Counted from the first letter of the stretch, positions 1-64,000 are shown. The stretch: 64,000 bases of DNA from Candidatus Multivorans sp. (GCA_965224025.1 OZ245033.1:640001-704000), one strand, 5' to 3'. Numbers and translations are program-made. The notes: generated by a model from the sequence alone, not told the origin.

Positions 1-837
1 GTCGTCGTTTGACGACACTGCGTCACCGGATTGTTCGGCCCCAGGGCCCTCGGATGCGGGCAGGATGCCCGCGTTCCCAGGGTCCTCCGCCTTGCGCACC
101 TGCTCCATGTACGCCTGAGCGCCGATCAGGGCGCTTCGCAGCATCGCCACGCCCTTGGAAGACGTCCCCGGCGACTGGAAGTTGGAGGACACCGCGTTGC
201 CGAGCGTGGAAGCGAGCATGCGCGCGGGCACGAGGGTCGCTTCATCTACGTTCCGGCCGCGGGTCTTGGCGATCATCGTCTGGCCGCTGACGAGAGCCCC
301 GGGGCCGTGGCCGGTGTGCAGCGTCGTGACGCCGTAGGAGCGCACCCACTCGACCAGGGTTTCGTTTGCGTCATAGGCGTCGATCGCGCGCAGGTCGGGC
401 TGGATCGGCGACGACCGTTCGAGCTGGTCCTGGTCGCGGACCGGGCCGACGTTGCTGTTCAGCGCCCCGGAGAGGCCGACCACCGAGTGTGGGTCGACCA
501 GGCCGGGGGTGACGACGGCGGCTTCCAGAACGTCGACGCCGTCGGGGATGTTCGCGTCGGCGGCCGGGCCGACCCATTCGATCTTGCCGTCCGCGCCGGC
601 GATGACGACGGCGTTTTCAATCGGCGGTCCGGACACGGTGTGCAGGATGCCCGCCCGAACCGCAACCTGAGCGGCAGCGGTGCTGCCGGCCAGAATCGTC
701 AGGGCGGCAGTCGCCAGGAGCGTTCGCGGCGTGTTCGCTGCGCTGTTGCGCAGGGAACGCCGGGCATGCGGATGCGGGCAGGATGCCCGCGTTCCCAGGG
801 GGCGGAACTTGTTCCAGGCAAGCGCTGTGCGCTTCAT
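1..837 (-). CDS. Amidohydrolase family protein, 5' part (runs off the window start)
   Basis: Not in the ORF track because it has no stop in the window. Manual translation from ATG 837 gives ...AQVAVRAGILHTVSGPPIENAVV...VTPGLVDPHSVVGLSG...YGVTTLHTGHG. ATGA overlap with the stop of the upstream paralog. Confidence 0.85.
   Translation of the reverse strand, partial: MKRTALAWNKFRPLGTRASCPHPHARRSLRNSAANTPRTLLATAALTILAGSTAAAQVAVRAGILHTVSGPPIENAVVIAGADGKIEWVGPAADANIPDGVDVLEAAVVTPGLVDPHSVVGLSGALNSNVGPVRDQDQLERSSPIQPDLRAIDAYDANETLVEWVRSYGVTTLHTGHGPGALVSGQTMIAKTRGRNVDEATLVPARMLASTLGNAVSSNFQSPGTSSKGVAMLRSALIGAQAYMEQVRKAEDPGNAGILPASEGPGAEQSGDAVSSNDD
51..82. repeat. REP-like palindrome, family R1 (GCGGGC-AGGAT-GCCCGC core), inside a CDS
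   Basis: cggatgcgggcaggatgcccgcgttcccaggg, identical to 769-800. Confidence 0.85.
751..800. repeat. REP-like palindrome, family R1, with an extended inverted arm, inside a CDS N-terminus
   Basis: 769-800 is identical to 51-82. 751-767 (cagggaacgccgggcat) is an imperfect inverted copy. Confidence 0.85.
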
Positions 838-2186
838 CGTGTCTCTCCCCCGAGCAACTGCCGGGTCATCTCTTCTTCCTCTGCCGTGGTCCGGTAGACC
901 TTGTAGCCGCCGACCGCGTACTTGCGGTGGTCCGGGTTCGAGCGGTCGTAGATCATCGTTCCCTCGACCCAGGTCTGCTCGACCTTCGAGTAGACGCTGA
1001 GCGGGTCACCGGAGAGGACGATGAAGTCCGCGTCCTTGCCGATTTCGAGCGAGCCGATCCGGTCCTCCAGGCCGAGCATCCGCGCCGGGGCCAGGGTCAG
1101 GCCCTCGATTGCCTTCTCGCGCGACATGCCGTAGCGGACGGCGATCGCGGCGGCCCGGAACAGGAGCCGGGAGTCGGTCACGGAGTCGTCCGTGTTGAAG
1201 GCGACGTCGACTCCGGCCTGTTCGAGCAGGGCGCCCATCTCCATGTTCCAGTCGATCACCTCTTCCTTGCCGCCCGGAGAGTCGATCCAGGTGATCGAAA
1301 CCGGCACGCCGGCCGCCGCGAGTTCCTCGGCGACTTTCCACGACTCCGTGCCGTGCTGCACGACGACCCGGAACCCGAACTCCTCCTTGAGCCGCAAGAC
1401 GGTGGCGATGTCGTTGTGGCGGTGGGTGTGGTGCTGGACGATCCGGTCGCCCGCCAGCACCTGGGCCAGCGCCTCCATGCGCAGGTCGCGCCTGGCCGGC
1501 TCGCTGCCCTCTTCGTCCTCTTCTTCGCTCGCTTCCGCCTCGGCCATCTTCTCCCGGTACTCGACCGCCTCGTGGTAGAGGTTGCGCACCAGAGCCGCCG
1601 ACTTGGAGCGCGTGCCCGGGAAGGGCGGCGAGCCGATCGAGTTCGTGCCGTTCGCCATCTTCATGCCGCCGCAGATGCCGTTGATCGGGTCGTCGCAGTA
1701 GAGCCAGTCCTCGATCGTGCGGGCGCCGTCGCGGAGCTTGACGTAGGCGGTCTGCCCGGACATCAGGTGCCCTGAGCCCGACATGATGTTCAGCGTCGTG
1801 ATGCCGCCGGATCGGGCGCGCCAGATGCTGTCCGCGGCGACGTCGATCGAGTCGAGGTTCCTCACGTCCGGGTGGAGCGGCGCGGATCGGTCGCCCCCGG
1901 ATACCGAGCCGACGTGAGAGTGGGTGTCGACGAGGCCCGGCATGAGGACCTTGCCCGAAACGTCGTGCTCGACCGCCCCGCGCGGCGTGCGGGTGTCGGG
2001 GCCGCCGACGTCGACGATCTTGCCGCCCTGGACCACCAGGACGCCGCCGTCGATCGGCGGACCGGCGATGGGCAGCAGCCGGGCGCCGCGGAGTACGTGG
2101 GGGTCCTCCTGGGCGGTTGCGGGTATCGCGGCACCGAGTGCCGATAGCGCAACGCCGAACAGGAACGTGGCGGGGTGTCTTCTCAT
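834..2186 (-). CDS. Secreted amidohydrolase (imidazolonepropionase-like superfamily)
   Basis: Signal peptide MRRHPATF...ATAQ; PGLVDTHSH metal motif; QHHTH, QHG, FNTDD; IGSLEIGKDADF C-terminal motif. Confidence 0.9.
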   Translation of the reverse strand: MRRHPATFLFGVALSALGAAIPATAQEDPHVLRGARLLPIAGPPIDGGVLVVQGGKIVDVGGPDTRTPRGAVEHDVSGKVLMPGLVDTHSHVGSVSGGDRSAPLHPDVRNLDSIDVAADSIWRARSGGITTLNIMSGSGHLMSGQTAYVKLRDGARTIEDWLYCDDPINGICGGMKMANGTNSIGSPPFPGTRSKSAALVRNLYHEAVEYREKMAEAEASEEEDEEGSEPARRDLRMEALAQVLAGDRIVQHHTHRHNDIATVLRLKEEFGFRVVVQHGTESWKVAEELAAAGVPVSITWIDSPGGKEEVIDWNMEMGALLEQAGVDVAFNTDDSVTDSRLLFRAAAIAVRYGMSREKAIEGLTLAPARMLGLEDRIGSLEIGKDADFIVLSGDPLSVYSKVEQTWVEGTMIYDRSNPDHRKYAVGGYKVYRTTAEEEEMTRQLLGGETR

Positions 2187-2318
2187 ACGGGTTCCTCGAG
2201 TGGGTGGGACTGGCGTTTGCGAGTCCGAGCCTTTAGCGGCACAGACTGGGCGCGGCACCCTCGCCGGCTGCCGCCGCGGGCGGCCAGGTAGACGCGCCGC
2301 GGAGCGGCGACGATACCG

Positions 2319-3539
2319 CTAGCGGCGGAAGGACGGATCAAGGTCGATACGGTACACCGCCTCGCGCGGGCGGTCGCCGTTCCGGCTGCCGCCCCAGAGG
2401 ACGTGGACGGCGATCTGATCGCCGCGTGGGCTCCACGCCAGGTCGCCGACGTAGGTGTGGCCGAGGCTGTACTCGGATGCCGGGTCGTTGAAGAAGGTGA
2501 GCCGGCGCTTGTTCGAACCGTCCGCGTCCATCAGCCACAGTTCACGGCGGGCGGCAGGCGGCACGATCTGATCGGGCTCCGTGCCGCGGATCTCCGCGTT
2601 CGAGGTGAAGGCCAGGTGGCGGCCGGTCGGCGACAGGCGGGCGTACTCGTCGGCGCCGCCTCGTGAATGAGTGAGACGTTCGGGCTCGCCGCCGTCGAAA
2701 CGCAGCCGGTAGAGGTCGAGGGTGTCGGGCGACTGCCCGGGTTCGAGGTTCGCCGCGACCAGGGCCCCGCGGTCGTCGGGTGTGTAGCCCTGGGGAACGA
2801 TCAGCGCGTCGGCGGACACCGGGTGCGACTGGATCCGGCGCAGTTTGGGGATGCCGCTCCGGTTGATCTGGTACTGGGCGCTGCGCAATTGCCAGGCGCC
2901 GTAGCGGCCCTTGCGCGCCTTCATCCGCTCGCTCCAGAGCAGCCGGCCGCTGTCGAACGCGAAGTGGGGGTCGAGCACCGCCGAACCGCTCGCCGCGAAC
3001 CGGGTGAGCAGGGTGAAGTGCTTGCCCTTGCGATCGATGTCGTAGAGCTCGCTGTGGACGCTCCGGTCGGGGGTCAGGAGCTGCAACGGATCGGCCACGA
3101 ACTTGAGCCGCTTGGGGCGGCTCTGCACCTGGACGACCAGCCGCTCGCCCGAGGTGTGCCACACCGGGTTCATCGCGTTGTCCTTGCGCAGCGCGTACAT
3201 GTCGCAGGTCAGGCAGCGCTCGGAGAGGCGGTCCGTGGACGTGACGTAGACGTCGTAGCGGCCGTCTTCTCCGGCCTTGTCGTAGGCCAGCCACTCGCCC
3301 TGGCGCGACCAGTCGACACGGGCGCCGCCGTCGATCCAGCGCTCGATGCGAATTACCTCCGGGGCTTCCGGGTCCGCTGCTCTCGCCGGCGCCGCGGCGC
3401 CGGCGAGAGCAGCCGCCAGAGCAAGCTTGACGGCGATGACGAGCAGGGTGACGAGGCCGCCCAGGACGCCCGCGTCGCCGATCGCCAGAGATGAACTCCA
3501 AGCCTTCGGAGGACGCTCGCGAACGGATGCTCTGACCAT
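2319..3539 (-). CDS. TolB-like / PD40 beta-propeller protein, probably exported (start uncertain)
   Basis: Repeats VDWSRQGEWLAY, NPVWHTSGERLV, ARLSPTGRHLAF, LWLMDADGSNKRRLT, LAWSPRGDQIA; hydrophobic signal ending PARA. Confidence 0.75.
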   Translation of the reverse strand: MVRASVRERPPKAWSSSLAIGDAGVLGGLVTLLVIAVKLALAAALAGAAAPARAADPEAPEVIRIERWIDGGARVDWSRQGEWLAYDKAGEDGRYDVYVTSTDRLSERCLTCDMYALRKDNAMNPVWHTSGERLVVQVQSRPKRLKFVADPLQLLTPDRSVHSELYDIDRKGKHFTLLTRFAASGSAVLDPHFAFDSGRLLWSERMKARKGRYGAWQLRSAQYQINRSGIPKLRRIQSHPVSADALIVPQGYTPDDRGALVAANLEPGQSPDTLDLYRLRFDGGEPERLTHSRGGADEYARLSPTGRHLAFTSNAEIRGTEPDQIVPPAARRELWLMDADGSNKRRLTFFNDPASEYSLGHTYVGDLAWSPRGDQIAVHVLWGGSRNGDRPREAVYRIDLDPSFRR

Positions 3540-3665
3540 CGGAGGCAGACTACCAGCGGGTGGCGCGGTCGCCCCGGTGGTACGGGAAGAACGCACCGTA
3601 GTCCGAAGCTCGAGGCGCCGCCCGCGCGGGGCGCGCCGTGGCGCGCTGCTAGCGTCTTCCGCATC

Positions 3666-4793
3666 ATGGGCAACGATGCCGGGTCCCGGCCGCGAGCCGG
3701 CTTCGCCGTTCCGATCCTCCTCGCCCTCTGGATCGTCGGTTCGGCGCCCTTCCTGGGCCGTTTGACCCGATGGATTCAGGAGGAGGTCGATCGTTCGCTC
3801 CTGGTCATCGTGCCGGCAATCCTGTTCTGGATCGCGGCGGCGGCCTTCGTCGTCTGGGTGGTTCGTTCCAGAAGCTGGCTGCGGTGGACGAACTACGGCG
3901 CGCTCGCCGTCGGGGCGGTCTGGGCCGCGGTGCAGGCGACGGCGATGGCCCGGGGGCGCCCCGAGGAGTCGGCGCTCGAACGGATGCACCTCGTGCTGTA
4001 CGGGCTCGTCGCCTTGCTGCTCTACCGCGCCTTCCTCCGCGGCGGCCGGTCCGCCATCGCTGCGGCGTTCTCGACTGCCGTTCTGACCTCGCTGGTCGGC
4101 GTCGCGGACGAGTTCGTGCAGTGGCTCGTCTGGGTCCGCGTAGGCGACTTCCATGACTGTCTGCTCAACGCCTCGGCCGCCGGCTGCGGCGTCGTGTTCG
4201 GCACCGGCCTGTTCGGGTTCGACACCCGGCCGCCTGCGCTCGCGGAACGGCGGACCATCGCCGCACTGTGGGTTGTCCTCGTCGCTGCGTCAGTGGGCCT
4301 CGTCGACCTGACGAACCTCGGCCACCTCATCTCCGACCCGGAACTCGGGCGCTTCCGCAGCTACTACGGCGCTGAGCGGCTCGAACGCCTGAACGAGAAT
4401 CGCCGCGCCCGCTGGGCCACGGAACCGCCGCGCATGCCGCCCTTTCAGCCCTGGCACATTGAGGACCACTTCCTGTCGGAAGCCGCGTGGCACGTCCAGG
4501 CCCGAAACGAGGCCTTCGACGCCGAAGACTGGCCCACCGCCGCCGCCGAAGAGGCGATCCTCAACCGGTACTACCCGGCCGTGCTGGAACTCCGCACGCC
4601 CGACGGTCCCGCGCGCTATGCGTACTCGGAGGCGAGCTTGCTGCGGTTGGAGCAGGAGGGCGTGGCCCCGGTTCCGAGCTACGTCAGCGCTGCCAGCGGC
4701 AGCCGGATCTGGATCTGGCCACGCTTCGTCGTCTTGGGTCTGGTCGTGCTAGCGGTCGGCCTCGGTTCGCTGGTTCTTGGACGCTGGGACTGA
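3666..4793 (+). CDS. VanZ-like multi-pass membrane protein with an extracytoplasmic C-terminal domain
   Basis: ERMHLVLYG...GVADEFVQW...RVGDFHDCLLN VanZ signature; multiple TM segments. Confidence 0.7.
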   Translation: MGNDAGSRPRAGFAVPILLALWIVGSAPFLGRLTRWIQEEVDRSLLVIVPAILFWIAAAAFVVWVVRSRSWLRWTNYGALAVGAVWAAVQATAMARGRPEESALERMHLVLYGLVALLLYRAFLRGGRSAIAAAFSTAVLTSLVGVADEFVQWLVWVRVGDFHDCLLNASAAGCGVVFGTGLFGFDTRPPALAERRTIAALWVVLVAASVGLVDLTNLGHLISDPELGRFRSYYGAERLERLNENRRARWATEPPRMPPFQPWHIEDHFLSEAAWHVQARNEAFDAEDWPTAAAEEAILNRYYPAVLELRTPDGPARYAYSEASLLRLEQEGVAPVPSYVSAASGSRIWIWPRFVVLGLVVLAVGLGSLVLGRWD

Positions 4794-4840
4794 TTGGGAT
4801 GACTCTCTCTCTCTCTCCGCGCTTGTCGGGTCTGCTAAGG

Positions 4841-5398
4841 TGGAATTGCCCCGTTTCCGTGGACAGTTTGTGTCTAGGGAATCAGGCAGTCTCTTGGTAC
4901 GCGCGTTCTCGAAGTTGACGGGAGACCGGTGTCCGATGGCGGAGTGTCTCCGTATCGGGTTGTACCAGCCCTCGATGTAGCGGAAGATCTCCGCTTGGGC
5001 TTCGGCGTGGTTGCAGAAGGCGGTGCGGTCGATCAGCTCGCATTCGAGGCTGGCGATCCTTCCGGCCCGTGTCCCGAGCGAACCAGGCCGTGGCTCTTGC
5101 CAGGATCTTCCGCTCCTCGCGCAGCCGGCGAACCTCGCGCCGCAGCCGGCGCAACTCCTCACGCTCCGCCGTCGTGCTGCCGTCACTCCGGCGCCCGTCA
5201 TCACGGTCCGCCCGTGCAACTCAGTTGCGGACCGACTGCGCTGAAGGCTCGAACTCGCGGGCTACGTGGTCCGGGCTACGCCCGGACCAGATCCACAGCC
5301 TGCTGTCGGTACTCTGCCGGGTACCGGCTCCTTCTTCTCGACGTCGTGGACATCGCCTCCTCCAAGGATGAAGTGTCCACGAAACCGGGGCAGGCTCA
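4841..5398 (-). mobile_element. Internally deleted IS3-family element (orfA with an in-frame TGA, plus the orfB C-terminal tip)
   Basis: TG...CA terminal inverted repeats tggaattgccccgtttccgtggaca / tgtccacgaaaccggggcaggctca. orfA from ATG 5353 (RYPAEYRQQAVDLV...EELRRLRREVRRLREERKIL). orfB end LECELI...IFRYIEGWYNPIRRHSAIG. Confidence 0.9.
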
Positions 5399-5443
5399 CG
5401 GCTGAAGGTCAAGGGAGAGTCTCAACGAACTAGGGGAAAGTAG

Positions 5444-6582
5444 ATGAAACAGTGGACACTCAGAATACTCACGCGACGACCAGTTGGGCCGCCAATCCAA
5501 GTTGTGGTTAGCTTGGTCTTCCTTTTCTCGCTGACCGTGGTGATCCAGGCGGCCGCGCAGCCCGCGAGAGTGGGCGACCGGGATGCTCCGATCTGGATTG
5601 CGGCATCGGGTGTCCTATACCGGGATGGCTCCTTCAGGGACTCTTGGAGCCTGAGCGGGGAGATTCGGGAGCAAGTGCGGAAACAGTCCGAGGCCTTTGC
5701 TGTTGCCTACCCGCTTGGAGTCCAAGCAGAGGAGGAGTTGGAGGATGGGGCGAGGCCGCCGCGGGAACTCTGCGCCGGCGTGCCTCCCCTCGATCCCGAT
5801 AGCCCGCGAGCACGCGCCAAGTTGTTTGCCGACGAGCGGTTCTACGACTTCGACTTGACGGTGCTGACATCGAAGGTAGCGGTTGTGGCCACGGTGTCGG
5901 ATCTGATCCCCGGTTTTCTGGCCAACGGTGATCCCGGTCTGCTCTTGGAGTTGTCCGAAGTGGTGCCACTGCATGTTCGTTCCGAGCTACCGTCCTACAC
6001 GCTGATTCCAACCGATCAGGTGATGATTCGAGGCCGGGCGTTCTGCGCGGACGAACTGCGGGCAGAGTATTCTTACGAGCGGCCGGAGGTCGGCGATCGT
6101 GTTGTCTTGATCGGTTCGTTGTGGGCTAGGGAGAACGTCGTCAGGGCGTGGTTCTACTATGAAGGACGTTTTGCGGTGGCAAGAGGGGAGAAGCACAACG
6201 AGCCGGCTCTGGACTGGGCCACCGGCTACGAGCCCTACGTTGCGGGGGTCTCGATCTCTCGCTTGTCCCGCACGTCCCGGACCAGACGTTGTCGGGTTTG
6301 CACGACTACTTCGACCACTTGCAGGCGAGCGGGCTGTTCGAGTGGGTAGAGCATGTGCTTCCCGATCCGCATGTCGACTCGGAGTCTCGCGAGCGGCTCT
6401 TTCGGGCATGGAAGGTCAGTCGGGAAGCGGGGTGCAGGCCACTGGCGGCGCGCGAGGAGACACCCGGTAGCTGGCGGCTTGTTCGGTTCGAGTGTGGCCC
6501 GTTGGCTGTCACGCAACTCCAGACCTTTCGTTCCGTTACGCAGGAATTCGCGGCGCTTCGTGGTGAAGGAGAGGCGCAATGA
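5444..6582 (+). pseudogene. Hypothetical exported protein, probably frameshifted near the G-run at 6244-6248
   Basis: N-terminal hydrophobic segment and lower GC. The frame of 5444 degrades into Arg/Ser/Thr text after about 6245, while the -1 frame continues as a plausible protein to TGA 6582, which overlaps ATG 6579. Confidence 0.45.
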
Positions 6583-6791
6583 GGTCACTGACCATCACGA
6601 TATGTTGCCTCTTGATTCCTAATATCAATCCGCCCGGTCCTGGTGGTGGTGGCCCGAAGCCCGGGCCGCCTCCGCATGTGACGCGGCAGCCGCCTGGCGG
6701 CGGCGGCGTTCCGAAGGTTTGCACGGTAGAAAGGGTTTGTGTGGACGATGGATTCGACGAGGTTTGCACGGACACTCTAACCTGTGAGTAG
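6579..6791 (+). CDS. Small Pro/Gly-rich peptide with a Cys-rich C-terminus
   Basis: GAAGGAG RBS and ATGA coupling; MRSLTITICCLL...VCTVERVCVDDGFDEVCTDTLTCE. Confidence 0.5.
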   Translation: MRSLTITICCLLIPNINPPGPGGGGPKPGPPPHVTRQPPGGGGVPKVCTVERVCVDDGFDEVCTDTLTCE

Positions 6792-6812
6792 CGGCAACCT
6801 GTGAGTAGCGGC
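6779..6812. repeat. Perfect 17-bp tandem duplication
   Basis: aacctgtgagtagcggc x2, spanning the stop codon of 6579-6791. Confidence 0.95.
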
Positions 6813-7011
6813 GCGCCTGCCGCACTCGGGTTGGGGATCTCAACGGTCGCGATCTCGGCATCGGGCCAGACCACCAAGGTGGGCGATCGGGTCGCTCCGG
6901 TCTGGGCCGCGGCGTCGCGAGGGTTGTTGGAAGCGCGGTTCGGCTTGTCGAGAGCTGTCGGCACGGCACGCGCGGACTGCGTGCAGCCCTCTCGCGGGTG
7001 ACGCCGCAGCT

Positions 7012-8121
7012 TCAGGAGCAGCCCTCGCGCGTTTCATCGATCAGGCCGTCGACGACCGCGTTCAGGTCGGCCTCTTCGGCCCGTCTCAACTGGCGGTCGG
7101 CGCTCGTGCCCTCGGCGAGGATGGTGTGGACGTACTCGGCTTCCTTGCGGATGCCGAGTTCGTCCAGTACGTCGTCGACGAACTCCATCAACTCCCGGAT
7201 CAGGAACCGTAGCGGCACCTCCTCGGCCTTGCCGAAGTCGATCATCTTGCCGTCGATGCCGTATCTCATCGCGCGCCACTTGTTCTCGTAGAGCAGGTGA
7301 CGGGGGTAGCGCCTCCAGGCCTGGTTGTTGCGGCGCAGGCGGATCAACTTGCCGACGATCGCCATGAACAGGGCCGTCAGGCACAGCGCCTCCTCGATCT
7401 TCGTGCAGACGTCGCAGACCCGGAACTCGATGGTCGGGAACTTGGGATGGGGCCGGACGTCCCACCAGATCTGGGTGGGTTCCTCGATGCATCTGGTCTG
7501 AACGAGCACGTTCACGAGCCGCTCGTACTCGGCGTAGGACCGGAGCGAGGGCGGCAGACCGGAGCGGGGGAGACTCTCGAAGACCACCGAGCGGTAGGAC
7601 TTGAGTCCGGTCTTGCGCCCCTGCCAGAGGGGCGAACTCGTCGACAGGGCGAGCAGATGGGGCAGGAAGTAGAGCGACTGGTCCATCACGTCGATGCGCA
7701 GGTCCCTGTCCGGCACCCCGACGTGGACGTGCATGCCGAAGATCAGCATGCGCCGGGCGACGTCGCCGAAGTTCTCCTGCAGAGTGATGTAGCGCTGGGC
7801 ATCGGTGACGTCCTGCTCGCGCCAGGAGGAGAAGGGATGGGTGCTGGCGGCGGCGATTCGGAGGCCGTTGCGGGACGCCAGGTGGGAAATCGATCGCCGC
7901 AGGCGGATGAGTTCCTGGCGGGCCTCCCCGATCGTGCGGCAGACGTCGCTGCCCACTTCGACCTGGCACTGCAACTGCTCCGCCTTGATCTGCTCCTGGA
8001 GAACGATCTGACCCTGTTCGAGGAACTTCTGGATGAAGGGCTTCAGTTCCCGGCTCTCCGGGTCGATGATCTGGTACTCCTCCTCGATGCCGATCGTCAG
8101 CTCGGGAAGCTTCGTCTGCAT
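7012..8121 (-). CDS. ybdK: Carboxylate-amine ligase / glutamate-cysteine ligase 2 (YbdK, GCS2 family)
   Basis: TIGIEEEYQIID, IFGMHVHVG, WWDVRPHPKFPTIEFRVCD, ENKWRAMRYG. Confidence 0.92.
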   Translation of the reverse strand: MQTKLPELTIGIEEEYQIIDPESRELKPFIQKFLEQGQIVLQEQIKAEQLQCQVEVGSDVCRTIGEARQELIRLRRSISHLASRNGLRIAAASTHPFSSWREQDVTDAQRYITLQENFGDVARRMLIFGMHVHVGVPDRDLRIDVMDQSLYFLPHLLALSTSSPLWQGRKTGLKSYRSVVFESLPRSGLPPSLRSYAEYERLVNVLVQTRCIEEPTQIWWDVRPHPKFPTIEFRVCDVCTKIEEALCLTALFMAIVGKLIRLRRNNQAWRRYPRHLLYENKWRAMRYGIDGKMIDFGKAEEVPLRFLIRELMEFVDDVLDELGIRKEAEYVHTILAEGTSADRQLRRAEEADLNAVVDGLIDETREGCS

Positions 8122-8269
8122 GGTTCTTCTCCTCTACAGGGGAAGTTGTGCCTGGACTAGGAACGCTCGCAAGACTATCCGGCTGTGCTGGATGAGGGCC
8201 GGCGTTGCGGCCGCCCGAGCCGGTCTTTGCGGGAGCCCGCCTCCTCGCTCTGATACCGTCCCCGACTCA

Positions 8270-10051
8270 ATGAGCTGGTTCGCGACCATTGCCTCGCGTC
8301 CGCTTGTTCGTCGCCTGATCGCCGGCTGCCTCGCCCCCGCCGTCCTGCTCGGAGTCGCCTGCACCGGGGCTGAATCGGCGCGCGATGCCGAGGGCACTTC
8401 GGCCTGGAGCCTTGAAGGCAAGGCGCTGGCAGCGGAAGGGGAGCACGGGATGGTCGTCAGTGGTCATGGTCTGGCCTCCGAAGCCGGCGCCCGCGTCCTG
8501 GAACGGGGCGGCAACGCGATCGACGCGGCGGTGGCGGTCGGCTTCGCCCTGGCGGCGGTGCTGCCGGCTGCGGGCAACATCGGCGGCGGCGGCTTCCTGG
8601 TCCACCGGTCGAACGACGGCGAGATCCGCGCGCTCGACTACCGCGAGAAGGCGCCCGGAGCCGCCACCCGGGACATGTTCCTCGACGACAATGGCAAGGT
8701 CACCGAAAGCGCGGTCATCGGCCATCTTGCGGCCGGCGTGCCCGGATCCGTGGCCGGGCTGTGGGAGATGCACCGGGGGTACGGCTCCATGGCCTGGGTC
8801 GATCTGGTGGCCCCCGCGATCGAGTTTGCCCGCGGCCACGAGGTCGACGAGGTCCGGTCGCGGAGCCTCGGGTCGGCGGCCGAACGGCTCAACCGGTTTC
8901 CGGCCAGCGCCGAGCAGTTCCTGAACGCTGGCGAGGCGCCGGCGCCGGGGACGCTGCTGGAACAGCCCGACCTGGCAGCCACCCTGACGGCGATCGCCGA
9001 GCAGGGTCCGGACGGCTTCTACCGTGGCCCGGTCGCCGACCTGATCGTGGCCGAGATGGAGAGGGGCGGAGGCCTCATTTCGCACCAGGATCTCGCGGAC
9101 TACGCGCCGGTCTGGCGGGCGCCGGTCGAGGTCGAGTACCGCGGCCACACGATTTACTCCATGCCGCCGGTTTCGTCCGGCGGCTTGACCCTGGGCCTGA
9201 TCCTGAACGTGCTGGAGGGCTGGGATTCCCTGCCTCCGTTCGGCAGCGCCGAGCTGATCCACCTGGAGGCCGAAACGATGCGGCTCGCGTTCCGTGACCG
9301 CAACACGTTGCTCGGCGACCCGGACTTCGTCGACGTGCCGCGGGCCCAGTTCGAGTCCCAGGACTACGCCGGCGGGCTGCGGGCGCAAATCGATCCGGAC
9401 CGGGCGCAGCCGCTGCCACCGGTCGAGGTGGCGCCGCCGCGGGAAAGCACCGAGACGACGCACTACTCCGTGGTGGACCGCTGGGGCAACGCGGCCTCGA
9501 TCACCACCACGATCAACAGCGGCTACGGCAACGCGGTCACGGTCACCGGCGCCGGGTTCCTGCTCAACAACGAGATGGACGACTTCGCGGCCTCGCCGGG
9601 CCAGCCGAACCAGTTCGGGTTGGTGGAGGGCGAGAACAACGCGATCGTCCCCGGCAAACGGATGCTGTCGTCGATGACCCCGAGCATCGTCCTCGACCCG
9701 GAGGGCGAACTGATGATGGTTGTGGGCACCCCCGGCGGCCCGACGATCATCACCACCGTCTACCACGTGATCTCGAACGTTATCGACCACGGCATGACCC
9801 TGCGGGAGGCGGTCGAGAGTCCGCGGGTGCATCATCAGGCGTGGCCGGACCAGGTGTTCTACGAGGAAGGCGGTCTTTCCGCCGAAACGCTCGAGGGTCT
9901 GGCCGCGCGCGGCCACGAGCTGTTCGAGCGCGGCTTGAGCGGCGACGTGTCGGCGATCCGGGTGAGGGAAGAGGCGCTCGTCGGCGTCGCCGATCCGCGG
10001 CGGGGAGGCGGCGTCAGCGCGCCGCGGGGAGAGGCGCCCGCGGGCGGGTAG
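8270..10051 (+). CDS. ggt: Gamma-glutamyltransferase (likely lipoprotein)
   Basis: GGNAIDAAVA, GNIGGGGF, DYREKAP, autocleavage ETTHYSVVD, LNNEMDDF, PGKRMLSSMTP, GTPGG; lipobox-like LLGVAC. Confidence 0.95.
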   Translation: MSWFATIASRPLVRRLIAGCLAPAVLLGVACTGAESARDAEGTSAWSLEGKALAAEGEHGMVVSGHGLASEAGARVLERGGNAIDAAVAVGFALAAVLPAAGNIGGGGFLVHRSNDGEIRALDYREKAPGAATRDMFLDDNGKVTESAVIGHLAAGVPGSVAGLWEMHRGYGSMAWVDLVAPAIEFARGHEVDEVRSRSLGSAAERLNRFPASAEQFLNAGEAPAPGTLLEQPDLAATLTAIAEQGPDGFYRGPVADLIVAEMERGGGLISHQDLADYAPVWRAPVEVEYRGHTIYSMPPVSSGGLTLGLILNVLEGWDSLPPFGSAELIHLEAETMRLAFRDRNTLLGDPDFVDVPRAQFESQDYAGGLRAQIDPDRAQPLPPVEVAPPRESTETTHYSVVDRWGNAASITTTINSGYGNAVTVTGAGFLLNNEMDDFAASPGQPNQFGLVEGENNAIVPGKRMLSSMTPSIVLDPEGELMMVVGTPGGPTIITTVYHVISNVIDHGMTLREAVESPRVHHQAWPDQVFYEEGGLSAETLEGLAARGHELFERGLSGDVSAIRVREEALVGVADPRRGGGVSAPRGEAPAGG

Positions 10052-10120
10052 CGGGCCGCGCATGAGTGCTCGGCGCTTCCTGGCTGCGGAGACGTCACGC
10101 CGCGTGGTTGGCGAGATCCC

Positions 10121-13100
10121 ATGAGTGGCCGGCGCATCTTCGCCGCGGTGACGGTCGGTCACCTCGGAATCGACATCTTCAACAGCATGGGGCCGGTGCT
10201 GCTGGCCTTCCTGAAGGCGCCGCTCGGCTTGAGCGCCGCGCAGATCGGGCTTGCGGTGGGACTGTTCCAGGTCCTGGCCGGCACCACGCAGCCGGCCTTC
10301 GGCTGGCTGGTCGACCGGGTCGGCAGCCGCTTCCTGGGACCGTTCAGCGTCGCCTTCAACCTGGGGTGCATGGCGCTGGCGGTCGCTGCCGCCGCCGCGA
10401 CGGGGAGCTTCGGGCTGTTCCTCATTCCGTTCGCCCTCGCCGCGGTCGCCTCCGGCGCCTTCCATCCCCTGGGCGTGATGCACTCCAGTACGGTGAACGT
10501 GGCCCGCTCGGCCACGTTCACCGCCATCTTCTTCTTCTGCGGTCAGGTCGGGCTCACGACCGGGCCGTACCTGGCGGGGCTGGCTCTTGACCGGGCGGGG
10601 CTGACCGGGATCTTCTGGCTCGTGCTGATCGTGGCGCCCGTGCCTCTGTTCATGGCCTTCGCGATGGGGCCGCGACGATTCCACGCGGCGCCCCTGGCGG
10701 CGCAGCCGGAGGAGAAGCCGGAGGCTGCCGGTTCCGGAACTCCCGGCCCGCGGCCCCCCGTGCGGGTCGGGTTGATGGCCCTCCTGGCCCTCGTGTTCGC
10801 CAGCCGGTCCTGGGCGGTTTTCGGAACGATCGCGTTTCTTCCCCTCCTGCTGGCCGAACAGGGCTTCAGCTCCAGAGCCCAGGGACTCGCCAGCGGCATG
10901 TTTCTGCTGGGCGGCGCGGTGACCGCCGTCTTCGCCGGGGAATGGGCTGACCGCTGGGGTCGACGTCCGGTGGTCTTCCTGACCACGTTGCTCGGCGCCC
11001 TGCTCCTGGTCTTCCTGCCCGGCTCCGGCAACTGGACCTTTGCGCTGGCGCTGCCGTGCGGGGCCCTGCTGGGAGCGTCGCACTCGATTCTGATCGTCAT
11101 GGCCCAGTCGCTGCTGCCCTGGCGCCGGGGCCTGGCCTCGGGGACGGCGCTCGGCTTCCTGTTCGCGACCGGCGGGATCGCCACCTGGACGATCGGGGAA
11201 CTCGCCGATCGCTTCGAACTGGCCGCCGTGCTGCAGGCCGGCGCCGTCGTGGGCCTCGTGTCCGCCTGCGCCTCGCTGCTCCTGCCGAAACGGGAGCCGG
11301 CGCGACTGGCCGCGGCGCCGGCGGTTACGGCGGTGGTCGTGCTCGCGGTCGCGGCTTCGGTTCTTGCCTCGCCGCGACCGGCGTGGGCCCAGTTGAACGG
11401 CGAGATCAACGGGCAGGTGCGGAACGAGGCCACCGGAGAGCCTCTCGCCGGAGCCGAGATAAGAATCACGGGGGAGCAGTTGTACAGCCCGAGGATCGTC
11501 CGTGTCGGTGCCGGCGGCGGTTACCGGGCGCCGGGGCTGCCGCCCGGCAGCTACGGCGTGGAGGCGAGCCTGGAGGGGTTTGCGACCTCCGCGGCGGAGA
11601 ACCTGATCCTGGTCACCGGCGGTGTGCTGAGGGTCGACTTCGGTCTTCGCGCCGGCGGAGCCTCGAGTCTCGACTTCGTGTCGTCGCCCCTGCTCGACAT
11701 GGTCACCGGCAGCGACGGCAACGTTCTGACCGGAGACGACCTGCGGGAACTGCCCGGCTCGACGGCGGCGGTGAACCTGGACCTCGCCACGGGTCTGGAC
11801 GCGGTTGCCGGCGGACTGGCGGTCAGCGGCTGGTCTCCCGGACTCGCCAACTATCGGATCGACGGACAGGAAACGGCCATCGCTACCCGCGAAGCGACAG
11901 CGGTGGACCTCCATTGGGTCGATCAGGTACGCGTGCGGACGATGGACTTCGGGGCGGCTCTGGCCGGCCCGCACATCGACCTGATCACGCGGACCGGCGA
12001 CACGGCCTGGCGGGTGAACGGCGGCCTGTCGGCTGTCGAGCCGCTGGACCGGGCCGAGAGGCCGGCTCTGCGCCAGCAGGCCGGTGAGCAGGTTTCCTTC
12101 GGCGGCACCGACAGCAGGAAGATCTTCGGCGAAGAGGCCTACGTCTTCGTCGGCGGACCTCTGCGCGACGAGCGCGCGAGGGCGTTCGGCGGCCATTCGG
12201 TGGGCCGGGCCAGCGGCGTCTTCGATCTGTTCCTGGCCGGCGCGCCACTGACATGGCGGGAGACGACGGAGCTGTCGGTGGGCAAACTGGACTGGTGGGC
12301 CGGTTCGGCCAGCAACCTGAGCCTCAAGCATCACGAGGGGTCCACGGAACTGGATGGCCGTCGGCCCGCCCTGCTGGTGCTTCCCGACGGCGACGGTGTC
12401 GAGAGCAGGCGTTCCAGTCACCAGACGACGAGTCTGAACATCGAGTGGGGCATCACGGATCGGCTGTGGCTCCGGCTCTTCGGCGGCCGCTCCGACCTTC
12501 GCGATCGCGCCGATCCCTGGCAGGACACGGGCGCCTACTTCGTGGCGCCGGCCCCGGGTTTCGTCGCGGGCTCTTTGCGCCCCCGGGCCGCGGGCCCGCT
12601 GCGGCGGTTGGCGGCTCGCCGGAACTGGGCCGTGGAACCGTCGTTCTTCCTGTTCGATCACACGCTGGAGGTCGGCGTTCAGGGTACCCGCGGCGATCTG
12701 CAACTGCTGCGCTCCGATCATCCGGGACGGGAACTGCGGATTCCCGGCGGCCCCCTGCCGGACTGGCGCGGCGAGCCTCTCGGAGCGGGCGGTTTGCGGC
12801 AGGAGAAGCGGGCGCTCTATGTCCAGGACGCCTGGCGCCTGGCGGGAGTGTTCGACAGGCGCCTGACTCTGCATCTCGGCTTGCGCGCCGAGAAGGAGTC
12901 GACCGGGCCGCTCGAACTCGGCCTCGGCGATCGCACGGAACCCCGGATGGGCTTCGTCTGGGACGTCACCGAACGCGGCAAGTGGAAGGTCTACGGAGGC
13001 GCTGCCTGGTGGCACGTGGACGCCTACCGCCCCGTAGCCGGTCTAGCGGGCATCGACGGACTCGCGGCATTGCGGACGGCGGGATACTCCGGTTCGCCCC

Positions 13101-14068
13101 TGGTCTTCGAGCATGCCGCCGTCGATTCCGACCTGCGTCCCGGGCGGGTGCGGGAGGTCCAGTTGGGAACGAGATACCAGTTTCTGCCGGACGTGGTGAT
13201 TTCCGCGCGCCTTGCCCGTCGCCGGCTGCGCGACGGCATCCGGCTGGTTCCGGTGGAAGATGGCGGCGCGATCGTGCCGACGCTCCTGACGCCCGGCTTG
13301 GGCGCCGGTATGGGCGCCTGGGGAGGCGCGAGCCGCGATCTGCCGCGGCTGCAGCAGGACTGGTGGGGCGCCGAGCTCGGCGCGAACGTCGGTTTCGACC
13401 CGGCCTGGCGCGTTCACTTCACCTATCTTCTGAGTCGGCTTACGGGCAACCACGAGGCCGGCGGCCTGGCGCTCCAGGCCTTCAGTGGCACGGATGTTCA
13501 TCCGGGCGTGGCGGCGTTGGACCTCTGCTCGTCGCCGGTGCCCTGTGACGTCTTCGACGTGACAAACGAGAGTCGGCGCCTCGGAGTCGACCGCGAGCAC
13601 CAGCTCGCCGGCTGGCTCGTGCTGTCTCCCGGCGACCGGTTGGTTGCGGCCCTCGTCTACCGGTTCCGCACCGGCGGGTCGTACGTTCCGCGGACCATGG
13701 CGGTACGGGTCGACGAGGAGAACCGGATTCTCAGCACCGGACTCGCTCCGTTGCCTCCCGGTCCGGAGACACCGGTCAAGAGTTCGGACCTGAAGCGGGC
13801 GGACCTCGCGGTGACTCTGCGCATCCCCCTGCGCTCCGAGCATCGGCGGCTCGCGTTCTTCGCCGAGGCGCTGAACATCTTCGACCAGGACGCCGCCACC
13901 GAGCTCTGGCCCCTCGCCTACTTCGACCCGGTGCTGATCGGCGCTGGGGCCGGAAGCGCCGCGGACGCCGTCGCCGAGCAGCAGCCCAGGCGGGACGGCC
14001 GGGAAGGCCTCCCGGCAGCGTTCCAGAACAGCCGGCGGGTGCGGGCCGGGTTGCGGCTCCAGTTCTGA
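10121..14068 (+). CDS. Fusion of an Fsr-like MFS transporter, an internal signal peptide and an Oar-type TonB-dependent outer-membrane receptor
   Basis: MFS motifs GWLVDRVGSR, GAFHP and GEWADRWGRR. Then KREPAR-hydrophobic-AWA|Q, a carboxypeptidase-regulatory-like domain (GQVRNEATGEPLAGAEI...GLPPGSY), a plug (NYRIDG...IDLITRTG), a barrel (ALYVQDAW...LTLHLGLR) and C-terminal RVRAGLRLQF. One uninterrupted frame. Confidence 0.85.
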   Translation: MSGRRIFAAVTVGHLGIDIFNSMGPVLLAFLKAPLGLSAAQIGLAVGLFQVLAGTTQPAFGWLVDRVGSRFLGPFSVAFNLGCMALAVAAAAATGSFGLFLIPFALAAVASGAFHPLGVMHSSTVNVARSATFTAIFFFCGQVGLTTGPYLAGLALDRAGLTGIFWLVLIVAPVPLFMAFAMGPRRFHAAPLAAQPEEKPEAAGSGTPGPRPPVRVGLMALLALVFASRSWAVFGTIAFLPLLLAEQGFSSRAQGLASGMFLLGGAVTAVFAGEWADRWGRRPVVFLTTLLGALLLVFLPGSGNWTFALALPCGALLGASHSILIVMAQSLLPWRRGLASGTALGFLFATGGIATWTIGELADRFELAAVLQAGAVVGLVSACASLLLPKREPARLAAAPAVTAVVVLAVAASVLASPRPAWAQLNGEINGQVRNEATGEPLAGAEIRITGEQLYSPRIVRVGAGGGYRAPGLPPGSYGVEASLEGFATSAAENLILVTGGVLRVDFGLRAGGASSLDFVSSPLLDMVTGSDGNVLTGDDLRELPGSTAAVNLDLATGLDAVAGGLAVSGWSPGLANYRIDGQETAIATREATAVDLHWVDQVRVRTMDFGAALAGPHIDLITRTGDTAWRVNGGLSAVEPLDRAERPALRQQAGEQVSFGGTDSRKIFGEEAYVFVGGPLRDERARAFGGHSVGRASGVFDLFLAGAPLTWRETTELSVGKLDWWAGSASNLSLKHHEGSTELDGRRPALLVLPDGDGVESRRSSHQTTSLNIEWGITDRLWLRLFGGRSDLRDRADPWQDTGAYFVAPAPGFVAGSLRPRAAGPLRRLAARRNWAVEPSFFLFDHTLEVGVQGTRGDLQLLRSDHPGRELRIPGGPLPDWRGEPLGAGGLRQEKRALYVQDAWRLAGVFDRRLTLHLGLRAEKESTGPLELGLGDRTEPRMGFVWDVTERGKWKVYGGAAWWHVDAYRPVAGLAGIDGLAALRTAGYSGSPLVFEHAAVDSDLRPGRVREVQLGTRYQFLPDVVISARLARRRLRDGIRLVPVEDGGAIVPTLLTPGLGAGMGAWGGASRDLPRLQQDWWGAELGANVGFDPAWRVHFTYLLSRLTGNHEAGGLALQAFSGTDVHPGVAALDLCSSPVPCDVFDVTNESRRLGVDREHQLAGWLVLSPGDRLVAALVYRFRTGGSYVPRTMAVRVDEENRILSTGLAPLPPGPETPVKSSDLKRADLAVTLRIPLRSEHRRLAFFAEALNIFDQDAATELWPLAYFDPVLIGAGAGSAADAVAEQQPRRDGREGLPAAFQNSRRVRAGLRLQF

Positions 14069-14104
14069 TTGATCTACCCGGCGGGGGAGAGGGGCGTCAG
14101 CGCC

Positions 14105-14491
14105 CTACCACGAGATCCGCACCGGATACTGGGAGACCAGCCTGTCCGGTGTGACCAGCGTCATCCCGTGCTCGATCGCCTGGCAGATCAGTAGGCGGTC
14201 GAAGGGGTCCTTGTGGAGGGGCGGGAGACGTTGTAGCTGCAGAGCGCTCGCTTCATCGAAGGGAAGGCTCTCAAAACCGTGGCGCCTGCGCTGTTCGGGC
14301 ACGAAGAGCTGAGGATCCTGTGGTAACGGCAATCGGCCGAGTCCGTGTTTCACGGCGATTTCCCAAGCCGATGATGCGCTGAGATATACGGTGTACGCCG
14401 GGTCGGACACGGAGCTTCGGACGGTCGCCGGCAGCCTGCGGTCATCCAGGCACCACCAGAGGAAGGTGCAGGTGTCGAGTAGCAGCTTCAC
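14105..14491 (-). CDS. vapC: VapC PIN-domain toxin
   Basis: GTG start overlapping the antitoxin stop; LLLDTCTFLW, SAWEIAVK, HKDPFDRLLICQA. Confidence 0.92.
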   Translation of the reverse strand: MKLLLDTCTFLWWCLDDRRLPATVRSSVSDPAYTVYLSASSAWEIAVKHGLGRLPLPQDPQLFVPEQRRRHGFESLPFDEASALQLQRLPPLHKDPFDRLLICQAIEHGMTLVTPDRLVSQYPVRISW

Positions 14492-14745
14492 TCGCCGGGG
14501 AAGACCGGTCCGTTCTCGAAGGCTTCGATGAAGTCGTCCGGCAGCGGATCGAAGAACGACTCCGGGATCGTGAACTGTCCGCGGCACAGTCCAATGGGTC
14601 GGGGCTTCTTGCGCTCCCGCGGCAGCGGCCGGATCTCGGCGACCGGCTTGTTGCGACGGCAGAGGATGATCGTCTCGCCTTCCTTGAGTTCGGCGATGTG
14701 GTGGGACAGGTGGGTCTTCGCTTCGTGCATGTTGAGGCGCTTCAT
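14488..14745 (-). CDS. Phd/YefM-family antitoxin
   Basis: LNMHEAKTHLS...GETIILCRRNKPVAEI...FFDPLPDD; directly upstream of the PIN gene. Confidence 0.9.
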   Translation of the reverse strand: MKRLNMHEAKTHLSHHIAELKEGETIILCRRNKPVAEIRPLPRERKKPRPIGLCRGQFTIPESFFDPLPDDFIEAFENGPVFPGE

Positions 14746-14922
14746 GGTTGGAAACCTAGTTCAGTAGTGGCTCGATGTCAACATCGGGCGACTGAACCCG
14801 CAGCTCGGCAGCGGCCGCAGGCCTTGCGGCCGGCGCGTCTTTCCAGCCGCCTGCGGCGGCAGCCGGCGGGGACGCCGGTGCAGTCGGTCCGCAGCCAGAT
14901 CCCTCGGCGATCACCCGGATTG

Positions 14923-17649
14923 CTACACTAGGCCGCTCAACCGCCGGAGCGCCGCCAGCAGGTCGGGCTTCTTCGTCAACACACCGCGCAGCGGGTCGGT
15001 CTTGAGCTTCTTCAACCGTTCGGGCAGCGACCGGATGTCGTGGTTTCGCAGGTCGAGGCCGGGTTTGACCTCGGACCAGCGGAGCGGCGTCGAGACCGGG
15101 GCGGCGGGCAACGGCCTGACGCTGAACGGGGCGACGAGCAACCGGCCGCGGCCGTTCTGGACGAAATCGATGTAGACCCTGCCGCCGCGGCGTTCGGGGT
15201 TGCGGGTGACGGTGGCGATGTCGGGCAACTGGCGGCAGATGATCTGGGCGATGAGTTGGCCGAGGCCGCGGGACTGTTCGAAGGTGCAGGCGCCGCCGAG
15301 CGGCAGGAGCACGTGCAGGCCGCTTGAACCGCTGGTCTTGACGAAGCTGGGCAGCTTGATCCGCCGGCACAGGCGGCGGATGGCCACGGCGATCTTGATC
15401 ACGTCCTCGAACGGGGCGTCCTTGGGGTCGAGGTCGAGGATGCACCAGTCGGGCTGGCCGAGCTGGTGCAGCCGGCTCGACCAGACGTGGAGGACGATCG
15501 CGCCCAGGTTGGCGATGTAGATCAGGCTCTCCCGGTCTTGGCAGACGAAGTAGTCGACTTCCTTGTCCGTTCGCGGGCTGACGAGCTTGACCGTGTGCAG
15601 CCAGTCGGGCGCGAAGTCGGGTGCGTTCTTCTGGAAGAACGATTTGCCATCGATTCCGTCGGGGTAGCGGGTCATCACCAGCGGACGGTCGGTGAGGTAG
15701 GGCTGCATCGCGTCGGCGATGGCGGCGTAGAAGTCGATCAGGTCGCCTTTGGTGTAGCCCTCGGCGGGCCAGAACACCTTGGACCTGTTCGTCACCTCGA
15801 CGCGGCGCTCGGGCGGTGGCGGCGGGTCGGTGCCCGGGGCTCGCGGCCCGGCGCGGCGCACGCAGTCCTCGATCGGCTTGTCGTCCCGCAGCCGGAGGAA
15901 GACCGGGTGCCGGAGCATGCCGTGGGGCGTCCACTCCTTGTAGCGGACCTCGCAGATCAGTTCCGGGTTCGGATCGATCCAGGTCTGGTCTTCGATCCGG
16001 CCGTCCAGGAGATCGTCGTCGGTGAGAACGGCCGCGGCCGGCGGGTCCGTCGACGGCGAACCGCAGGAGTTCGGGGTTGTCGGGGAGGCGTTCGCGCTCG
16101 CGGGGCTCGCCTGAGCGTCCTCGACCCCTCGCGGCGCGCGGCAGGGCGGGGTTTCGCGGCGCAGCGTGCCCAGGCGTTCCGCCAGCTCCGCCAGGTCCGC
16201 ATCGCTGAAGCCCGTGCCGACACGCCCGGCGTAGACCAGTCCACCCTGCTCGCCGCTGCCCGGCCGTCCAGGTGCGAGCTCCGGGTCCCAGACGGCGAGG
16301 TGCAGCGAGCCCAAGCCGACCCGGCTGCCCTTGGGAGGCGACATGCCGACGATCACGAGGTCGGCCGTCTGCTCGGTGCGGAGCTTGACCCACGACGACG
16401 AGCGGCGGCCGACGTAGAGGGAGTCGCCGTCCTTGGCCATCGCTCCCTCGAGTCCCATGGCCGTCACCTGCTCGAAGAACGCCTCGCCCCGTTCCTCGAT
16501 GTGGTCCGAGTAACGGAGCGGTCCGGCCGGGGGCAGCACCTTCGCCAGCAGGGCCTTGCGTTCCAGGAGCGGCAGCGACCGCAGGTCCGATCCCTCGAAC
16601 GCCACGAGATCGAAGGCGAACAGGGTCGCGGGCCGGCGCACCGCGGCTCGTTCGATGTCGACCGGGCGGCTGAGCAGGGCGCGCGTCTGCAACCGGGCGA
16701 AGCTCGGCCTGCCGCCGACGTTGAGGACCGTGACCTCGCCGTCCAGGACGAGAGACCGCACCGGCAGCGCCCGCAGGGACCGGGTGAGCTCCGGGTAGAG
16801 CGCGGTCACGTCGCCGCCGTTCCGGTAGCGAAGGAAGACGCTGCCGCCTTCCTTCGCCGCCACCAGCCGGTAGCCGTCGTACTTCAACTCGTAGATCCAG
16901 CCTTCGCGGGAGAACGGCCGGTCGCCGGTGACCGCGAGCATCAACGGCAGCGAGCGCGGATCGACCCGCCGGCGGCGCGCTTCCGAGGCGCCGACCTCGA
17001 CGCGAACCTCCTCGATTCGCTCGCAGCCGTCCCGGAGCTCCTCGACGGTCAGGCCGGAGAGCACGGACTGCTGCGCCAGGTCGTCCTCGCCGCCGTCCGC
17101 GCCGGCCCCGTCGTTCGCACCGTCGCCCGATTGCGGCCGCGCGGCGGCGTCCGGCTTCTTCATCAGCAACCACTGGCTGCCGTCCTCCGTCTGGCGGCGG
17201 CCGTCGGTGCGGAACAGGGTCCAGACGCCGCGCAACTTGTAGCCGTGGAGTTCAAAGAGGAGCTTGCCGTTCTCCATGCCGGCGACCGGGTCCTCGAGCG
17301 GCCTCCAGCGCCCGCCGTCCCACACGATCATCGCCCCGGCGCCGTAGTTGCCGGCGGGGATCGATCCCTCGAAGTCGGCGTACTCCAGCGGGTGGTCCTC
17401 GGTGGCCACCGCCAGACGCTTGACCTCGGGGTCGAGGCTGGGCCCCCTCGGTACGGCCCAGGACTTCAGCGTGCCTTCGAGTTCCAGGCGCAGGTCGAAG
17501 TGGACGCGGCGGGCGGCGTGCTTCTGGACCACGAAGCGGCCGGCGCCGGTCCCCGTCGCGGGACCGAAAGGCTCCGGCGTCGCCTCGCTCGATCGCTTGC
17601 GGCGGTAGGCCTCGAGATTGCCGCTGTGCGGGCCAGGCATCCGCGGCAT
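14923..17649 (-). CDS. ligD: DNA ligase D (phosphoesterase-ligase-polymerase), NHEJ
   Basis: PE domain FVVQKHAARRVHFDLRLE...EDHPLEY; ligase ELKYDGYR; polymerase RYPDGIDG..FFQK, ILDLDP, KTSGSSGLH. Confidence 0.95.
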   Translation of the reverse strand: MPRMPGPHSGNLEAYRRKRSSEATPEPFGPATGTGAGRFVVQKHAARRVHFDLRLELEGTLKSWAVPRGPSLDPEVKRLAVATEDHPLEYADFEGSIPAGNYGAGAMIVWDGGRWRPLEDPVAGMENGKLLFELHGYKLRGVWTLFRTDGRRQTEDGSQWLLMKKPDAAARPQSGDGANDGAGADGGEDDLAQQSVLSGLTVEELRDGCERIEEVRVEVGASEARRRRVDPRSLPLMLAVTGDRPFSREGWIYELKYDGYRLVAAKEGGSVFLRYRNGGDVTALYPELTRSLRALPVRSLVLDGEVTVLNVGGRPSFARLQTRALLSRPVDIERAAVRRPATLFAFDLVAFEGSDLRSLPLLERKALLAKVLPPAGPLRYSDHIEERGEAFFEQVTAMGLEGAMAKDGDSLYVGRRSSSWVKLRTEQTADLVIVGMSPPKGSRVGLGSLHLAVWDPELAPGRPGSGEQGGLVYAGRVGTGFSDADLAELAERLGTLRRETPPCRAPRGVEDAQASPASANASPTTPNSCGSPSTDPPAAAVLTDDDLLDGRIEDQTWIDPNPELICEVRYKEWTPHGMLRHPVFLRLRDDKPIEDCVRRAGPRAPGTDPPPPPERRVEVTNRSKVFWPAEGYTKGDLIDFYAAIADAMQPYLTDRPLVMTRYPDGIDGKSFFQKNAPDFAPDWLHTVKLVSPRTDKEVDYFVCQDRESLIYIANLGAIVLHVWSSRLHQLGQPDWCILDLDPKDAPFEDVIKIAVAIRRLCRRIKLPSFVKTSGSSGLHVLLPLGGACTFEQSRGLGQLIAQIICRQLPDIATVTRNPERRGGRVYIDFVQNGRGRLLVAPFSVRPLPAAPVSTPLRWSEVKPGLDLRNHDIRSLPERLKKLKTDPLRGVLTKKPDLLAALRRLSGLV

Positions 17650-17796
17650 TCTCCCAGAAGCTGGACTGTCCGGAGTGTCGGACCATCTCGCCGGGCTCCG
17701 GGAACGCGGTCGTCTTGCCCGAATCCGGTGCGAGCGCCGGACTCTGGGATTGTCCTGTCAACGGAGCTTGCGGACACCACCGCCGAGCGGTTTCGA

Positions 17797-17805
17797 TGCT
17801 ATGCT
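17797..17805 (+). promoter_or_regulatory. Putative extended -10 (TGcTATGCT) for a near-leaderless ku transcript
   Basis: TGnTATGCT ends 9 nt before ATG 17815; no Shine-Dalgarno present. Confidence 0.4.
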
Positions 17806-17814
17806 TCGCCGTCT

Positions 17815-18771
17815 ATGCCTGCTCGTACCATTGGCGCCGGCACCGTATCGTTCGGCTTGGTCTCGATTCCGGTTCGCTTGTACTCCACGTCGGAGACCTC
17901 GGGCGCGGTGCGCTTCAACATGCTGGACCCGACGGACAACACGCGGGTCAAGCAGCAGTTGGTCAACCAGCGGACCGGCACCGAGGTGAAGCGCAAGGAG
18001 ACGATCAAGGGTTACGAGTTCGGCAAGGGGCAGTACGTCACGTTCAGCAACGAGGAGATCAAGGAACTCCAGGAGAAGGCCTCGCCGGCGATCGAAATCA
18101 CCGAGTTCGTGCCGCTTGCGGAAGTCGAGCCGATCTACTTCGAGAAGTCGTACTACCTGGGGCCGGAGAAGGGCGGCGAGCGCGCCTACCGGCTGCTCAG
18201 CGAGGCAATGCGGAAGGCGGGCCGCTCGGCGCTGGCCAAGCACGCGGCCCGCGGCAAGCAGTATCTCGTCATGTTGCGGCCGTACGCGCAGGGCCTGCTC
18301 ATGCAGCAACTGAAGTACGAGGACGAGTTGAAGTCCTTCGGCGAAGTGCCCCTGGGTGAAGAGACGGAGCTCAAGCCCGGCGAACTCGACCTCGCCGTGC
18401 AACTGATCGAGCAGATTGCCTCCGACGAGTTCACGCCCGAGCAGTACACGGACGAAGTGCGCAAGCGGCTGTGGGAGGCGATTCAGAGCAAGATCGAGGG
18501 CCGCGAGGTGGCCGAGGACGAAACGGAGGCGCCGCAGGCGCAGATCATCGACCTGATGGAGGCGCTCAAGGCGAGCCTCTCGAAGGACGGCGACGGCGAC
18601 AAGGAGTCGGCTGCCCGCAAGCCGAAGGCCGGCTCGCGCAAGGCCGGTTCCCGAAAGGCCGGGGCCGATGCCAAGGCGGCCAAGAAGAAAGCCGCCGGCA
18701 GCAAGACGACTAGCAAGAAGCGCACGCGCCGGGCGAAGACGGAACCGGCGCGCAGGACCGCGGTTGGTTGA
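17815..18771 (+). CDS. ku: Ku protein (NHEJ) with a basic C-terminal tail
   Basis: GTVSFGLVSIPVRLY, IKGYEFGKGQYV, YFEKSYYLGP, IIDLMEALKASL; Lys/Ala-rich tail; divergent from ligD. Confidence 0.95.
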   Translation: MPARTIGAGTVSFGLVSIPVRLYSTSETSGAVRFNMLDPTDNTRVKQQLVNQRTGTEVKRKETIKGYEFGKGQYVTFSNEEIKELQEKASPAIEITEFVPLAEVEPIYFEKSYYLGPEKGGERAYRLLSEAMRKAGRSALAKHAARGKQYLVMLRPYAQGLLMQQLKYEDELKSFGEVPLGEETELKPGELDLAVQLIEQIASDEFTPEQYTDEVRKRLWEAIQSKIEGREVAEDETEAPQAQIIDLMEALKASLSKDGDGDKESAARKPKAGSRKAGSRKAGADAKAAKKKAAGSKTTSKKRTRRAKTEPARRTAVG

Positions 18772-18969
18772 CGTGAGCCGCCGTCAGTGAAGCCCTCAGG
18801 GCGAGGGCGCCGGCGCAGCCGCGGCGGCGTTCGTTCAATCGACTGGATCCGCGCCCGCACACGGGCAGGGAGCGGCTAAGGTAGCGCTTCGTCTCCCGTC
18901 ATCCGCGGGCTAGGCCCTTCGGCCGCGCAATAGCAGAACCGACCAGCAGTCAACACAGGAGTCTTCGAG

Positions 18970-19497
18970 ATCGCACCCCCATCCAGAGAGCCGCGCATCA
19001 ACCACCGGATCCGGAAAAGCCCGGTACGGCTCATCGATCAGGACGGTACCCAGGTGGGTGTCGTCGCCTTGGATCAAGCCAGGACGCGCGCTCAGGCGGC
19101 GCGTCTCGATCTCGTCGAAGTGGGTCCCAACACGGACCCGCCCGTGGTCCGTATCCTGGACTGGGGCAAGGTCAAGTTCGAACGCGACAAGAAGAAGAAG
19201 GAGTCGCGGAAGAAGGCGGCGACGATCGATCTGAAGGAGGTCAAGTACCGCCCTACGATCGACCCGCACGACTACCAGATCAAGACCGACCGGGCGCTGC
19301 GCTTCCTGCGCGAGGGCAAGAAGGTCAAGGTCACGATCTTCTTCCGCTACCGGCAACTGCGCCGGCCTGAACTCGGCGTCGCCATTCTGGACAAGGTGAG
19401 CGCGGCGATCGACGGAGTTGGCGAGGTCGAGACGCGCTCCGGACTCGAGGGCCGTCAGATGACGATGATCCTCAACCCGACTCCGCAAGAGGACTGA
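18970..19497 (+). CDS. infC: Translation initiation factor IF-3 with a non-canonical ATC start
   Basis: PRINHRIR..VRLIDQDG, LDLVEV..PPVVRILDWGK, KEVKYRPTIDPHD, GKKVKVTIFFR. AGGAG 8 nt before ATC; in-frame TAG at 18931 with no ATG/GTG/TTG in between. Confidence 0.9.
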   Translation: MAPPSREPRINHRIRKSPVRLIDQDGTQVGVVALDQARTRAQAARLDLVEVGPNTDPPVVRILDWGKVKFERDKKKKESRKKAATIDLKEVKYRPTIDPHDYQIKTDRALRFLREGKKVKVTIFFRYRQLRRPELGVAILDKVSAAIDGVGEVETRSGLEGRQMTMILNPTPQED

Positions 19498-19579
19498 GGA
19501 CGCATCAGGGCGGAGCAGCGGCTCGGGGCGAAGTTCCGCCGTGGGCTGGCACCGAGACGCGGATGTGCGGGATGCTGAC

Positions 19580-20158
19580 ATGAACTTGCGCGTCCCCGTT
19601 GTCGTCTTCGCGGTGCTGGTCGCACTCTGTGCGGTCGTTCTGGCTGTCGCCCTCACGGACGAGCCGGCCGATGGCCGCGGGATCGACCACCCCGGGTTCG
19701 GGACGATGCGCCAGGGCGGCGATTCCGACCGCCACGACGCCGTTCTCCCCCTGGGTTGGCTCTACGGCACGCTGTCGATCGTCCTCTTCGCGGGTCTGAT
19801 GGCGCTGGGCCTTCGACGCGGCGGCCGACTGCCGGGGGGTAGCGGTGCGGCCCTGCTGGTCGGCCTGGCGCTGGTCGTTCTGGTCTTCACGCTCCTGGTT
19901 CTGAGCTACCGCGCCTACGTCGCGCCCGACGCCGCGCGGACGCTGTTCGGCTCCTTCCCGCGACCCTCGGCCTGGATGCTCTACGGCCTGTGGCCCGTCC
20001 CCCTCGTCTTTGCCGCGCTCTACATGCGGAACTTCGATCGCTGGGTGATCAGCGAGGACGAGGTGGCCGAGTTCGAGCAGTTGGTGGCGGAGTCGCGTCG
20101 GGGAAGGGCCTCCGGCGGAGGCGCGGACGAGGCGGCCGGCAGCCCGGGCGAACGGTAG
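19580..20158 (+). CDS. Hypothetical 4-TM membrane protein, co-transcribed with the symporter
   Basis: Four hydrophobic segments; its stop abuts the symporter ATG. Confidence 0.7.
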   Translation: MNLRVPVVVFAVLVALCAVVLAVALTDEPADGRGIDHPGFGTMRQGGDSDRHDAVLPLGWLYGTLSIVLFAGLMALGLRRGGRLPGGSGAALLVGLALVVLVFTLLVLSYRAYVAPDAARTLFGSFPRPSAWMLYGLWPVPLVFAALYMRNFDRWVISEDEVAEFEQLVAESRRGRASGGGADEAAGSPGER

Positions 20159-21640
20159 ATGGAAGGCGGCGGCAACAACGTCATCCTGGCCTGCATCGGC
20201 CTCTATCTCGTGGTCTGCGTCGGCGTCGGACTGTGGGCGCTGCGGCGCACGAAGTCGACGAAGGACTTCTTCATGGCCGGCCGCGACCTGGGGATCATCG
20301 TCACCGCCCTGGCTGTGTTCTCCAGCACGCTGTCGGGCTTCGGATTCGTCGGCGGCCCGGGGCTTGTCTACCGCATGGGCATGAGCTCGCTGTGGATGGT
20401 GATCTGCTCGTCGGTGGGTTACGTGATCGCGTTCTACCTGCTCGGCAAGCGCCTGCGGCTGTTCGCGGAGCTGCGTGACTCGATCTCGCTGCCCGACGCC
20501 GTGGCGGCCCGCTACAAGAGCCAGTGGAGCCGGGGGCTGACGGCACTCGCCATCCTGCTCGGCGTGATGGGCTACCTGGGAACCCAGATCCTGGCCATGG
20601 CGACGGTCCTCCAGGACATTCTCCAGCGCAGCTTCGGACCGATCAGCATCGGGGCCTGCGTCGCCTTCTCATGTGCCGTGCTCGTGTTCTACTGCGTTAC
20701 CGGGGGCATCATCGCTTCGGTCTACACCGACCTCATCCAGGGCTTCGTCATGATGGTGGCGGCAGTGCTGGTGCTGCTGGCCGCGGTCGCGGCGATAGAC
20801 GGCGGCTTCGCCGGCATGAGCGAGACGATCATGGCCGACGACGCGGAGGCGATGGGGCCGTGGGGCACGGCCGGGATGATGAACTCGCTCTCCTGGTACT
20901 TCGTCTTCGCCCTCGGCCTGGCCGGGCAACCGCACATCATCACGAAGATGATGATGTGCCGCCGGGTGCGGGACGCGCGCAGCATTCTGCCGGTTTCCAT
21001 CGCGGCCTACGCGGTCTCGGCCCTGTTGTGGATCAGCATCGGCCTGGTGATGCGGGCCTTGGTGCTTCAGGGGACCCACCCGGAGATTCCAGGCGCCGAC
21101 GCGGCGGCGCCGCAGTTCCTGCAGGCGTTCGCTCATCCGCTCCTCGCCGGCGTCGTCTTCGCGGGCTTGTTCGCGGCGATCATGTCGACCGCGGACGGCT
21201 TCCTGAACATCGGCGCCGCGGCCGTCGTCCACGACATTCCGCGCGCCCTCTTCGGCCGCTCGCTCAGGAACGAACTGCGGTGGGCCCGGATCGTGACCGT
21301 GATCATCGCCGTCGCGGCTTCCCTGTTCGCCCTCTACAGCGGCCAGGACCTCGTCGCCCTGCTCGGCGCCTTCGGCTGGGGCACCTTCGCCGCCGCCCTG
21401 GTGCCCGCGGTGGCCATCGGCTTCAACTGGAAACGCGCCACCGCGACAGCGGCCAACGTGGCCATCGGCTCCAGCCTGGCGATCAACTTCGGGGTTCAGG
21501 TCTCGAGTTTGCCGGTGCCGTACGGCATCGACGTCGGCGCCCTCTCCCTCCTCGTCTCCCTGACCCTCTTCTTCGGCATCTCCCTGCTGTCCAAACCGCC
21601 GCAACTCGACCGCGATATCGCGGCGGTCATGGACATGTAG
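20159..21640 (+). CDS. Sodium:solute symporter (SSS; PutP/PanF-like)
   Basis: DFFMAGR, SGFGFVGGPG, GGIIASVYTDLIQG, GQPHI, AAIMSTAD. Confidence 0.92.
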   Translation: MEGGGNNVILACIGLYLVVCVGVGLWALRRTKSTKDFFMAGRDLGIIVTALAVFSSTLSGFGFVGGPGLVYRMGMSSLWMVICSSVGYVIAFYLLGKRLRLFAELRDSISLPDAVAARYKSQWSRGLTALAILLGVMGYLGTQILAMATVLQDILQRSFGPISIGACVAFSCAVLVFYCVTGGIIASVYTDLIQGFVMMVAAVLVLLAAVAAIDGGFAGMSETIMADDAEAMGPWGTAGMMNSLSWYFVFALGLAGQPHIITKMMMCRRVRDARSILPVSIAAYAVSALLWISIGLVMRALVLQGTHPEIPGADAAAPQFLQAFAHPLLAGVVFAGLFAAIMSTADGFLNIGAAAVVHDIPRALFGRSLRNELRWARIVTVIIAVAASLFALYSGQDLVALLGAFGWGTFAAALVPAVAIGFNWKRATATAANVAIGSSLAINFGVQVSSLPVPYGIDVGALSLLVSLTLFFGISLLSKPPQLDRDIAAVMDM

Positions 21641-21860
21641 CGCGGTTCCACTCCGCGTTCTCCCCATCGGGCTTGGCCCTCAGGGTTGGCTACGAACGCC
21701 TGAAAGTGACTGCCGACCGCCGGTAGACAGCGTCTAGCCCGAAGTTCTGAGGCTCCTGGGGCCTCCTCGTCGTCGAGAGGCGTTGCAGTGCTTGGGTTTT
21801 CGGGTGTTGGGCCGCCCCTGTTTTCCGCCATTGGTAGCCATGTAATGATCTCGTGGCATG

Positions 21861-21889
21861 TAGACATTCTGAATGGTTTCGTCTACAAT
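21861..21889 (+). promoter_or_regulatory. Sigma70-like transposase promoter TAGACA-N17-TACAAT
   Basis: Both hexamers are conserved in copy 2 (36831-36858) while the spacer has diverged; 8 nt upstream of the ATG. Confidence 0.65.
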
Positions 21890-21897
21890 GAGAAGCC

Positions 21898-23616
21898 ATG
21901 TACATCGAACGGGTACCCAACCGAAACTCACCACCAGCCGTCCTGCTGAGAGAGTCCTACCGACAGGACGGAAAGGTCAAGAAACGCACTCTCGCCAACC
22001 TCTCCAAGTGGCCCGACCAACTCGTCGAAGGACTCAGAACCCTGCTCAAGGGAGGAGTCGCCCTGCCTTCGCTCGAGGCAGCCTTCGAGATCCTGCGCGC
22101 CAGACCGCACGGCCACGTCGCCGCCGTCCTCGGCGCGGCCCGAAGCCTCGGCCTCGAACGGCTCCTCGATCGACGGCCCTCGCGCGAGCGGGCGCTGGCG
22201 CTGGCCATGATCGCGGCCCGCATCCTCGAGCCGCGATCCAAGCTCGCCACCGCCCGCGGACTCGCAAGCGAGACCATGAGCCACACCCTCGGCGAGGAAC
22301 TCGGCGTGCAGGAGGCCTCGGCCGACGAACTCTACGGCGCCATGGACTGGCTGCTCGAAAAACAGCCGCGCATCGAGCGGACTCTTGCCCGGCGGCATCT
22401 GGAAGACGGCTCGCTGGTGCTCTGCGACGTGACCTCGGTCTACTTTGAGGGCAGGAAGTGCACGCTGGCCAGGCACGGCTACTCCAGGGACAAGAAGAGA
22501 GGCAAGGTCCAGATCGTCTTCGGCCTGCTCTGCAGCCGGGACGGATGCCCGGTCGCGGTCGAGGTATTCGAGGGCAACACGGCCGATCCGACGACCCTGA
22601 ACGCCCAGGTGCAGAAGCTCCGCGACCGCTTCTCGCTGGAGAGGATCGTGATGGTCTCAGACCGGGGCCTGATCACCGACGCGCGCATCCGCGAGGACCT
22701 CGACCCCGCGGGCCTGTCCTGGATCAGCGCCCTGCGCGCGCCGGCGATCAGGACGCTGGCCCAGGAAGGCCACCTGCAACTGTCGCTCTTCGACCAGCGG
22801 AAGATGGCCGAGATCAGGGTTCCGGAGCTGTACCCGAAGGAGCGCCTCGTGGTGTGCCGGAACCCGCTTCTGGCGGAGGAACGCGGCCGCAAGCGCCAGG
22901 AGCTTCTCGAAGCCACCGAGCGCAAGCTCGACGCCGTCGTTGCGGCGACGCGGCGCAAGAAGAACCCCCTGCGCGGCAAGGACGCCATCGCCGTGCGCGC
23001 GGACCGCGCCCGGGGCGCCTACAAGGTCGGCAAGCACTTCGAGGTCGAGATCGAAGAGGACGGCTTCCAATACCGCCGCAACGAGGCGCGCATCGCCGAG
23101 GAAGCCGCTCTCGACGGCTTCTACGTCATCCGCACCAACGTCCCCGAAGACGAACTGCCGGCAGCCGATGCGGTCCGCGCCTACAAGAGCCTCAGCCGCG
23201 TCGAACGCGCCTTCCGCTCCTACAAGAGCGTCGACCTCAAAGTGCGCCCCGTCCACCATCGCCCGGCCTCGAGGGTGCGCGCCCATGTCTTCCTCTGCAT
23301 GCTCGCCTACTACGTCGAGTGGCACATGCGCCGGACCCTGGCGCCCATCCTCTTCGACGACCAACGCCGCGACGACCAACGCGAGTCGCCAGTCGATCCC
23401 GCGCGCAGGTCGCCCGAGGCGATGGCCAAGGCCAACTCCCGGAGGACCCCCGACGGACTCCCCGTCCACAGCTTCCAGACCTTGCTCGCCGACCTGGCCA
23501 CGCTGACCCGAAACCGGGTGCGGATGCACGGCGACGCCGACTCCACAGCCGACGTCCTCGCACGGCCCACTCCACTCCAGAACGAAGCCTTCAAGCTACT
23601 CGGCATCCGCCCCTGA
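21898..23616 (+). CDS. IS1634-family DDE transposase
   Basis: MYIERVPNR..LLRESYR; DDE candidates CDVTSVYFEG, SDRG, VERAFR; HVFLCMLAYY. Confidence 0.92.
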   Translation: MYIERVPNRNSPPAVLLRESYRQDGKVKKRTLANLSKWPDQLVEGLRTLLKGGVALPSLEAAFEILRARPHGHVAAVLGAARSLGLERLLDRRPSRERALALAMIAARILEPRSKLATARGLASETMSHTLGEELGVQEASADELYGAMDWLLEKQPRIERTLARRHLEDGSLVLCDVTSVYFEGRKCTLARHGYSRDKKRGKVQIVFGLLCSRDGCPVAVEVFEGNTADPTTLNAQVQKLRDRFSLERIVMVSDRGLITDARIREDLDPAGLSWISALRAPAIRTLAQEGHLQLSLFDQRKMAEIRVPELYPKERLVVCRNPLLAEERGRKRQELLEATERKLDAVVAATRRKKNPLRGKDAIAVRADRARGAYKVGKHFEVEIEEDGFQYRRNEARIAEEAALDGFYVIRTNVPEDELPAADAVRAYKSLSRVERAFRSYKSVDLKVRPVHHRPASRVRAHVFLCMLAYYVEWHMRRTLAPILFDDQRRDDQRESPVDPARRSPEAMAKANSRRTPDGLPVHSFQTLLADLATLTRNRVRMHGDADSTADVLARPTPLQNEAFKLLGIRP

Positions 23617-23706
23617 AGCCGACGTACCCAGTACAAGACACCGCCGAACAACTGAAAACGCCCACCACTACAGGCGATTTCACGACTTGAAGCTCAGAAC
23701 TTCGGT

Positions 23707-23897
23707 CTAGCCTGCGCAGGGGTTCAGGGGGAGGGGGCCCAAGTGGCTCGGAGCGAGCGACGGCCGAGTTCTTCCGTAGGACGATGGCCAACCGGAGCGA
23801 GCGGAGTGCAGTGAGCGCACCCCCCATCGCCTTCCGACAAAGCGCGAGCGGCACCTGGGACCCCTCCCCCTGAACCCCGAAACGCGCGGGCGGGTGC
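23707..23897 (+). repeat. Long hairpin repeat, family R2 (about 190 nt), copy interrupted at its 5' CTAG by IS1634
   Basis: Arms ggggttcagggggagggggcccaagtg / cacctgggacccctccccctgaacccc. Core ggagcgagcgacggcc...ccggagcgagcg.agtgcagtgagcgcaccccc shared with the 39555-39805 copy. Confidence 0.8.
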
Positions 23898-24030
23898 TAC
23901 CGCAACGCCCTAGATTCCTTGAACGAGCGTGGTCTTTACAGTTGAGGCAAGTTTCACCCAGAGCCATGCATCGATACGTCGGCTCGCGTAGCCCGCAAGG
24001 ACATGCTCGTCGGTCTGAGGCGAAGCCTCG

Positions 24031-25902
<1,872 letters not shown>

Positions 25903-26029
25903 GACTGACGGCAGTGGCCGCGGGTCTTCTGACCCGCGGGGGACTTGGCGCCGCGAAGCGGCGACCATCGTCCGGCACCAGACTCCGCGCGTGCTCCCGG
26001 TTTCGGCTCGCCGACCGGAGCACGCGGCG

Positions 26030-27730
26030 GTGCGTCTGCTGCTGCTCGGCGCGGCAGTTGTGTGCGCGCAGGGGGCCTTCCCCGGTCTTGCCGCGCCGGT
26101 TCGGGCGCAAGCGATCGAGGCGCCGATCGATGTACTGGACTACCGCTTCGAGCTGAAGCTCTCCGATACCAGCGACGAGATCGAGGGCCGGGCGGCGATC
26201 GGCTTCCGCGTTCTTCGGGCGGTCTCGGAGGTCGAGTTCGATCTGGATGATCCCGACGGAGAGGCTGGCGGCGAGGCCGGTGGCGTCGAGGCGCCCGGCG
26301 ACGGAGGGCAGGCGGCGGGCGGCATGGTCGTGTCCGCGGTGGCGCTGGCTGAACCGCCGGGGAGGACCTCGGACGCCGAGCGTTCTCTGTCGTTCCGGCA
26401 GGAGGATGGTCGTCTCCATGTCCACCTGGGCCGCGAAGCCGGGGCCGGCCAGGTGTTCCGGATCGAGGTGCGCTACCGCGGCGTGCCCGCCGACGGCCTG
26501 ACCATCGGCGTGAACCGGCACGGCGACCGGACCTTCTTCGCCGACAACTGGCCGAACCGGGCCCACCACTGGCTGCCGGTGGTCGATCACCCGTCGGACA
26601 AGGCGCTGGTCTCGTTCGCGGTCACCGCTCCGGCGCACTACCAGGTCGTCGCCACCGGAGCGTTCGTTGCGGCCATCGACCTGGAGGAAGGCCTGAGGCG
26701 GACCGAGTGGCGTAGCCGGGCGCCGGTCGCCACCAAGGTCATTGCGATCGGCGCCGCGCGCTTCGTCCGCCACCGGCAGGGGGTGGTGGACGGCGTGCCG
26801 GTGGAGACCTGGGTCTACCCGCAGGACCGGGAAGTCGGCCTGCGGGCGTTCGCGCCCGCCGCCCGGGTGGTGGGCAAGTTCGAGCGGCGGCTGGGCGAGT
26901 ACCCCTACGCCAAGCTCGCCAACGTGCAGACGACGACCCGCTGGGGCGGCCTGGAGAACGCGGGCAACGTGTTCTACGACGAGGACGCGATCGACAACGA
27001 GAACGGGATCGAGACCTTGATCGCCCACGAGGTCGCCCACCAGTGGTTCGGCGACGCGGTGACCGAGAGCGACTGGCCGCACGTCTGGCTCAGCGAGGGC
27101 TTCGCGACCTATTTGACCGCCTGCTACCTGGAGTGGACCTACGGCCGCGACCGCTTTCGCGGGCAGATGGACGCGGCGCGCGAGCGGGTACTCAAGTACC
27201 TGGAACAGGCGCCGGACTCGGTTATCGTGCCGGAGGCCGTGCCCGATCCGCGGCGTCTCCTCAGCCCGAACGTCTACCAGAAGGCCGCGTGGGTGCTGCA
27301 CATGCTCCGCGGCGAAGTCGGCGGAGGCACCTTCTGGAAGGGCATGAGGACGTACTACCAGCGCTTCCGCGATCGGAACGCCTCGACCGCCGACTTCGCT
27401 GCAGTCATGGAGGAGGTGTCCGGCCAACGGCTCGACTGGTTCTTCGATCAGTGGCTCTACCGGCCCGGCGTGCCCGAACTCGAGATCGAGTGGAAGTTCG
27501 ACGCCGCGGCGTCGACGGTCGAGTTCGATGTGAGGCAACTCGGACCGACGATCTACCGGCTGCCGCTGGACGTGGAGGCCGTGCTCGCCGATGCCGGTAC
27601 CGTGCGCGGACGAGTCGATGTCGAGGGGGAACGAACCGCGGCGACCGTGCCGGTGCCCGAAAGGCCGGCGCGGCTTCTGATCGACCCGGACGGCTGGCTG
27701 CTGATGCGGAACGCGACTGTTCAGAAGTGA
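26030..27730 (+). CDS. M1 family aminopeptidase, exported (start uncertain)
   Basis: GGLEN exopeptidase motif, HEVAHQWFG...WLSEGFA, VYQKAAWVLHMLR. Confidence 0.9.
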   Translation: MRLLLLGAAVVCAQGAFPGLAAPVRAQAIEAPIDVLDYRFELKLSDTSDEIEGRAAIGFRVLRAVSEVEFDLDDPDGEAGGEAGGVEAPGDGGQAAGGMVVSAVALAEPPGRTSDAERSLSFRQEDGRLHVHLGREAGAGQVFRIEVRYRGVPADGLTIGVNRHGDRTFFADNWPNRAHHWLPVVDHPSDKALVSFAVTAPAHYQVVATGAFVAAIDLEEGLRRTEWRSRAPVATKVIAIGAARFVRHRQGVVDGVPVETWVYPQDREVGLRAFAPAARVVGKFERRLGEYPYAKLANVQTTTRWGGLENAGNVFYDEDAIDNENGIETLIAHEVAHQWFGDAVTESDWPHVWLSEGFATYLTACYLEWTYGRDRFRGQMDAARERVLKYLEQAPDSVIVPEAVPDPRRLLSPNVYQKAAWVLHMLRGEVGGGTFWKGMRTYYQRFRDRNASTADFAAVMEEVSGQRLDWFFDQWLYRPGVPELEIEWKFDAAASTVEFDVRQLGPTIYRLPLDVEAVLADAGTVRGRVDVEGERTAATVPVPERPARLLIDPDGWLLMRNATVQK

Positions 27731-27754
27731 CCGCGCAGTACCATCAGGTCAATC

Positions 27755-28390
27755 ATGCGGCACACGGAACCCTCGGCGGCACAGGACTTTGAGCGGGTAC
27801 ATGCGGATAGCGCCTTCGGCGCCGTCCTGGCCGATCCGCCCTGGCAGTTCGTGAACCGGACCGGCAAGGTGGCGCCGGAGCACCGGCGGCTGAGCCGGTA
27901 TCCGACCCTGACGCAGCCGGAGATCGAGGCGATCCCTGTGGCTTCGGCCTGCGCCGGGGACGCCCACCTCTATCTCTGGGTGCCCAACGCTCTGCTGCAG
28001 GCAGGCCTGGACGTGATGGAGCACTGGGGCTTTACCTACAAGACGAACCTGGTCTGGCACAAGGTGCGCAAGGACGGTGGTCCCGATGGCCGCGGGGTCG
28101 GCTTCTACTTCCGGAACACGACGGAACTCGTCCTGTTCGGGGTCCGGGGCAAGCTGCGGACGCTTCCGCCGGGCAGGCGGCAGGTGAACATCATCCGCTC
28201 GCGCAAGCGGGAGCATTCCCGCAAGCCGGACGAACTCTACGAGATCATCGAAGCGTGCAGCCCCGGTCCGTACCTGGAGCTGTTCGCCCGCGGCCTCCGC
28301 TCGGAGCGATGGACCGCCTGGGGCAACCAGAGTGCCGACTACGAACCCGACTGGCCTACCTACGCGAATGCCAGCGGCGGCCGCCGCTGA
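27755..28390 (+). CDS. MT-A70 family adenine-N6 methyltransferase
   Basis: LADPPW, HLYLWVPN, WGFTYKTNLVWHK, HSRKP, YLELFAR, WGNQ. Confidence 0.92.
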   Translation: MRHTEPSAAQDFERVHADSAFGAVLADPPWQFVNRTGKVAPEHRRLSRYPTLTQPEIEAIPVASACAGDAHLYLWVPNALLQAGLDVMEHWGFTYKTNLVWHKVRKDGGPDGRGVGFYFRNTTELVLFGVRGKLRTLPPGRRQVNIIRSRKREHSRKPDELYEIIEACSPGPYLELFARGLRSERWTAWGNQSADYEPDWPTYANASGGRR

Positions 28391-28401
28391 AGGAGCTTCC
28401 C

Positions 28402-28689
28402 ATGTGCCGCAACATTCGCGTCCTCTACAACTTTGAGCCGCCGGCCAACCACGAGGAAGTGCGCGCGGCGGCGCTTCAGTACGTGCGCAAGGTCAGCGGT
28501 TCGACCAAACCGTCGCGCGCCAATGCGGCCGCCTTCGAGCAGGCCGTGGACGCCGTCGCCGACGCGACCGCCCGGCTGCTCGGAGAACTGACCACGAACG
28601 CGCCGGCCCGCAACCGCCAGGTCGAGGCCGAGAAGGCGAGGGAGCGCTGGCGGCGGCGCCAGCAGCGGGTGGCCGCTGCTTCGGGCTAG
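28402..28689 (+). CDS. DUF2277-like small protein
   Basis: MCRNIRVLYNFEPPA..EEVRAAALQYVRKVSG; AAGGAG RBS. Confidence 0.85.
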   Translation: MCRNIRVLYNFEPPANHEEVRAAALQYVRKVSGSTKPSRANAAAFEQAVDAVADATARLLGELTTNAPARNRQVEAEKARERWRRRQQRVAAASG

Positions 28690-28770
28690 GCGCGGCAGAA
28701 CTCCCAGAGACCGGCGCTTCGCGCCGGATGCGGGCCAGAAGGCCCGCGCACCCAGTTTCTGCCGCGCTAG
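28686..28770. repeat. Hairpin containing an R1-related REP variant between convergent genes
   Basis: gcgcggcagaa...ttctgccgcgc arms enclosing ggatgcgggccagaaggcccgc. Related text at 57949-57970 and 61336-61357. Confidence 0.65.
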
Positions 28771-30035
28771 CCGGCGGCCGCCGACTCCGCCCGCATCACG
28801 TCGTCGTAGTAGTCGATCACGCGGCGCACGTAGGCGCGCTTGTCGAGGTAGCCGCCGGGGTAGAAGCTGCGCTTGAAGCCGTAGATGATCACGTTGCGGA
28901 GGTCGTCCTGGGACAGGTTGAAGGCGTCGCAGGCGGAGGCGATCTCCTTGGTTACCGTGGTGCGTGACATGAGTCGGTTGTCGGTGCAGAGAGTCACCGA
29001 GAGGCGGTCCGCGATCATGCGGCCGAAGGGGTGGTCGGCGAACTTTCGCAGGTTCTGGATGCTCTGCAGGTTCGAGGTAATGCAGACCTCGAGGGTGATG
29101 CGGCGGTCGCTGATGTACTGCGTCAGGCTGCGGATGTAGCGCTCGGGATCCTTTGCCGCGGTCGAGTTCGGGTTGTCGTGGCGTAGCCGGTCCGCGGCGT
29201 AGAGATGCGTACCGTGTCCGATCCGGTCGGCGCCGAGCAGTGTGATGGCCTGGTAGATGCTCTCCGGCCCGTAGGCCTCGCCGGCGTGGACGGTCTTCAT
29301 CAGGAAGTTCTGCTGCGCGAACAGGTAGGCGTCGCGATGCAGCGAAGCCGGATTGCCGGCCTCGGCGCCGGCCAGGTCGAAAGCCACGATGGGCAGGCCG
29401 AGACGGTCCCGCGCCTCGACCACGGCTCGGGCCAGGGACAGCGAGGCCGCGGCGTGGACCTCCGGCTGCGTGAATCCCTGGAGGGCCGAGTAGAGCCCGC
29501 GGTAGTAGGGGCTGTGGCTGGGCGCGAACATCCGCAGCGCGCAGGCGATGATGCCGTAGCGGAAGGGCGGTTGGGCGCCGCTCTTGACGCCGTCGGTTGC
29601 CTCATGTTCCTTCCGCACGCGGTCCAGACCGCGGTCCACGGCCGCCAGGACGCCTGCCGTGTCGAGGTCGGGGACGGTGTGCAGTTGGGGCGCCAGCCGG
29701 ACCTCGACGTAGCAGACGCCCTCGGCCAGGTTGTCGGCGCCGAGTTCGTAGGCCGCGCGTTCCAGCGCCTCCGCGGTGCATAGCGCCGGCGACGTGTACG
29801 AGAACGCGCGGAGGTAGTCCTCCAGGTCGTCGTAGGTCTCCTTGAAGACGAGTTCCAGCAGACCTTCCGGAGTCTGGGAAGGCAGTTCGAGCCGGGCGTC
29901 CCGGGCCAGCTCGATCAGGGTGTCGAGGCGCAACGAGCCGTCGAGATGAACGTGGAGGTCGGTCTTCGGCAGCTTGCCGATCAGGTCGGCGGCCGGGACG
30001 GGTTCCTTCGGGTCGGTATGATTCGCAGTCTGCAT
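28767..30035 (-). CDS. add: Adenosine deaminase family protein
   Basis: LPKTDLHVHLDGS, FDLAGAE, TVHAGE, RIGHG, EVCITSN, CTDN. Confidence 0.88.
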   Translation of the reverse strand: MQTANHTDPKEPVPAADLIGKLPKTDLHVHLDGSLRLDTLIELARDARLELPSQTPEGLLELVFKETYDDLEDYLRAFSYTSPALCTAEALERAAYELGADNLAEGVCYVEVRLAPQLHTVPDLDTAGVLAAVDRGLDRVRKEHEATDGVKSGAQPPFRYGIIACALRMFAPSHSPYYRGLYSALQGFTQPEVHAAASLSLARAVVEARDRLGLPIVAFDLAGAEAGNPASLHRDAYLFAQQNFLMKTVHAGEAYGPESIYQAITLLGADRIGHGTHLYAADRLRHDNPNSTAAKDPERYIRSLTQYISDRRITLEVCITSNLQSIQNLRKFADHPFGRMIADRLSVTLCTDNRLMSRTTVTKEIASACDAFNLSQDDLRNVIIYGFKRSFYPGGYLDKRAYVRRVIDYYDDVMRAESAAAG

Positions 30036-30211
30036 AGCGCAGTGTACAGGCACCTTGTGAATTGGCGACTTGCTGGGGAGCGAGACGATGAGGACGACCA
30101 GACGTTCCTTGCTGCGCGCCGAGTACCACAACGGCTGGCAGTTCCCGCAGTTGATGGGTGCCGAAGCGTCGGCCGGCTGAGTCGCCTTCGGGAAGCGCCA
30201 AACGCCGCTTG

Positions 30212-30244
30212 CCCTGGGAACGCGGGCATCCCTGCCCGCATCCG
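30212..30244. repeat. REP-like R1 copy (reverse orientation), intergenic
   Basis: Reverse complement of 51-82 with one extra base. Confidence 0.85.
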
Positions 30245-30289
30245 GACTCTGAGCCGCCTGGGATCCTGCGTTCGCCCTGAGACCTTGAC

Positions 30290-31201
30290 ATGATCTCCCT
30301 CGAAGACCGCCGGCTCGGCGCCACGACCATCCTTTTCGGCGCCGGCGGCGGCAAGTACCCCGACAACAACGCGTTGCTGGTGGAAGGCGCCGGGTCGACG
30401 ATGCTGATCGACCCGTCGCTCGGGGTTCGCGTCCGCGGCCGGAGCGCCCTGCCCACCGTGGATCTGGTTCTGCTCAGTCACTGCCACGAGGATCACACCG
30501 CGGCGCTGCCGCTGTTTCGGGACGCGCCGGTCCACGTCCACGAGGAGGATATGTGCGGCCTCCTCGACTTCGACGGCTTTCTGGACATCTTCGGCGTCGA
30601 ACCGGAGAGTCGCGAGGAGTACGGGCGCTACCTGCAGACCACGTTCTTCTACGAGCCCCGGCCGGACGCCGTCCCGTTTCGCGACGGCGACCTGTTCGAC
30701 CTCGGCGGCGGCGTGTCGGTGCGCGTGATCCACACGCCCGGCCATACCCGGGGCCACTGCTGCTTCCTGATCGAGCCCGACGACGTTCTGTTCCTGGGGG
30801 ATATAGACCTCACCGGCTTCGGCCCCTACTACGGCGACGCCTGGTCCGACCTCGAAGCCTTCGAACGGTCGCTCGAACAGGTGCGCGGCATCGAAGCGGC
30901 GCACTATGTCACCGGCCACCACATCGGTTTACTCGACGACCGGGCCGCCTACCTGGGCCGCCTCGACCGCTGCATCGGGCGGATTGCCGATCGCGAGGGG
31001 CGCCTGGTCGAGTACCTGCGGGCGCCGCGGACGATGGACGACATCGTCGCTCACCGCTTCGTCTACCGGCCGCACGATCAGGGCGCGGGCATCCCGAAGG
31101 CCGAACGGCGCAGTGCGCAGCTCCACCTCGACCGTCTCGAGCGCGCCGGCCGGGTCGAGCGCAGGGGCGAGGCGTACCGGGCGCTCCACCAACATCCTTG
31201 A
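30290..31201 (+). CDS. MBL-fold metallo-hydrolase
   Basis: SHCHEDH, HTPGHTRGH, GD, TGH. Confidence 0.9.
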   Translation: MISLEDRRLGATTILFGAGGGKYPDNNALLVEGAGSTMLIDPSLGVRVRGRSALPTVDLVLLSHCHEDHTAALPLFRDAPVHVHEEDMCGLLDFDGFLDIFGVEPESREEYGRYLQTTFFYEPRPDAVPFRDGDLFDLGGGVSVRVIHTPGHTRGHCCFLIEPDDVLFLGDIDLTGFGPYYGDAWSDLEAFERSLEQVRGIEAAHYVTGHHIGLLDDRAAYLGRLDRCIGRIADREGRLVEYLRAPRTMDDIVAHRFVYRPHDQGAGIPKAERRSAQLHLDRLERAGRVERRGEAYRALHQHP

Positions 31202-31232
31202 TCAGGGAACGGAGTCGATGAGGAGGCCACGC

Positions 31233-31865
31233 ATGACGCTGAGTACGAGTCTCTTGGGCTCGGAACGCGTAGCGCGCCTCGGTGCAACCCTGATCGGTGT
31301 GACCCTGATCCGTGTGATGCTGATCGCCGGACCTCTGGCGGCAGCGCCTCCGGCTGAAGCCGAGCCGGTTGCCGAACAACTCCTCGATCCGGACGACATC
31401 TACCCGGTGACTTCGGACCAGTTCCAGGCCATCCTGGATCATCATCGGGGCAAGGTGGTCATGGTCAACATCTGGGCGACCTGGTGCAAACCCTGCCTGA
31501 ACGAACTGCCGGCCCTGAACGATCTGCAGAAGAACTACAGCCCGCGGGGTCTGGAGGTGCTCGCGGTCTCCGTGGACGATCCCAGGAAGATGAAGAAGAT
31601 CCGCGAGTACTTCAAGGAGCGCGCCCCCGATCTGACGTCCTACGTGGCAGTCGGCCCGCCGCCCGAGCGGGGGCGAAAGGGGAAGAAGCAGCGGTGGGAG
31701 GACTCGAGGAAGTTCATCCGCGCCTTCTATCAGGACTGGCCGTCCAAGTTTCCGACCACGCTGATCTTTGATGCAGAGGGGAAGCTCAAGGAGACCGTGA
31801 TCGGCTCGCGGAGTCACTTCCAGTTCGCAGTGTTGCTGCAAGGCGTGTGGGAAGACGGCGCCTGA
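31233..31865 (+). CDS. TlpA-like thiol:disulfide oxidoreductase
   Basis: GKVVMVNIWATWCKPCLNELP; cis-Pro FPTT; AGGAGG RBS. Confidence 0.88.
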   Translation: MTLSTSLLGSERVARLGATLIGVTLIRVMLIAGPLAAAPPAEAEPVAEQLLDPDDIYPVTSDQFQAILDHHRGKVVMVNIWATWCKPCLNELPALNDLQKNYSPRGLEVLAVSVDDPRKMKKIREYFKERAPDLTSYVAVGPPPERGRKGKKQRWEDSRKFIRAFYQDWPSKFPTTLIFDAEGKLKETVIGSRSHFQFAVLLQGVWEDGA

Positions 31866-31959
31866 CGAAACGTCGCATCGGGGTCTATACTGCTGATCGC
31901 GTCAGGTTTCCTGCCGGCCGTTCCGGGCGCCGATCGTCCCATCAGGTAGGAGGTTTGGA

Positions 31960-32526
31960 TTGACCCTCAAGACACTGGCCCCGTTCTTGGTCCGGGCTTC
32001 GGCTCTGATTGCTGCCTTGCTTGTCGCCGCGTTGCCGTTGGCCGCCGAAGACGCGGAGTCGACGGAGCATTTGCTCGAGCCGGACACGATCCACCCGGCG
32101 ACTGCCGACCAGTTCCGCGTCGTGCTGGAGCACCACCGGGGCAAGGTGGTGATCGTCAACTACTGGGCCACCTGGTGCATCCCCTGCCTGCAGGAGCTGC
32201 CCGAGCTCGACCTGCTGCAGGAGCGCTACGGTGAGCGCGGTCTGGTGGTGATCGCCGTCTCGATGGACGATCCGGACAAGCTCGAGGACCGCGTGCGGCC
32301 GTTCTTCGCCAAGCGGGCGCCGGGCCTTGTCTCCTATCTGGCCACAGCCGGCGACAACTCGATGGACTTCGTGACCTCGTTCGATCCCGAGTGGCCCGGG
32401 GCGCTGCCGACAACCATGTTCTTCGACCGGAGCGGAGAACTGAAGAACGTTCATCTCGGACGGATGCTGTACGCGGAGTTCGAGGAGGCCGTACTCGAGT
32501 TGCTCGATGCCGACGGGGGATCCTGA
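31960..32526 (+). CDS. TlpA-like thiol:disulfide oxidoreductase (paralog)
   Basis: TTG start after AGGAGG; NYWATWCIPCLQELP; LPTT. Confidence 0.9.
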   Translation: MTLKTLAPFLVRASALIAALLVAALPLAAEDAESTEHLLEPDTIHPATADQFRVVLEHHRGKVVIVNYWATWCIPCLQELPELDLLQERYGERGLVVIAVSMDDPDKLEDRVRPFFAKRAPGLVSYLATAGDNSMDFVTSFDPEWPGALPTTMFFDRSGELKNVHLGRMLYAEFEEAVLELLDADGGS

Positions 32527-32607
32527 CCCAGAGCCCGGAAGTTGCCGGTTGCTTCCCGGTGTTGTCGGTTCTTGACGCCGAGACAGTGGCGCTTAGGAGG
32601 GACCCGA

Positions 32608-33720
32608 ATGTCAGACTCGGTCTTCGAGCACTTCGACTTCGCCGACGAGTACGGGCCGGAGAAGGTCGTCACCGTCCATGAACCCCGCTGCGGCCTGCAA
32701 GGGATCGTGGTGATCGACAACAGCGCCGCCGGACCCACGATGGGCGGCATCCGCATGGCGCCGGACGTCACCGTAGAGGAGGTATGCCGGCTGGCGCGGG
32801 CCATGACCTGGAAGAACGCGATGGCCCGCCTGCGTCACGGCGGCGGCAAGGCGGGCATCCGCGCCGATCCGCGTACGCCGAACCGGGAGGCCCTGGTGCG
32901 GCAGTTCGGCCGCGCGATCCGGCGGTTGGCCGACTACATCCCGGCCCCGGACATGGGCACCGACGAGACCGCGATGGCCTGGATTCGAGACGAGGGCGGC
33001 CGCTCGGTCGGCCTGTCCAAGGCGCTGGGCGGGATTCCTCTCGACGAGGTGGGTTCCACCGGTTACGGCCTCGCCATCGCCGCCGAGGTGGCCGAGGAGG
33101 CGGGCGTTGTGAGACTCGAAGGCGCCACGGTCGGGGTCCAGGGTTTCGGCAACGTCGGTCGGCCGGCGGCCCGCTTCCTGGCCGAGCGGGGCGCGCGGCT
33201 CGTCGCGGTCACCGATCTCGACGGCACGATCCATGACCCGGACGGCATCGACATCGACGAACTCGTGGCAACGATGGAGGCGGCCGGCGGCGTGACCGCT
33301 TACCCGCGCGGCCGCCGGGTGGAAGGCGACGCCTTCCTGGACCTGGAGGTCGACTTCTTCGTGCCGGCGGCGCGTCCGGATGTGATCGACAGCGGCAACG
33401 CCGGCCGCGTTGGCTGCAAGGTCGTGCTCCAGGGGGCGAACATCCCGGTCACGCCGGCCGGCGAGCGGATTCTTCACGACCGTGGCGTCCTCTCGATTCC
33501 CGACTTCGTCGCCAATGCCGGCGGCATCATCTGCGGCGCCGTCGAGTACGCGGGCGGTTCGGAGAGACAGGCGTTCGAGAGAATCGAGGACACGGTGCGC
33601 GAGAACACCCGCGAGGTGCTGGAACTGGCCCGGACCGAGGGATGCCTGCCGCGCGAGGCGGCGATGGGCCTGGCCCAGCGGCGCGTCGCGGAAGTGATGG
33701 CCTACCGGCGCGCCGACTGA
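32608..33720 (+). CDS. Glu/Leu/Phe/Val dehydrogenase
   Basis: GGIRM, LARAMTWK, GGGKAG, PAPDMGT, QGFGNVG, PDFVANAGG. Confidence 0.92.
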   Translation: MSDSVFEHFDFADEYGPEKVVTVHEPRCGLQGIVVIDNSAAGPTMGGIRMAPDVTVEEVCRLARAMTWKNAMARLRHGGGKAGIRADPRTPNREALVRQFGRAIRRLADYIPAPDMGTDETAMAWIRDEGGRSVGLSKALGGIPLDEVGSTGYGLAIAAEVAEEAGVVRLEGATVGVQGFGNVGRPAARFLAERGARLVAVTDLDGTIHDPDGIDIDELVATMEAAGGVTAYPRGRRVEGDAFLDLEVDFFVPAARPDVIDSGNAGRVGCKVVLQGANIPVTPAGERILHDRGVLSIPDFVANAGGIICGAVEYAGGSERQAFERIEDTVRENTREVLELARTEGCLPREAAMGLAQRRVAEVMAYRRAD

Positions 33721-33740
33721 AGCGCGGAACTCGAGAACGA

Positions 33741-34670
33741 ATGAGGCCCCACAACGCGCTCGCCGAAGCCGCCGTCGACCGGCGGTCGGAGCGCCGCGGC
33801 GACTCCGATTGGCTGGCGGGGCGCCTCGCCGACCCCGACAACCTGCTGACTGTCGTGTGGCGGGAGCGCAGCCTGGTCATCGACGCCCATGGCGATCGCG
33901 CGCCGGCGCCTGGGACGGTGCCCGTGACCGCGGCGCCGGCGCTGGTCGAGCAGACGGAGGAACTCGTCTACCTGGGCGACGCGGGCGGGCGGAGTTACTT
34001 CTCGATCGACCTCTCCGATCGGGACGATCCGCTTTCGGGCGCGTTGCGCGGCGCTGGTCGGCTGGTCGAGCTGCGCCAGGTCGGCGCCGCGATGAGCGGT
34101 ACGGACGGCAACCTGCTCGCCTACGCGCGCGCGATGGCGACCTGGCACCGGCGCCACCGCTTCTGCGGCCGATGCGGCGCCTCGACCTCAAGCCGGAACG
34201 CCGGCCACTTGCGGATATGCACCGGCTGCGGCGCCGAGCACTTTCCGCGCACGGACCCCGCGGTGATCATGCTGGTTAGTACGTCGAGCGGCGGCGACGA
34301 CTCCTGCCTGCTCGGACGCCAGACCGCCTGGCCGCCCGGGATGTTCTCGGCCCTGGCCGGCTTCGTCGAACCGGGTGAGAGCCTGGAGAGCGCCGTGGCG
34401 CGCGAGGTCCAGGAGGAGACCGGCATCGCCGTCGACACCGTGGAGTACCACTCCTCCCAGCCGTGGCCCTTCCCGACCTCGATCATGCTCGGCTTCTACG
34501 CCACGTCCCCGGGCGGCGACGTGCGGGTGGACACCGAGGAACTCGAGCACGCGGTCTGGGTGCGCCGCTCCGACCTCGAGTACGCGCTTAGAGCCCGCGA
34601 AGTACGGTTGCCGCCGCCCTTCTCGATTGCCCGCCGGCTGATCGACGACTGGCTGCGCCGAGAGACGTAG
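33741..34670 (+). CDS. nudC: NADH pyrophosphatase NudC
   Basis: FCGRCG zinc ribbon, FPRTDPAVI, Nudix box GFVEPGESLE..VAREVQEETG, SQPWPFP. Confidence 0.93.
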   Translation: MRPHNALAEAAVDRRSERRGDSDWLAGRLADPDNLLTVVWRERSLVIDAHGDRAPAPGTVPVTAAPALVEQTEELVYLGDAGGRSYFSIDLSDRDDPLSGALRGAGRLVELRQVGAAMSGTDGNLLAYARAMATWHRRHRFCGRCGASTSSRNAGHLRICTGCGAEHFPRTDPAVIMLVSTSSGGDDSCLLGRQTAWPPGMFSALAGFVEPGESLESAVAREVQEETGIAVDTVEYHSSQPWPFPTSIMLGFYATSPGGDVRVDTEELEHAVWVRRSDLEYALRAREVRLPPPFSIARRLIDDWLRRET

Positions 34671-34671
34671 C

Positions 34672-34703
34672 CCCTGGCAACGCGGGCGTTTCGCCCGCAT
34701 CCG
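34672..34703. repeat. REP-like R1 variant
   Basis: ccctggcaacgcgggcgtttcgcccgcatccg: same stem, different loop. Confidence 0.75.
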
Positions 34704-34763
34704 GGCCATCCCGGGAACGCGGCGAGCCCGTTTCATGCGCTGCTGGCGTAGCATTGTCCTTCC

Positions 34764-35810
34764 ATGGCCCTCGACTCCACGAACGGCGCCGCCGGCAGCC
34801 AGCCGATCGACCGCCTGGGACGGCCGATCCGCGATCTGCGCATCTCGGTCATCGACCGTTGCAACTTCCGCTGCACCTTCTGCATGCCGGCGGACCGGGA
34901 GTACCGGTTCCTGCCCCGGCAGCAGTTGTTGACGTTCGAGGAGATCGAACGCCTGGTGCGGCTGTTCGTCGAACTCGGCGTCCGCAAGCTGCGCCTGACC
35001 GGCGGTGAACCCCTGTTGCGGCGGGACATCGAGGAACTCGTCCGGATTCTGGCCGACGTGCCCGGAATCGAGGGCTTGGCGCTGACCACGAACGGCGCTC
35101 TGCTCGGCGCCAAGGCGCAGGCGCTCGCCGAGGCCGGGCTCGACCGGGTCACGGTCAGCGTCGAGTCCCTGCAGGACGACGTCTTCGGCCGCGTCAACGG
35201 TCTAGGGCACGGCGTGCAGCAAGTGCTCGACGGTATCGACGCCGCGGCCGACGCCGGTCTCGGCCCGATCAAGATCAACGCGGTGGTCATGAAGGGCACC
35301 AACGAGGACGAGGTCGCCGACATCGCCGGCTACTTCAAGGAGCGCGGCCACATCGTCCGCTTCATCGAGTTCATGGATGTCGGCACGGTCAACGACTGGA
35401 GCCTCGACCGGGTGGTTTCGGCCGCCGAAATCACCGACCGGATCGCCAAACGCTGGCCCTTCGAACCGCTCGACCGCGCCCAACCGAGCGACGTCGCCGA
35501 GCGCTTCCGCTACCTCGACGACGGCGTCGAGTTCGGCGTCATCTCCTCGATCTCCCGCCCCTTCTGCGGCGACTGCGCCCGCGCCCGCCTGTCGTCGGAC
35601 GGCCGCCTCTACACCTGCCTGTTCGCCGACACCGGCCCCTCGATCCGCGATCGCCTACGCGCCGGCGTGACGGATGAAGAGCTGCTCGCCTTCCTGGCGG
35701 AGCACTGGGGCCAGCGGGAAGATCAGTACTCCGAGATCCGCGCCGAGCGGCTTCGCGCCGGCCTGCAGCCGGCGCCCGAGCGGGTCGAGATGTTCCGCAT
35801 CGGCGGCTGA
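34764..35810 (+). CDS. moaA: GTP 3',8-cyclase MoaA
   Basis: LRISVIDRCNFRCTFCM, RLTGGEP, FIEFM, FCGDCARARL...YTCLF, C-terminal IGG. Confidence 0.96.
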   Translation: MALDSTNGAAGSQPIDRLGRPIRDLRISVIDRCNFRCTFCMPADREYRFLPRQQLLTFEEIERLVRLFVELGVRKLRLTGGEPLLRRDIEELVRILADVPGIEGLALTTNGALLGAKAQALAEAGLDRVTVSVESLQDDVFGRVNGLGHGVQQVLDGIDAAADAGLGPIKINAVVMKGTNEDEVADIAGYFKERGHIVRFIEFMDVGTVNDWSLDRVVSAAEITDRIAKRWPFEPLDRAQPSDVAERFRYLDDGVEFGVISSISRPFCGDCARARLSSDGRLYTCLFADTGPSIRDRLRAGVTDEELLAFLAEHWGQREDQYSEIRAERLRAGLQPAPERVEMFRIGG

Positions 35811-35849
35811 GTCGGCTGCGGCACGGCGCCGCGTGGCTGCTGCGCGGCG

Positions 35850-35958
35850 TGGCGGTTGGTCGTCGGTTCATGAGAGGTCGTTGGCCGTCGCTTGCCGACA
35901 GCCTCGTTGGGACCCTCCCCTCCGACCCCTGGGGCAGGCTGGACGGCGTCGGGCTTCC
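35850..35958 (-). repeat. Partial R2 repeat copy, reverse orientation
   Basis: Reverse complement reads aagcccgacgccgtccagcctgcc...gcgacggcc...accgacgaccaacc, matching 39557-39640. Confidence 0.7.
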
Positions 35959-36074
35959 ATGGCCTCGTCAGCCGGCGGTCCGACAGACTCCTCAGCAGGA
36001 CTGACTCGAGTGCTTGCCCAGTGGTCTTCCCTCCGTCTTCGGCACTGAAGTAGCCAGGAAAGAGGAACGCCCCC

Positions 36075-36571
36075 ATGTCTGATCTCGACAGTCTGCTGAG
36101 CGACGATCGCCGCGCGCGACTGCTTCCGACTCCCGGATCGAAGAGTGAGCGAGCGTTTACTTCCATTCTGCTTGCGACGATGACAGTCGTGCGTCCGTTC
36201 GCTCGCCAACTGTTGAAGAGTTGGGGCGTGTCGATGCACAAGACCTCGGACTTGCGTGCGTACACGGAGGTCGGGTTTGAAGTGACTGGGCGGCGTAATA
36301 GTGTTCGCCCTGATGGCGTTCTGGTTCTATCCACACGCAAGCGCCGGTGGACTGCTCTCGTCGAAGCGAAGGTCGGCGGGCGATCGTCAGGGATGTTGCG
36401 GGTCGGTTTTCGAAGAGACGGGTGTTTGTACAGGGTTTGGAGAAACTGATTCCGACGTTCTACGACCAGGTCGGCCAGCGACTTCGGTCCTGGAGGCCGC
36501 CGCCTCCGAGGATAGATCCGAGCGGTGCAGTGGCCGGAGCGGCAGTAGCTGAGGCACCTGAACAGGTTTGA
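36075..36571 (+). pseudogene. Internally deleted PD-(D/E)XK-like protein (N-terminal part plus out-of-frame C-terminal tip)
   Basis: RARLLPT...YTEVGF...RPDGVL...WTALVEAKVG stops abruptly. A second frame gives FYDQVGQRLRSWRPPPPRI. Lower GC. Confidence 0.55.
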
Positions 36572-36707
36572 GGCTGAGCGGCGCTCTTGGCAGTGGTAGG
36601 TAGAGCGGGTTCAGAGGCACGTTTGGTCGTCGTGGGCGGACGGTCGTTCGAGCACGAGACCGCTACCATGTCGCCGACTGGCTGGTCCGGACGGACTGCG
36701 AGGCTAG

Positions 36708-38675
36708 TCCGAAGTTCTGAGCGTTCCGGGGTCTCGGGCGGTGCGTCGGGCCTTGTCCCAGTTGGGTTTCTGGGCGGCGGGCACCGTTTTCTTCCTGGCA
36801 AGTGTAGCCATGTATCTGGGTAAGTGGCGATAGACATACGGTTGTTGTCGGCTACAATCAGAAGCCATGTACATCGAAAGCGTACCCAACCGCAACTCGC
36901 CGCCCGCCGTCCTCCTGCGAGAGTCCTACCGACAGGACGGAAAGGTCAAGAAACGCACCCTCGCAAACCTCTCCAAGTGGCCCGATCAACTCGTCGAAGG
37001 ACTCAGAACTCTGCTCAAGGGAGGCATAGCCCTCCCCTCCCTCGACGACGCCTTCCAGATCGTGCGGGCCAAGCCCCACGGACACGTCGCCGCCGTCCTC
37101 GGCACAATCAGAAAACTCGGCCTCGAACGACTGCTCGACCGCAGACCCTCGCCGCAGCGGGCGCTCGTCGTCGCCATGATCGCCGCGCGCATCCTCGAAC
37201 CGCGGTCCAAGCTCGCCACCGCCCGAGGACTCGCCAGCGAAACCGCCAACCACACCCTCGCCGAGGAACTCGGCGTCGAAGACCCCTCCGACGACGACCT
37301 CTACGACGCCATGGACTGGCTGCTCTTTCGCCAGCCGAAGATCGAACGCGGCCTCGCCAAGCGGCATCTCGAAGACAGCTCGCTCGTCCTCTGCGACCTG
37401 ACCTCGGTCTACCTCGAAGGCAGAGAGAGCCCGCTGGCCAGACACGGCTACTCCAGGGACAAGAAGCGGGGCAAGCTCCAGATCGTCTTCGCCCTGCTCT
37501 GCAACCGGGAGGGATGCCCGGTGGCCATCGAGGTCTTCGAGGGCAACACCGCCGATCCAGGCGCGCTGAGCAGCCAGGTGCACAAGCTCCGCGACCGCTT
37601 CTCGCTGGATCGGGTCATCGTCGTCGGCGACCGCGGACTGATCACCAACGCCCGCATCGAGGAGGACCTCGAACCCGCCGGCCTGTCCTGGATCAGCGCG
37701 CTGCGCGCGCCTCAGATCCGCACCCTGGCCGAGCAGGGCCGCCTGCAACTGTCGCTCTTCGACCAGCGGGACATGGCGGAGATCAGCGTCCCGGAGCTGT
37801 ACCCCAAGGAACGCCTGATCGTGTGCCGGAACCCGCTTCTGGCGGCCGAGCGGCGCCGCAAGCGTCTGGACCTGCTCGACAGGACCGACGAACTCCTCGA
37901 AGCCGTCGAGAAGGCCACGAAGCGAAAGAACAGGCCGCTGCGCGGCAGCAAGGACATCGCTGTCAGAGCCGACCGCGCCCTGTGCAAGTACAAGGTCGGC
38001 AAGCACTACGACATCGAGGTCGCGGACGACGGCTTCAACTGGCGCCGCAACGAGGAGCGCATCGACGAGGAAGCGGCCCTCGACGGCCTCTGCGTTATCC
38101 GAACCAACGTCCCGGAGGCCGACCTGCCCGCCGACGAGACCGTCCGCTCCTACAAGAGTCTCAGCCGCGTCGAACGAGCCTTCCGCAGCCTAAAGAGCGT
38201 CGACCTCAAGGTGCGCCCCGTGCATCACCGGCTCGCCGGCCGCGTGCGCGCCCATGTCCTCCTCTGCGTCCTCGCCTACTACGTCGAGTGGTACATGCGA
38301 AGACGCCTCGCGCCCATCCTCTTCGACGACGACCGGAAGACCGACGACCGCGCGTCGCCCGTCCAGCCGGCGCGGAAATCGAACGCCGCCAAGGCCAAGG
38401 CCAACTCCGGCCGCACCGCCGACGGACTCCCCGTGCACAGCTTCCAGACACTTCTCGACGACCTCGCCACCCTGACCAGAAACCGCGTCAGGATGCCGGG
38501 CAGCGACGCGGCGACCGCCAACGTCCTCGCTCGGCCCACCCCGCTCCAGGACGAGGCCTTCAGACTCCTCGACGTACGACCCTGACAGGAGCGTACCCAG
38601 TACCGGACACAACCGAATCCACGACAAGCCCCGTACCTACAAGGGATTCCTCAGCTTGATGCTCAGAACTTCGGA
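36708..38675 (+). mobile_element. IS1634-family insertion sequence, copy 2, flanked by CTAG
   Basis: Perfect 15-bp TIR tccgaagttctgagc / gctcagaacttcgga; CTAG at 36704-36707 and 38676-38679. Confidence 0.92.
36867..38585 (+). CDS. IS1634-family DDE transposase (diverged paralog of 21898-23616)
   Basis: Same 572-aa length and motifs (CDLTSVYLEG, GDRG, VERAFR) with many substitutions. Confidence 0.92.
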   Translation: MYIESVPNRNSPPAVLLRESYRQDGKVKKRTLANLSKWPDQLVEGLRTLLKGGIALPSLDDAFQIVRAKPHGHVAAVLGTIRKLGLERLLDRRPSPQRALVVAMIAARILEPRSKLATARGLASETANHTLAEELGVEDPSDDDLYDAMDWLLFRQPKIERGLAKRHLEDSSLVLCDLTSVYLEGRESPLARHGYSRDKKRGKLQIVFALLCNREGCPVAIEVFEGNTADPGALSSQVHKLRDRFSLDRVIVVGDRGLITNARIEEDLEPAGLSWISALRAPQIRTLAEQGRLQLSLFDQRDMAEISVPELYPKERLIVCRNPLLAAERRRKRLDLLDRTDELLEAVEKATKRKNRPLRGSKDIAVRADRALCKYKVGKHYDIEVADDGFNWRRNEERIDEEAALDGLCVIRTNVPEADLPADETVRSYKSLSRVERAFRSLKSVDLKVRPVHHRLAGRVRAHVLLCVLAYYVEWYMRRRLAPILFDDDRKTDDRASPVQPARKSNAAKAKANSGRTADGLPVHSFQTLLDDLATLTRNRVRMPGSDAATANVLARPTPLQDEAFRLLDVRP

Positions 38676-38906
38676 CTAGTGAAGGAGGTCGCGAACGCCT
38701 GCATCACGAAGTCGCCTGGCAGTTGGAGCAGGTGAAAGGGAGATCCGAGGACTGAGAAGAATAGCGGTCAGCCGACGCGGCTAGGTCCAGTGCACTCCGC
38801 GCACCGTCAACCAGCCATCGGAAGGTACGCCTTCATGAAGTGCTCCACAATCTTCTCCCTTCTCCTCCTCTGCGCGCTACCGGCCGTCGCCGATCGGCGA
38901 GGGGAG

Positions 38907-39020
38907 TCACCCCAGCTTGGACAGCTTCAGGTGAGACCCGACTTGGCCGCTCTCGCGAAAGCCGAGCTCCTTGAATGCCGTGACCAGCTTTTTCGTACTA
39001 ACCGGCGAGAGCCTGGGCAT
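38907..39020 (-). pseudogene. hicA: Truncated HicA toxin
   Basis: MPRLSPVSTKKLVTAFKELGFRESGQVGSHLKLSKLG*: HicA N-terminus with GSH, premature TGA. Confidence 0.7.
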
Positions 39021-39309
39021 GGGGGACCATATTGACCGGCACGGACACCGTGTCTTGTGGAGCGGCATGGTCCACGGCGTTCGCGGTGACCCGCACCTCC
39101 AGACCGCTCTCTTCGAGAACACGGTCCATGATCCCCTCCTCGCAGCAGCCCTCGATGAACAGGGCCATCGCCTCCTGCAGCATGGCCAAGGCTTCCCGGT
39201 GGGTAGAACCTTGGCTTGCCACGTGGAGTTGTGGACACGATGCGACCCATGTGTCGCGCTCACGGTGCAGTTCCGCGGGGAACTTGATGTTGACGCCGAC
39301 CCGGCTCAT
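38998..39309 (-). CDS. hicB: HicB-family antitoxin
   Basis: WVASCPQLHVASQGSTHREALAMLQEAMALF; GAGGAG RBS. Confidence 0.8.
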   Translation of the reverse strand: MSRVGVNIKFPAELHRERDTWVASCPQLHVASQGSTHREALAMLQEAMALFIEGCCEEGIMDRVLEESGLEVRVTANAVDHAAPQDTVSVPVNMVPHAQALAG

Positions 39310-39468
39310 GGGCTCGCTCCTCAGTCCGCGGAGCAGCGTAACATGGTGCCAGCGCATCCTGCGCCGCTCCGTGGTTTGGGCTTGATGCCGGCCAGAAGGC
39401 GGCCGCACCGGCGGTCGGCTTGTCGGGACGCCACTGCCAAGACCGATGCGCCCTCACTGCGGGCAAGT

Positions 39469-39494
39469 GCGGGCGAGACGCCCGCGTTCCCAGG
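39469..39494. repeat. REP-like R1 variant
   Basis: gcgggcgagacgcccgcgttcccagg. Confidence 0.75.
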
Positions 39495-39554
39495 ACGCGG
39501 ATCGCGCCACCCGGGTTCCCCAGGGACGAGCTGTGACATCGGAGACAGAGCCGC

Positions 39555-39805
39555 CAAAGCCCGACGCCGTCTAGCCTGCCCAGGTGGCTCGGAGCGAGCG
39601 ACGGCCGGCGCCCCTTCAACTACCAACGACCGACCGGAGCGAGCGTAGTGCAGTGAGCGCACCCCCGTTCATTTCTCCGACCAAGCGCGAATCCAGGTGG
39701 CGCGTTCCGCGCCACCTGTGAACCAGTCCGTGCGCCGGTCAGCGGGCGCACGGATGGCACGGCACCTGGGCACCCTCCCCCCGGAGCCCCGACCAGGCAG
39801 GCGGG
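39555..39805 (+). repeat. R2 repeat copy with an intact CTAG, carrying a nested R3 double hairpin (39694-39754)
   Basis: Core shared with 23707-23897; right arm cacctgggcaccctcccccggagccccg. Confidence 0.75.
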
Positions 39806-39954
39806 TGCAACCGACGACCCTTCGCCGCTCCGCTCCGCGCCGCACCGCGCCGCCGCTGCCCGGCCGATGCCCTATCTGCGGCAACCGCTCCGCTTACGCG
39901 GCCGAATTCCGGTACAGTGCCGCGCATGTGTCGCCGCATCATTGGGGCGGTCGC

Positions 39955-40998
39955 GTGAGTACCCGGCCCCTGTTGGCGGCCGCCGAGGGCGAGCGGGACC
40001 GAAAGGCTGAACACATCCGCCTGGCGCTGGATCGGCGCATGCAGGTGGAGCGCAGCTACTTCGACGACTACCGGTTCGAGCATCGGGCGCTGCCGGAGAT
40101 CGACTTCGACGATGTGCGGATCGGCACGGCGTTTCTGGGGCGGGAACTGAAGGCGCCGCTGCTCATTTCGTGCATGACCGGGGGCACGGGGGTTGCGGAG
40201 CAGATCAACCGGCGGCTTGCGGAGGCGGCCGAGGCTGGTCGCGTCGCTCTGGGAGTCGGGTCGCAGCGCAAGGCGATCGACGATCCGGAGACGGCGGCGA
40301 CGTTTCGGGTCCGGGAGTTCGCGCCCAACGTGCCGATTCTCGCCAACCTGGGCGCGGTGCAACTGAACTACGGCTACGGCATCGACGAGTGCCGGGCGGC
40401 GGTCGACATGGTCGAAGCGGACGCCCTGGTGCTGCACCTGAACGCGTTGCAGGAGACGCTCCAGCCGGAGGGGCAGTTGAACTTCCGCGGCCTGCTGCCG
40501 AAGATCGCGCGGGTGGTCGAAGCGATGGAGGTGCCGGTGATCGTCAAGGAGATCGGTAGCGGCATTTCGGCGGCGGTCGGCCAGGAGCTCGCCAACGTCG
40601 GCGTGCGGATTCTGGACACGGCGGGCGTGGGCGGTACGAGCTGGGCGCGGATCGAGGCCGCGCGGGCGGACGAGATCGCACTAGGCGAGCGCTTCGCCGA
40701 CTGGGGGTTGCCGACGCCGGAGTCGATCCGCCAGTTGGCGCAGGTGCCCGGCGTGCAGGTGATCGGCAGCGGCGGCATCCGGTCGGGCATCGACGCGGCG
40801 AAGGCGCTGGCGCTGGGCTCCGACGTCGCCGGCATGGCCTTCCCGTTCCTGGAGGCTGCGAACGCGTCGACCGCCGCGGTGGTCGATCGGATCGATCGTA
40901 CGGCCTTCGAGCTGCGCACCTGCATGTTCTGCACCGGCGCGGTGGACGTGGAGGCACTGCGCCGGGCGCCCCTTCGGCGAGGACGCGGCGATGGCTGA
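39955..40998 (+). CDS. fni: Type 2 isopentenyl-diphosphate delta-isomerase (FMN-dependent)
   Basis: RKAEHI, HRALPEI, SCMTGG, GVGSQR, ANLGAVQL, HLNALQE..QPEG, VKEIGSG, GGTSW, GSGGIR. Confidence 0.95.
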   Translation: MSTRPLLAAAEGERDRKAEHIRLALDRRMQVERSYFDDYRFEHRALPEIDFDDVRIGTAFLGRELKAPLLISCMTGGTGVAEQINRRLAEAAEAGRVALGVGSQRKAIDDPETAATFRVREFAPNVPILANLGAVQLNYGYGIDECRAAVDMVEADALVLHLNALQETLQPEGQLNFRGLLPKIARVVEAMEVPVIVKEIGSGISAAVGQELANVGVRILDTAGVGGTSWARIEAARADEIALGERFADWGLPTPESIRQLAQVPGVQVIGSGGIRSGIDAAKALALGSDVAGMAFPFLEAANASTAAVVDRIDRTAFELRTCMFCTGAVDVEALRRAPLRRGRGDG

Positions 40999-42250
40999 TC
41001 GACTGAGTCCCGAGCTCGAGGCGGCGGCGGCCGAGGTCGCCGGCGCCGAGCGCGGCTTCCATCGGTTGCCGGCGGACCTCGACGCGGCCGGCAAGGCCGC
41101 GGTCCGACGGCGCGCCCTTGACCTCGCGAGCGGCAGCGGGCCGCTCAGCGCCATCGGCAGCTACACCCTGGACGACGAACGCTCCTCCACCCAGCACTGC
41201 GAGAACTTCATCGGCGCCGCGCAGGTGCCGATGGGTGTTGCCGGTCCGGTCCTGGTGCGGGGCAGCGAGATCGACGGCACGGTCAGCGTGCCGATGGCGA
41301 CCACCGAGGGCGCCCTGCTCGCGAGCGTGAACCGCGGCTGCCGCGCGATCACTGCGGCCGGCGGCGCCACCGTCTTCGTCGAGGACGTCGGCATGACCCG
41401 GGCGCCGGTCTTCCGCACCGCGGGGATCGAGGAGACCCGTCGCCTGCTTGATTGGCTGCGGGCGAAGGAGGAAACGATCCGGGCCAAGGCCCAGGAGACG
41501 AGCCGGTACCTGAAATTGCTGGAGATCCGTCCCTCGGTGGTCGGCAGCACGGTCTTCCTGCGGTTCCGCTTCGCCACCGGCGATGCGATGGGCATGAACA
41601 TGGTGACGATCGCCTGCGACCGCGTGGTGTCCGAGCTGATCGAACCGGAGACCGGCGTCGAGTGCGTCGCGCTTTCCGGCAACTACTGCGTCGACAAGAA
41701 GCCTTCGGCGGTCAACTACCAGCTCGGCAGGGGCAAGAGGATTCACGCCGAGGTCGTGCTCGACGAGCTGACCGTGCGCAAGGTGCTGAAGTCGGAGGCC
41801 AAGGCGCTCCAGGATGTGGCCTACCGCAAGAACCTGCTCGGTTCGGTGGCGGCCGGCGCGCTTGCGTTCAACGCGCAGTTCGCCAACGTGCTCGCGGCGG
41901 TGTTCGTGGCCTGCGGCCAGGACGTTGCCCACGTGGTCGAGGGCGCGATGGGAGTCGCCTCGTTCGAGGCGCGCGACGACGGTTCGGTCTACGCCTCGGT
42001 CTACATGCCGGATTGCCCGCTGGCGGCGATCGGCGGCGGCACGGGTCTGGACACCCAGCGCGAAGCGCTCGCCGTGATGGGCGTGCGGCCCGACCCGGAC
42101 CGGCCCGGTGCGGCGGTGCGGCGCCTGGCGGAGATCGTCGGCGCGGTCGTTCTCGCCGGGGAGCTGTCGCTCACCGCGGCGTTCACCTCGCGCGACCTGG
42201 CGAGGGCACACGAGCGGCTGGCCCGCTCCGACCCGGCGAACCCGGACTGA
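40991..42250 (+). CDS. hmgA: HMG-CoA reductase, class I (NADPH; archaeal/eukaryote type)
   Basis: CENFIG, PMATTEGAL, TGDAMGMNM, cis-loop SGNYCVDKKP, GQD.AH, GELSL, C-terminal catalytic His (LARAHERL). Confidence 0.95.
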   Translation: MADRLSPELEAAAAEVAGAERGFHRLPADLDAAGKAAVRRRALDLASGSGPLSAIGSYTLDDERSSTQHCENFIGAAQVPMGVAGPVLVRGSEIDGTVSVPMATTEGALLASVNRGCRAITAAGGATVFVEDVGMTRAPVFRTAGIEETRRLLDWLRAKEETIRAKAQETSRYLKLLEIRPSVVGSTVFLRFRFATGDAMGMNMVTIACDRVVSELIEPETGVECVALSGNYCVDKKPSAVNYQLGRGKRIHAEVVLDELTVRKVLKSEAKALQDVAYRKNLLGSVAAGALAFNAQFANVLAAVFVACGQDVAHVVEGAMGVASFEARDDGSVYASVYMPDCPLAAIGGGTGLDTQREALAVMGVRPDPDRPGAAVRRLAEIVGAVVLAGELSLTAAFTSRDLARAHERLARSDPANPD

Positions 42251-42259
42251 TCGCCGCCC

Positions 42260-43390
42260 ATGGCCGACGCCAGAACGGTGCGGCTGAGCGTGCCCGGCAA
42301 GGTCATCCTGATGGGCGAGCACGCGGCTGTGTACGGCCGGCCGGCGGTGGTGGCGGCGGTTGACCTGCGTCTCACGGTGGAGGCGTGTGTGGGATCGGCG
42401 GCCGCCACGAGCGGCGGCGAGGTCCACATCGATATGCCCGACATCGGGGTTGAAGAGCAGCATTCTTGGACGGCGGTGGCGAACTTCGCGAAGCGGGCGC
42501 GCCGGCGCTGGCTTGCCTTCAGAGCGGGCGAGGAGCCGTTCTCCGTGAATCGGGACCGCGGCGCTCTGGTTCGCATCGCGGTTGGCGAGGCGCTCGCTTC
42601 GCTGACGCCGCTGGCTTCGGCAGGGCTGCGGGAACGGCATCTGGAACTGAGGTTGCGTTCGTTGATTCCGGTCGGGGCCGGCCTGGGCAGTTCGGCGGCA
42701 GCCGCGGTGGGAGTAGTTTCGGCGATTCGCGCAGCTTCGTCGGCGATGTTGGGCGGGAGCGTTGAGCCGGCCGCAGCTTTCGCACAGGCCGAGGTCGCCG
42801 CGATCGAGTCCACGGCGCTGGAAGTCGAGCGGCGGCAGCACGGGTTCCCGTCGGGCATCGACAGCGGCACGGTCCTGCGGGGCGGTGTTCTCCTGATACG
42901 CGACAGAGGGGGCGACCTGCGGTTCGACGACTTGCCCCAGCGGGAGTGGCTTCGAAGCGGGATCCGGATCGTCGACAGTGGCACGCCGGGCCAAACGACG
43001 GGTGCCGTGGTGACGACTGTTCGTCGGCGATACGAGGAGAATCCGGAACGGGTTGACGTGGTGCTCGACCGGATCGGTTCGGCCGTCGATGCCTTTCGCG
43101 TGGCCCTGGTCGACGATCGGCGTCGCGACGCGGTGGCGGCGATCTCGGCCGCTCATGGGGCTCTGGTCGATCTCGGCGTCGTGCCGGGCGCCATCGCTGA
43201 ACGCATCGCAAGGATCGAGGCCGCCGGCGGCGCCGCCAAGATCTCGGGCGCCGGGGCGCTCGAGGGCGAATCGGCGGGAGCGCTGATCTGCATGCTCCGG
43301 GGACGTGAGCCGGAAACGATCGAAGGCTTGTCGGATCTCGCACCGGTCGATGCGCCCATCGGGGCGGACGGCCTGCGGTTCGAGGACTGA
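42260..43390 (+). CDS. mvk: Mevalonate kinase
   Basis: PGKVILMGEHAAVYG, PVGAGLGSSAA, HGFPSGID, KISGAG. Confidence 0.9.
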   Translation: MADARTVRLSVPGKVILMGEHAAVYGRPAVVAAVDLRLTVEACVGSAAATSGGEVHIDMPDIGVEEQHSWTAVANFAKRARRRWLAFRAGEEPFSVNRDRGALVRIAVGEALASLTPLASAGLRERHLELRLRSLIPVGAGLGSSAAAAVGVVSAIRAASSAMLGGSVEPAAAFAQAEVAAIESTALEVERRQHGFPSGIDSGTVLRGGVLLIRDRGGDLRFDDLPQREWLRSGIRIVDSGTPGQTTGAVVTTVRRRYEENPERVDVVLDRIGSAVDAFRVALVDDRRRDAVAAISAAHGALVDLGVVPGAIAERIARIEAAGGAAKISGAGALEGESAGALICMLRGREPETIEGLSDLAPVDAPIGADGLRFED

Positions 43391-43420
43391 GCTAGGCCAG
43401 GACGGAGACTCGCGCACCGA

Positions 43421-43605
43421 CGTCCAGCCCAGTCGGGTCAGGAGGGGTCGGCTCCCAGGTGCCTCTGAACGAGCGCCGGCCAACGCCCTCCCAGGAACCG
43501 ACGCCCAACCGGAGCGAGTGAAGCGGAGTGAGCGCCACCCCCTCCCATCTCCTCTCAAGCGCTCACGTCACCTGGGAGCAGACCCCTCCTGACCCAAGAC
43601 GGGCG
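43421..43605 (+). repeat. R2 repeat copy within the mevalonate operon
   Basis: Arms gggtcaggaggggtcggctcccaggtg / cacctgggagcagacccctcctgaccc; core caaccggagcgag...gtgagcgc. Confidence 0.75.
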
Positions 43606-43697
43606 GGTGCGTCCTCCGCCGCTACACGCGCCGTCGCCGGCGCACTCAGTTCTGGCGCGCACGCGGTGGAGTGCGGCTGTAGGCTCGGAATCGAGTC

Positions 43698-44762
43698 ATG
43701 GAGTCCACCCTCGTACCGGTGCGCGAGCCGGGTCCGGTGACCGCGGAGGCGCCGTCGAACATCGCCTTCATCAAGTACTGGGGCGCTCGCGATCTCGAAG
43801 GCGATTCTGAAGGTCCCGTGCCGTTCAACCGATCGCTGTCGATGACCCTCCGCGCGTGCCGGTCCATCTGTTCGGCGTCGCCGCTCGCGGACGGCAAGGA
43901 GGACGAAGTCTGGTGGCTGGACAAGCCGGCCGGCGACCGGCCGGGCGCGCCCGCCCCGCCGCCCCCGGCCTTCGTCGAGCGCACCAGGCGGCACCTCGAC
44001 CGGCTGCGCGAGTGGTCTCGTCAGACGGCCGCGCCGTACGCAGGCGGGTTCCGGATCGCGACCTGCAACACCTTCCCGACGGCTGCCGGAATCGCCTCGT
44101 CGGCCTCTGGTTTCACCGCCCTGACGCTTGCCGTAGCGACCTGCATGGGCTTCGACCTGGCCCCGCGAACGCACTCGGAGCTGTCGCGGAGAAGCGGTTC
44201 GGGTTCGGCCGCGCGTTCCGCATGGGGTGGCTACGTGGAGTGGCCAGATGTCGACGGCAACGCGGCTGTCCAGATCCTCGACGAGCGGGCCTGGGTGCTG
44301 TGCGATCTGGTCGCCGTCGTCGAGACCGGGGCGAAGAAGGTGTCGTCGCGGGACGGCCACCGGCGGGCCGAGAGCAGTCCGTACTTCGCGCCGCGCCTCG
44401 CTGCGCTCGACGGGCGGCTGGAGCGGGTGCGCGCCGCGCTGCGCGACCGCAACTTCAAGGCGCTCGGCGACGCGGTCGAGGAGGAGGGGATCGATCTGCA
44501 CCTGATCGCGATGTCCTCCCGGCCGCCGGTCTACTACTGGTCGCCGGGGACGATCGAGGTGCTGGCGGCTGTTCGTGGCTTGCGCGCCGACGGCGTTGCC
44601 GCCTACGCCACGATGGACGCCGGCGCGAACGTTCACGTGATCTGCCGGCCGGCCGATGCGCCGCAGGCGGCGGACCGGCTGGAGGCGCTCGACAGCGTCG
44701 AGTACGTCCTGCGCGATCGCACGGGCGGCCCGCCGGTGTGGCGAAGCGGCGCCGAGCTCTGA
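43698..44762 (+). CDS. mvaD: Mevalonate (di)phosphate decarboxylase family; probably mevalonate 5-phosphate decarboxylase
   Basis: SNIAFIKYWG, AGIASSASG, GSGSAARS, KKVSSRDGH, TMDAGANVH. Confidence 0.88.
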   Translation: MESTLVPVREPGPVTAEAPSNIAFIKYWGARDLEGDSEGPVPFNRSLSMTLRACRSICSASPLADGKEDEVWWLDKPAGDRPGAPAPPPPAFVERTRRHLDRLREWSRQTAAPYAGGFRIATCNTFPTAAGIASSASGFTALTLAVATCMGFDLAPRTHSELSRRSGSGSAARSAWGGYVEWPDVDGNAAVQILDERAWVLCDLVAVVETGAKKVSSRDGHRRAESSPYFAPRLAALDGRLERVRAALRDRNFKALGDAVEEEGIDLHLIAMSSRPPVYYWSPGTIEVLAAVRGLRADGVAAYATMDAGANVHVICRPADAPQAADRLEALDSVEYVLRDRTGGPPVWRSGAEL

Positions 44763-44764
44763 CC

Positions 44765-45703
44765 ATGGCCGCCGGTTCGAGGCAGCAAGAGGGCGATACG
44801 CGGGGCCGGCTGGGCGTGACCCTGGTCAAGCTCGGCGGCAGCCTGATCACCGACAAGACGAAGCCGCGCACCGTCGAGCGGGAACGCGTGCGGCGGCTGG
44901 CGGCCGAGATCGCCGCCGGGTGGACGGGCGGCGGCCTGATCGTCGGCCACGGCAGCGGCTCCTTCGGTCATCCGGAAGCGCGGGCGGCCGGCCTGGTCGG
45001 AGGCGGGGGCGGCCGCCGGCTCGACTCGCTGGCGGACCGGATGGGCATCGCCCGCACGCAGTCCGCGGCGCAGGCCCTGCACCGGATGATCGTCTCCAGT
45101 CTGATCGACGCCGGCGTGCCGGCGTACTCCCAGCCGCCGTCCGGCTTCCTGGTGGCGGAGGACGGAAAGCCGCACGGCGATCCCCCCGCGCCCCTGGCCG
45201 AAGCTCTGCGGTTGGGCCTGGCGCCGGTGACCATGGGCGACGTGGCGATCGACCGCCGGCGCGGGGCGGCGATCGTCTCGACCGAGACCGTGTTCGAGTT
45301 TCTGGCCGGCGCGCTGCCGCCGCTCGGGATCGAGGTGCGGCGCGCCTTGTGGCTGGGCGTTGTGGCGGGCGTCCTGGATGACGCGGGCCGGCTGATTGCG
45401 CGCATCGACGCGACGAACATCGAGGCGGCTTCGGCGGCCGCCGGCGGTTCGGCGGCGGTCGACGTGACGGGCGGCATGGAGCACCGCCTGGTCACCGCCT
45501 GGCGTCTGGCCCGGGGCGGCGTGGAGTCGCTGATTCTCGACGGCCGCGAGCCGGGCCTGCTGGAGGCCGTGCTCCGGCATCCGGGGCGTGCGGCGGAAGG
45601 CGCCGGTACACTCGTCTGTTCCAGGGAACCCGGGTGGCGCAAGCTTGCGCCACCCGCGAACCAGTCCGAGCGCCCGTCATCGGGCGCTCGGAGGGAACGA
45701 TGA
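44765..45703 (+). CDS. Isopentenyl phosphate kinase (amino-acid kinase family)
   Basis: VKLGGSLITDK, GHGSGSFGH (IPK His), PV..GDV, IVSTE, DVTGGM; located in the MVA operon. Confidence 0.88.
   Translation: MAAGSRQQEGDTRGRLGVTLVKLGGSLITDKTKPRTVERERVRRLAAEIAAGWTGGGLIVGHGSGSFGHPEARAAGLVGGGGGRRLDSLADRMGIARTQSAAQALHRMIVSSLIDAGVPAYSQPPSGFLVAEDGKPHGDPPAPLAEALRLGLAPVTMGDVAIDRRRGAAIVSTETVFEFLAGALPPLGIEVRRALWLGVVAGVLDDAGRLIARIDATNIEAASAAAGGSAAVDVTGGMEHRLVTAWRLARGGVESLILDGREPGLLEAVLRHPGRAAEGAGTLVCSREPGWRKLAPPANQSERPSSGARRER
45631..45692. repeat. R3 double-hairpin repeat encoding the C-terminal extension of IPK
   Basis: Perfect 26-bp palindrome cgggtggcgcaagcttgcgccacccg, then aaccag, then hairpin tccgagcgcc..ggcgctcgga. 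Homolog at 39694-39754. Confidence 0.8.
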
Positions 45704-46380
45704 CCATGCGCGCGAGCAGCACCGTCGAGGACTACTTGAAGTGCATCTTCCTGGCCGAGCAGGAGGCGCGGCAGAGGGGGCAAGACCTCGTGCCCATGGG
45801 CCATATCGCGGGTCTACTGGAGGTGGCGCCGGCTTCGGTCACCGCGATGATGAAGACTCTGGCCGAGTCCGGTCTCATCGCCTACGAGCCCTACAGCGGT
45901 GTACGGCTGGAGCCCGCGGGCCGCAAGCTGGCGGCGCACGTCCTCCGGCGGCACCGGCTGGTCGAGTTGTTTCTGGTCAACAAGATGGGCTTCGACTGGA
46001 GCGAGGTCCACTCCGAGGCCGAGCTGCTCGAGCACGCGGTTTCCGAACGGATGATCGAGCGGATGGACGAAATGCTGGGCCATCCGTCGGTCGACCCGCA
46101 CGGCGATCCGATCCCCAGCGCCGACGGCCATATCGAGATCGTGGACCATCCCAGCCTGCTGAAGTGCGCGCTGAACTGCACGGTCGAGGTGGTGCGGGTC
46201 ACCGATCAGGACGCTGAGTTCCTGCGCTTCGCCGAGCGCGAGGGTCTGGCGCCCGGGAAGTGGGTCGAGGTGGCGGCGCGGGACGAGACCGCGGGCAGCG
46301 TCGCGGTGATCTCCGGGACCAGGCAGCTCAGCCTGGGGTTCCCGGCCGCGTCCAGGGTTCTGGTGCGAGAGGCGCCGTGA
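45700..46380 (+). CDS. DtxR/MntR-family metal-dependent repressor with a FeoA-like domain
   Basis: VEDYLKCI, VAPASVTAMMK, RRHRLVELFL, EAELLEHAVS, DPHGDPIP. Confidence 0.93.
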   Translation: MTMRASSTVEDYLKCIFLAEQEARQRGQDLVPMGHIAGLLEVAPASVTAMMKTLAESGLIAYEPYSGVRLEPAGRKLAAHVLRRHRLVELFLVNKMGFDWSEVHSEAELLEHAVSERMIERMDEMLGHPSVDPHGDPIPSADGHIEIVDHPSLLKCALNCTVEVVRVTDQDAEFLRFAEREGLAPGKWVEVAARDETAGSVAVISGTRQLSLGFPAASRVLVREAP

Positions 46381-46417
46381 ACTGCGGCCACCTGCGGCCC
46401 GGTCTCGGGGGTTGGGA

Positions 46418-46923
46418 CTAGCCCGTCGTCTCGCCGGTTGGGGTGACCACGAACAGCGGATCGCCACCGTCGACGGTCTGACCGACCTCGACCAGGAGCT
46501 TGTCCAGCCGGCCATCGATTTCCGACTGGATCTCGTTCTCCATCTTCATCGCCTCGAGCACGAGGACGCCCTGGCCGGAGGCCACGTTCTCGCCTTTGAC
46601 GGCGAGCACCGCGGTGACCCGGCCGGGCATGTAGGCGGTGGCCTCGAACACGCCGTCCTCGGCCTGCTCTGCGGCGGCGGCGAAGTCCCGCGACCGGGCG
46701 TCGATCACCCGCAGTTCGGCGCCGTCGACGACGTAGACGCCCTTGCCGAGGGCGCGGACGCTCGCTGTGGCCTGGCGTCCTTCGACGATCACGCTCAGCA
46801 CGTCCGGACGGCCCACGGTCGCCGCGTCGACCCGGTACTCGCGGCCGTCGATGGCGATGGTCCAGTTGCCGTTCGTTTCGGCCTGGGCCTCGACCTGGAC
46901 TTCGCGGTCCGCGCTGGCGACGA

Positions 46924-46933
<10 letters not shown>
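46418..46933 (-). CDS. Biotin carboxyl carrier protein
   Basis: MPGRV...LEAMKMENEI biotinylation motif. Confidence 0.92.
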
Positions 46934-48468
<1,535 letters not shown>

Positions 48469-48556
48469 GCCAGGAGGCGAATCCTAGCGCCGTCAGCCCC
48501 GAAAGCCTCACTCCGCGCGGGAGTTATAGTGTTTGTTCCAACCTGGAGGAGAGGCG

Positions 48557-49924
48557 ATGAACATGGAAGGAAGTCTCGGGCAGGACGGGGGCGGCGGCGA
48601 GAACTGGGGTCCTCCGGTGACCAGGAAATCCCTGATGCGAGGCGGTCTGGCGGCGCTGCTCGTGGCGCCGTGGACGGCATCGTCCTTCGGAGCTGGAGGC
48701 GGACAGGAATCGGACGACGAAGGCGCCGAGGCGTCGGGCCGGACCCAGGGCTCGGGCGCCACCGACGACGAGATCGTCCTAGGCGTGTCCGCCGCCTTCT
48801 CGGGCCCGTCCAGGGGTCTGGGCGCCGAGCTCTACCGGGGCGCCACGGCGTACTTCAACCACGTGAACGACAACGGCGGCATCGAGGGCCGCAAGATCAG
48901 CATGAAGCTGTACGACGACGGATATCAGCCCGACCCGTGCGTTCAGAACACGATGAGGCTCATGCTGGAGGACAAGGTGTTCCTTCTCTTCGGTTATGTC
49001 GGAACGCCGACCGTCACTCGGGTGCTGCCGATCCTCAAGAAGTTCCAGAACGAGAGCGTCTTCCTGTTCTTCCCCTTCACCGGCGCCCAGCCGCAGCGTG
49101 AGCCGCCCTACGGCGAGTTCGCGTTCAACCTGCGGGCTTCCTACAACCAGGAGACAGCCGGTCTCGTCGACAACCTGGTGCGCATCGGCAAGCGGCGGAT
49201 CGCCGTCTTCTACCAGATCGACGCCTACGGGCGCAGCGGTTGGGCGGGGGTCCGGGCGGCTCTGGCCAAGCACGGGGAGAAGCTTGCCGGCGAAGCCACC
49301 TACAGCCGGGGCGAGAAGTTCACGGGCAGCATGAGGAAGCAGGTGGAGATCCGGCGGAGCGTTTCGCCGGACGCGGTGATCTGTGTCGGGGCCTACGCGG
49401 CCTGCGCCGCCTTCGCGCGCGACGCGGTGGATTTGGGACTCGACGTTCCGATCGCCAACCTGTCCTTCGTGGGCAGCGAGAACCTGCTCAAGCTTCTGAC
49501 CGAGGGCCGCGACGACAGCGAGGAGTACACGCGGCTGCTGATCAACTCCCAGGTGGTCCCGAGCTACGAAGACGCGTCGATTCCGGCGGTCACTGAGTAC
49601 CGCGCGCTGATGGCCCACCACGACCCCCAGGTTCCGCGGGAACTGGTCCAGGAGGAGTACACGCCCTTCGCGCACAGCTTCGGCAGTCTCGAGGGCTTCC
49701 TCAACGCCAAGCTCCTGGCGGAGATCCTCCGGCGGCTCGGTCCGAGTCCCGACCGGGCGGGACTGGAGAAAGCCGTGTTCTCCGTCCGCGACTTCGATGT
49801 CGGGATCAGCGAGAAGGTGTCGTTCGGCCCCGACCGTCGCCAGGGGCTTCAGAGCGTGTACCACACCGTGGTGGAAGGCGGTCGGTTCGTGCCCCTGGAA
49901 GACTGGGGCGCCAGGTTCGCCTGA
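48557..49924 (+). CDS. LivK-like (type I) periplasmic substrate-binding protein
   Basis: GGIEGRKI..YDDGYQP, VFLLFGYVGTPT, FNLRASY, YQIDAYG; Tat-like TRKSLM signal. Confidence 0.88.
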   Translation: MNMEGSLGQDGGGGENWGPPVTRKSLMRGGLAALLVAPWTASSFGAGGGQESDDEGAEASGRTQGSGATDDEIVLGVSAAFSGPSRGLGAELYRGATAYFNHVNDNGGIEGRKISMKLYDDGYQPDPCVQNTMRLMLEDKVFLLFGYVGTPTVTRVLPILKKFQNESVFLFFPFTGAQPQREPPYGEFAFNLRASYNQETAGLVDNLVRIGKRRIAVFYQIDAYGRSGWAGVRAALAKHGEKLAGEATYSRGEKFTGSMRKQVEIRRSVSPDAVICVGAYAACAAFARDAVDLGLDVPIANLSFVGSENLLKLLTEGRDDSEEYTRLLINSQVVPSYEDASIPAVTEYRALMAHHDPQVPRELVQEEYTPFAHSFGSLEGFLNAKLLAEILRRLGPSPDRAGLEKAVFSVRDFDVGISEKVSFGPDRRQGLQSVYHTVVEGGRFVPLEDWGARFA

Positions 49925-49941
49925 CATCGGTTCCTCCTGAG

Positions 49942-50682
49942 ATGAGAATCCACAGGCTGTTCCAGAAGACGAGGTTCGGCATCTTCGCCGTCTTCGGCCT
50001 GATCGTCCTGTCGACTTCGATTCTCTGCATCTACACCGTGGACACCGAGCTGTCGGCGGAGTACGAGATCAACACCCGGAACATCGCCAAGACGGTCGCG
50101 GACTCGAGCGTCGGCATTCTCCTGAACCGGGATCTGGCGACCCTGCAGTCGCTGGTCGATCAGTTCCTCGATGTGCAAGGCATCGAGTACATCTACATCA
50201 CGAGCGAGTCGGGCGAGTTCCTGGCCCACACGTTCGTGCCGGGGATCCCCGAGGAGATCCTGCAGAGCGACCACAGCAGCACGGAACCGGTCGAACGGAG
50301 ACTGCCCGGGATGGGAGATTTCATCGAGGTCGGCAGCCCGATTCTGGCCGGAGTCGCCGGCACGGTTCATGTCGGCGTGGACCTCGACGTCGTGGCGCTC
50401 AAGATCCAGCGGGCGATCGGACAGCAGGTCTACCTGATCTGCGTCATCCTCGTTTTCGGCGTGCTGGCCTCGGTGTGGCTGATCAACCTGGCGGCGAAAC
50501 CGCTGGGACAACTCCTCGCCTACGCGGTGGAATTGGCCAGGGACGGTGAGAAGGAAGACCTTGCCGAGCGGGACATTCTCGGGCGAGACGACGAGGTGGG
50601 GCATCTGGCCCGCCTGTTTCTTCACGTAACGCGGCGGGGGACCGGGCGGGCCTCGGCGGCGGGCGTTCCCGCTCGGGAGTAG
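49942..50682 (+). CDS. Two-TM sensor-like protein with a HAMP domain and no output domain
   Basis: TM, periplasmic Cache-like region, TM, then KPLGQL...RDDEVGHLARLF and a stop. Confidence 0.75.
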   Translation: MRIHRLFQKTRFGIFAVFGLIVLSTSILCIYTVDTELSAEYEINTRNIAKTVADSSVGILLNRDLATLQSLVDQFLDVQGIEYIYITSESGEFLAHTFVPGIPEEILQSDHSSTEPVERRLPGMGDFIEVGSPILAGVAGTVHVGVDLDVVALKIQRAIGQQVYLICVILVFGVLASVWLINLAAKPLGQLLAYAVELARDGEKEDLAERDILGRDDEVGHLARLFLHVTRRGTGRASAAGVPARE

Positions 50683-50852
50683 CGCCGCCAAACCTGTCGC
50701 AGGCTCCATGTTTGGCCCCAGCCCCACCTCCCCATGACCTCGCGCCGCGGCACTCGCTTCGCTGCGTTCTGCGGCGCAAACTTGCATGGAACAAACCCTT
50801 TCCTGTGCGTCAGCGCGGCGCGGACGCCGCGACTCGACTCCTAGGCGGCGGC

Positions 50853-52166
50853 GTGCGGGTACCGAGGACCGTTATCGCCCTGCTCTGCACGACGCTGCAG
50901 TTGTGCTTCGGGACGGTCTACGCCTGGAGCTTCTTCCAGACCATGCTGGTGCGGCAGGCGGGTTGGACTTTCTCGGAAACGGCCTGGGCATTCAGCATCA
51001 CGATCTTCTCCCTCGGCGTATCGGCGGCGTGGGCCGGCCAGATGCTGCCGCGGCTCGGCCCGAGGAAGCTGGCGGTGATCGGCAGCGTCATGTTCTCGGG
51101 CGGCTACGTCGTCGCGGCGGGCGCTCTGACGCTGGACATGCTGCCCCTCTTCTACCTCGGCTACGGAGTGATCGGCGGCGCCGGCATCGGCCTGGGCTAC
51201 GTGACGCCGGTGGCGACCGTCGCGAAGTGGTTCCCGGACCACAAGGGGCTCGTCACCGGAATCGTCGTCATGGGCTTCGGCGTCGGCGCCTTCCTGCTCA
51301 GCAAGGGCCTGGCGCCCCTGCTCGTGGTGCGTGCCGGCGACGATCTGGCTCAGATCTTCCTCTGGCTGGGCATCGTCTTCGCCTGCGTTCTGATCCCATG
51401 CAGCCTGTTGCTGAGCGATCCACCCGCCCCGGCGACGCCGCAGACCGTGGTCGCCGGGCCTTCGGGGGCGGAAGCGGCGCCGGACGAATCCGCGGCGGTC
51501 AAGACCTACCTCGGGTCCCAACAGTTCGTGTTCATGTGGATCGTGTTCTTCTTCAACATCGCGGCCGGCATCACGGTGATCAGCTTCCAGTCCGAGCTGC
51601 TGCAGGAGGTCTGGGGACTCTCCGATCCGTCCCTCGAGCCGGCGACGCTTGCCGAGTACGGCGCGACGCTGATTGCGATCAGTTCGTTGTGCAACGGCGC
51701 AGGAAGGCTGTTCTGGGGCCTGCTGTCCGATCGCTTCGGTCGGGTCAAGGTGTTCCGGGTCCTGCTCTCCAGTCAGATGGTGGTCTTCGGCTTCTTGATG
51801 ACGGAGAGCAATCCCTGGGTGTTCTCGGTGCTCGTCTGCTATGTGCTGCTCTGCTTCGGAGGCGGGTTCGCCACCATGCCGCCGTTCGTGCTCGACGTGT
51901 TCGGGCCGAAGAAGATGTCGGCCATATACGGCGCGGTGCTCACCGCCTGGGCGGCGGCCGGGATCGTCGGTCCGGTCTACCTGGGGTATCTGAAGGACGT
52001 CTACCCTGACCGGGCGGTCATGTACTGCTTCCTGGTCGGCATCCTGATGCTTGGCGGTGGTTACCTGTTCTCCTACCTGCTGACCGACAACCGGATCCGG
52101 CTGGGGCGGCCGACTCTCGAGGGGACCCTCCGCGAGTACGGGGTTCCCGTACCCGGCGAGGGATAG
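50853..52166 (+). CDS. OFA-family (oxalate/formate antiporter-like) MFS transporter (start uncertain)
   Basis: GTVYAWSFF, GIGLGYVTPV..KWFPDHKGLVTG, NGAGRLFWG..SDRFGR, GGGFATMP. Confidence 0.88.
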   Translation: MRVPRTVIALLCTTLQLCFGTVYAWSFFQTMLVRQAGWTFSETAWAFSITIFSLGVSAAWAGQMLPRLGPRKLAVIGSVMFSGGYVVAAGALTLDMLPLFYLGYGVIGGAGIGLGYVTPVATVAKWFPDHKGLVTGIVVMGFGVGAFLLSKGLAPLLVVRAGDDLAQIFLWLGIVFACVLIPCSLLLSDPPAPATPQTVVAGPSGAEAAPDESAAVKTYLGSQQFVFMWIVFFFNIAAGITVISFQSELLQEVWGLSDPSLEPATLAEYGATLIAISSLCNGAGRLFWGLLSDRFGRVKVFRVLLSSQMVVFGFLMTESNPWVFSVLVCYVLLCFGGGFATMPPFVLDVFGPKKMSAIYGAVLTAWAAAGIVGPVYLGYLKDVYPDRAVMYCFLVGILMLGGGYLFSYLLTDNRIRLGRPTLEGTLREYGVPVPGEG

Positions 52167-52257
52167 CGGGCCTGCCGGCCCCACGAAGGCGGCTACGAGG
52201 TGACCGCGCCCCCATGGTGAAGCTGAAGTTCGACGCGCGGTCGCTGCTCGGGTCGTG

Positions 52258-53145
52258 ATGTTCGCGACGATCCTTCGATCGCTCCGGCCCGCCCAGTGGA
52301 GCAAGAACGTGTTCGTTCTGGCGCCGGCGGCGTTTGCGGGAGGCTTGACGGTCCCGGACGCGGTCGCGGCGGCCGCGGTCGCACTGGCCGCGTTCTGCGC
52401 CGCGGCCAGCTCCGTGTACCTGTTCAACGATCTGCGTGACCGCGAACTGGACCGGCGCCATCCGAGGAAGAGCCTACGGCCGGTGGCGTCGGGCGCCCTG
52501 GGCACGGCGCCGGCTTCGGTGGTCAGCGCGGGGCTGGCGACGGTTGCTCTGGGCGCGGCGTGGACGTTGAACGACCGCACGGTTCAACTCGTCGCCGCCT
52601 ACCTTGTGGTCAACCTCTGCTACAGCCTGTGGTTGAAACGGATCGTGATCGTCGACGTGATGGTGCTGTCGAGCGGCTTCGTGATCCGGGTGCTGGCCGG
52701 CGCCGCCGCGGTCGGGGCCGCGGTCTCCGCCTGGCTGGTGCTCTGCACCGTCTTTCTGGCCCTGTTCCTGGGTTTCTCCAAGCGCCGGCACGAACTGGTG
52801 CTCCTCGTAGGCGAGGCGGGTGAGCAGCGGTCGGTGCTCAATCACTACAGCCCGATGTTCCTCGATCAGATGATGAACGTGGTGACCGCGTCGACGCTTC
52901 TGTCCTACGCCCTGTACACCACGGCCGACGAGACGGTCGCCCGCTTCGGCGACTACAGCCTGGTCTGGACGGTTCCCTTCGTGCTGTTCGGCATCTTCCG
53001 CTACCTGTACCTGATCCACCAGGCCGAGAACCCGAAGCAGCGCAATCCGACCGAGCTACTGCTGTTCGATCCCCCGTTCCTGGTCAACATGGGGCTCTAC
53101 AGCCTGACCGTCCTCCTGATCGTCTACGTCGGCAGCCCGTCGTGA
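52258..53145 (+). CDS. UbiA-family decaprenyl-phosphate phosphoribosyltransferase-like protein
   Basis: RPAQWSKN, YLFNDLRD...HPRK..RPVASG, LKRIVIVD, KRRHEL, GIFRY. Confidence 0.9.
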   Translation: MFATILRSLRPAQWSKNVFVLAPAAFAGGLTVPDAVAAAAVALAAFCAAASSVYLFNDLRDRELDRRHPRKSLRPVASGALGTAPASVVSAGLATVALGAAWTLNDRTVQLVAAYLVVNLCYSLWLKRIVIVDVMVLSSGFVIRVLAGAAAVGAAVSAWLVLCTVFLALFLGFSKRRHELVLLVGEAGEQRSVLNHYSPMFLDQMMNVVTASTLLSYALYTTADETVARFGDYSLVWTVPFVLFGIFRYLYLIHQAENPKQRNPTELLLFDPPFLVNMGLYSLTVLLIVYVGSPS

Positions 53146-54147
53146 GAGTCCGCCTGCATTCGACCGGCGCAGCAGCGCCAGCACCCAGGGCAGCGCCAGC
53201 AGGCCCACGATGACCGCGAACCAGAGCGTCGCCGCGCGGACGATGACGGTCGATGCCATGGCGGCGTCGAGAGCGACTCCCTGACGTTCCAGCAGCAGGA
53301 CCAGCGAACCCTCGGCCGCCAGCAGGCCTCCGGGGAGCATGGAGACTGCGCCCGCCATGCTGGAAGCCGCGTAGTCGAACACCGAGGCGAGCACCGGCAC
53401 GGCCGGTTCGTAGTGGCGGACCACCAGCGCGCAGCCGACTCCCTCGGCCGCCCAAGCGGTGGTGGAGAGCGCCAGGCCGGCGAGCAGCGTCCGTGGCTCG
53501 ACGAGCCGGTTGAACGCCTGGTGGATGTCGATCAACACCGCGGCGCGTCCGGCGCCGAGCCGCGTCTTCGCGAGCATCGGCATGAGGCGGCCCGTGAGGG
53601 GCCGGTAGATCACCGCGACCGCGGCGGCGGCCGCGACGAGAACGATCGCGGCCACAAACGAACGTTGACCGGTGAAGACCAGCACCGACGACGCCAGGAG
53701 CAGCAGGACGGCGATCACGTCCAGCAGCCGTTCGGTGACCACCACGGCGACGACGGGGCGGGCCCGGCGAGCGCCGAACTCGCGGGCCATCCATGCCTTC
53801 GCCAGTTCGCCCGCCTTGCCGGGCGTGACCGCCAGCAGGAAGCCGGTCAGGAAGATCGCCAGGCTGCGACCCAGCGGGAGACGGACATCGAGCCGGTGCA
53901 GGTAGTACTGCCAGCGCAGGAAGCGCAGACCGTAGTTGACGGCGGACAGCAGCAACACGAGGGTCAGCACGCCGACGTCGAAGCCTCCGATGAGATCGCG
54001 GATCTGCTCGAAGTCGCCCACGAATCCCAGCGCCGCGAAGGTCACGGCGCCGAGCAGGACCAGGACGAGAAGACCCCTTCCGATGCCGCGGAACGGCTGC
54101 GTCGGGTCGGCGGCGCGGTGGCGGGGGAGCGGCACGGGAGGCACCAT
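53056..54147 (-). CDS. Lysylphosphatidylglycerol-synthase TM / flippase-like protein (UPF0104)
   Basis: NYGLRFLRW, TPGKAGE, ERLLD, PGGL.AAEG, VRAATLW. Confidence 0.85.
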   Translation of the reverse strand: MVPPVPLPRHRAADPTQPFRGIGRGLLVLVLLGAVTFAALGFVGDFEQIRDLIGGFDVGVLTLVLLLSAVNYGLRFLRWQYYLHRLDVRLPLGRSLAIFLTGFLLAVTPGKAGELAKAWMAREFGARRARPVVAVVVTERLLDVIAVLLLLASSVLVFTGQRSFVAAIVLVAAAAAVAVIYRPLTGRLMPMLAKTRLGAGRAAVLIDIHQAFNRLVEPRTLLAGLALSTTAWAAEGVGCALVVRHYEPAVPVLASVFDYAASSMAGAVSMLPGGLLAAEGSLVLLLERQGVALDAAMASTVIVRAATLWFAVIVGLLALPWVLALLRRSNAGGLSRRAADVDDQEDGQAVEPHVDQERGIEQQ

Positions 54148-54227
54148 GGACGGTAGCAGCTTCGCGCCCGTACAAATCTATGGGCCGCGGTGGGCGCGCC
54201 ACCCGGGTTGCTAAGCTGATCCCATTG

Positions 54228-55685
54228 ATGTCGAGCAGCGCGAAACTGCACGCGCGGCGCCCCGTGGCGTCCCGGATCGCGCTCTACGGAGCACTGCTCG
54301 TCGTGGCGGTCGCCTTCGCCGTGTTCCAGCCGCGTACGCCCGCGCCGGTCTTCGACACGGCCTGGTCCGAGGTCGACTTCGAGGCGAACGAGGACGTCCG
54401 GCGGCTGCGGGCCCTGGTCCGGATCGACACGACGCCGGATGTGGGCCGCGAGATCGACGCCGCTCGCTTCCTGGCGGGGATCCTGGAGGACGCCGGCCTG
54501 CCGGTCGAGATCGAGGAGCATCCGGGCGCGAAGGCGAACCTGTGGGCGATCCTCGAGGGGGCAACCGAGGAGGCGCTGGTCCTCCACAACCACCTCGATG
54601 TCGATCCGATCCGCCGTCCCGAGGACTGGGTCGCGCCCCCGTTCGAGGGTCGGATCGAGCCGCCGTGGATCATCGGGCGGGGCGTCTTCGACATGAAGAG
54701 CGTCACCGTCGCCCAACTCGGCGCGGTGCTGGCGGCCAAGGAGCGGATGGACGAGACGGGCCGGCGTCCAAGGTACTCGCTGATCTTCCTCGCGACCAGC
54801 AGCGAAGAGACGGGCAGCGATCTGGGCACTCGCCACATCCTCGCCGCCCGGCCGGAACTGACCCGCCGGTTCTGGGCCGTGCTCACGGAGGGCGGGGTGC
54901 TGGAGGCGCCCTGGGCCGGCGAGGTCAAGTACTGGGGCACGTCCTTCGCCCAGAAGCAGTTCCTGGAGGCGACCGCGACGAGTGCGTCGGCGCAGCGCCT
55001 GGAGGGGCTCCGTGCGGAGCTGCTCGGGAGGCTGCGCACGGCGCCGCCGACGGCCCTGGTGCCCGAGACGAAGGCGTTCGCTGTCGCCTACGGGCCGTCG
55101 CGTCAGCATCCGGACTACAGGGCCGCCCTGGCCGAGCCCGAGCGCGTGCTGCGCGAGCCCGAGCTCTTCATGCGCCTGCCGGATCTGCTCAAGTCGTTGT
55201 TCCGCAACGAGGCGCACCCGTTCGCGGTCGAAGCGTCTTCCGCGGGCGGCTACCGGTTGCGAATCGTGCTCCACGTGCTGCCCGGTCTCGACGCCGACGT
55301 CGCGGCGGCCGAGCTGCTGCCCAGCCGGCTACTGGACGGCATCGACATCCGGATTCACGAGCGCCGCGGGGCGGTGCGGGGAAGTCCCCTCGACCACCCC
55401 GCATACGTGCAGTTGATCGATTCGCTGCTTCGGCGGACCGGCGTCGAGCCGAACCGGGTCGGTCCCTACCTGCTGACCCGCTACGCCAACGACGCCCGCT
55501 TCTTCCGGCGCCACGGCATTGCCGCCTACGGGTTCACCCCGTTCCTGCTCCTCTCCGTCGACACGATGACCGTGGCGGGTCCGAACGAGAAGATCGCCCT
55601 GCCTGCCTTCGTCGAGGGCGCGGAGTTGTATCGCCAGGTGGTGCTCGACCTGCTCGATGCGGCCCCGCGGCAGGCTGCCCGGTGA
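54228..55685 (+). CDS. M20/M25/M40 metallo-hydrolase, membrane-anchored, lacking the C-terminal His ligand
   Basis: HNHLDV, GRGVFDMK, SSEE, TEGG, NDARFFR; VAGPNEK in place of IHGxDE. Confidence 0.85.
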   Translation: MSSSAKLHARRPVASRIALYGALLVVAVAFAVFQPRTPAPVFDTAWSEVDFEANEDVRRLRALVRIDTTPDVGREIDAARFLAGILEDAGLPVEIEEHPGAKANLWAILEGATEEALVLHNHLDVDPIRRPEDWVAPPFEGRIEPPWIIGRGVFDMKSVTVAQLGAVLAAKERMDETGRRPRYSLIFLATSSEETGSDLGTRHILAARPELTRRFWAVLTEGGVLEAPWAGEVKYWGTSFAQKQFLEATATSASAQRLEGLRAELLGRLRTAPPTALVPETKAFAVAYGPSRQHPDYRAALAEPERVLREPELFMRLPDLLKSLFRNEAHPFAVEASSAGGYRLRIVLHVLPGLDADVAAAELLPSRLLDGIDIRIHERRGAVRGSPLDHPAYVQLIDSLLRRTGVEPNRVGPYLLTRYANDARFFRRHGIAAYGFTPFLLLSVDTMTVAGPNEKIALPAFVEGAELYRQVVLDLLDAAPRQAAR

Positions 55686-57145
55686 TGGAGGTGAGCGTTC
55701 GGCGAGGGTTGCGGTTCGGCATGGCGGCAGCCGCGCTGCTGGTGGCGACGCCGGCGCCGGCCGGCGCCGGCCCCGTCGCCTGGCTTCAGAAGTACCTTTC
55801 CTTCGATACGAGCAATCCGCCGGGCGGCGAGCGTCCGGCCGTCCGGTACCTGGCGTCGCTGATCGAACAGGGCGATCCCGGCGGAGAGATCGAGGTCCGG
55901 GTTCTTCTGAGTCCCAGCGGACGCGCGAACCTGTACGCGCGATTGCCGGCGAACGCGGTGGAAGCGACAGGCCGCAGCCTGGTTCTGCTGCACCACCTCG
56001 ACGTCGTGCCCGCGGGCGACGGTTGGAACCGGCCGCCGTTCGGCGGCGAGCTGCACCGCGGGCGGATCTGGGGCCGCGGCGCGCTGGATGCGAAGGGCCT
56101 CGGCGTCGCTCACCTGAACGCCATGCTCCATGTTCTGGAGAGCGATCGTCCCCGGCATCGGGACCTGGTCTTCGTGGCCAGCGCGGACGAGGAAGCGGGC
56201 GGTCAGGAGGGCGTGGGCTGGCTGCTGGAGGAGCACGCAGAGTTGTTCGAAGACGCCGAGGCAGTGCTGAACGAGGCGGGCGTCAACCGGATGGCGGGGG
56301 CCAGATTGCTCTGGTGGGGAATCGAGACGGCGCAGAAACAGGTGCTCTGGCTGCGGGTTACCGCCGCCGGCCGGGGCGGCCACGGCTCGGGCTTCAACCC
56401 CGCGAGCCCCACCCATCGGCTGCTGCGGGCTCTGAACCGAGTCCTCGACCTGGAGCATCCCTGGAGGGTTACCGCTGCGTCCCACCAGGCTTACCGCGCC
56501 CTCGCCGGGTTCCGTCAGGGCGAGTTCGCCGAGGTCTTCGATCAGCCGATCGAGGTCGTTCAGGCAGAACTCGACCGCCGGGTCCGGGACGGCGGGTTGG
56601 ACCGAATTCTCCTGCCGGGCATGTCTGCGAGCTTCCGCGACACGGTTCAGATCACCCGGATCGACAACGGCGCCGGGCCGGTGAACGTGGCGCCCGGTGA
56701 GGCGTTCGCCCTGATCGACGCGCGCCTGCTGCCGGACACCGATGTCGAGGGGTTTCGCCGGCGGTTGGAGACGGTGCTTGGCGGCGGCATCCATGCAGAG
56801 GAGCTGCTGCGCTCCGGCGGCAGTCCCGTCTCGAGTACGAGCAGCGACGTCTACCGGACGTTGGAGCGGGTTCTCGGCGTGCGCGCCCCGGTGGCGCCGA
56901 CGATGATTGCCGGCGCCACGGACTCCCGCTTTTTTCGCCGCCGCGGCGTGGACGCCTACGGCTTCTCGCCGTTCACGCTCCGTGCCGACGACGCAGGCGG
57001 CATCCACGGCGCCGACGAGCGGATATCGGTCGAGGGCTTTCTCCGCGGTTGCGAGATGATGAAGCGGGTCGTCGCCGCCCTCGTTCTCGCGGACGGCGAC
57101 TCCGTGCCGCCTGCCGCCCGCGGCGCCGGCCGCAGGGAGCGATGA
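55685..57145 (+). CDS. M20/M25/M40 metallo-hydrolase, exported
   Basis: HHLDVVPA, GRGALDAK, ADEE, NEAG, GGHGS, TDSRFFR, IHGADERI; TGATG coupling. Confidence 0.9.
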   Translation: MEVSVRRGLRFGMAAAALLVATPAPAGAGPVAWLQKYLSFDTSNPPGGERPAVRYLASLIEQGDPGGEIEVRVLLSPSGRANLYARLPANAVEATGRSLVLLHHLDVVPAGDGWNRPPFGGELHRGRIWGRGALDAKGLGVAHLNAMLHVLESDRPRHRDLVFVASADEEAGGQEGVGWLLEEHAELFEDAEAVLNEAGVNRMAGARLLWWGIETAQKQVLWLRVTAAGRGGHGSGFNPASPTHRLLRALNRVLDLEHPWRVTAASHQAYRALAGFRQGEFAEVFDQPIEVVQAELDRRVRDGGLDRILLPGMSASFRDTVQITRIDNGAGPVNVAPGEAFALIDARLLPDTDVEGFRRRLETVLGGGIHAEELLRSGGSPVSSTSSDVYRTLERVLGVRAPVAPTMIAGATDSRFFRRRGVDAYGFSPFTLRADDAGGIHGADERISVEGFLRGCEMMKRVVAALVLADGDSVPPAARGAGRRER

Positions 57146-57933
57146 TGTTCGAAGAGGCGCCCGCGATGGCCATCTTCGGCGCGACATACGCGGCGGTGAT
57201 CGGCCTGTGTGTCGGGAGTTTCCTGAACGTCGTCGCCTACCGCCTGCCGCACGGCGAGTCGGTGGTCCGGCCCCGTTCCCGCTGCCTGACCTGCGGCGGC
57301 GGGATTGCCGGCCGGGACAACCTGCCGGTCCTGAGCTTCGTGCTGCTCGGTGGCCGCTGCCGGATATGCGGCGCCCGGATCTCGTGGCGCTACCCGGCGG
57401 TCGAGGCCGCCTCAGGGCTCCTCTGGCTTGTCTCCTGGCTCGGTTTCGGACCGACCGTGGACGGTCTGGCGGCTGCCGTTTTCTCGAGCCTTCTGCTGGC
57501 CCTCGCGGTGATCGACGCGGCCCACTTCGTGCTCCCGGATCAACTGACGTACCTGACCTTGGGCCTCGGTCTGGCGGCGTCCTTCGGAGTCAGTTGGACG
57601 ACGCCGCTCGCGTCGGTTCTCGGCGCCGCCGCCGGCGCCGCCGCGCTGCTCCTCCTGATCGGCGCCTGGTACCTGCTCCGCCGCGTCCGCGGCATGGGCC
57701 TGGGCGATGTGAAGATGCTCGCGGGGGTGGGCGCCTTTCTCGGCCCCTACGGGATGTTGCTCACGCTCTTCCTGGCCTGCCTGTTCGGCGCCCTCTTCGG
57801 GCTTGTGCTCATGGTCCGCGGGCGGTTGGGTTGGAGTTCACGCCTGCCGTTCGGGGTCTTCCTGTCGATCGGCGCGGCCGTGTCGCTGTTCTTCGGGCCG
57901 CGCCTGATCGTCGCCTACGCGTCCCTGCTGTAG
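57142..57933 (+). CDS. pilD: Prepilin peptidase / N-methyltransferase (A24)
   Basis: GSFLNVV.YRLP, two CxxC motifs, ISWRYP, ID...LPD, GMGLGDVKM, LPFG.FL. Confidence 0.95.
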   Translation: MMFEEAPAMAIFGATYAAVIGLCVGSFLNVVAYRLPHGESVVRPRSRCLTCGGGIAGRDNLPVLSFVLLGGRCRICGARISWRYPAVEAASGLLWLVSWLGFGPTVDGLAAAVFSSLLLALAVIDAAHFVLPDQLTYLTLGLGLAASFGVSWTTPLASVLGAAAGAAALLLLIGAWYLLRRVRGMGLGDVKMLAGVGAFLGPYGMLLTLFLACLFGALFGLVLMVRGRLGWSSRLPFGVFLSIGAAVSLFFGPRLIVAYASLL

Positions 57934-58030
57934 CCAAGCCAGGAGACTGCGCGGCAGAAACCGGGTGCGCCGGCGTCCCGTCCGAACTTCCGCGTCCGAG
58001 GTCACGGGCCCCGATTCCGTCTTGATCGGT

Positions 58031-58477
58031 ATGGAGAGTTCTTACCATCCCGTTCCCAACCGGCAGACGTGGGCCGGCTTCACTCTGGTTGAAGTGCTGG
58101 TGTCCTGCGCCCTGCTCGGGCTGGCCGCCGCGACGCTGATGTCGCTTCTGGTTCGATCCGGCCTGAACAACCTCGAAGCGCGCCGGGCCGATGCCCTGGC
58201 CGCCATGGCGCGCTCCTCCCTGGACGACCTCGGAAACGCGGACGGCGTCGAGCAGGTCTGGTGTTCCTCGATTCCGGCCTGGCGAGATGACTGCGGCGCG
58301 GAGGCGCCGCGTTTTCGGCGCTCGGTGCATGCGGTGCGGGTCGTGGTGCCGGCCCTTGCCGGAGAGTCCGTGGAAGTGGAGGAGGTGACGGTCGAAGTGA
58401 CGGCCCTGCAGGCGGGCCGCGCCGCCGGGGAGAGGACGATCCGCCTCGTCACCTTCCGCACGGCGGGGGTGCGGTGA
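58031..58477 (+). CDS. Minor pilin, PilV-like
   Basis: Class III signal G|FTLVEVLVS. Confidence 0.75.
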   Translation: MESSYHPVPNRQTWAGFTLVEVLVSCALLGLAAATLMSLLVRSGLNNLEARRADALAAMARSSLDDLGNADGVEQVWCSSIPAWRDDCGAEAPRFRRSVHAVRVVVPALAGESVEVEEVTVEVTALQAGRAAGERTIRLVTFRTAGVR

Positions 58478-59502
58478 AGGTCGACCGGCGCCGCTGTGCG
58501 CCCATCGGGCGACCGGACTCCGGGGCCAGCCTGATCGAGACGCTGGTCGCGTTCGGTCTGACCGTGGCGGTTTCGGCGGCCGCCCTCTTCCTGTTCGTTC
58601 TTCATCAGCGACTGGCCCGGGCTCAACTCGAGGCGGCGTCGCTCCAGCAGGCGCAGCAGGCAGTCCACCTCGAACTGCGGCGAACGCTGCGCGCCGCCGG
58701 CCGCGGCGGCCTGGTCCACCAGTTGCCGGGGCAGGCGCCGCGTCCCGAACTCGCGGTCGAGGTCCAGAAGCAGGTGAAGGCGGGTCACGCCGTGGGGTCC
58801 AAAACGGCGGCCGAGGGCACGGACGTGCTGGTGGTCCGCGGCGTGATCAACGGTCCGCTCTACTGGGTCGACCAATACCGATTCGACCCGGCCGCGGGGC
58901 GCGGCTGGGTTCAGGTTCGCGCCCGGACCGCGTACGGCTCTGCTCAACCCCTCGAGACGCTCCGGGAGGCCGGCGACGCCGGCGACGACGCCTTGCTCCT
59001 GGTCTCCGGCGACGTCCTTGGGGTTCACGCCGTGGTCCCGATCGTCGACGTGGCCTCAAGCGGCCGGGGCCGGCGCCGCAGGTTGCGGGTCGAATTCCAT
59101 GCCGACGCCTCGCGCGGTCCGCTCGCGGCCGGCTACCTTTCGATGTCGAGCGGCGGGAGCTGGCCGGCCGGCTACATGAGCAGAGTCGTCCGCGTGGGCG
59201 TGCTCGAGGAGTGGCGGTTCTACATCCGGCCGCCTGCCCTGGACTCCCTGGAGGGATCGCAACTGGCGATGGCCCGCCTCTATCCCGGTTCGGGGGTCGC
59301 CTGGCGCCGTCGCAGCGCGAACCTGACCCAGGTGATCGCGGACGGTATTGCCGACCTGGAGGTCGCGGTCGAGGAGTTGGGGGAAGGCCGTGGATGGAGC
59401 GTCACCGTAGCCAGTACCGCTCGAATCGGAGAACCGGCCGCGGCGGCGCTGCGGGTGCAACGGACGGTTGCCACCGAGGTTCGGATGAGGAACCTGCAGT
59501 GA
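58474..59502 (+). CDS. Minor pilin, PilW-like
   Basis: G|ASLIETLVA, ELRRTLRAAG, GTDVLVVRG, VIADGIADLEV. Confidence 0.75.
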   Translation: MKVDRRRCAPIGRPDSGASLIETLVAFGLTVAVSAAALFLFVLHQRLARAQLEAASLQQAQQAVHLELRRTLRAAGRGGLVHQLPGQAPRPELAVEVQKQVKAGHAVGSKTAAEGTDVLVVRGVINGPLYWVDQYRFDPAAGRGWVQVRARTAYGSAQPLETLREAGDAGDDALLLVSGDVLGVHAVVPIVDVASSGRGRRRRLRVEFHADASRGPLAAGYLSMSSGGSWPAGYMSRVVRVGVLEEWRFYIRPPALDSLEGSQLAMARLYPGSGVAWRRRSANLTQVIADGIADLEVAVEELGEGRGWSVTVASTARIGEPAAAALRVQRTVATEVRMRNLQ

Positions 59503-61304
59503 AGTCCGATCGCGGGAAGCCGCCGGCTGGGGTGAGAGGCAGTTCAACCCTGCTTGTCACCTTGATCCTCCTGCTCTTGAGCGGCACCTGCCTGGCCCTG
59601 CTGATGGCGACCCAGACGCAGATGCTGATCGCTTCCGGGCAGAAGCTGCAGGCGCGTCTGCTCGCTGCCGCGGACGGCGGCCTGCAACTCGCCGTGGCGC
59701 GCGGGCTGGCCGGCGCCTCCGACCCCTACACGCGTACCCTGCGCGCCGGCGCGCCGGGCGCCGGGATCACGATCGAAGTCACGGGCGTAGTGCAGGTGGC
59801 GGACGGCACATGCCACCTTTGCATGGCGAACCTGGACGGCTCGTTGGGCTCGCTTGGCGGTCTGCGCCGGGTCAGCCACGTCGCCGGAGCGGCCGCCACG
59901 GCGCCGAGCCGCTTGGACGGTCTGCCGCCTCCCAGGCGGGAGCTGACCGCGGTGGTCGACCTGATGCCGTGGCCGGTCGGTGCGAGCGATGAATGGGACC
60001 TCGCCGGAACGGCAAGGGCGGCGCGAGGCCTGATCCGGGATGCCGCCCTGAGCGAGATTGGCGCCTACGACGAAGATGCCCCGTTGACCGTGGGCAGGGT
60101 CGCCGATCCGGACGCCGACGCGCCGCGGACGGTGGCGGTCGGAGGACTTGGCCGGGCCGGCCGGCTTCTCTACGGCTTTGAACTGTCGCCGGAGGCCGGC
60201 CCGCTGTGGCGCTTCGCCGAAAGCACGGACGCGGACGGCAACGGCGCCGCCGACCTCGGCTACACGGTGTCGAAGCCGGCGATCGTGCCGCTGCGGATCG
60301 GCGCCGGCGTCCGTGCAGTCGCGGTGTTCGGGGGAGGCTTCGACCCCGAGCGGTCGAGCGAGGTGGGCAACTGGCTGTACTTCGTGGGGATCGACAGCGG
60401 GCAGGTGCTGTACAAGCGGTCGCTTGATGCGCCGGTCACCGCCGCGCCGGCGGCGGTCGACACCAGGGGCGATGGACTGGCCGATCGGCTCTTCGTGGGG
60501 ACGACCGCGGGCAGTCTGTACCGCGTCGACGTGTCGCCCCCGGTCGAACTCGAGGGCGGCCGCGTTCCGGCCGGCGCCTGGAAACCCCGGCGGGTGTTCG
60601 ACACCGGCGGCCTGCCGATCCGCTATCCGCCCGCGACGATCCCGGTGCCGGCGCTTGGCGCCTACGCCCTTGCCCTGGGGGCCGGCGGCGCCGCCGACCC
60701 GGAGGCCGTTTCCGAGGAAGACGTGGCCGGCCGGTTCTACCTGTTCGTGGAGCGCGGCTCCGGCGGTCCCGGTTCGGCCGACCGACTTCCCCACCTCGAC
60801 CCGGAGAGTACGCCCCGGGGCGTCGATCGGTTGGCCCCGGCGCTGGCGCCGCGGGAGCAGGGGTGGTCGCTGACCCTCGGCGCCGGGGAGCGTCCGGCGT
60901 CGGCGCCGCTGGCCGCCGGTGGACTCCTCACCTTCTTCACCCTGCGCCCGACCGGGCCGGACGGCGGAGAGATCCGCAGGTACGCGCTGCGGCTTGGTTC
61001 GGGCGACGCCGCGGGCGCCGGCCCACGTTCGCAGCTTGCAAGTCGCAACGCCTCGTGGCCGTCATCCGCCCTTGGGGCGCCGACCCGGATCGAGATCGAC
61101 CATCCGGGAAGTCTGGCCGCTCCGATGCTTGGGTCTGACGAGATCGCGATTCTCGAGGGGCTCCGGGACCGGATGCCGGAGCGTTGCCGGTTCGACGGCA
61201 GCCGTATCCGGCTGACCGGGTCCGGCCCGGAAGGCTCGCCGATCCGGCTGGCGGTCCTGCCGGTATGCCGGATCGACGTGGACTGGGCCGAAGGCCGGCT
61301 CTAA
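59499..61304 (+). CDS. PilX-like minor pilin fused to a PilY1-type beta-propeller
   Basis: RG|SSTLLVTLILLLLLS (no E5), AADGGL. Then VGGLGRAG, PLWRF, DLGYTVSKP, VFGGGFD, AVDTRGDGLADRLFVG, GWSLTL..GER. Confidence 0.75.
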   Translation: MKSDRGKPPAGVRGSSTLLVTLILLLLSGTCLALLMATQTQMLIASGQKLQARLLAAADGGLQLAVARGLAGASDPYTRTLRAGAPGAGITIEVTGVVQVADGTCHLCMANLDGSLGSLGGLRRVSHVAGAAATAPSRLDGLPPPRRELTAVVDLMPWPVGASDEWDLAGTARAARGLIRDAALSEIGAYDEDAPLTVGRVADPDADAPRTVAVGGLGRAGRLLYGFELSPEAGPLWRFAESTDADGNGAADLGYTVSKPAIVPLRIGAGVRAVAVFGGGFDPERSSEVGNWLYFVGIDSGQVLYKRSLDAPVTAAPAAVDTRGDGLADRLFVGTTAGSLYRVDVSPPVELEGGRVPAGAWKPRRVFDTGGLPIRYPPATIPVPALGAYALALGAGGAADPEAVSEEDVAGRFYLFVERGSGGPGSADRLPHLDPESTPRGVDRLAPALAPREQGWSLTLGAGERPASAPLAAGGLLTFFTLRPTGPDGGEIRRYALRLGSGDAAGAGPRSQLASRNASWPSSALGAPTRIEIDHPGSLAAPMLGSDEIAILEGLRDRMPERCRFDGSRIRLTGSGPEGSPIRLAVLPVCRIDVDWAEGRL

Positions 61305-61417
61305 ATCGAAACAGTGGGTGCACCGGCCGTTGCGTGGGCCTTCCGGCCCGCGTCCGGGCGCTGCCGCGAAGCGGCGCACGCGAGCTTCCTGGGCGGAATC
61401 TTCTGCGGGCCAGACTC

Positions 61418-62764
61418 CTACTGCCGATGTCTCAGAGCCCTTTCGACCGCCGTCGCGAGCGCCTCGTCGTCGGCCGGATCCACGGTCCGCAGATCGAGGA
61501 TGAGGCGTCCCCGGCGCTGGTATCCGACCACGGGCGGCTCGCCGCTCCGAAGCCGGCCGGCGGTCTCGGCGGGGGCGTCCAGCGCGAGCACCCAACCCTC
61601 GATCGACTCATCCGGCGCGGCGCCGCCGCCCAGATAGGCGTCGCCCCGGACTGTCTGGCCGCCCAGTCTGGCCGCCATCTGTTCGACCCGTCGTTGGGGT
61701 TCCCCGGTCTCGTCCCAGAGAGCCTCGATCGGCATCCGCCGCGCCGCCAGGTGGCGCCGGAGCACTGCGTCCAGGGCGGTCAGGACCAGCCGTCCCGGTC
61801 GGAGCGCGCGGTAGAGCGGCGACTTCCGGAGTCGGTCGACGAACGCTCTCCGACCCACGATCAGGCCGGCCTGCGGTCCCCCGAGGACCTTGTCGCCGCT
61901 GCCGCAGACCAGGTCGCAGCCGGCTTCGATCAGATCCCGGAAGCTCTCGTGCCGTCGCAGCGCCGGAACCGTCTGCGACCCGATGACGCCGCTGCCCTCG
62001 TCGACCAGGAGGGGCAGGTCGTGACGGTGCGCGAAGGCGGCGAGGTCGGCCGCCGCAACCTCCTCCGCGAAGCCGCGGATGCGGAAGTTGCTGGAGAACA
62101 CCTTGAGGACCAGGGACGCGGCCGGGCGCACGGCCCGTTCGTAGTCGGCGAGCCGGGTGCGGTTCGTGGTACCGACCTCGACGAGCCGCGCGCCGCTCGT
62201 CTTCAGGATGTCGGGAATCCGGAACGAACCGCCGATCTCGACGAGTTCGCTCCGGGACAGAAGGACTTCGCGGCCGCCGGCAAGAGTGGACAGCGCCAGC
62301 ACCAGGGCGGCCGCGTTGTTGTTGACCGCCAGAGCCGCCTCGGCGCCGGTCAGGGACACGAGAAGGCTCTCGACGCGCCGACTCCGGTCCGTGCGGCGTC
62401 CGGTCGCGAGGTCCATCTCCAGGTCGCAGTACGCGTCGAGCCGAGTCTTCATGCCGTCCACGACGGGTCGAGGAAGGGGCGCCCGGCCCAGATTCGTATG
62501 AAGGAAGATGCCCGTTGCGTTCAGCACCCGGCGGAGAGGAGGCGCTTCCGCTTCAAGGGCCGCGCGGACGAGTTCGGGGATCCGGCGGATCCGATCGTTC
62601 AGGTCGTCATCGCCGATGCCGGTTCGGATTTCGCCGCGAAGCGCGTCGAGAACCCTGGCTGCTTGGACCCTCGTCGCTTGCCTTCCGTATAATCCTGTGA
62701 GTTCGGCAAGCGGGCTCTCCTGCAGCAAACGTCCCAGCGCGGGCAGTCGTCGCAGTTGACTCAC
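61418..62764 (-). CDS. selA: L-seryl-tRNA(Sec) selenium transferase
   Basis: LNATGIFLHTNLGRAPL, VNNNAAA, SRSELVEIGGSFRIPD, EVGTTNRT, SGDKVLGGPQAG. Confidence 0.95.
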   Translation of the reverse strand: MSQLRRLPALGRLLQESPLAELTGLYGRQATRVQAARVLDALRGEIRTGIGDDDLNDRIRRIPELVRAALEAEAPPLRRVLNATGIFLHTNLGRAPLPRPVVDGMKTRLDAYCDLEMDLATGRRTDRSRRVESLLVSLTGAEAALAVNNNAAALVLALSTLAGGREVLLSRSELVEIGGSFRIPDILKTSGARLVEVGTTNRTRLADYERAVRPAASLVLKVFSSNFRIRGFAEEVAAADLAAFAHRHDLPLLVDEGSGVIGSQTVPALRRHESFRDLIEAGCDLVCGSGDKVLGGPQAGLIVGRRAFVDRLRKSPLYRALRPGRLVLTALDAVLRRHLAARRMPIEALWDETGEPQRRVEQMAARLGGQTVRGDAYLGGGAAPDESIEGWVLALDAPAETAGRLRSGEPPVVGYQRRGRLILDLRTVDPADDEALATAVERALRHRQ

Positions 62765-62806
62765 GTCTCGCTGATCCTATTCCTCGCAGCCACCGCGCGG
62801 AGAGCC

Positions 62807-63982
62807 ATGAACGCCAAGCAATCACTCTTCAGAACACTCTCGAGAGCGACAGTGCTCGCCCCCTGCCTGCTTCTGCTTGGCGCGGCGGCGCCGTTCGGCG
62901 TCGATGCCGCAATCGGAGCTCAGGTCGCCGGCGCTGCGGCGCACGCCGATCCGAACCTGGAGCGGGCGATTGCCGAGCAGCGCAAGGTGGTGGCGAGGCA
63001 GAACCGCCCGGGCGACCGCGCGACGGCCCTGAACGATCTCGCCAATCTGCTGGAGCTCCGGGGCGATGTCGCGGCGGCTTTCGAGCACTACCGGGCCGCG
63101 ATCGACGCGGACGGAACCTGGGCGCCCGCGCACTACAACCTGGCCCTGCTGGCCTACACGACCGGCGACCCGGAGTTGGCGTCGAACCATCTTCAAACGG
63201 CGATCGAGCTGGCGCCGGGGAACGCCTGGGCGCACTACCTGCTCGGCCGGACCGCGGACGATTCGGGTGAAGCCGAGAAGGCGGTGCAGCACTACGTACG
63301 CGCCGTGAGCCTGGACTCGCACCTGGCCTTCGGCGACGTCAATCCCCACTTCGCGGTGAATCGGTACGCCACCGAGATTCTGCTCCGGGCGGACCGCGCG
63401 CGCTCCGAGGCTCTGCCGCCGAGAACCTACTCGGAGCCGGGCCGGATCAGCGGTCTGCTGGTGCCGTCGGCGCCGGATGCGGAGTCGGCGGCCGATAGGG
63501 AAACCGAGGAAACCGAAGTGACGGATACAACGGAGACGGCCGAGTCGGACCACCGTCGAGCCGACAGCGTGAGCCGATCCCGCCTTCCGGCGGGAACCGA
63601 GACAGCAGGGTTCGAGGCTTCGACTGCGGCGCCCGCTTCTCTCCCGGGGTCTTCGGAGGACGATGAGAGGGCGAATGTTCCGGCCGACCTGGCCCGCAGA
63701 GCGGACAACGCCGCCGAGCAGGGGTCGCGGGTCTTCACTCGGGACGACCTTCGCCACCGCACGGTTGCCGCTGGCGGTGTGGCCAGGGTGCCCGCGGGCA
63801 CTCCGCCGCCGTCGTCGAGCCCTGCATCGGGGAGGCGCGGCGCGATTCAGGTGGGGACACCGGTTGGACCGCGCGGCAGGCAGCCGGGGCCTGGTCCCGT
63901 GGGGGGGCGCTTCGAGCCGACTTCCCGCAGCAGCGCTCAGCTTGACGTGACGATTCGCCGCATCCCGGCGCCGGCGCCCTAG
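62807..63982 (+). CDS. Exported tetratricopeptide-repeat protein with a low-complexity C-terminus
   Basis: Signal peptide; ALNDLA, AHYNLA, AHYLLG TPR helices. Confidence 0.8.
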   Translation: MNAKQSLFRTLSRATVLAPCLLLLGAAAPFGVDAAIGAQVAGAAAHADPNLERAIAEQRKVVARQNRPGDRATALNDLANLLELRGDVAAAFEHYRAAIDADGTWAPAHYNLALLAYTTGDPELASNHLQTAIELAPGNAWAHYLLGRTADDSGEAEKAVQHYVRAVSLDSHLAFGDVNPHFAVNRYATEILLRADRARSEALPPRTYSEPGRISGLLVPSAPDAESAADRETEETEVTDTTETAESDHRRADSVSRSRLPAGTETAGFEASTAAPASLPGSSEDDERANVPADLARRADNAAEQGSRVFTRDDLRHRTVAAGGVARVPAGTPPPSSSPASGRRGAIQVGTPVGPRGRQPGPGPVGGRFEPTSRSSAQLDVTIRRIPAPAP

Positions 63983-64000
63983 CGACGCGAGCTTGCATGG

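Follow-up and report, generated by a model that had tools for sequence, protein, structure and literature searches.

A single open reading frame in the genome of Candidatus Multivorans sp. joins a 12-helix MFS permease to an Oar-type TonB-dependent transporter (TBDT) through an internal signal-like segment. Located at 10121..14068 (+ strand) of the window, the 64,000-nucleotide stretch of DNA analyzed here, it runs from an ATG through 1315 codons to a stop codon. The ORF listing and the translation agree on this, and with the stop-free frame described in the sequence-only reading. Along the frame, the MFS permease is followed by a basic loop of six residues, a 13th helix that resembles a signal peptide and ends in PAWA before Q, and a TBDT composed of an N-terminal extension (NTE), a probable plug, a barrel and a C-terminal Phe. 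The presence of both transporters in one frame is a real observation, neither an artefact nor a recent accident. We consider it likely that this is a selected fusion that arose once and is made as one polypeptide, which signal peptidase I would then cut. We infer this cleavage, the final locations of the products with the receptor in the outer membrane, their 1:1 stoichiometry, the substrate, and single-chain translation as the receptor's sole source. The arrangement suggests that the cell synthesises an outer-membrane barrel as the C-terminal end of an inner-membrane protein, from which it is then released by cleavage.

The length of an ORF is poor evidence here, since the DNA is G+C-rich and the opposite strand holds an open frame of 1582 codons (8267..13015); that the frame is real follows from its in-frame homology and its conservation between species. 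An uninterrupted match over residues 1-1315 or 2-1315 was found in 20 of 24 same-genus genomes, and the frame spans the junction in 23 of them. Among the 37 clade members, all separately assembled species representatives, 36 keep the junction in frame and 33 have the full-length ORF without any interruption. The group carrying the fused gene consists of uncultured and apparently sponge-associated Acidobacteria. An exhaustive search of 1.84 billion representatives yielded one fused MFS-receptor cluster, and at 90% identity the fused proteins form 35 clusters, the window's own protein included. We found no printed description of an MFS-TBDT fusion.

Both halves are under purifying selection: over nine fused pairs (dS 0.25-1.16), dN/dS is 0.11-0.23 in the MFS part and 0.14-0.29 in the receptor part. 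In the tree, the fused clade has a support of 100/100 and its sole split member, L057 (= G011), is nested inside it; separate MFS and receptor genes were found only outside the clade and in this one member. A recent readthrough, which the earlier reading had named as a possible accident, does not fit an in-frame junction kept in 36/37 members under purifying selection and across a synonymous divergence of up to ~1.1. An assembly indel or a pseudogene that has no function as a fusion could be argued from the frame changes in three of the 37 members (within the barrel in L032 and L064, at the junction in L057) and from the abundance of long chance ORFs in the window's DNA. The read check gives this explanation some room as well: contigs from two public runs cover the junction stretch 10900-11900 with no indel and no differing letter, but the two runs share a single sample, possibly the one from which the assembly was made, so that the check may not be independent and its support for the junction is weak. 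Against it stand the same junction in separately assembled genomes, the dN/dS values and the well-supported clade, which together make it extremely improbable. In L057, the two halves lie in different frames, yet both are still at a dN/dS of ~0.3, so the fused state may not be obligatory.

The MFS half (residues 1-389, 10121..11287, + strand) is complete, as had been proposed. MFS_1 (PF07690) matched with 95.2 bits, for a curated Pfam cut-off of 33.4, with its best stretch at residues 21-250. The AlphaFold model places 12 helices within residues 2-385, the first six at 2-35, 39-67, 72-94, 97-122, 127-159 and 162-182 and the last six at 216-246, 251-279, 281-301, 303-331, 336-364 and 367-385, and the central loop 183-215 separates the two six-helix halves. 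The pLDDT per 10-residue block is mostly 83-98, with 60-73 at residues 121-140. Stand-alone relatives of ~400 residues align with the whole MFS half from end to end. Motif A corresponds to the basic loops between MFS helices 2-3 and 8-9, and both of the expected loops were found between these modelled helices (GWLVDRVGSR at 61-70 and GEWADRWGRRP at 273-283); alignment A1 shows no variation at G61, D65 or R70. The nearest stand-alone relatives, with 45-49% identity, belong to Acidobacteriota, Chloroflexota and Planctomycetota. For this half, no NCBIfam model gave a family-specific match above its cut-off, and a sequence search of solved structures at E <= 0.01 returned no match. The description Fsr-like would follow the JGI name of a fused homologue (P0007), 'FSR family fosmidomycin resistance protein-like MFS transporter'.

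Of the receptor domains claimed from the sequence, the carboxypeptidase-regulatory-like domain and the barrel were recovered with Pfam. CarboxypepD_reg (PF13620) matched residues 429-509 (11405..11647, + strand) with 52.9 bits against a curated cut-off of 32.3, and this domain is modelled as beta strands (model residues 32-114). The barrel (residues ~662-1315, 12104..14065, + strand) was detected as TonB_dep_Rec_b-barrel (PF00593) over residues 766-1097, with 38.6 bits for a curated cut-off of 27. The plug, in contrast, gave no match to Pfam Plug (PF07715) at E <= 0.1, whereas profile A2 aligns over positions ~119-361 with the plug portions of PirA (25-260), Cir (10-150) and FepA (28-169) with E values of 3.5e-16 to 1.6e-13, and plug elements lie at 122-254 of the receptor model. 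A candidate plug with approximate limits at residues ~517-655 (11669..12085, + strand) is thus supported by the profile match to solved TBDTs and by the fold. The receptor model has a pLDDT of 81.4 and a pTM of 0.82. The PDB entries that Foldseek listed for it belong to TonB-dependent transporters or SusC components, with E values from 8e-39 to 6e-30, the best among those listed being YddB, FusA and PqqU (E 8e-39 to 1e-37).

The BAM barrel motif is a C-terminal aromatic residue with alternating hydrophobic residues, and the C-terminus ...RVRAGLRLQF, whose final Phe was verified in the translation, fits this motif. The genome encodes one BamA and contains nine TonB_C matches. No TonB box was identified; a tentative candidate strand, read from the translation, is SLDFV before PLLD at residues ~525-536. 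The Oar subclass of TBDTs, which includes the Oar protein of Myxococcus xanthus involved in protease export, is defined in the accessible part of its description by a CarboxypepD_reg N-terminal extension located before the plug (PMC6434023). The fused receptor has PF13620 in this position and shares with Oar the succession of extension, apparent plug and barrel; 24 Oar-type paralogues are encoded in the same genome. It differs from the subclass by the whole 12-helix permease that precedes its signal peptide, and the accessible part of the same work sorts Oar and the 34,893 TBDTs surveyed into five N-terminal architectures, of which none includes an MFS.

The junction reads ...LLLP-KREPAR-LAAAPAVTAVVVLAVAASVLA-SPRPAWA-QLNGEING, with Q424 encoded at 11390. 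The basic loop KREPAR (residues 390-395, 11288..11305, + strand) would lie in the cytoplasm as the n-region of an internal signal. It is followed by the hydrophobic 13th helix (residues 396-416, 11306..11368, + strand), modelled at residues 400-415 with low confidence (block pLDDT 44-55), and by the c-region SPRPAWA (residues 417-423, 11369..11389, + strand), with a predicted signal peptidase I cut between A423 and Q424 (11389/11390). Alignment of 36 fused sequences supported the Sec-type signal that had been read here. In the n-region, K or R occupies position -34 in 33/36, R, Q or K position -33 in 34/36, and R position -29 in 27/36. The columns of the core hold three to five different residues that are always hydrophobic. 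Position -1 is Ala in all 36 sequences; at -3, Ala occurs 34 times and Val twice. Pro occupies -4 in 31 sequences and -6 in 29; past the predicted cut, L-N-G-E-I-N is invariant at +2 to +7. The 24 paralogous receptors have ordinary N-terminal signals, many of them ending in A-x-A before Q, and the internal signal resembles these in its basic n-region, its Pro at -6 and -4 and its small residues at -3 and -1. The genome has two genes for signal peptidase I.

Long hydrophobic cores can serve as uncleaved anchors, and the uncharged run of the fused protein, with 23 residues, exceeds those of all 24 paralogues (12-22 residues). Without cleavage, the 13th helix would stay attached and the NTE would be tethered to the inner membrane, so that the protein would either bridge both membranes or miss the outer one. 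The predicted cut lies only ~5 residues ahead of the first NTE strand, and the NTE of Oar-type receptors faces the periplasm according to the accessible text of PMC6434023, which makes an N-terminal tether topologically possible. However, the conservation of the -1 and -3 residues and of the prolines next to a core that varies has no obvious reason unless the signal is cleaved. Moreover, the c-region, the NTE and the ~35-residue NTE-plug linker would, by a rough estimate, barely span the periplasm at best, and the ancestral receptor had an ordinary cleavable N-terminal signal. We therefore regard an uncleaved anchor as unlikely. The form in which an uncut protein makes a covalent trans-envelope conduit, with a 13-helix permease and a 22-strand-type barrel whose NTE sits directly over its own permease, is a little less likely still. 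In a milder version, cleavage would occur, yet both products would stay associated through the 13th helix left on the permease and through the NTE.

Among 44 non-fused loci, five (L059, L065, L069, L071 and L087), all from Acidobacteriota, carry a receptor gene directly downstream of the MFS gene. Like the fused locus, they encode an MFS of the same family (51-60% identity) followed by a TonB-dependent-type receptor with CarboxypepD_reg, and GGT, a gamma-glutamyltranspeptidase, lies upstream in four of the five, the exception being the short contig L059. Unlike in the fused locus, these are two genes, and each receptor has a separate start codon, carries its signal at the N-terminus and is shorter (782-852 aa where complete). 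Start and stop codons overlap by 4 nt in three of the five pairs (GTGA, GTGA and ATGA). All four split loci that were scanned have a GAF-GGDEF gene ahead of the MFS gene and GGT upstream; in one of them, L071, a GCS2 gene was confirmed in the same position as in the window. Since more distant Acidobacteriota thus have adjacent, separate genes, in three of five cases with overlaps, in the same GCS2-GGT locus, the fusion derives from a translationally coupled operon pair. It probably arose once, on the stem branch that leads to the Candidatus Multivorans clade (Thermoanaerobaculia, Acidobacteriota), when a frame change merged an Fsr-like MFS permease with the Oar-type TBDT encoded downstream and turned the receptor's N-terminal signal peptide into an internal signal.

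In an anchored DNA comparison, the CTG at 11306-11308 (codon 396, position -28) aligns with the receptor start codon of the split relatives and the window's CGGGAG, within the KREPAR codons, with their ribosome-binding site, from which it probably descends. This raises the question of whether the receptor is mainly translated alone from this relic start, the fused frame being a tolerated by-product. Codon -28 is CTG in 27, TTG in four and GTG in one of the 36 fused sequences, GGGAG lies ~9 nt before it in many clade members, and L057 keeps both halves under selection with a CTG that overlaps the MFS stop. On the other hand, CTG is the commonest Leu codon, found in 30/34 and 33/35 sequences at neighbouring Leu columns; L077 has TTC and L040 has GTC at codon -28, and GGGAG is absent from L041, L049, L052, L056 and L077. 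A strong start that decayed into a weak or non-start codon runs contrary to selection for initiation, and a start at -28 would give no basic n-region.

The absence of an ATG from the window's junction, claimed earlier, was confirmed in the translation frame, where in-frame GTG codons occur only at -19 and -17, within the hydrophobic core. Across the 36 fused sequences, the junction holds no conserved canonical start codon: ATG, GTG or TTG is found at codon -28 in five, three lack a canonical in-frame start at -15 or farther 5', and only two have one 5' of the basic residues. An in-frame junction maintained in 36/37 members over a dS of ~1 would also be needless if the halves were translated separately. 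Internal initiation as the main source of the receptor consequently seems improbable to us, although initiation at a low level from the relic GGGAG and CTG might still occur.

Upstream of the fused gene and co-oriented with it lies the GGT gene (8033..10051, + strand; PF01019, E 3.4e-163), whose true start is likely the ATG at 8270, which is followed by a lipoprotein-like signal (...LLGVAC). Divergent from it is a gene for a GCS2-family carboxylate-amine/glutamate-cysteine ligase (7012..8121, - strand; PF04107, E 7.7e-61). The sequence-only reading had taken GGT as a hint of the substrate, and the link is stronger than the sequence alone showed, GGT being upstream in 37/37 clade members and in eight split relatives. 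Because these GGT and GCS2 neighbours are conserved, the transport pathway probably handles gamma-glutamyl compounds or their products. A comparable set is the sux CUT locus of Xanthomonas campestris, for which the accessible text describes SuxA and SuxC, a TonB-dependent receptor and an MFS working in series on one substrate, with an adjoining enzyme gene (PMC1790865). The fused locus shares this pairing, with GGT in the enzyme's place, but has in one reading frame what are separate genes and proteins in sux.

According to the cleavage model, the ribosome would deliver a single chain of 1315 residues, whose 12 MFS helices would be inserted co-translationally with both ends in the cytoplasm. 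The KREPAR loop would be kept inside, so that the 13th hydrophobic helix goes in N-in/C-out, and SecYEG would thread the next ~890 residues. Signal peptidase I would cut after P-x-P-A-x-A, leaving the signal on the MFS as a 13th helix, and the freed receptor, with the N-terminus QLNGEING, would be handed to BAM and fold in the outer membrane. The outcome would be equimolar outer- and inner-membrane transport steps of one pathway. A precedent is reportedly offered by the FbcH cytochrome b-c1 precursor of Bradyrhizobium japonicum, a polytopic inner-membrane protein with an internal signal peptide from which a downstream protein is said to be released by processing. The part released from FbcH reportedly stays at the periplasmic side of the inner membrane, whereas here it would be an outer-membrane barrel of ~890 residues that needs BAM.

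Outer-membrane barrels are generally synthesised as precursors of their own that bear an N-terminal signal, and their export follows translation or takes place late in it, whereas this barrel protein of ~890 residues appears to be produced solely as the C-terminal part of a polytopic inner-membrane protein. If true, the barrel would be forced to follow the path of co-translational membrane insertion and would need processing at a signal within the chain. The fusion would thus provide a test case for the switch of SecYEG from helix insertion to the threading of a long barrel precursor, for cutting by signal peptidase I behind 12 helices, and for access to BAM by a barrel exported via an inner-membrane protein. 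The evolutionary path is legible in the sequences, from an overlapping coupled pair through a frame change to the decay of the start codon to Leu. As a Rosetta-stone link, the fusion would indicate that an MFS family without a close characterised member works with an Oar-type receptor and GGT, and it may give a handle on the function of two large and poorly understood groups of transporters in Acidobacteriota.

The open reading frame at 10121..14068 on the forward strand starts with ATG and encodes 1315 residues, translating without a stop, as the sequence-only reading had described. Three Pfam domains exceed their curated cut-offs in this frame: MFS_1 (95.2 bits), CarboxypepD_reg at residues 429-509 (52.9 bits) and the barrel of a TonB-dependent receptor at residues 766-1097 (38.6 bits). 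The protein ends in a phenylalanine, and its two halves are joined by LLLP-KREPAR-LAAAPAVTAVVVLAVAASVLA-SPRPAWA/QLNGEING, in which the slash marks the predicted cut between Ala423 and Gln424. Because a 1582-codon frame is also open on the opposite strand of this G+C-rich region (8267-13015), antisense to the fusion and to the preceding gamma-glutamyltranspeptidase (GGT) gene, and is almost certainly a chance ORF, ORF length is weak evidence here. The case for the fusion therefore rests on in-frame homology and conservation.

Residues 1-520 were modelled with AlphaFold from an input alignment of 45 sequences (A3). Residues 2-385, the MFS part, contain twelve helices, six on either side of loop 183-215; a disordered stretch comes next and then a thirteenth helix at residues 400-415, modelled with low confidence. 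Stand-alone MFS relatives of about 400 residues align end to end with this part and terminate 5-25 residues past the LLLP motif; the permease is therefore complete, as had been proposed, and MFS topology should place its C-terminus in the cytoplasm. Compared by sequence with solved structures, the MFS part gave no match at E <= 0.01. One homologous protein of 785 residues, P0129, shares 43% identity with the MFS part over residues 117-312. Pfam recognises nothing in some 470 further residues of P0129, for which another kind of fusion or a frame-shifted call could be the explanation.

The receptor half (residues 396-1315, alignment A2 of 53 sequences) was modelled with a pLDDT of 81.4 and a pTM of 0.82 as a helix, a beta sandwich, a mixed domain and a long series of barrel strands. 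The PDB matches listed by Foldseek for this model are TonB-dependent transporters (TBDTs) or SusC components, the best among them being YddB, FusA, PqqU, PirA and Cir (E values from 8e-39 to 5e-35). The carboxypeptidase-regulatory-like domain, the barrel and the terminal phenylalanine of the sequence-only reading are recovered. Its plug is only partly so: the Pfam Plug model has no match in the fusion protein, but PirA, Cir and FepA are matched in their plug regions by the A2 profile (E values from 3.5e-16 to 1.6e-13). A CarboxypepD_reg N-terminal extension defines the Oar subclass of TBDTs (PMC6434023), and on this domain criterion the receptor half is assigned to that subclass.

Within the genus, residues 1-1315 or 2-1315 are matched without a break in 20 of 24 genomes, with 69-92% identity. 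Three others are broken elsewhere, by frame changes in the barrel (G012, G017) or by contig ends (G008), and in the last, G011, the halves lie in different frames. Only weak matches, to the receptor N-terminal region, were obtained in 16 genomes from other families of the same order. A scan of one genome per species delimited a clade, Candidatus Multivorans / Candidatus Multivoraceae (Thermoanaerobaculia, Acidobacteriota), made up entirely of metagenome-assembled genomes; the labels of small-share sponge and marine metagenome runs hint that it may be sponge-associated. Its 37 members are the window and 36 clade loci, a set that overlaps the 24 same-genus genomes and adds no independent sampling. 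Of these members, 36 keep the frame across the junction and 33 have an uninterrupted full-length ORF. The four exceptions are a contig end (locus L026), frame breaks in the barrel (L032, L064) and a split at the junction (L057, the G011 locus). The barrel breaks of L032 and L064, also encountered as G012 and G017, come from two draft genomes and fall around residues 1095-1103 and 657-824; errors of assembly or decay of the gene copies could account for them.

Among 5.8 billion proteins, a word-indexed search retrieved the fused junction in 35 clusters, including the window's own protein, at 70-100% identity and under database names that go no further than 'MFS transporter' or 'FSR family ... 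MFS transporter'; behind these came ordinary receptors, with E values of 4e-5 and weaker. An exhaustive phmmer search with residues 116-1315 and no length restriction was run against 1.84 billion 50%-identity representatives. The best 150 of its 7527 matches contain a single fused representative (P0004), the receptor-only P0038 (63%) and MFS-only P0039 (66%) of the G011 type, and stand-alone MFS proteins at 45-49%. By these best 150 of 7527 matches, in a search that detects only fusions related to the window protein, the fusion occupies a single 50%-identity cluster. Look-alikes in the Protein Atlas were ordinary CarboxypepD_reg receptors only (score 0.75), with no fused cluster, a result uninformative on the fusion, since the comparison is confined to clusters with at least 50 members.

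An artefactual junction is excluded by its presence in 36 separately assembled genomes. Contigs from two sequencing runs also match the window identically over 10900-11900, both runs being from one sample, possibly the assembly's own source. A pseudogene or a recent readthrough accident is contradicted by the substitution pattern of nine fused pairs, in which dN/dS amounts to 0.11-0.23 for the MFS and 0.14-0.29 for the receptor at dS values of 0.25-1.16.

The predicted cleavage site is conserved. Counting back from the cut, position -1 is Ala in all 36 fused sequences, position -3 holds Ala (34) or Val (two), and Pro occupies positions -4 and -6 in 31 and 29 sequences, respectively. Position -2 is variable (S, A, W, H and others), and each column of the hydrophobic core accommodates three to five kinds of hydrophobic residue. 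Immediately past the cut stands G (21), Q (8), S (6) or R (1), followed by an invariant L-N-G-E-I-N. This pattern is as expected for a site selected for signal peptidase I, and its retention would not be expected in an uncleaved anchor. At the n/h boundary, R-L-A-A-A-P-A-V (residues 395-402, 11303-11326), the commonest residue of each column is found in 27-34 of the 36 sequences, in contrast to the core that follows, which varies freely.

The genome of the window has two signal peptidase I genes, one BamA and nine matches to the C-terminal domain of TonB, together with 24 further full-length Oar-like CarboxypepD_reg receptors having ordinary N-terminal signals. These signals consist of Met, basic residues and an uncharged run of 12-22 residues (23 in the internal signal of the fusion), often with A-x-A and then Q. 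The signal-like character attributed to the junction is upheld by this likeness and by the Ala at -1 and Ala or Val at -3 in every fused sequence, cleavage itself being a prediction. By eye, Gln follows the apparent A-x-A site in about half of the 24 paralogues, and a subgroup of them shares ...LxADGPQTGTI past the signal.

Alternatively, the receptor might be translated from an internal start in the junction. No canonical start is conserved across the 36 fused junctions, however. Codon -28 (codon 396, 11306-11308) is ATG, GTG or TTG in only five; it is CTG in 27, no more commonly than at adjacent conserved Leu columns, and even TTC in L077 and GTC in L040. The commonest in-frame start-capable codon (25 of 36) lies at -19, in the middle of the hydrophobic core. 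A canonical start 5' of the basic residues exists in two sequences only (L030, L077), and L029, L041 and L054 have none at or upstream of -15.

Outside the fused clade, an Oar-type receptor gene lies directly 3' of the MFS gene in five of 44 loci (L059, L065, L069, L071 and L087), all from Acidobacteriota and with MFS identities of 51-60%; this adjacency is absent from all Chloroflexota and Planctomycetota relatives among the 44. In three of the five, MFS stop and receptor start share a four-base overlap (GTGA in L059 and L069, ATGA in L087); L071 has AGGAGG and a TTG start within a short gap past the MFS stop, and L065 a longer spacer. All five receptors start with an ordinary signal peptide. 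The split neighbourhood reads GCS2-family ligase (reverse strand, confirmed in L071 only), GGT, GAF-GGDEF, MFS, receptor, and that of the window GCS2 (7012..8121, reverse), GGT (8033-10051, forward), fusion. The GAF-GGDEF diguanylate cyclase gene, located between GGT and MFS at 4565-5800 in L065, 4748-5902 in L069, 4785-5927 in L071 and 4672-5874 in L087, is missing between GGT and the fusion in the window. GGT is found 5' of the MFS start in 37/37 clade members and in eight split relatives. With codon -28 as the anchor for comparing the junction DNA, the order in the fused genes is CGGGAGC, 8-9 nt, CTG, and in L069 it is GGGGAGC, 8 nt, GTG, this GTG being the receptor start codon of L069. From this short alignment, we infer that the K-R-E codons derive from the ribosome-binding site of a receptor gene and Leu-396 from its start codon, an upstream frame change having probably merged the two frames.

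In L057 (G011:C1:3265800-3271800), alone among the clade members, the frames of MFS and receptor differ. An ancestral split kept in G011 was considered and rejected. The MFS tree, built by maximum likelihood, gives the fused clade 100/100 support and pairs L057 with the fused L055 as its sister (97/85), earlier branches leading to L056 and to the L049-L053 group; in the topology of a quick FastTree of the receptor half, rooted on split relatives, L057 is likewise nested among fused members. The split is therefore secondary. Its halves show dN/dS of 0.30-0.32, the TGA stop of its MFS overlaps a CTG that coincides with the relic start, and gene callers start its receptor only inside the CarboxypepD_reg extension (P0038). 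L057 could be a working split, a case of recoding or an assembly indel. Its MFS terminal branch is long (0.55 versus 0.17 for its sister). Across the clade loci (L025-L058, L077), MFS identity to the window is about 83-85% in both of two sets that differ in receptor identity, about 88% (L029, L036, L037, L040) versus about 67% (L027, L028, L030 and others). The MFS tree places L036 and L037 in the L027 set, the receptor tree beside the window, and these differing groupings suggest recombination near the junction.

Directly downstream of the fusion, on the reverse strand, lie a PIN-domain gene (14105-14587) and then a four-domain LigD gene (14923-17649), which forms a bacterial end-joining pair with a divergent Ku gene (about 17850-18771, forward). 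Since the Ku domain occupies residues 795-975, the 1101-codon frame that holds it is mostly a chance extension. A sodium:solute symporter gene (20159-21640) and a DDE transposase gene (21898-23616) follow on the forward strand. Over 7900-14700, scans found no promoter-like site and four terminator-like sites against 3.8 expected, neither of which carries information.

The conserved GGT and GCS2-family neighbours hint, with low confidence, at gamma-glutamyl compounds as the substrate. By our reading, GGT has a lipoprotein-like signal and would be exported; a compound taken up by the receptor could be cleaved by periplasmic GGT and the product taken up by the MFS. Uptake is a tentative direction only for the fusion, and the name of the Fsr-type MFS refers to efflux. 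Oar itself supports protein export (PMC6434023), and the proposed route resembles the Xanthomonas CUT loci, which combine a TBDT, an MFS and an enzyme in one locus (PMC1790865). Both families, and their pairing in one locus, are known. The main text of a survey of 34,893 TBDTs distinguishes five architectures at the N-terminus, and an MFS is part of none of them (PMC6434023). In the titles and abstracts searched, we found no published description of an MFS-TBDT fusion, no bacterial internal-signal-peptide polyprotein of this kind and no mention of 'Candidatus Multivorans'. The novelty of the predicted gene product lies in its architecture, in which an inner-membrane permease carries an outer-membrane barrel as its C-terminal part; this architecture, as judged by homology, is confined to one clade of uncultured bacteria.

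In the mechanism that we propose, a single chain would be translated, as supported by the absence of a conserved internal start. Polytopic membrane proteins generally insert co-translationally, and the MFS helices would do likewise. Following the positive-inside rule, KREPAR would remain cytoplasmic and helix 13 would insert N-in/C-out; the receptor part would be translocated and cut after Ala423, at the conserved site. The MFS would retain a thirteenth helix with its ...PAWA end in the periplasm, and the receptor, with a QLNGEING N-terminus, would be assembled by BAM, as its fold and C-terminal Phe suggest. The Bradyrhizobium cytochrome b-c1 precursor FbcH, in which an internal signal that follows a polytopic protein is reportedly the site of processing, would be a precedent for the cleavage that we propose here. 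If this mechanism is true, permease and receptor would be synthesized in equimolar amounts, and a large barrel precursor would be exported in an obligatorily co-translational manner.
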